A stretch of 36,061 nt of DNA from contig JASVEC010000177.1 of NCBI GenBank assembly GCA_030770535.1, positions 1 through 36,061 of the forward strand. Reading direction: 5' to 3'. Under the pieces are notes generated by a model. It did not search any database, was not told the DNA's origin, and saw only the letters and a program-made list of their open reading frames with translations. This document shows positions 1 to 36,061 of the stretch, piece by piece (positions within the stretch are counted from its first letter, which is position 1; every line of letters starts with the position of its first letter). The position numbers were made by a program, and so were the translations under genes. The DNA comes from Batkoa obscura (taxonomy: Eukaryota).

Positions 1-95
1 TATTTTTGTGTTTTAAAATTTTACTAAAATCTTTCCACTCAAACAGCACTTAAAAGATAGAAAAAGTGATGAAGCTAAAAAGGCACCCTCCTACA
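1..95 (+). mobile_element. MITE copy (5' end cut by window edge)
   Basis: Matches family core TTTTACTAAcAATCTTTCCACTCAAAtAGCrCTTAAAA. Confidence 0.8.
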
Positions 96-1053
96 CTGTT
101 TTGTATGGTAACAAATCAAATACGAATCACTTATACTAAAGGTAATTAAAGGTTCATGATTATGCATAATAACAGTATTTTTCAGCAAAAATATTATTAA
201 ATAAACATACTAAAAAAGTTATATGATAATGAAGCCAAGGTTAGTTTATTTCAACAACATTTATTGATATAAGCGCTTATTAATACTTTAGAATTCATTT
301 AAGTATATTTAATTTTTTATAAGATACATACAAATTTCAACTATTCATATACATAAACATTTGAAATTTATGATAATCAAACATTGAAATTATTATTTGA
401 ATTATCAATAGCGTTTTTTCTATTCCATATAATTTTCCACTACTTTTCTTCACTAAGTCGGACTAAATTTAGTTCCTGTTAGAGCCACCAGTTAATTAAT
501 CTGACTTGATTCTGTATAAAACATCCACTGTTTTTATTTCAACAATTAACAATATAATATTAACTCCTTGTTAATATTGTATCTAAAATTTAATTTATTT
601 CCTTTGTTTCATAGTATGTAGACTTAATATTAATCTTTAATGTTGTAAACCTGCTTAAAAAAATAATTAATTAATTAATAAAAACCCAAAGATAAATAAT
701 GTATTTGGTAGATTATCAAGTAAAGAATTTTTTTGATTTTGTGGTTAATATGATCGAATGCTTGCTCATTTTAATTATTATTAGATAAAAGTTTGTCACA
801 ATTAAATCCAACCATAAATTAAGTTAATGAGATTTTATTGGGGACCCCTGGTTAGCCGAAAAAAAAACAATCTATTTATATTCTGATATTAATTAAGCAA
901 GAACATCTATCATAATTGGCTACGTATTTGCATCTCCTACTATTATTATTAAAAAGATTAATAAATTAAAATAATTTCTATGGAGAACATTCTTATTCAA
1001 AAAAGGATATAACTACAAGCTGAACGAAAGTTTTTTTAGTTATCTATTTCAAA

Positions 1054-2269
1054 ATGAAAAGTACTTTAGTTAATTTGTTAATTGGTATCCTTGCTATAGG
1101 ATATGTTCAATGTAATTTTTTATATCATATTACTATTACTTTTATTAATTATATTTAGCTGATTGTAGTGACGATGTAGACATTGAAAAACAAGGCGACT
1201 TGAAATCATTATCTGGCTGTTCCACTTATAGTGGTAAAATTACCTTCAAAAATGCTGGTATTTCAGAAGTTAGCTTCTCTGATCTTGAAAAGTTAGAAGG
1301 TGAACTTAAAATCTCTGGGGACAAAGCCATTTCTGGTATTAGCTTTCCAAAGCTTAAAACTGCCAATAAAATTACCATTGCTAATTTAACTGGACTTGGA
1401 AAACTCGACTTCCCTAAACTTAGTGAGGTAACAGAATTAGTTTTGCAGGATTTGACTCCACTCCAACAATTGACTTTTAACGGTGGTTTAAGTAAGGTTG
1501 GAAAGTTTGAAATCTCCAGAACTCAATTAACCAAGGTTGATGGTTTATCCTTTGAATCTGCTGATTCAGTTAAAGTACTTTCAAATGTTAATCTTCAAGA
1601 GATCAATTTTCCTAAATTAAAGCAAACTAAAGGTGAAGTTCGATTTGAAGCCAACAGTATTGCAGCCAAAATTCAAGCCCTTAAACTTGAAACTGTTGGC
1701 GGTGATGTTTATTATACCAATTCAAGTGTATTCTCTGCCCCAGAAATCAAAGAAGTCAAAGGCCTTGTACATATTGCAGGTTGCTCCGATACTAAATTTG
1801 AGTTCAAAAAGCTTGAGAAAATTGAGAAAGGTTTAACTCTTACTACTAATCTTAAACTTAAGGAGGCTTTATTCCCTGTCCTTTCAGAACTTACTCATGA
1901 TGGTATATTGGTTGTTAATAATACTAATTTAAAGACATTGAACATCAAGAGTCTTGAAAAAATAGCTGGAGGTTTCGAAATTAGAAATCCAAGTATTGCT
2001 AAGTTAGACTTAGTAACCAAATCTTTATTGATGGCGCCATTTATGTCTTTGCAAACTTGACTTGTGAAGGAGAAGGAAGTTTTAATGAGAGAATCGGTGG
2101 CCATGCATCTGGCTCAATTAACTGTACAAACTCTAACGGAAATGGTGATCTCAAATTGAATGATACTGACTCGGGCAGTAAAAATTCCGAATCTAGTGCC
2201 TCATTAACTTCAGTTCAATTCTCATCTATCCCTTTATTAGCTTTGTTTGCTGGATTTTATTTACTTTAA
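1054..2269 (+). CDS. Ecm33/Pst1/Sps2-family GPI-anchored cell-wall protein (receptor L-domain-like repeats); apparent -1 frameshift near 2010
   Basis: ATG 1054 begins signal peptide MKSTLVNLLIGILAIGYVQS. GT-AG intron 1112-1158 joins in frame to ORF 1200-2060, which has repeated FPxL/LxxVxG units. The frame shifts near 2010 into SNQIFIDGAIYVFANLTCEG..., then a Ser-rich omega region and hydrophobic tail (FSSIPLLALFAGFYLL*). Confidence 0.85.
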
Positions 2270-2531
2270 TTATTACCTAATAAAATTGCATTTCCTATTA
2301 TACACTAGCTTTATAAACAAATCCATAAATAGATCAAAGTGTTCTTGTTAATATTCCGATTATTTTAGATAGGATATTAAATATAATTATTTTAAAAATA
2401 GAATATTTATTGAGGTTTAATATAAGTTAACGATATTAAATTTTGATTATTAATATTTTATTAAAATTAATTATATTACTATTCACCAAGCGAAAAAAGA
2501 TATAGCTTTTAGAAGGAAAGGCCAAATAGAA

Positions 2532-3126
2532 TTATAAGCTAAAGTATGTAGCCATAAAAGAGATGGCAGCAAAGGAAACCAATGAATATGAAACGAAAAC
2601 TGGGGAAGAATCAGACCCTGCAAGTTCTTTTCTTTGTTCATCTTTGTCCTTAGTTTTATTTGCATTATCTTTGTCTTTCTTTTCATTATCTTTTTCAGTA
2701 GTTTTACATTTATTATTTTTGTTTGCATTAGGTTCACATGCATAGAGATCGGTTTCACATTTCTCACAAGTTGGGTTGGACTCTCCTCACTTTTCTTTAC
2801 ATTCATAATGCTTAATATTACAAGTTGCGAAATGAGCACTAAAGGTAGTATCTAATAAAGTTTAATGACTTAAAGCTAAAATTAAAAAAAAAATTACTTG
2901 TTACTGGTGGAACATATCCGGATTCGCAAAGACATGTATATGCAAGGGTATTTGGCTCACACTCATTTTTTTTAGGATCAGACTTATCTTGGCAGTAACA
3001 TGCAGTTACACAATCATGCTGAGTCTCTACACAAATCTGTTCACGTTGCGATTCATCATAAACAATAGCATTGGTAAATGAACCAATGGCTAGAGCAGTA
3101 GCAAGGAGAGTAGAAGAGAACTTCAT
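2532..3126 (-). CDS. Small secreted Cys-rich GPI-anchored protein (DUF7707-like fungal surface family) with in-frame TGA at 2789-2787
   Basis: Exon 3126-2898 has a signal peptide and 7 Cys. Intron 2897-2852. Exon 2851-2532 reads NTTFSAHFATCNIKHYECKEK*GESNPTCEKCETDLYACEPNANKNNKCKTTEKD...AGSDSSPVFVSYSLVSFAAISFMATYFSL*. The family name is from recall of the Cys spacing. Confidence 0.75.
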
Positions 3127-3765
3127 TAAAAATTATTGTAATAAAAAGTGAAAAGTGAAAATTGAAAAGATTAATTGTAGTTTATAAGAATTGCAGTAGT
3201 AGGAGTACCTTTACCACTTTAGGTGAATTCTTAGTCTCCTCAACTTTAATTATTCCGTAAACCTGGTAATTTTATTTTCATTCAAGAACTTTAGATGCTT
3301 ATAGCCAATAATAACTTAACTTTAAATGCAACATCAACCAATGAATGGCCGAAAAAGATTACCACAACTAAATTTAAGTTCTGCTATTTTTAGATCTATA
3401 GTTGTGTCTACCACTTAATTTCATGTGTAATTAAATTTCTCACTTTTAAATTGTCATTAATTATATTGAAACTATGCTTCTATAGCTTGTAAACAAATAA
3501 ACATATTATGTACGATGTTGTAGTTAATAAAATAATATTATTATAAGTACGTTTTGTAAACTTTACCCCCATTATATGACCCTTAGTTTTTTTAAATCAA
3601 AAATCTATTAGAATAAGCGTAAGCCGCCTTATCTTTACCTTTTTTATCTTTTTTTATTTTTATCAAAATCAAAACAATTCATAATTAAGATACACCTTGA
3701 TTTTAGATATAACTTTTATTAAGACAAAACATAATATATAAAAAAATTAAGCTCAATTAATTTCA

Positions 3766-5694
3766 ATGATTAATACCCTCTTACTACTGCCATATATAAT
3801 ACCAGTATTATTAGCGCCCTATGTCCTTTACCTTAAATTAAAAAAATATGTAAGAAAAGGTTTTATTGAAAATAGAAGAGTTATATTGCAAAATACAAAA
3901 CCAAATATTGAACAGTTACCCCCTTTTATTCTTGGTTACTTCCATCCTTTTTGGTAATTTATTTCTTTGCTTCTTTATTTCTTTAATTATTAATTATTAA
4001 TTATTAGTAATGATGGCGGTGGCGGTGAAAGAGTTCTTTGGGCTATGATAGAAGCATTACAAAATAAATATCCAAATTTAGTACATGTGATTTATACTGG
4101 AGATGATATTGAAAGAGAAGAATTGGTTGAAAAAGTTAAGGTAAATAATAACAATAAACATAATATACTATGTCCTTATATTAATGTTTAGACTAACTTT
4201 AATATAAAAATTAATGTTGATACTCTGTATTTAATTCATTTAACTAAAAGAAATTGGGTGGAGGCTAAAAAGTATTTATTTTAAAAACACAACAATCATA
4301 TTTATTCCATTTTTAGCTACCCAAGGTTCACAATGTTGCTCCAAAGTTTAGCAAGCACAGTGTTAGGATGGGAAGCTATGTCTAAACTTATTCCAGACCT
4401 CTTTTTTGGTATTATAGAATATCTTTTTATGTTTTTTGCTTACATTATTTTAATTAGATACTATGGGGTATGCATTCACCTATCCGTTAGTTTCAAACTT
4501 AGTCGACTGTAAAATTGCAGCATATGTACATTATCCAACTATCAGGTATTTGTCAATATAAATATAAATATAAATATAAATATAAATTAATTATTTAGTA
4601 CGGATATGATAAGTTCAATTCAACAAAGAGATGACGATGTGGTCAATAATTCTTCAGCTATTTCAAATAGCAGCATATTATCCAATTTAAAATTAATGTA
4701 AGTTTTTTAAGTGTACTATCATAAATACTAAACTTGCTAGTTATTATAAATTTTTCGCATTTTTATACTCATGGTGTGGCTCTTTTTCTAACTTAACTAT
4801 GGTATTTTTATTAGATGTAAGTAGATAATATATAACACATTTAATAGGTAAATTCATCTTGGACTAAAGGTCATATTGATAGTTTATGGGGAATTCAATC
4901 AAATATTTTATATCCACCATGTTCTACTATAGAATTTAATCAATTAAGCTTAAAAGATAGAAATCCAAATATCATATCTATCGCACAATTTAGGTAAAGC
5001 GTTTATATCATTAAATTGTAGTTATTAATAGCTTCGATTACATTATAGGCCAGAAAAAAATCAAATATTACAAATATTGGCAATCAAAGATTTATATAAT
5101 AAAAATAAAAAATATTTTGCTGATGGTTGGGGAAATAGAAAGAATAACAAAGTTCAGTTGAATATAATTGGAAGTGTAAGGAATGAAGAAGACTTAGAAA
5201 GATATCAACAACTTGAAGATAAAATTGATGAATTCGGTTTATCACATATCATTCAATTAAGAAAGAACTTACAATTTAGTGAATTAAAATCTTTATTGAG
5301 TGATTCAGTCATTGGCTTACACTCTATGAAAATGGAACATTTTGGTATTAATGTTGTAGAGCTATTAGCTGCCGGTACTATTCCTATTGCGCATAATTCT
5401 GGTGGTCCAAAGATGGATATTATTAACAACCAAAATAAGGAGGATTATGGTATTTCTTTTATTTCTTATGTCATTTATATGTTTACTTTTTTTTTAATAG
5501 ATTATTATGGATTTTTAGCTGATAGTGCTGAACAATATTCAAGTTATATTCAACAAGTATTAGAGTTATATGATAGCGACTATGGCCAGTTTTTAGAGAA
5601 TCAAAAGTTAAATCAAAAAGCATCAAACTATTTTTCAGCACAAAAAATTAGTACTAGTTTATATAATTATATAGATCCTTTTTTAAGTCATTAA
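3766..5694 (+). CDS. ALG11: GDP-Man:Man3GlcNAc2-PP-Dol alpha-1,2-mannosyltransferase (GT4)
   Basis: Spliced motifs [71 protein letters not shown] and [24 protein letters not shown]-terminal TM segment; many short GT-AG introns. Confidence 0.96.
4555..4587 (+). repeat. (AATATA)5 microsatellite in ALG11 intron
   Basis: Five exact tandem copies read directly. Confidence 0.85.
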
Positions 5695-5748
5695 GAGTTT
5701 AATAAATAAATTAGTTTTTATAGCTGTCTTCATACTTTATTTTTATTT

Positions 5749-6595
5749 TTAAGTATAGATATTTAGTTTTCCATAATCCTTAAAAAAAGATTTTACTAAG
5801 AATAATCCCAAGTTTGTAGGTTGGGAAAAAGCAATATAATTTAATGGCAATTGAGAAATACCATAGTAAACATCATTCCTTAAACAAGATAATAATGTTT
5901 TAGCAATTCCCAATTGACGGTAGCTATCTAATGTCCAAATACGCTTAACTCCAATGATCATCTTTTCCTGTTTTTTAATATCACAAAGGAATTCAACATC
6001 AAAGTTTAATCTTTTATAAGCACTAACATGTTCGCTTATTAATACTCCTATCACGTCATCACATTCATTTAAATATATTAAATACTAAATCTTTTTTCAA
6101 CTACTTCAATTTATTTTTATATAAATTACCTTATAATTTTTTATTTCATCATTTTCTAATTTTATTCCATCTATCTTTCTATTTATAAACTCATTAATTT
6201 CTATCAACTATTATTGTATTAGTTATTATAAATGAAACAAATTTGGACCTACTTTCTTTAGTTCAAATCCTCGAGCCCTTGAGCCATGAAACAATATAAC
6301 TTTACCCAAAGTTTTACTTAAAGGTCGAATAACAACTCTCTTTAGCAAACTACTATTTTTGTATGTTTTCTACTTAAAGATTAAACTTAATCAACTAAAT
6401 CATTTCAAATACCTTAATTTTTACACCTTCTTTTCTACTATTACAATATTTCTTGTGGAATACCAAATCCTTTTTTGTCTTGTTATAGACCATTCCACAT
6501 TCTTGACATTTTTCAATATTTCCTTGTGTTCCTGGATGATAATATATTTCTTCTTTAAACTTCCTTATATTATCCTTCTCTGTAATTGCTTTCAT
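5749..6595 (-). CDS. ECO1: Cohesin acetyltransferase Eco1/Ctf7/ESCO (compact form)
   Basis: N-terminal Zn finger KCQECGMVY...DLVFHKKYC. C-terminal acetyltransferase IGVKRIWT..SYRQLGIAKTLL...IAFSQPTNLG. Interrupted by short introns. Confidence 0.9.
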
Positions 6596-7610
6596 TTAGA
6601 TAAAAAGAATTGTAATTATGATTATTTTGAAAATATTTTTACAATCTCAGCAAATCATTATTAAATTGACTTTATAAAAATAGTAAATCAAATAAATCAC
6701 AAAGTAATTAACAAAGTAATAATATAAGGTTGTAAATTTTATAGCTAAATTTAAATGATCATATATTAATTGATTTATAATGACCTATTATATAGTTTTG
6801 CATATTTTTAAGTATATTGCGTTATTTAAATATGATTATAAATTAAATAGTTATTATAAGGATAGAACATAAAGCTATGTAAAAAATATATACATTTGAA
6901 TAACACATTTATAATGCTTATAGCCTTTCCTTACTAACGACTTCACATTTATATTAAAATATTTTTTATTGCTAAATTTAACTCAGTTCTTTTATATATT
7001 ACCTATCTTTTATAATAAGTATTAACAATATTATTTTTGATAAGTTTAAATGTGGGAAAAGTTTAGTAAATCTAGATACAAAAACCATTAAGAAGATTCA
7101 AATAGTTTGCTATTAGGATACTTTATGCTTGGTTGTTTTAATGAGATAATGTTATAAATTAAGATCATATTGGAAGTAAAAAAATATCATTTTAAAGCTT
7201 CTGTAGAATAATATTATATTAAAATTAATTTACTTTAATAACATTATCTAAAAATAACTTGGGATAATAAAAATAAAGAACTGAGCTAAATAGAAGTTTG
7301 ATGTCATGAAATGTCACTTATTACAGAAATCGCTTTAAAGTTATACTTTAAAATCAACGGAGTCTAATTCTATATCTTTTTATTTATATCTTTAAATATA
7401 CTATTATTTTTATATTATTATCACTTTTCTTAATTGTTTATTTTAAAAGCCCCCTTGTTTTCATAATTCCGTCCATATGATAGTTTGTAATCTGTTACAT
7501 AATTCAAATTTACGGATAAAAATGATTTTGTTCTAATAGAGCTAGCTACCTTAACTTTATTTTAAAAAAACCCATAAAACTGACTTTTAATTTTTGATCA
7601 ATAAAATTAA

Positions 7611-7782
7611 TATGGGGATGTATTTTTGTGTTTAAGAATTTTACTAACAATTTTTCCACTCGATTAGTGCTTAAAAGATGGGAAAAGTAAAGCCAAAAAA
7701 ACACTTCTATATACAGAATGAAGCACTATTTGAGTGGAAAAATTGTTAGTAAAATTCTTAAACACAAAAATACATCCCCATA
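7611..7782. mobile_element. MITE copy (+, 7611-7711) followed by an inverted half copy (-, 7723-7782)
   Basis: Begins TATGGGGATGTATTTTTGTGTTTAAGAATTTTACTAACAATTTTTCCACTC and ends with its reverse complement. Confidence 0.88.
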
Positions 7783-8414
7783 TGTTTATTAACGTGCGAA
7801 TATAAAGCTTTGCTCAAAGTATTTTCTGATTCAATTCTTTTTTTTTTGATTCTGAAATAGGAACTCAGATTCAATAATTTTTTCATTTAAATAAAAGTAA
7901 GCTACAGTAAAAGGCACAACAGACTTTATTAAAATTATGCTATGTTAAATAAAACGTGGATGTCTCTTATTAATACCATATTTGGAAACAAATCTACCTC
8001 ATAAACGGCCATTAAAAATGACTAAAAAGATGTATAATTGTTTTAAAAAAATGCCAAGAATGTAAACTATTTTGCTATAGTATAATATAACCCTTAAATT
8101 ATATATATGTGATATGTTTTTATTTTTATAGTTAAAAAGATGTGTAAAGATAATTATATTTAAAAATGTATTTAAAATTTTAAAATCCAACTACTAATAA
8201 AGCATAACCATAACATGATGTTCAGTCTAGTTACTTTAACTTTTGAGGATATCATATGCGATAAAACAGTTTAGATAAGTTATATGAGGGTTGGTTCTGT
8301 AGATACTGAGTTAGGAGTCAAAATGAGATAAAAGAGAATGAAAAAGGGAGGGATATAAGACGTTATAACTTTGTTACCCAATTCAAATAAATAAATAACC
8401 CGCGTTAGACTTTA

Positions 8415-9276
8415 TCACCATTCAAGATAATCTAGATATTCTGTCAGTCTTTGGATTAATATATCCATCTTGTCCAATAAGGGTGGAAGTACATCTGGAG
8501 TGAAATGAAAGAACCCATTATCTCCCTCTTGAGAAGAAGATGAGTCCGATGCTAAAGAGCACCCATCCGGAGTTACTGGACTTGGGGGTCTAGTCCTTGA
8601 TAATAAAGTTTTAAAAACTTCATTTTGTTCAAGTATCTTATGCCTTTGCTTCTTTTTTAACTCCATTGCAGATGATGCGTCACCACTATCGGGAGCCAGT
8701 CCCTTTTCTTTTTCTTCATGTAGGTGTTGAACTAACGCATCTGCTTCTTGTAAATCTTGGCTATATGCTTGCCCTACCTCATCAAAAGCCTTCTCAGGCT
8801 CAGTCTTCATTTTGAGATGCACACGACGAAGTAAATCTCGAAGCACTATAGTTTGGATAAATAAATATTATTAGTAAAAAAATGTGTCGGATTACCTATT
8901 TTCTTTTCAGAAAGATTTCTAAAATTACTAGAATCTTTATTTGCAAGATCAGATGAGCTACGTACACTGGTCGGGATTTTTAGGCTAGCTCTTGGCTCAA
9001 GTTCAAAATCTCCGTCCCAATTTTCACTACATCTTCCTAAAAATTAATTAATTTAAAATAAGCAGTAATTACATTAAACTTACTGGATCTTGGTGTTAAT
9101 GAGCTTGGATAAGTATTAACTTTTCTAGTTCCCGTATTAAACTTCTTCATATCCCCGTATTTTGAATTATTAGCCGATGGTATATTACTGTTATTGTTTT
9201 CTTGGGTATCCATTTTAAGTAATCCTTCTTCAGGAATGGAGGATATGAAAGTAGGATTGCTTGATACTATACTCAT
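8415..9276 (-). CDS. Hypothetical protein, 3 exons
   Basis: Exons 9276-9084, 9036-8896 and 8845-8415 are joined in frame by GT-AG introns (9083-9037, 8895-8846). Contains ENWDGDFE followed by predicted helical segments. GC is higher than the flanks. Confidence 0.75.
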
Positions 9277-12129
9277 ATATGTAGTATAGTTATGAACTTT
9301 TTGTTGATTTTGTATAGATAAGGTTAGATTCGCAGCGGGATATTAAGCTGGGGTAATTCAGTCCAATGTAGTTTGTATATTTATATACTTAGGTTGATAG
9401 AAAACAAGGATAAGGTTGTTGATATATGGTGTTCTTAATATATACTACAGACAATAGTTAATTAAAAGGCTTTACGTGGTTTAATAAAGATTAAGTTTAA
9501 GGGAATAAAAATATGAATTCGCAAAAAGAAAGGAGACAGAATAGTATATATAAAATTGGATTATGTATAATGTATGGCAAATGTATTTAAAAATAGGTAT
9601 ATAAAATTTGAAACACTGTACACATAAAATCAGTCTTTCTTAGAATCAAAGAGAGAAATTGAAAGAAGTTAGGTTTATACAGACCAAAATTGGAAAAATA
9701 AAAAAGGGGTGGAAATGTAGGGTACAAAATATTGCAATTTTGATTGAGTATTGTTATAAAATTCGAGTTTAATTCTTTAAGTTAGGTTAATTTAATGGTT
9801 GAAATCTTGAAATCATTATTCATATTTTTGTTTATTCCTGATTGATTGGAATCAAAATAGAATGCTTTAATTGGCTGCTTTTGAATTTTAATAATTTTTC
9901 TACCAAGATTAAATAAGATAGAAGTATAAATTAGACAATATATTGCTACTTAAATCATTTTATTTATTATAACCTAAAAAACAATCAGTATAAAGGAATT
10001 TTACTACTTATTAGAACGGTATATTTAACTAATTAGAAAGAATCTCTACTATACTTTTAAAGTCATAAAATTATTAAATTTTTATTGATTTCTATGACCA
10101 CAATCTAGTCATTTGATTGACTTTGTTGTATCACTACTATTTAAAAATAATATTCAATTAAATTAATACATCATTTAAAATAGTATTTAGATAATAATTT
10201 GGAATATTTTAAACATGAATTTAAACCATATATTCTTTAATTTGATACACATTATACCTTGATCTTTTTGATCTACTTAATCATTTAAAATACTTCATCA
10301 TTAAGCTAAGCTTATTCTTATTCTATCTTTTCTTCTTATTCAATATTTTAATATAAGATACCTAACTTATAGCTACTACATTTAATGAGCACTCCATTCT
10401 TAAAATCAACTTGGATTTAATATTCATTGTCAAAATTGATGACGAATATTGTTAACAATTACTTTAATAAAGTCCATACTATATAATAAAACTAAAAACC
10501 ATAGCTGGTAAGATTTCAACAAGAACAAAGATATAAAAATTAAACAAACATCTTTAATTATATAAGCTTACTACAAAGTCATATACCTTTTCTACTAAAT
10601 TCGTTCTTTATTTCAACTTTGTTTTTCTTACAATAAAAGGTTATTTGAATTTGAAATATACAATGGGAGCATAACTTATTAAACCTGAAAATTCTTGAAT
10701 GAATTATATTTTAATACCGTTTAACTAAATTGGGTAATATGAGATATTCCCATAAAAACAGAAAATGTAAAAGTATAATGTCAAAAAAATATAAAGAAGC
10801 AGAAATCTAACCTGGAAGGATTTGATATTAGAGGAAGATCATGAAGAAAAAATATTACTAATACTAAAAGGGTGTAGCGTAAAATTTAATTACACTTGTC
10901 AAGTGACTTTGATAAGGAAAAGCATATTAATTATAAGTTTGAATATCAAATGGATTCATTCTCTGGTTGAAAAAAGATGTGACTTTAAGCTTTTTTACCT
11001 TTGAAAACCACAACATGTTATTATCCCTTTATTATTTATTTTTAGAAATGACGTAAGTTAGACACTGATAAGGTCAGCAAAAACCTGTTCAATATATTTC
11101 GCTAGAAAATAGGTTGTATAGAAGGTTATAAAAAATTTAATGTATACTATACTAAAGCATATGCTCATATATTATTGCCAAAAAGGGCTAAGATATATTT
11201 GTACTACATTAAAGTAAAACTATGTATGATTTTCGATGAAAATGCCATTGGCATTAATAACATTAAAAGAAAAACGTGATAGATGGAGCTTCAATAAAAT
11301 TTATTTATTTATAAATGTCACATTTAATAATGAACCTGTTAGATATGAAGGATAAATAAGAAAGGATAAGTTATTTAGGCACTTTAAGCTTTAATATTTT
11401 ATACATTAACCTTAATTTTTCATAAATCGAATACTGGATCATATTTTACATAGTTTAAATATATCTTCAAGGTCAACCTTAATTTTACTTTATATTGTAA
11501 AATAGTTGATATTATCTTTAAGTGATATAGCTTGAAACTATTTATTGTATAAAATTATTGATTATATTTAACATAATAACAGCAAATTTGTTAAAACATG
11601 TTAAAATTTTCAATAAACTCTTGATTATACTATTTGTACTATTTTACTATTTATACTATTTGAATGAGATTTTATTGTTATTAAACCATTTATGTAAAAA
11701 TACAAAGCTATAGCTTGGTCAAGAGAACTTTAGACTATAGATACAAAATTTACATAGTTTTATTCTATCCCTAGTACTATTACCTGAATCCAAATCTCAG
11801 AACTTGTTAACTATATTTTAACAAATTTCAAGGCTTCAAGTCTTGAATTGGAGATATTTCTTTTAATTTTATCACTTTTTCGATTTCTTAAATACTATTG
11901 AGTAGAAAAAATCCTGATAAATTTCTTAAAAAAACACCCTTAATTAATAAAAATGAAAATTTATCAGTAGACGATATACAAGAATTAGTATACTCATTTC
12001 TTTACTTTTTTACTATATACTTCTTTTAAACTCTAGCTATAAATTGCCTTTTTGATTTGTTATCAAAACTTTGTCAAGTATATTTAACAATAAGATATTC
12101 AGCTGTTGGGAATTTTTTTTAAGAATACA

Positions 12130-12225
12130 TATGGGGATGTATTTTTTTGCTCAAGAAGTTTACTAATAGTCTTCTCAAATAGGGCTTAAAAAAATGAAAA
12201 AATGAAATCAAAAAACATTCTTATA
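12130..12225 (+). mobile_element. MITE copy
   Basis: TATGGGGATGTATTTTT...AAAAACATTCTTATA with family core. Confidence 0.82.
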
Positions 12226-12960
12226 TTTTGTTCAAAGGCACTTTTTAAAGATTTTAGAAGCTTCAAAATAAGTACTTATATAATAAATAATATAAATTGT
12301 ATTATTACTTTCGTATTATATTTATAGTTGATAGATGGCTTTAGTATATTTGAGATTTAACTGTTGAGAACGGAACAGTCGTGTTATTTCAATAACCAAA
12401 ATTCATTATTTAATATATTGGGTATATTTGTAAAAACATAAAGTCTAGTTTGCATAATCATCATATAGAATGGCTAACTGTATGATTAACTTGCATAAAA
12501 TAAATCCAATCATTTAAGTTAAATTTGTTAATTACAAATATTAGTTATGATCGGAACCTCAAAACATTATTTTTGCATTTGAAATGAATTAAATTTGGGA
12601 CCTGCATATTTTGAAAAATCAATTTATTTAATGTGAGAACTTTGCTAGTATTTATTTTATAATCTATCTTATTTTATAGATTTTTTTTACAATTTTGCGC
12701 AAGTTTATCCCAATAAAACTATAGGTTGCAATAATAAGAAGCTTTTATTGGAAAAGCATGCTTATTTTGAACTAAAAGATAATCTTACATTTGTAATTAA
12801 TAATAGGTAGGAATGGTCTGCTGAATCGATTTCACTTTTTTATCTAATTTTTAAAACTTAAATTATGAACAAAACAACCAATAAAACAATACTAAAATAA
12901 AACTCAATTTTTCAAGCATTTTATATTAAATTTTTGCTTAAAATTATAAAACAAACTCTT

Positions 12961-13524
12961 TATTAGAAAGCAAAGGTATCTGACAGTTTTAATTATTTTA
13001 TAATTTATGTTACAAGTTAGTGGAATTTGTATTGAATTTAACACAAATTCATGGATTAGCAAGGCTTTTACCAATATAATATATATATTGATATTAATCA
13101 AAGTTGTATGCAAATAGATACATCTTTCTACAAAACTTTATTAAAAATATATATTATTAACTCCTTCATAGTCAACATTGAAGATTTAGTATCAAATAAA
13201 CAGATTATTTTAATGTTATAATTGTATTATCAATATATCATTAAGTTGATAGATAGCTGTATAGGAGGAAATGTTGGCTTTAAAACTATAGTTGATTATT
13301 ATATAATATAAATAATATAATAGTCTTTATTTATTAACTTAGCTGTTAATAACTTAAACAATATTAAGATTTAATAATTAATTTTTATCACTTAATAAAA
13401 TACTCAATAAAATACTCAATAAAATACTCAATAAAATACTCACTTACTTAGTAAGTATTGAAACTTTTAGATCTTGTAATGTTTTTATGAAATAAACTGA
13501 GGTTGATTTTTTAATTTACTAAAT
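12961..13524 (+). repeat. Direct repeat copy A (~550 bp; pairs with 21592-22134)
   Basis: 13001-13524 matches 21635-22134 apart from about four substitutions and 4 vs 2 copies of the 12-mer AATAAAATACTC. Confidence 0.95.
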
Positions 13525-13562
13525 ATTATATAACATAATTTATTGCTATATTTAATAAAATA

Positions 13563-13666
13563 TATAGGAGTGTATTTTTTCGTTTAAGAATTTTGCTAAT
13601 AATCTTTCCACTTAAATAGCGCTTAAAAAGTGGAAAAGTAATGAAGCCAAAAAAAACACTCCCATA
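13563..13666 (+). mobile_element. MITE copy
   Basis: TATAGGAGTGTATTTTT...AAAAACACTCCCATA. Confidence 0.88.
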
Positions 13667-13861
13667 TGTATATTTTCTATATTATTTGACAAAAAAATCA
13701 AAATCAACTTTTAAAGTATTACTTATTTCATAAACTTATATATAATATAAAAACTTTCCAAATTTAGAATAATTCCCTATATCTGCTTATATATTAATTT
13801 TTATAAACTTTTTAAATAAAAGCTTTTTAAATATTAAAGTAATTGCATAACTTTATATATG

Positions 13862-14557
13862 TAAGGATATATTTTTGTGTTTGAGGATTTGATTTTACTA
13901 ACAATCTTTCCGCTTAAATAATGTTTAAAAAATAAAAAAATAATGAAATCAAGAAATACCCCTCCTATATGTTAAATCATAATTTGAGTGGAAAGACTGT
14001 TAGTAAAATTGCTAAACACAAAAATACATCCCCATTTAAATAACTAGTTTTATTTTCAAGCTAGATAAAAAAATTTGATTAAAATTTTGAATTTAATTAC
14101 ATATGGGGATGTTTTTTTTGGTTTCATTACTTTTCCACTTTTTAAGCCCTGTTTGAGCGGAAAGATTGTTAGTAAAGTTCTTAAACAAAAAAATACATCC
14201 CCATATGGAGATGTTTTTTTGACTTCATTACTTTCTCCACCTTTTAAGCCACTATTTGAGTAGAAAAATCGTTAGTGAAATTCTTAAACATAAAAACACA
14301 TCCTCATATTAAAAACTTATAAAGTTGAAAACTTGAACCCAAAAATTAGATTGGTTTCTAAATAAATTTAAATATTATTTACTTTAATTATTATAAAAGA
14401 GTGTTTAGGAATTCTACTAACAATCTTTCCACTCAAATTATGATTTAACATATAGGAGGGGTATTTCTTGATTTCATTATTTTTTCATTTTTTAAACATT
14501 ATTTAAGCGGAAAGATTGTTAGTAAAATCAAATCCTCAAACACAAAAATACGCCCTC
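13862..14557. mobile_element. MITE cluster: + copy 13862-13969, - half 13983-14035, two tandem - copies 14102-14205 and 14204-14308, + fragment 14401-14438, - copy 14451-14557
   Basis: All carry the family core or TIR. The tandem pair shares one TA (CCCCA-TA-TGGAG). Confidence 0.88.
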
Positions 14558-16200
14558 GTTTATTTACATAAAGGTAATACTTTTAGATAATAAATGCATT
14601 AGAAATAAAGGACAAATTAAGTGATGACAAGTTGTAGATATTAATTTTAGTATTCATATAATAAAGCTCGTTTTCACAAATCAAATACCATTGGAGACCA
14701 TTAAAACATTCAAGGTTAATAAAATGTTAAGTTTAGTCTTTGCATTGTTTAATACTACGTTACACAGTAGTTTCTATTTTCTCAAGCGCTATATTTTGAA
14801 ACTACTGTATAAGATATAATTATTCATTACATACAGTTTCAAATATTATGTATTAGTTCTTGAAATTATACATTTTAATATCCAATAAATTCCTGATAAT
14901 ACTATTTGATTAATTAATTAAAATTTGCCACACTATAGCATTTTTCTAAAAATACAAAACTAAAGAATCTTATCAAGCATATAGCCATAAGTCGCTTGAT
15001 AGGAGCATCAGCTATATATAAAAAACTTTAATACCTTAATACCCCTTAAATACTTCTACTTCAGCTCCAATACTTGATAATTTTCTAATAAGTATTATTC
15101 AATAAAACATCGTGGGTTTAACTTCAAATCAATAAAAATTAAAGCTTTATGACAAAAAATGTATGGAATTTTTGGCCCAAGTATCACTTAAGGCTTTTTT
15201 ATACAGTGCTAACAGAAGTTATCCCATTTCAAATATTGATTTGAGGGATTATAGTTAATTTAATACAAAACCTATAAGAGTAATGTTTAATATAGGCATT
15301 AATATAGTATAGTTAAATACAACCGCAAAAAAATGGGTGCATTTCAACTATTAGTTGCTGAGAAATGAACATCTAAAGTAGTTTTTTAATTTTTAAGACA
15401 ATTTTTATTAGCGCCGCAATCTACTATTGGTTTTGTTAGCAAAGCTTCATTTAATATGCTTGAATAATAAAACGTTCAAACGTTTAAAAAGCTATAGAAT
15501 TTCAATTAGTATTATAAATGATGCACACTATATAATTACAAATCACAACATTACATTGAAGGTAAAAGATGAAGTTAGGATATTAAATATAAAATTTTAA
15601 CCTTCAAGGTGTTATTACTTGTAAAGAAGTTACCAAGCAAAACCAAGTAAAAGTGATTTTTTTAAAAACCTTGATTGAGTCAAAAAAACCCTAGGTATTC
15701 ATTTTTAGTATAAAATAAATATTATAAGTGAGAACAGATATTAAGGAGTAATAGGGCGAGGAAAGAGACAAAACAAACTATACTATTATTGAAAGAGATG
15801 TGATTTCTCGAGAGCTGAGCTTTGTCCTAGATAATTTATACTTGGTAAACAAATATTCTAACTCGTAAATTTGAGGCTATGTATAGGATAAGCTTGCGGC
15901 TGTAGTGCTGATTGATATAGGATTATTGATAGAAGGTTTAATATAATATATATGAGTACTTCACAAGCCTGCGGTTAAAACAAAGACTTTGCTTGGAATG
16001 TTTACTTGTGACTTAGTTAAAAGATTGTTTTGGTTGGATTTGGCAAATGCTGTATTTATTAAAGGCAAAAAATAGAATTAAAGATAGTTTAAAATTACAT
16101 TATTTTAAGAAGTTTAATATTTTTATTTAAATTCAAAATTTAATATACGATGCAACATAATGTAACTGTTAATAATTTGTCATGTAGGAGAAATAAAAAG

Positions 16201-17451
16201 TTATAACTTTGAGCCATTATAGGAAGTTATTTGTGACATTATATAGTTGATATCCTTCATAGTAATATCCGAGTTCAATGTAAATCTTAGACAAGGGGCG
16301 TTTATTGGTGTAGTTGGATAAATAAAACATGAAGCAAATACATTTCTCTCTAGCAGATATTTGTTCATTTTCACCATACTTTTTTCTGATGGAAACACCA
16401 AGCTAACAATTGGTGAAGGAATATCGGATTTGGTATAATTTGCACCACAACGCTCCAAAGAATTTCTAAACTCTTTTGAGATATTCAAAAGATGTTCTCG
16501 CTCTTTATCCATATCTATTATCCTATGTAATATTTTATGCATTCGGATCAAATCATAATTCATTATACAAGTACTAAATATATTAGGCATTGAATGTTCT
16601 CTTGCATAGTCGATAAGTAGTTTATCCCCAGCTATAACTCCTGCTCTTGCACAGAAAGCTTTTGCTAAACTAGCGGTAACGATATTGACTTCCTTGTAAT
16701 CAAACAAACTGGAATATCCTCTGCCTTTATGTCCATATAATCCTATTCCATGTGATTCGTCAACCACTAGAAAGCAACCGTATTTCTTTTTGATGCTTAT
16801 TATATCTTTAATAGGCGCGAAGTCTCCTGTTACACTATATAAACTTTCAACTATAATGATACCATGACCATTTTTTTTAATCATCTCTTCCAACTCATTA
16901 ACGTCATTATGCTTAAATATGTGTGTTTTTGGTCTAACAAAACCCAAGCCATCTCTAAAGGATCCATGTAGAAGATTATCTATGTACACATTGGTTTTAC
17001 TGTTGCAAAAACCTTGGATAAGGCCAGCATTAGCTGCATACCCTGATTGTGCAATCATGGAAGCTTCTTTGCCCATATATTCTGCTAGTTGCTTCTGAAA
17101 TAAACCTTGTGGCCCATCATCGGATATAAAAGCGCTTGACATAACTACTTCAGAGTCATGGTTAGTTACAGCTACAGCTTTTGCGATACAGAGATAATCG
17201 TTATCACCAACGTTGATACTATCTTTAGTAAGTGGTGGTCTTACTATAAGATCTCTTATTGCGCCGTTACCCCCTGGTGTTCTAGTTTTGAAATATTTTT
17301 TGGCTTTATCTGTAATTTCTAATTCCATGACATTTGGTACAATAGCTGCGGATTCTACTGCTTTTTCTTTTCCATTAAACGATATAGGAATATGGTTAGA
17401 ACTCTTATTAATCTGGTTCAACTTATCCTGGCTTTTGGATTTCTTAATCAT
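16201..17451 (-). CDS. PLP-dependent alpha-oxoamine synthase (aminotransferase class I/II fold), CqsA/LqsA (alpha-hydroxyketone autoinducer synthase)-like, with C-terminal PTS1 (SKL)
   Basis: Intronless 416-aa ORF with NDYL, MSSAF, QSGYAANAGLIQ, NVYIDxxxHxS, FKHN, GIIIVESLYS..G.FAP, LVVDESH, TASLAK(PLP-Lys)AFxxRAG, PNIFS and VFASxFxxPxT...LRFTLNSD. These match recalled Vibrio CqsA motifs in order. Ends -GSKL*. Confidence 0.88.
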   Translation of the reverse strand: MIKKSKSQDKLNQINKSSNHIPISFNGKEKAVESAAIVPNVMELEITDKAKKYFKTRTPGGNGAIRDLIVRPPLTKDSINVGDNDYLCIAKAVAVTNHDSEVVMSSAFISDDGPQGLFQKQLAEYMGKEASMIAQSGYAANAGLIQGFCNSKTNVYIDNLLHGSFRDGLGFVRPKTHIFKHNDVNELEEMIKKNGHGIIIVESLYSVTGDFAPIKDIISIKKKYGCFLVVDESHGIGLYGHKGRGYSSLFDYKEVNIVTASLAKAFCARAGVIAGDKLLIDYAREHSMPNIFSTCIMNYDLIRMHKILHRIIDMDKEREHLLNISKEFRNSLERCGANYTKSDIPSPIVSLVFPSEKSMVKMNKYLLERNVFASCFIYPTTPINAPCLRFTLNSDITMKDINYIMSQITSYNGSKL

Positions 17452-19067
17452 TTTATATTGGTTTGGGTTAAAATTTATAGTTATAGTTATAGTATTCGAC
17501 TTATTAGATGATTTTTAGTAAAATATAGTAATACGCTTATAAAACAATATAAATAATTTACAAAGGATGGTTTATCTGCTTCATTAAAATTGTGAGGGCT
17601 TTTATACTAGTTTTTATATTTCAGGTACATCACCAATAAAATAATTTAATCAACATTTGACATTATTAAATTTCCTGTTATCGTAATATAAACTATCATT
17701 TTTAATTTTATAAAATTTCCCTAATAAGTAAAAGTCCGGAGTACTATTTTATAAGTTAAATTGGTAAAAAAATAGCTTAAGTATAAATGTTTTCACCCTG
17801 AAACATTAGCTAAAAAGATGTAAAATTATTTATAGCTTTATATTTTCTAATCTTCCTCCAAACTAATGATAATTTTTATTAAGGGATAAAGACTCACTAT
17901 CCTTTATTTACGTATGTACACTGAATTTTAAAATGAACAAAGGTAATGCAAATTAATCTAAGCAATTATCCATTTATTGTTTCATGTTTCAACATAAAGA
18001 TTTAAACATCTTTCATTATTACAACAAAATAGCAATAAAATGATTATTAATTTTAATATAATATCTAAGTTTATGCCGCTATATTAGAGCTGATTTCTAT
18101 AGCTTAAAATAAATGTGGTTAAGCTTTGTGATAGTGTAAATAAAAAATAGATTAAAATAGTTATGATTGTTTCTAAAATTTCATCACTCGTATAATTTTT
18201 GAATCGTCTTAATAAATTAGGTACAGTTTGTTTATCCAAATAACATCAGATTACAGCCGTTGCAACTCTTCCACAACTTTTTTAGTCATGGCTTTTATAA
18301 TCAACTTCTCTAGATAGCCAATTTTTTAAAGCCTAATATACATTTTGCCCAAAGTTATAGCACAAATGCCATTCTCAAATGAGCAGCCAAATAGGTCATA
18401 AAGAAGTTGTAATAGCTATATTAAGTAAGAAACTAGTTTTTATAGTGTAATTATTTGAGGTTGATTTACGCCATCGTAGTTTTTACTCCTAAAGTTAATA
18501 AAAAGCGGAGATCACTCCAAAAGTGGTAAAATTATTTTAAAACACATGATAGTGGATTTTAATTATAAGTATTTAATCAGATCAGTTTAAGCACGTAATG
18601 ATATCGATCCAAATAAAAGTTTCAAAAAAATTTATTATTAATATGGTTTATTTTATTTTTCAAGATGTGTTATTATAATTTTATTTAAGGTCATTATTAA
18701 TTACTATTTCATCCCCTTTTCATTATTGTAATTTTTTTAAATTTTAGGAGTAAAACTCTATGTTGCTGTCAATCAATCTTAGAAAAAAATTAATTTTTAG
18801 GTTGAAGTTAATCGCTATTACATCATTCTAACTTGTTTGCTAAATCAAAGTTAAACCTGATGCTTTAAATATGCTAAGTTGGGGTAAAAATTCTAGGCTA
18901 TTAAGCTATTTTCCCCAAGAATAATGCACTTAGGATCCTACCTTAACAAAGTTAGCTATTTATTTTTAATGGATCGTTATCCATGTCTACAAAATTATAC
19001 TATAAATTAAAGGCAAGAAAGCTATTTAAAATGTTTTAAAGGAATATTCTAGAAGAGTGAGGAAAGG

Positions 19068-19077
19068 TATATAAATA
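19068..19077 (+). promoter_or_regulatory. Candidate TATA box of the acyl-CoA oxidase gene
   Basis: TATATAAATA ~50 nt upstream of ATG 19123 and flanked by G-rich sequence. Low specificity in AT-rich DNA. Confidence 0.4.
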
Positions 19078-19122
19078 GGGTGACTCAGTTACATTTCTTA
19101 TCATTATATTTGAGAAAATCTC

Positions 19123-21364
19123 ATGTCTAAATCATCTTCTGCCTTTATAAACAATCGTCAGCGCTTTGATGCTCCTACTTTTGATTCAGATGAAGTCAAT
19201 CAATTGCTGGATTTTCATGACCGTGAAAACAGAATAAGATTAAAAGCATTTATAGAGAAAAATATTGAGTTATTTGCTCCAAAGTTTAATTGTTTACAAC
19301 ATGAAAAGCAAGAGCGAGTATTCGAACAATTAAGAGCAATTGCAAAAGGAAAGTTTATTGACGTTGCTGATTTTACTAAAAACCCTTTAAATATATTAGC
19401 TGGTAAGTTTAATTTTCATCTTTTATGGTAATATATAAATAATTGAGTAGTTCATGAAGTTACAAGTTTTCCACCTGAATCAATAACCACCAAAATTACC
19501 GTACATTATAACCTTGTAATATACTTTATGTTTCTTCATTATTAACTAACACCTTATTTAGTTTATTGGAACTTTAGTTAAACTTGGTACTGAACGCCAT
19601 AACGAGATTTTAAAAGAAGTTAATAATTTTGATGCAACTGGTTGCTTTGCACTTACTGAGCTAGGGTATGGTAATAATGCTATTGAAATGGAAACCACTG
19701 CTATTTATGATGAAAAAACTCAAGAATTCATTATCAATAGCCCAACAGTAAAGAGTCAAAAATTCTGGATAAGTAATGGAGCTAAGCATGCAAAATATGC
19801 AATAGTGTTTGCTCAGCTCGAGGTTAAAGGAAAGCAAGAAGGGATTCATTGCTTCATTGTAAAAATTCGTGATGGCCCAAATAATGAAGTATGTCCAGGG
19901 GTAACGATTCGTGAAATGGGCAATAAGATTGGCCTAGATGGCGTGGATAGTGCAGTATTGAAATTCGATCATGTTAGGTATAGTACAATTTCTTTTTTTA
20001 ATATATTTTTTAAAAAAATTTGTCTAGAACCCCAAGGATTAATTTATTAAATCGTTACTCTGATGTTCTACCTAACGGTACTTATACTTCTGAAATTGTA
20101 GGACGGAGAAAGTAATATATATATATATATACATATTTAAAAACTAACATATATAGCCGGTTTGGTAAAGTTGCAGACCAGCTATTAACTGGTCGTTTGT
20201 GTATGTCCGCCGTGAGCTTATCAGGGGCAAAATTAGCCCTAACGATAGCTTTAAGATATTCAGCAACTCGACTTGCTGGGGGTCGTACAGGAAAATCAGA
20301 TACCCCTATCCTTGAATATCAACTTCAACAAAAAGCTTTAATACCGCTTTTGGCACGTACTTTTGCACTGAATTTTGGCTTAAATTATACAAAGAGGGTG
20401 TGGGCTCACCCTGAACAATATTCTTATTCAGAAATAATTCGTTTGTGTTGTACAATTAAACCTTTAGTAACTTGGAATGCTGAACGTTGCGGTTCTATTG
20501 GTCGTGAAAGATGTGGTGGACAAGGATATCTACAGCATTCTGCCTTTACTGCCATTATTGGCTCAGCTCATGCCGTAAAATTCTACTATTTTTTAAATTT
20601 TATTTTCTTAATTTTTAAATTTAGTGTATTACTGCAGAAGGGGATAATGTTGTTTTAATGCAAAAAGCAGCTAAAGAATTACTTTCTGATATTAAGCAGA
20701 AGAAATTCAATTTCTCTCCTTTCTACAACCGTGGTGCACCCCAGAGCTGGAAAGTTGATGATTTTAATAGTTTAGTAGACCTTATGAATTTAAGATTTAT
20801 AAATCGTGTTAAACAAGTAAATTTAGAAAGTTTGTTATAAACTATATTAATACTTTATTAGCTTGGTGCAATTACTATTCAGAAAAGAAAGGAAGGAAAA
20901 GATATCTTTCAAATCTGGATGAAGGAAGAATCCGAGCTCGTTCAGGACTTGTCTCGGACCTATGGTGAATTCTTTAGCTTACAAGAATTTGCTTGTGTTA
21001 TTCAAGATGAAAAAGTATCAAAAGCTACAAGGTGAGCCAATATAATTATATAACTCAAATCGATACTAAAAGTTTTTATTTTAGAGGTGCCTTAAAAGAG
21101 TTATGTAAAGTTTATATGCTTTCTACTTTAGAAGCTGACTTTGGCTATTTAATGAGTAATGAATTTATTACTCCTGCTAATGCATGTCGATTATCTCAAT
21201 TATTGAAGCAACAAATAGAACTTGTTTCAAAGCAAACATTGACTTATCTAGATGGATTTGGTATTCCAGATGGATTGATTCTTTCACCAATTGCTAATGA
21301 TTGGGAGACTTATAGTATTGGGGACTTTAAGGGAGAAATTAATTTAAGAAAACCCAAACTATAA
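19123..21364 (+). CDS. Peroxisomal acyl-CoA oxidase
   Basis: Spliced motifs [62 protein letters not shown] and [10 protein letters not shown] (catalytic Glu). About 7 short introns. C-terminus RKPKL* is PTS1-like. Confidence 0.93.
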
Positions 21365-21374
21365 GCAGTATGGG

Positions 21375-21479
21375 TATGGGGATGTTTTTTTTGGGCTCAT
21401 TATTTTTTCCATGTTTTGAGCGCTATTTGAGTAAAAAAATTGTTAGTAAAATTCTTGAATACAAAAACACATTCCCATA
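21375..21479 (-). mobile_element. MITE copy 10 bp after the acyl-CoA oxidase stop
   Basis: TATGGGGATGTTTTTT...AAAAACACATTCCCATA. Confidence 0.88.
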
Positions 21480-21591
21480 TTTTTATATTGATTTCTAGAC
21501 TAATTTTATCCGTTTGAGTTTTAATCATTTACATTTTACCATTAAATTTTTAAGCTGTTTAATATATAGGTATGTCTTTTTTTGAAAATTC

Positions 21592-22134
21592 TATTAAAAA
21601 GCAAAAGAATCTGATACAGTTTTAAATTATAAAATAATTTATGTTACAAGTTAGTGGAATTTGTATTGAATTTAACACAAATTCATGGATTAGCAAGGCT
21701 TTTACCAATATAATATATATATTGATATTAATCAAAGTTGTATGCAAATAGATACATCTTTCTGCAAAACTTTATTAAAAATATATATTATTAACTCCTT
21801 CATAGTCAACATTGAAGATTTAGTATCAAATAAACAGATTATTTTAATGTTATAATTGTATTATCAATATATCATTAAGTTGATAGATAGCTGTATAGGA
21901 GGAAATGTTGGCTTTAAAACTATAGTTGATTATTATATAATATAAATAATATAATAGTCTTTATTTATTAACTTAGCTGTTAATAACTTAAACAATATTA
22001 AGATTTAATAATTAATTTTTATCACTTAATAAAATACTCAATAAAATACTCACTTACTTAGTAAGTATTGAAACTTCTAGATCTTGTAATATTTTTGTGA
22101 AATAAACTGAGGTTGATTTTTTAATTTACTAAAT
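21592..22134 (+). repeat. Direct repeat copy B (pairs with 12961-13524)
   Basis: Same sequence and orientation as copy A, about 8.6 kb downstream. Confidence 0.95.
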
Positions 22135-22370
22135 GAAGGTGTTTTTTTGGCTCCATTACTTTTTCTATCTTTTAAGTGCTATTTGAGTGGAAAGATTATT
22201 AGTAAAATTCTTAAACAAAAAATACATTTCCATATATTTTTACTATTAGCATTTAAGTACCAATTTTATTATATAGGGATATATATATTTAAGATTTTAT
22301 TAAGAATTTTTCCACTCAAATAGTGCTTAAAAAAATGAAAAAGGTGACAAAACCAAAAAATATTCCCATA
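22132..22370. mobile_element. Two MITE copies head-to-head (- 22132-22234; + 22272-22370)
   Basis: Family core on opposite strands. Confidence 0.82.
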
Positions 22371-22669
22371 TCTATAAATAAAAGTCTCGAATTTCGAAAT
22401 TAATTAGCTAATATTTTATTTTATTTGTTTTAAACTATTTCTCCATTATAGAAAATTTCCAAAGTCTCCAAAATGTCTATCAATTATATTTTTGCGTAGT
22501 GGTTAGCAAAAAAATTAAGCAAGTATAAGAAATCGTTTTAAATTTTAAAAGTTTTTATATAATATATTTAAAAAAACTTGTAAATCAAATAGTAGTTTAG
22601 ATAGTGATATTAAATATTGATTTTTATAAACTTTTTAAATAAAGCTCTCTAAATACTAAATTAACTAAA

Positions 22670-23150
22670 TGCTTTCCTGCCGTGAAATCTAGCACTCAGT
22701 GGTTGGAGTCAAAAGCAGTTCTTGCTTGGTTGACTAGCTGTAAGTCGAAAGGTCTTAGTTTATGTGACTAAGATGGACTTGAGTTATGAAGAATAGCACG
22801 TAATAGGCTATGGACTATGTAAGACAAATATAATAGGCAATACTACTGTAAAATCTATGTAAAATATTATCAGGAAAATTTAGCGGCTTTATCAAAGGTA
22901 CAATATCAAGGAATAATTCAGTTAAGCCTCAAGTTACTATGTTATGAAATCTTTTCTATACTTCAACAAGTATGTATATCAAAACAGGGAGATAATGTGC
23001 TTTGGAATCACACATCAGAAATCCTCGTAGGAAATCAAAACAAGAGGATCAGGATTGATTGTATCTGGACTCAAGAACATAACAGCTTAAGTGATTTATT
23101 ATGCTATAATCAATCATGGGGTTGAGAAAGCGATATTTCACAATACTGAT
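22670..23150 (+). pseudogene. Possible decayed non-LTR retrotransposon endonuclease fragment
   Basis: GC island in AT-rich intergenic DNA. 22988-23122 translates GDNVLWNHTSEILVGNQNKRIRIDCIWTQ..., resembling the APE-type TW...RIDYIW motif, with stops on both sides. Confidence 0.3.
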
Positions 23151-23425
23151 ACTTTAAACCTATTAATAATTATAAAATCTTTTTTAACAAATTCATTTCT
23201 TAAAAACATTAAAAAATTTGATTAATCAAAAAATCAAATTAAAGTTACTCTGACCAAATTTCAATAATAGCAACTTGATGTATTTCAATTTGCACTTCAA
23301 TTTTGCAAAAAACTGAAACTTTCTAAACCAGCTATGTAATTTTGTAAATTTCAAATAGTCATAATTCAGTAGCATCTTAATTTGAATCGATTTTAAAAAA
23401 ATAACCATTTTATAATTGTATCAAT

Positions 23426-26400
23426 ATGTCACTTAATGGTTTATTTTTCGGTAATATTGATGAGGAAGGCAATTTAGAAACCGATTTGGATAAGGTAAGT
23501 AGTTGAATTATTAGTGAACATATCAAAGCAAGAAATGTAATAATGCTAACTTCATTTATTTCAGGAAGTAGCCGAAAGTCTACAAAAAATGGAAGAGAGT
23601 GGAGCGAGTCATTTACTTGGTGAAATGTTCTCCGTTTCTGGTCTTGGTATTGATAGTAAAAGCTTAAAAAAAACAGAGGAAGAAGAAGAAGAATGGAGCC
23701 TTAGTAAACAAAATAAATTAAAATTGCATGAAATTAAACCTATGGAGGGTGCAATGGATTATTCTGATTTCATAGAATTGGCAGAAGATACAGAAAGAGA
23801 TGAAGAATTATATCAAAAAGGTTTACAAAGTTTGAAAAAGGAGAAACAAGAGGAAGATTATGACGAGGATTATGATGATATTGATGATGAACAGAAAGTA
23901 CATGAAAAATTAGATAAAAAAGAAGTAAATAAGAAAGAAGAAAATAAAAAAGTGGACTCAATTACCAGTGCAATTATAACTCAAGATAAACCAACAGAAA
24001 TAATTAAAGAAAAAGATTTAACCTTTGAAGAAGTTAAAAAAGCGTATCCAGCTTTTGAGCCTCATGGTATATTAAAATTTACGGATCTATTCGCTAATCC
24101 GAATTTTAAAAATCAGAAATATCCATTGAATTTTGCTAAAAAAGTGACTAATAATTTGGCTAAAATAAAAAATCAATGTCCTACTATTACTAAAGAAATT
24201 GATGATCAATTGCTATTTAATGCGGATTATGAACCTCAGTCATCCCCTAATTTGTTAAATCATTTAATTGAAATTTGTATGGAAAGTGAACTGCAAAGGA
24301 ATCCACCTGTCGTCGATGAAACAATTTCTGTAAGTATTAAATTTTAATTATAGCAATAATATATTTATTATTTAATTAGGAAGTTAATGATGAAGTACTA
24401 ATGAATAGTAATATACCGGACTATTATGATCCATTAGAATTAGAAGATTGGGAAAATAAAATTGTATGGGATATTAGTGAAAAGTAAATCGAATTATTAT
24501 AAATAAAAAATAAATGATACTAATTAATTTAATAGTAATAAACAACAGCAACATAAAGAAGAAAATGATATAGTAATTTAATTTTATTAATAATCAATCA
24601 ACAATAATTCGATTTTTTTAAATAGAAAAATACACTAGGTTTTTATAATCAGGAATTAAATGAAGGCAATTGGGAAAAAAATATAGCATGGGATGAAGAA
24701 CAAGCGAAAAAAGTGAATTACCCATTAATATTAGATTTAAATGATTCAAATATGTTATTTGAAATAGCGAATCAAGAAAAGAATCCAGAAAATAAGGGGG
24801 ATGAAACTAGTTTATTACGTATGCGATTATTAAAGAAAGCACGTAAGATGGGGATTACGGGTATCTCTTTGTTGGGCAAAAACGTGGCACGAGATCAATT
24901 AGATAAATTTAATTTATCGAATGATTTATATTATGAAGCTATTAAATCGGGCAAAGCACAAAAAATTCGACAAACTTTTGGTCAAATTATTATTCAACAT
25001 GCAGGGGTAGCTCAACGTCTTCAGCCTCCTTTTTTTAAAACACGATTGACTAAAAATGATTTAAGAAGATGGCATAGGCCCCCAATTCATTTCCCTATTG
25101 GTATTGAGTTGAAATGTATGCCCTCGAAAAAAGTTAAAAAGAAAAAAATGAAGTTGAAAGCTAAAGAGGAATTTATGCAAAAACATAGAGAAGTTACTTT
25201 GAAAGATGATACTCCTTTTGTTTTAGTTGAATATAGTGTGAGTTATCTTTATTAATTATAAATTCAATAAATAGGTTGAATTAATCAGTTAATTAATAGG
25301 AAGAATATCCACCTATTATACAAAATTGTGGTATGGGATCCTTATTAGTGAACTATTATCGTAAAAAAGATAAAGATGATGATTATATTCATGATGTAAG
25401 AATTAAAATTAAAATTTTGATTTGATAATATTACTAATAAATAATATTAAAAAATATAGCCCGATGTTGGGGAACCCATAATTTTAGAACCTACGGATGT
25501 ATCTCCTTTTATGAATTTTGGGGATGTTGAGCCAGGGGAATTTAAAATGAGTTTATATAATAATTTATTAAAAGCACCTGTATTTCATCATAAACCTAAA
25601 GCTACAGATTTTTTATTAATTCGGTAAAAAATGGAATGTTTTGTTATTATAAATAATATTAATTAATTTATTTCTTTAGTCATTCCATTAATGGGAAAAG
25701 TAAATATTTCATTCGAGAATTAACGGATTTATATGTGGCTGGTCAAACTTATCCTCAACAAGATGTACCAGGTCCTCATTCTAGAAGAATCACTACAACT
25801 ATTAAAAATCGACTTCAAGTAAGTTTATTATTATTATTATTATAGTTGAAATATGTCCAAATTTAATTAATATAATTTAATATGCTAGGTAGCTGCTTTT
25901 CGATTAATAAGAGCTAGTGCTAAGCGACATTTAAAAATCCAAAAATTGGCTAAATATTTCCCAGAATACAATGAAAGTCAAATACGTACTAAATTAAAAG
26001 TAATTAGTTTTTAGTTTATAAGAAATAGTAGTATGTAAGTAATATCTAATATTAATATTAGGAATTTGCTGAGTATTCGAGATCTGGACCAAGTGTTGGT
26101 TATTGGAAATTAAGACCTAATGTTACTTTACCAACAGAAGAAGAATTAACTAAAATGTGTACACCAGAAATGGTAATTTTTATTCAATTAAATAATATTA
26201 GTAATTTTTAAAAAAGAATTAACAATTAATAATCTTTAATAAGTTATGTTTATTTGAATCCATGCTAGTTGGGAAACGGCATTTACAAGATGCAGGGTAT
26301 GGAAAATCAGCAGAACAAGAAGATGATGAAAATGAATTATCTTTAACTATTGAAGAACAATTAGCGCCTTGGATTACTACTAGAAATTTTATTAATGCAA

Positions 26401-27773
26401 CGCAGGTAAAATAGAATTATCGTTAAAAGATAAGAGCGATAATAATATAATAAAACATATTTAGGGTAAAGCTATGTTAAAATTATATGGTGAGGGGGAT
26501 CCTACTGGTCGTGGAGAAGGATTTTCATTTGTCAGAGTCTCTATGAAAGATATCTTTTTAAGAGCTGGTGAAAAAGCTGAAGAAAAATTAGGTAAACATT
26601 TATAATTTATATTATTTATTAACAATAATTAACAATAATTAGCTGAAATTGAAGCTCGACCTAAAAGTGCTCATCGATATAATGTTGCTGAACAACAAAA
26701 AATTTATAGGGAAGAAGTAAATTTGAAGTTTTATAGAAAGAATACTTATATTAATGAGAGATTATTTAAACTTAGATAACTAGAATTTGGGATACTCAGA
26801 ATGCATTTTTAGCTAATACGGATGATTTTCAATTAACTGAAGAGGATAGTGATGAAGATATTGTAGGTCATCAGCCGGTAAGTTTTAAGATAACATTTGT
26901 ATTAGAATAACGATCAATAATTTAACCCATATTAATATTAATATGTTATTTGACCTGAATTATTATTTTATTAGAATTCTCTATTTCTTAAAAGAGACCC
27001 CAGTTTAGATTTAAGAACAGCCAAATCTTCCCGTCAATCTTCAGTTTCGCCAAAGCACATTGAATCACCATTTGAAACTGGGTCTATTGCAGGCACAAAT
27101 AATTTAGAAGATGATATCTCAGTAGCTGGTTCTATTGGTTCGAATAAATCGGAATTAAGTAAAAAGAAAGTGTTGATTGTTAAAAGATTAGTGAGTTTTT
27201 CGATTAAAAGCTCATAGTTAATGGGGGTATTAATGAGGTATTATTAGGTACGTAAAATGGGTCAAGAAGAATGGGTTACGGAAAAAATTACACACCCGGC
27301 CGTTATTAAAGCGTATATGAGGAGAAGGGACACAATTAGAAATCCAAAATTGAAGTAAATTAATATTAATACAAACAAGAATTTATATCAATGCATTAAT
27401 ATATTATTTAGTGAACCAATATCTGTCGATGAATTGAGAAAAAGGTAAATTAATTTTATATATTTATATTTTAATAAAATCATTAAATTATAATATGATT
27501 AACAGAACCGCGGATCAACTTGTTAAAGTTAAAAATTCAAAAGAAAGAAGATTAAATAAATTAAAAGCACAGGAAGCTACTCAAGGTGGTACTATTCCTT
27601 CTCATTTAGCCCCAAGGGGTAAAAAAGAATTGATTGTAAGCAGAATTTATTGAATGGATTTTTGTTGTATATTAATTATAATTACTTTATTTTAGCGTAA
27701 ATGTGGCAATTGTGGTGAATTGGGTCATATGAAAACAAATCGTAAATGTCCAAAATATCATGAGTTTAATTAA
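23426..27773 (+). CDS. TAF1: TFIID subunit 1 (fungal type, no bromodomains)
   Basis: TAND-like start MSLNGLFFGNIDEEGNL. DUF3591 motifs DKFNLSNDLYY, LRRWHRP, LVEYS|EEYPP, VPGPHSRR, LAPWITTRNF and GEGDPTGRGEGFSF. C-terminal Zn knuckle KCGNCGELGHMKTNRKCP. Many introns. Confidence 0.96.
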
Positions 27774-28062
27774 AGTAAGAAACAATGTTTTTAATGGATA
27801 AGTGGGATTGGATGTGAGTAAGGAATTTATTTTTAAAAAAAAGTAATGCTTTTAAATTATTAAAAAATAATTGAATAAAATTTTCTATTTTCATTAAACT
27901 ATTTTTATAAAATTAAAGTTAAAATTAAATTTTTAATACTATTTTTATTTTAAATGCAATAAAAATAGTTAATAAAAAAGAGAATGAAAAATAATAACTA
28001 ATCTATCTATAAAAAAGTATCACCAACTTCATATTGTCTTACAACTCCGCTTTCTTTTTAAC

Positions 28063-31000
28063 TTATTCAGTAATTGCTAAATTCAATTTAATATTCATAG
28101 CCATTAATTCAGTAGCTAAAAATCTAAATACATAAGGTATAGCAATTAAATCAATGGAAGAATTTTCTAAACAAGTACGGCATTGTAAATGACGTTTGTT
28201 ATTTAACTTGTTATTACTAATCGATAATGTTGATAAAAAGGAACCACATGTACGGCAAACATAAACCTAATAAAATAATAATAATTAAAAAAAATTAAAA
28301 AAAGTAAAAAAATAAAAACTATTTTACCTGAGAATAATCCGAACAATTCATTAATCTATCTTGTAATAAAAAGGAAACTCCATGAGCCAATAAAGAATCT
28401 CTTTCCATCTCACCAAATCGAATACCACCTGCCCTCTTTCTCCCTTTAATTGGTTGTTGAGTTAATGCATGAACAGGGCCAGTTGCTCTCACTTGGTATT
28501 TATCTGAAACCATATGTCTTAAACGTTGGTAATAGACCACCTAATAACAAATAAATAAATAGTAACAATAAATGATAAGATCACTTACTCCAAGATAAAT
28601 ATCCACTTTGAATTCTTCACCAGTAATACCCGAATACATTGGTTCATTACCATAATAATTATAACCTGCTTTAATCAATTGTTCACCAAAATAATCTGTT
28701 GCTGTGTCTTTTTCATTAAATGTAAATGGTGTAGCATCTTGTTCTAAACCATGTAAAGCTCCTGCTTTACCTGCCATACTTTCAACAAACATACCGATAG
28801 TCATTCGAGATGGGAAAGCATGTGGATTAATAATAATATCTGGCTGAATACCAGATTCTGAAAAGGGCATATCAATAGCTGGCCATTTTTGACTGCATAC
28901 ACCTTTTTGACCATGTCGAGATGAAAACTTATCGCCAATAATTGGAGATCTAGGTACCCGAAATTTAATGATTAATTTAGTTAATTCTCGATTACCCAAT
29001 GGACTACCAGTTAAAATGACGTCATCAATAATAGCATCTTCACTTGATTTATATTTAATAATCTTAGTTTTATTAGTAATATGGTTATGAACCGCATATA
29101 AAGCAGAACCAGTTGTTAATTTAGCCCCAATAAAAGGCAAACCGTCTTTATCTAATGTATCATTGATAGAAGGTGCTACTTTACTTCCAGGTGCAAATCC
29201 AAAATGTGCTGTTCTAACTTCACCTCGATTTAAATTTTCTTCCAAATCAATAACTTCTGTTTTATAAACAGTACCATAACCAAATCCTCTTTCATGAGAT
29301 GATTTATTTAATATCATAGCATCTTCCATATCATAACCAGTATATGAAATAACACATACAACGGCATTAGTGCCATTAGGAAATTCATCTAAAGCATAAT
29401 TATTATGTAATTTAGGACGAACAATTGGAGATTGTCCAGTTTGTAATCGATATAATTTATTATCAGTTCTATATTTTAATGCTTGTGCTGGTGTACCCAT
29501 AGTTTGTTTACCCATTTGACATTGATACATATTACGTGGACTTTGATTAAAATCCGAAAATGGAGTTAAATTAGCAACAACACTTAATATATTAGTTGGT
29601 GTATATTCAATGTGAGTAGTTATACCAGGTACAATATCTTCTTTCATACATGCAATTTCCATATAAACTTGCTCAAATGGTCCAATAATATCTTGTTTTC
29701 CATTTTCAATGTATTTAACTGGTCGTGTCATACGTGATGGTGATGAAAATAAATACAATCCAGGATATTGTCCACCATTACTTGGGGGTATATAACCAAT
29801 TTCTAAATCCAATGGTATATCATTAGATCCATTAATTTTGATTTTTCTTAATTGTTTAGCAATAAGTAATGCATCTTCTATATTACAATATCCAATTAAT
29901 TTACCATCTAATTGAACTGAAATTGAATCTTTTGTACCAGTATAAATACTAGTAATTGGTGTAACACCAAGGGTAACTAATACGTTTAATACATTATTAA
30001 CATTTGGAAATCTAGTAACAATGTGACATTTATGAGCTAAATGATTTAATAAACCACAAGGAGAACCATCCGGTGTATGTACTGGACATAAAAATCCCCA
30101 TGCTTCTGGTAATAATTTACGTACTGAGGTTGTCTTTAATTCAGCAAAGAAAGCACCACGATGAATACATTGAAAGTGAGAAATATAACGTAGAAAATTT
30201 AATTTTTCTGCAGCAATAACGTAACCTGCTACTTGCATTTGATCCAATCCAGATTTACTAACCAAATTTCCTGTTGCTAAAAAGAAATGTAATTTACTAC
30301 CAATATCTGAATTAATTCTGTTAATAATCGTATTGATATAATTTTTTTTCATTATATCCGCTGTACTATTTTTACGACGATGATCTAGAGTTAAAGCTAT
30401 TTTAATGTTATTTAAATAATCATCAATTCTTTCCTTTAAGATAGCATTATATAACTGACCACCCAATAAAACTTCGTGAAATTGAGGAGAATCTGGATTA
30501 TCTGCACAAACTTTACCTGCAGCTAAAGCATATAATTTACTAATCATATGAATTAATAAATTAAATTTATCAAGATTATTATTTAAATGAACAAATATCA
30601 AATCTTTTAATAATACTTTTCCAATTTCATGTAATGGTAAACCATCATCTACGTCCATAACTACTCGAAATTTACTAGCTAAATATTCCAAACATTGCTT
30701 ATTAGTAAACACATTATATTCTTTAAAACTTCTTAATAAAACTTCAACGCGATCAATTAAAAAGGAATTATCAATATCTTCTTTAACAATGGCATCAAAA
30801 ATATCTTTATCACTAACTTCTAAAAACGCTTTTAATACAATCATTGCTGGTACTAGGTATTCTTGTTTTCTATAATAAAATTTAACAACACAGTTACCAT
30901 CTGTAAGATAATGAACTGTAATTGTAGATGAAGTTTCATCATCTCTTACACATCTAATAACAGCACCATAATTAGAATAATTAGACCCACGATTACTGAA

Positions 31001-31647
31001 AGAAGGTCGAACTAATAAAGTTACCTAATAAAAAAAAGAATTAAATACTAGCTTAAAAAATAGTAAAACAATAAACTTACAATATTTCTTCTAGGTGCAA
31101 TTAACAAACGGATAATTTTTTCAATCCCATTAATAATAAAATAACCTCCCATTTCCTCGGATTCTTCATGTTTACTCACCAATTTTTTGGGTCCAAATTT
31201 ATACAAGTTACATTTACTTGATTTAATCATAATAGGAGCTTGGCCTAAAATTTTAGGTTCACTTATTATAGGTCCATCATTAATTTGATAACAAAGTTTA
31301 GCACTAATAGCACCAGCATAGGTAGTTCTTCTTTCTCTACATTCACTTGGATAAACCAATCGATCTGAAGAATATTTTTCTCGATCCGAAAGTACTGGAC
31401 GAGAAATACTAACATTTTCGATCCAAATTTTAATTCTATTCCCTTTAACTCGTTCTGTTAATGTACTACCATCATAAAATATTTTGGGTCGGATGTTTTT
31501 TATAGCAAGGTCAAGGATACCACGGGTATCATTAGGGCGATCACATGTAAAAATATTGTTAAAGCCTTCAATATGATGACGGGTAATGGTCTGTAAATCA
31601 GGGTATTGGAAATCATCACTTTGTGTGCTTGTGGTGTTCGGGGCCAT
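28063..31647 (-). CDS. RPA135: DNA-directed RNA polymerase I second-largest subunit
   Basis: [67 protein letters not shown] and [28 protein letters not shown] is Pol I-specific. Three short introns; last exon 28266-28063. Confidence 0.98.
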
Positions 31648-32048
31648 TTCTTTAATCTATAATATGGTTAAAATTAGAAAATAGAATTTTCTGGGCTATG
31701 AATGAAAATTTATGGGACTTTATAAATTTGATCCGAGGATTGAAATTTTGGGCAAAGATGTTATTCTGGATTTGCTTTTGAGAATAAGTTAAATTCATTA
31801 TAATCCAAGTCTTCGATTTTGGTTAACAATAATGATAATAAATCAAATATAGATACTATGAAATTTTTTTGTGATTAATAGCTTTTTTTTTACTACCAAT
31901 TAGTTTAAACATGATTTTTCTTACCTACCTTGAAGTTATAATCAAATAAAAAAATTATTATATACAATATAACTCTGGTCCAAATTGTTGATTTAGTCAT
32001 GCTTTAGTTTTCTCACTTCATTCTCTTAAAAGGCTTATTTTTAAAGCA

Positions 32049-32145
32049 ATGGGATATTTCGTTTAATAATTTTACTAACAATCTTTCCGCTCAAATAGCG
32101 CTTAAAAAATGGAAAGGGTAATGAAACCGAAAAAATATTCTCATA
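32049..32145 (+). mobile_element. MITE copy
   Basis: ATGGGATATTT...TTTTACTAACAATCTTTCCGCTCAAATAGCGCTTAAAAAATGGAAA...ATTCTCATA. Confidence 0.85.
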
Positions 32146-33406
32146 CCTTTTGGAAATATTTGAACTTGTTATATCAAGGATAAAGTAAAAATTGATGAAT
32201 AAGTTAAAATGCGCAAAGTGTTTAGCAATTTCAAAATAGTCAATTGTCAGTGCTTAATATCCTAATTTAAGAATTAAGTAATTATTTTCACAATAAATAT
32301 TAGTTTCAAAAACCTTGTACCTAGTTTATACGCTATTTATATTATTTTACAGAAGGATAAACAATACAAAATAGATGATGTCAATGCTCAAAGGTAGTTC
32401 ATAAAATAATGTTGTCAATTTATAATTTATTAGTTTAAGATAAAGCTAGCTCTTATTATACAATTTATGGTGGTATGATAATGATTAAATTTTAATGCAA
32501 ATACATCTATTGCAATTCTTTTTTAGCCTATTTAACGTCTTATTTAAGAAAAAAATCAATGTTAAAATATACTTAAATGATCAGCTATCAGAAAAATTGG
32601 GTATGCAAATAGACTACTTATAAAAACTATTGCCAAAAAGTTACAAAAGAGCTGCAACAGCTGCATTCAAATAACTTCACATTCGAGTGGACATCGAGTT
32701 TACAATTATTTTATTTCTTTTATAAATTATGTAATTGTTCATTAAAAATAAAATTTATACTAAATATCAGATAAAGTATTAGGACCAGGCTTTAAAAAAT
32801 CGTTTATACAAATTATTTAACTATAAAAGGTATCGTTAAATGGGTTTTTTAGAGGTAAAGCATATGTAGCCATCAATTTGTTGAACCTAAAATAGTGCAA
32901 TTTTAAATTAGTATTTTTTGACTGTTTGAGTTGAATTAAAGCCTAATTTTAAGCTGAGCGAATTGATACTACTGAGGGATTTTAAAAATGATAGTTTCAT
33001 TTTTGATAGCCAAGCTGTTAACATTTGCCATAGTTTACTTTTGAGCATTAATTGCTATACTGTCCTATCATTATAGTAGCATGTGAATAATCTTAGTTTA
33101 ATATAGCCGAATTTCGATATTTTTATATTTTCATTAACGATTTCAATTCATCCTAATTCCCTCGAATTTTGGTTTGATGATCTTTAAAATTCCATTTTTG
33201 GAAATTTTTTTTACTTTTATAACAAAATCGACAAGTTATTTAAAAATAATTGAAGATCGGGGATGTATATCAAAGAGCTTCACTAAAATCCAAGTCAATC
33301 AATAAAGAGGTTAATTTGAATTTTTTAAATCCTCTATTTTTTATTAATATTTTTCTATTTTCTATCTATATTTTTGAAGCCCGGTTGCTTCACGTTTTGA
33401 AAAAAA

Positions 33407-34877
33407 ATGAAACTTCAACTTACATGGATAATAATTGCTCTTTTATCAGGTCAAATTGCTTCTTTAGACCCAAAAGCAAAGATGTGAAAAATGAATCTTC
33501 AATAAAAGATAAAAATACTGTAAAAGAATTAGCAAACAATAAAGAGCCTCAAGTTTCTCCTCAATTTGGCGCTCAAGGTCAATTTGGTGCTCAAGACTCA
33601 TTTGGTGGCCATGCTCAATTTGGTGAAGCTCAAGGGCAGTTTAGCGGAATGGATCAATTTGGAGGAGGTCAAGACCAATTCGGGGGAGCTCAAGGACAGT
33701 TTGGAGGAGGCCAAGGGCAGTTTGGCGGAATAGATCAATTTGGAGGAGGTCAAGACCAATTCGGAGGGGCTCAAGGACAATTTGGAGGAGGTCAAGACCA
33801 ATTCGGGGGAGCTCAAGGACAATTTGGAGGAGGTCAAGGACAGTTTGGCGGGATAGATCAATTTGGAGGAGGCCAAGACCAATTCGCAGGGGCTCAAGGA
33901 CAATTTGGAGGAGGTCAAGACCAATTCGGAGGGGCTCAAGGACAATTTGGAGGAGGTCAAGACAATTCGGCGGGATAGATCAATTTGGAGGAGGTCAAGA
34001 CCAATTCGGAGGGGCTCAAGGACAATTTGGAGGAGGTCAAGACCAATTCGGAGGGGCTCAAGGACAATTTGGAGGAGGTCAAGACCAATTCGGGGAGGTC
34101 AAGGACAATTTGGAGGAGGTCAAGGACAATTTGGAGGAGGTCAAGACCAATTCGGAGGGGCTCAAGGACAATTTGGAGGAGGTCAAGGCAATTCGGAGGA
34201 GGTCAAGGACAATTTGGTGGTCAAGGACAGTTTGGAGGAGCACAAGGCCAATTTGGTGGTGGACAAAATCTTCCAAGAGGGTCCACCAAACCTCCACCAA
34301 ACGGTTTAGTAAGTCCAAACCAGCTTCCACCTAGGATTTTAAAATTCTTTGGCTCTTATGGAAACAAAGGAGGTCTTATTGATGTGTTCACTGAGGATGA
34401 TGTACCAAAAAGTATATGGGATGGCAAAATTGGAAACCGCCCAGGTAATAATTAATCCACTATTTTAATACTGTATTAACATATTTAGATGGAACTTATC
34501 AAAGAAACCGCCTATCAAGATCACTTTATATTGGAAAGATTAGAATTCCTTATGGTGCAAGAGGCTGCTCAACTAATATTTTTGAATGGGCTTTCAAACA
34601 TACTCTTACTCATCTTACCCAAGATATTATCGATCTTTTAAACATGTCGCTCCATGGAGATATTAATAGTTTAGCTATCTGGTTGTCAGAATTCGGATTC
34701 ATGCATAGTGTTGGACTTATTGAGGATGTCTTTAATCTAGTTAACCCAGTGAATCTTGCCAATACCGTTTTTCAATTTGCTGGTGGTAAAAAAGAAGGTT
34801 TTTGTCTTGCAGGTACTGTAGAGTCTTTTGAAAATTACAGACGTAAAAAAGCTTTAGGATTAAGGAATGTTACTTAG
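33407..34877 (+). CDS. Secreted Gly/Gln/Phe-rich repeat protein with an unrecognised C-terminal domain; four apparent -1 frameshifts
   Basis: ATG 33407 gives signal peptide MKLQLTWIIIALLSGQIASL. The frame shifts at ~33475, ~33961, ~34093 and ~34189. Intron 34445-34488 joins in frame to an exon containing ORF 34644-34877. Confidence 0.75.
33562..34266 (+). repeat. Coding 21-bp minisatellite, unit CAA-GGA/GAC-CAA-TTY-GGA-GGR-GGT/GCT (Q-G/D-Q-F-G-G-G/A)
   Basis: About 30 tandem heptapeptide units, with higher-order blocks restarting at (M/I)DQFGG. Confidence 0.95.
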
Positions 34878-34996
34878 CTAGTAAACTAAACTTACTAAGA
34901 ATTTTAAATAAAATAGTTCAAAGTTATTCAAGACTATTCATGAATATTAATAGTTTTTAAATATTGTTTAAACATCAAACTTTAAGATCAACAATA

Positions 34997-35098
34997 TATG
35001 GGGATATATTTTTTTATTCAAGAATTTTACTAACAATCTTTCTGCTCAAATAGTGCTTAAAAAATGGAAAAATAATGAAACTAAAAAACAGCCCCATA
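34997..35098 (+). mobile_element. MITE copy abutting the GFA stop codon
   Basis: TATGGGGATATATTTTT...AAAAAACAGCCCCATA. Confidence 0.88.
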
Positions 35099-35099
35099 T

Positions 35100-35603
35100 T
35101 TATTTGAAATTCTTTTTATGCCAATTTTCAATTGAATCTGTTGGATAATCATTATATAGGCTACATTTACTAGAGTTAGAATCTGGAATAGAAACCCATG
35201 AGGCTTTAGAGTTTAATTTTATATGGCAAATGTTGTAATCACCTTCGTTTGGCAACTCTGAATCAATAGCAGAAGCGAAAGGATAAAAATAGTCTTTATA
35301 TGTCGGATCATATGCCCAAAGGTTGGAGCTACAATTACCACAAAAATAACGAGTGTTCCCACTAACTTTCTGCTTCTCTGTTGAATCGTTATAGTTCATG
35401 ATAGCTTTGTAACCTTTGAGTTCTATACCTTTATTTACTTCATATTCTAAGGTTGAGTATGCTCCCATTATATTTATTGCATAACCTCCACCGCCTTGTA
35501 CTTTTCGACATATGGAACAATAGCATCGATTATATGGGACTGGAGTACTACTAGTGAATGTAAACTTTATTCCTTTACAGTGACAAGATCCTTCCAATTT
35601 CAT
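35100..35603 (-). CDS. GFA (glutathione-dependent formaldehyde-activating)/CENP-V/Mss4-like zinc protein
   Basis: Intronless 167 aa. GSCHC, CYCSICRK and RYFCGNCSS motifs, plus FASAIDSELP. Confidence 0.92.
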   Translation of the reverse strand: MKLEGSCHCKGIKFTFTSSTPVPYNRCYCSICRKVQGGGGYAINIMGAYSTLEYEVNKGIELKGYKAIMNYNDSTEKQKVSGNTRYFCGNCSSNLWAYDPTYKDYFYPFASAIDSELPNEGDYNICHIKLNSKASWVSIPDSNSSKCSLYNDYPTDSIENWHKKNFK

Positions 35604-35963
35604 ATTAGAAAAAGACTTAAAATAGTTTTAAAAGCCTATACAAATCAAATTAAATTTGGTTTATATATTGTTCGAATCAATTACGTGTTGTTGTCATCTA
35701 TTGGCCTTTCAAAATTAAAGCGCAATTGGGCTAATATTTACAGAATTTATTTACACCATCTTCAAAAAAAGGGTATACTCTAGAAAAAAAGTTACATATT
35801 TGATAAAAAAACCTAATCAACTTGGTTGGTATTAAAAAGATGAATAGTCAAAAATTCCAAAAATTAGCCTTGAGGCAAAAAAATGGCTCAAGCAAAAAAA
35901 CGCTAACTAAATTAAATCGTTAGATCAAATAACTTTAATTTAATCAATATATTTAAAATACAA

Positions 35964-36060
35964 TATGGGGCTGTATTTTTTTAAGAGTTTTACTAACAAT
36001 CTTTCTACCTAAGTAGCACTTAAAAAATGAAGAGTAACGAAATCAAAAAAAGATCCCATA
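35964..36060 (+). mobile_element. MITE copy
   Basis: TATGGGGCTGTATTTTT...AAAAAAGATCCCATA. Confidence 0.85.
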
Positions 36061-36061
36061 A

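What the first reader, a model, noticed from the sequence alone, without database searches (positions are those of the whole stretch)
16201..17451. Bacterial quorum-sensing autoinducer synthase (CqsA/LqsA)-like gene in a fungal genome, retargeted to the peroxisome
Seen: an intronless 416-aa ORF among intron-rich fungal genes, ending in SKL and with a ~50-aa N-terminal extension. Knowledge: it is an alpha-oxoamine synthase. Its motifs (MSSAF, QSGYAANAGLIQ, NVYID, GIIIVESLYS, VDESH, TASLAKAFxxRAG, VFxSxFxxPxT, RFTLNSD) follow Vibrio CqsA/Legionella LqsA as I recall them. They do not follow BioF, ALAS, KBL or SPT, which typically have GSG(A/G)SR and (G/S)TxxKAxGxxGG. CqsA condenses a medium-chain acyl-CoA with SAM/aminobutyrate to give CAI-1 precursors. 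Inference: an ameliorated horizontal acquisition that may let the fungus make CAI-1/LAI-1-like amino- or hydroxyketones, for signalling to bacteria or animal hosts or as a volatile cue. I know of no characterised fungal member.
Basis: partly seen in the sequence, partly recalled or inferred. Interest (0 to 1): 0.93.

Follow-up and report, generated by a model that had tools for sequence, protein, structure and literature searches.

The report
Fungal peroxisomal relative of bacterial CqsA
A fungus carries among its own chromosomal genes a relative of the Vibrio quorum-sensing enzyme CqsA, likely of old bacterial origin, with a predicted peroxisome-targeting tail shared by relatives in other fungi, and it likely turns peroxisomal fatty acyl-CoA into a CAI-1-type ketone signal.

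Summary
The ORF is real: intronless, 416 aa, ending in SKL, with host-like codon use. In 3 of 3 DNA-type runs one contig joins it to the neighbouring intron-containing acyl-CoA oxidase gene, so it is not a chimera. Its last 375 aa are 99% identical to a Neoconidiobolus thromboides protein. Profile, structure and tree all place it with CqsA-like enzymes and away from bacterial BioF, KBL, ALAS and SPT.

Three corrections. (1) It is not a one-off acquisition. It belongs to a mostly eukaryotic clade (Conidiobolus, Mortierella, Aspergillus, Emericellopsis, nematode-trapping fungi, bdelloid rotifers, unnamed sequences); 18 of 32 tested clade proteins end in a strict PTS1, against 0 of 84 canonical bacterial homologues. 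(2) It is not nested in Vibrio CqsA or LqsA. Its closest named bacterial kin are orphan Legionella paralogues, it scores below the family cut-off (325 vs 428 bits), and two acyl-pocket residues are acidic. (3) The N-terminal extension is 41 aa and unconserved.

The product is untested; a CAI-1-type ketone is the best guess (about 0.5). Ten library searches found no paper describing this clade.

The parts
16201..17451 (-). Intronless CqsA-like alpha-oxoamine synthase ORF, 416 aa (conserved core from M42)
16201..17328 (-). Conserved 375-aa core; two substitutions from N. thromboides KAI9292565.1; PLP lysine K264 = CqsA K236
17329..17451 (-). 41-aa unconserved N-terminal extension; translation uncertain
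16204..16212 (-). C-terminal SKL, predicted PTS1; strict PTS1 in 18 of 32 clade proteins tested
17600..17606 (-). TATAAAA about 150 nt upstream of the first ATG (putative TATA box; inference from sequence)
19123..21364 (+). Divergently transcribed, intron-containing acyl-CoA oxidase gene ending PKL; functional link not shown

Best explanation
The gene is a chromosomal fungal gene of a mostly eukaryotic side branch of the CqsA family, whose PLP enzyme is predicted to enter the peroxisome by its SKL tail and there likely joins a medium-chain acyl-CoA from beta-oxidation to SAM (or a small amino acid), releasing a CAI-1-type amino- or enamino-ketone that would act as an outward chemical cue. Shown: intact ORF in fungal context, PLP and catalytic residues, CqsA-type sequence signatures, tree position, clade-wide PTS1. 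Predicted: CqsA-like fold. Inferred: peroxisomal location, bacterial origin before Neoconidiobolus and Conidiobolus split, acyl-CoA supply from beta-oxidation. Guessed by analogy: SAM as the amino donor, chain length, conversion to an alpha-hydroxyketone, and a signalling role towards bacteria or small animals.
For: Best NCBIfam match is the alpha-hydroxyketone synthase model, 325 bits against 219 for bioF; the same model ranks first for 12 of 12 clade proteins scanned. Best PDB sequence match is V. cholerae CqsA, E 3.6e-58, next family 9.9e-34. The AlphaFold model of the 375-aa N. thromboides form (pLDDT 92) matches CqsA best: Z 47.5, rmsd 1.9, 367 aligned; KBL Z 45.5; E. coli BioF Z 41.1-41.7. 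ML tree of 74 rows: inside the CqsA-like group at 100/100, in a 33-row clade at 95/99 and a 26-row mostly eukaryotic clade at 98/95. Grouping with four bacterial BioF-type rows is rejected, p 1.3e-53. It keeps 16 of 29 CqsA-diagnostic columns and 4 of 22 columns diagnostic of other AOS. Of nine CqsA acyl-pocket residues listed in PMC3285556, F79, I263, F264 and P348 are identical and V32, C346 and A349 have conservative swaps. Strict PTS1 in 18 of 32 clade proteins, 0 of 84 canonical bacterial CqsA/LqsA-type and 0 of 65 other AOS, with further SKL/ARL/AKL/CKL ends. The divergent neighbour is an acyl-CoA oxidase. CAI-1 is reported to attract C. elegans (PMC7679379), and two nematode-trapping fungi carry clade members (their lifestyle is my recalled knowledge).
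Against: Score is below the curated cut-off (325 vs 428; 11 of 12 clade proteins below). 13 of 29 CqsA-diagnostic columns are not kept. Pocket residue F257 is E285, a change found in 94% of the 32 clade proteins, and H30 is D67 (R66 by MAFFT), so the acyl substrate may not be a plain C8-C12 chain. About 8-9 residues of the N-terminal helix are missing. No sensor kinase was found among the 13 ORFs of 100 aa or more in the window, and the Legionella sister genes lack lqsR/lqsS neighbours in 2 of 2 loci read. SAM supply inside peroxisomes was not examined. The rotifer members lack PTS1 (0 of 3). PMC7679379 also reports that cqsA mutants still attract worms. Conservation of the oxidase neighbour in other fungi could not be tested.
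Confidence: 0.5

Rival explanations
1. Same origin and location, but the clade has changed substrate: the acidic D67/E285 pocket takes a polar-ended or shorter acyl-CoA or another amino acid, and the product is a specialised metabolite or a way to free CoA from beta-oxidation intermediates, not a CAI-1 mimic.
For: Clade-wide F257-to-E and H30-to-D changes; below family cut-off; long well-supported stem to the clade (0.25); no receptor neighbours; AOS enzymes share fold and active-site residues yet use different substrates (PMC13080023).
Against: Seven of nine listed pocket positions stay identical or conservative, and the Q106, S233, R241 and F345 signatures are kept; one clade member, P0130, passes the family cut-off (445.9).
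Confidence: 0.33
2. It stands in for BioF: a peroxisomal KAPA synthase for biotin synthesis that uses pimeloyl-CoA made with the neighbouring acyl-CoA oxidase.
For: Fungal and plant BioF are PTS1 peroxisomal enzymes and beta-oxidation feeds the pathway (PMC3713238 passages); divergent acyl-CoA oxidase neighbour; MAFFT places R66 on the column where 91% of the other AOS have Arg.
Against: BioF-type G75/R77/G81 segment absent, 4 of 22 diagnostic columns kept; HMMER, BLAST and hhalign put D67, not R66, on that column; E285 would repel a carboxylate (inference); AU test rejects grouping with bacterial BioF; A. fumigatus has a canonical BioF listed in PMC3713238, so at least there the clade gene is extra; two paralogues in Conidiobolus. 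No fungal BioF sequence was in my trees, and the host genome could not be searched for its own bioF.
Confidence: 0.1
3. The segment is bacterial contamination or a mis-join.
For: Intronless, bacterial-type protein; repeats flank the region.
Against: One contig of about 5.19 kb spans the gene and the start of the oxidase gene in 3 of 3 DNA-type runs from three studies, at the depth of neighbouring contigs (one may be the window's source); GC3 0.28 lies within the neighbours' 0.12-0.30; relatives in Conidiobolus at about 50% identity.
Confidence: 0.01

Closest known systems
Vibrio CqsA (CAI-1 synthase; PDB 2wk7/2wk8; NCBIfam NF005526)
   Same: Fold (Z 47.5), PLP lysine, catalytic His/Asp/Arg, MSxxF, QSG, TASLAK, RAG and IFS signatures; 33% identity over 369 aligned positions to V. 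metoecus CqsA.
   Different: Eukaryotic host, PTS1, no CqsS neighbour, below family cut-off, F257 to E and H30 to D in the acyl pocket, short N-terminal helix deletion; grouping with Vibrionaceae CqsA rejected.
Legionella LqsA (lqsA beside an LqsR-like gene; label recalled)
   Same: Same family; same signatures.
   Different: Separate clade (AU p 1e-4). The closer Legionella kin are uncharacterised orphan paralogues (L. jamestowniensis, L. clemsonensis, a plasmid of Legionella sp. D16C41; 37% identity).
Janthinobacterium JqsA
   Same: Same family by its authors' account (PMC3566124 passages).
   Different: JqsA lies beside jqsS/jqsR. JqsA itself was not in my trees; Massilia and Collimonas homologues stood in and fall outside the window gene's clade.
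Fungal and plant BioF (peroxisomal KAPA synthase)
   Same: AOS fold, PTS1, peroxisomal acyl-CoA substrate (PMC3713238).
   Different: BioF-type motifs absent and grouping with bacterial BioF rejected; no fungal BioF sequence was available for direct comparison.

Membership tests
Alpha-oxoamine synthases (fold-type I PLP) | PLP lysine and conserved His, Asp, His, Arg | tested here: met
   K264, H162, D231, H234, R389 align with CqsA K236, H133, D202, H205, R358; K236 as PLP lysine from PMC3376566
Alpha-oxoamine synthases (fold-type I PLP) | AOS fold over the whole chain | tested here: met
   Model of the 375-aa form: Z 47.5, rmsd 1.9, 367 aligned to 2wk7
CqsA/LqsA equivalog (NF005526) | Score above curated cut-off of 428 bits | tested here: not met
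   325.2 bits, though best of all NCBIfam models
CqsA-like enzymes (broad group) | One clade with CqsA/LqsA to the exclusion of BioF, KBL, ALAS, SPT-like rows | tested here: met
   100/100 in the 74-row tree
CqsA/LqsA equivalog (NF005526) | Nested within characterised Vibrio CqsA or LqsA clades | tested here: not met
   AU p 3.4e-48 and 1e-4 on a 31-row subset
CqsA/LqsA equivalog (NF005526) | Hydrophobic acyl pocket H30, V32, F79, F257, I263, F264, C346, P348, A349 (PMC3285556) | tested here: inconclusive
   4 identical, 3 conservative, 2 acidic
CqsA/LqsA quorum-sensing system | Cognate CqsS/LqsS sensor kinase linked to the synthase | tested here: not met
   None among the 13 window ORFs of 100 aa or more scanned; whole genome not held
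CqsA/LqsA equivalog (NF005526) | Condenses SAM or aminobutyrate with C8-C12 acyl-CoA | not testable with these tools
   Needs an enzyme assay
BioF (KAPA synthase) | GSGxSR-type segment and other non-CqsA diagnostic columns | tested here: not met
   4 of 22 columns kept; MSSAF in place of the segment
BioF (KAPA synthase) | One clade with bacterial BioF | tested here: not met
   AU p 1.3e-53
BioF (KAPA synthase) | One clade with fungal BioF | not tested
   No fungal BioF sequence was recognised among the proteins returned by my searches
Peroxisomal matrix proteins (PTS1) | C-terminal [SAC][KRH][LM], conserved among homologues (consensus recalled) | tested here: met
   SKL; 18 of 32 clade proteins vs 0 of 84 and 0 of 65 controls
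Peroxisomal matrix proteins (PTS1) | Import shown in cells | not testable with these tools
   Needs GFP localisation

The most novel reading that the evidence does not exclude
Fungi of three phyla, with bdelloid rotifers and unnamed eukaryotes, hold the first eukaryotic alpha-hydroxyketone autoinducer synthases: a bacterial quorum-sensing enzyme moved to the peroxisome, fed by beta-oxidation, that makes a true CAI-1/LAI-1-class signal to steer bacteria or lure nematodes and insects.
Probability: 0.3. Interest if true: 0.9.

Novelty: new variant of a known kind. Interest (0 to 1): 0.72.

Why it matters
In the papers I read, alpha-hydroxyketone synthases are described only from bacteria, linked to a sensor kinase. 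A receptor-less, PTS1-tagged eukaryotic branch would be a direct route for fungi to make or mimic a bacterial signal, or a new peroxisomal C-C bond-forming branch off beta-oxidation. It is found in insect-associated, nematode-trapping and soil fungi (lifestyles recalled), and it is one small intronless gene, so product and location can be tested quickly. The clade-wide acidic pocket change also bears on CqsA chain-length specificity, which PMC3285556 calls not understood.

Tried and rejected
Whole-genome search for a native bioF, a receptor or further copies: no genome held. No listed run is on record as RNA. Run X4 (RNA is a guess; its oxidase contig skips intron sequence) has a low-depth contig over 16426-16851 and coverage at 17474, upstream of the first ATG; this is only a weak hint of transcription, and the transcript start is unresolved. 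Genomic context of fungal homologues: the metagenome scan returned bacterial-type loci and one short rotifer-like contig among its 79 loci, so synteny with the oxidase gene was not tested. Giant-virus origin of the unnamed PTS1 proteins: two IMG/VR scans gave only one phage-like contig; their hosts remain unknown. ESM Atlas gave bacterial CqsA-type clusters first and nothing on eukaryotic range. Earlier scan findings: none by sequence or words. PTS2 in the extension: not seen by eye. Literature: searches listed no paper on a fungal or eukaryotic CqsA homologue; PMC7466969 and PMC10386755 hold no occurrence of 'autoinducer' or 'quorum'; the supplements of PMC7466969, which may list horizontally acquired genes, could not be read. 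The primary CqsA structure and mechanism papers were not read; their content comes second-hand.

Full report
Observation. Window 16201-17451 (-) is a single open frame of 416 aa ending NGSKL. Residues 42-416 differ at two positions from Neoconidiobolus thromboides KAI9292565.1, which the database starts at M42, so the host is that species or a close relative. The extension is 41 aa and is not shared by the fungal homologues aligned. It may still be made: 40 open codons arise by chance in 2.3-2.7% of local non-coding sequence, and the first ATG has an AAA context and a TATAAAA about 150 nt upstream.

It is part of the fungal chromosome. Neighbours carry eukaryotic domains and introns: acyl-CoA oxidase (PF02770, PF22924, PF01756; 19123-21364, divergent, ending PKL), DUF3591 (TAF1-like; name recalled), RNA polymerase I RPA2, a glycosyltransferase and GFA. 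In 3 of 3 DNA-type runs from three studies, one contig covers 14513 to about 19691, spanning the gene and the start of the oxidase gene, at depths 24.5, 43.5 and 458.6 against about 20-29, 35-46 and 428-466 for neighbouring long contigs (one run may be the window's source). GC3 is 0.28 against 0.12-0.30 in 11 neighbouring coding stretches, and a codon-adaptation score of 0.58 lies within their 0.54-0.83. Evidence for transcription is weak: one run guessed to be RNA has a low-depth contig over part of the ORF.

Family. The best NCBIfam model is the alpha-hydroxyketone autoinducer synthase NF005526 at 325 bits, below its cut-off of 428; bioF gives 219. The best PDB sequences are V. cholerae CqsA, E 3.6e-58, against 9.9e-34 for the next family. 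An AlphaFold model of the 375-aa form (pLDDT 92) aligns best to CqsA (Z 47.5, rmsd 1.9, 367 residues), ahead of KBL (45.5) and E. coli BioF (41.1-41.7) among the 1000 chains re-aligned. Against 84 bacterial CqsA/LqsA-type proteins and 65 other AOS proteins, it keeps 16 of 29 CqsA-diagnostic columns and 4 of 22 columns diagnostic of the others (the 84 were chosen by similarity to the query, and the 65 are mostly bacterial BioF-type).

A eukaryotic clade, not a lone gene. Three homologue searches and one search of 50% representatives returned named members in Conidiobolus coronatus (two paralogues, about 50% identical), three Mortierella, seven Aspergillus species, Emericellopsis atlantica, Dactylellina cionopaga, Drechslerella dactyloides and three Adineta rotifers, plus unnamed assembly proteins. 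In a 74-row IQ-TREE analysis (LG+G4, no mixture model; a chosen subset of the hits) the gene lies in the CqsA-like group (100/100), is sister to the Conidiobolus pair (100/99), and falls in a 14-row clade holding all named fungi (98/82), a 26-row mostly eukaryotic clade (98/95) and a 33-row clade (95/99) that adds orphan Legionella paralogues and three unassigned or MAG proteins. The 14-row fork was weaker in other runs: 93 in FastTree with 15 rows, unresolved in the quick tree. On a 31-row subset, AU tests reject grouping the gene with bacterial BioF (p 1.3e-53) and the fungal rows with Vibrionaceae CqsA (3.4e-48) or with LqsA-type proteins that lie beside an LqsR-like gene (1e-4). The clade sits among bacterial sequences, so its ultimate origin is inferred to be bacterial. 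The direction between Legionella and eukaryotes is not settled; PMC3376566 notes that Legionella carries genes likely acquired across kingdoms. Whether the patchy fungal spread reflects loss or fungus-to-fungus transfer was not tested.

Peroxisome. A strict PTS1 ends 18 of 32 clade proteins tested (the misses include fragments, near variants such as NKL and TKL, 3 rotifer and 3 Legionella-type proteins), against 0 of 84 and 0 of 65 controls. Six more SKL/ARL/AKL/CKL ends appear among the 18 sequences first shown or added. The tails differ in sequence and length, which points to selection on the signal (inference). PTS1 does not by itself favour the CqsA reading, because fungal and plant BioF are also PTS1 enzymes fed by beta-oxidation (PMC3713238).

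Mechanism. CqsA joins SAM and C10- or C8-CoA to give an enamino-ketone that is converted to CAI-1 (PMC3376566 section 4.2; PMC9516700). The window protein keeps the PLP lysine and catalytic residues. Of the nine acyl-pocket residues listed in PMC3285556, four are identical, three are conservative, and two become acidic: F257 is E285 in 94% of the 32 clade proteins, and H30 is D67 by HMMER, BLAST and hhalign, R66 by MAFFT. The most likely working is therefore CqsA-type chemistry on a peroxisomal acyl-CoA (0.5), with a real chance that the pocket change altered the substrate (0.33) and a smaller one of BioF replacement (0.1). No receptor gene lies in the scanned window ORFs or beside the two Legionella orphan loci read, so any signal would be aimed outward or read by another receptor. 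CAI-1 is reported to attract C. elegans, although the same paper finds that cqsA mutants still attract worms (PMC7679379).

Known or new. JGI/IMG auto-labels some clade members 'CAI-1 autoinducer synthase', but ten full-text searches listed no paper describing a fungal or eukaryotic CqsA homologue; the library lacks most subscription journals. What I saw of papers: passages of PMC3566124, PMC9516700, PMC3713238, PMC6148460, PMC3285556, PMC7679379, PMC13080023, PMC7466969 and PMC10386755; passages and section 4.2 of PMC3376566; listings only for the rest; no supplements. I file it as a CqsA-like enzyme of an undescribed, predicted peroxisomal eukaryotic subfamily, not as a member of the CqsA/LqsA equivalog. 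Verdict: new variant of a known kind, interest 0.72.

Noticed in passing
window 12987-13524 and 21621-22134: Two copies of a roughly 0.5-kb direct repeat (98% over 300 nt, 96% over 111 nt) with LTR-like ends bracket exactly the CqsA-like gene and the acyl-CoA oxidase gene, 8.6 kb apart. Raised depth suggests more copies elsewhere, so the bracketing may be chance.
   Followed up: partly
window 7609-7783, 12124-12270, 13557-14585, 21386-21480, 22142-22370, 32036-32145, 34991-35100, 35976-36057: A high-copy family of short elements with inverted ends (MITE-like), some nested, between the genes.
   Followed up: no
L001 5366-6499 (IMGVR_UViG_3300025769_014894): An AT-rich phage-like contig carries an intact CqsA-like gene right after its DNA polymerase-like gene; the same protein cluster has 7 members. 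A phage-borne alpha-hydroxyketone synthase would be worth its own look.
   Followed up: partly
L091 4968-6176; L169 1354-2697; P0293, P0294: Orphan CqsA-like paralogues in Legionellaceae: 4 matches below the cut-off against 28 of 205 genomes with one above it; two genomes hold both kinds. One lies on a plasmid, one is broken by a stop.
   Followed up: partly
P0012, P0019, P0025, P0026, P0416 (Adineta ricciae, A. vaga, A. steineri): Bdelloid rotifers carry several clade members without PTS1 and often with N-terminal extensions; their sisters are two unnamed PTS1-bearing proteins.
   Followed up: partly
P0131 (MGE3921269.1): A clade-adjacent protein from a Gammaproteobacteria MAG ends in SRL, a PTS1-like tail; chance, mis-binning or host-directed targeting not told apart.
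   Followed up: no
P0129 (802 aa), P0148 (1195 aa): Apparent fusions: a CqsA-like domain behind a second AOS-like domain, and behind a long N-terminal region that looks membrane-bound.
   Followed up: no
window 33424-34240 (+): A Gly/Gln/Phe-rich low-complexity ORF built of 21-nt tandem units.
   Followed up: no
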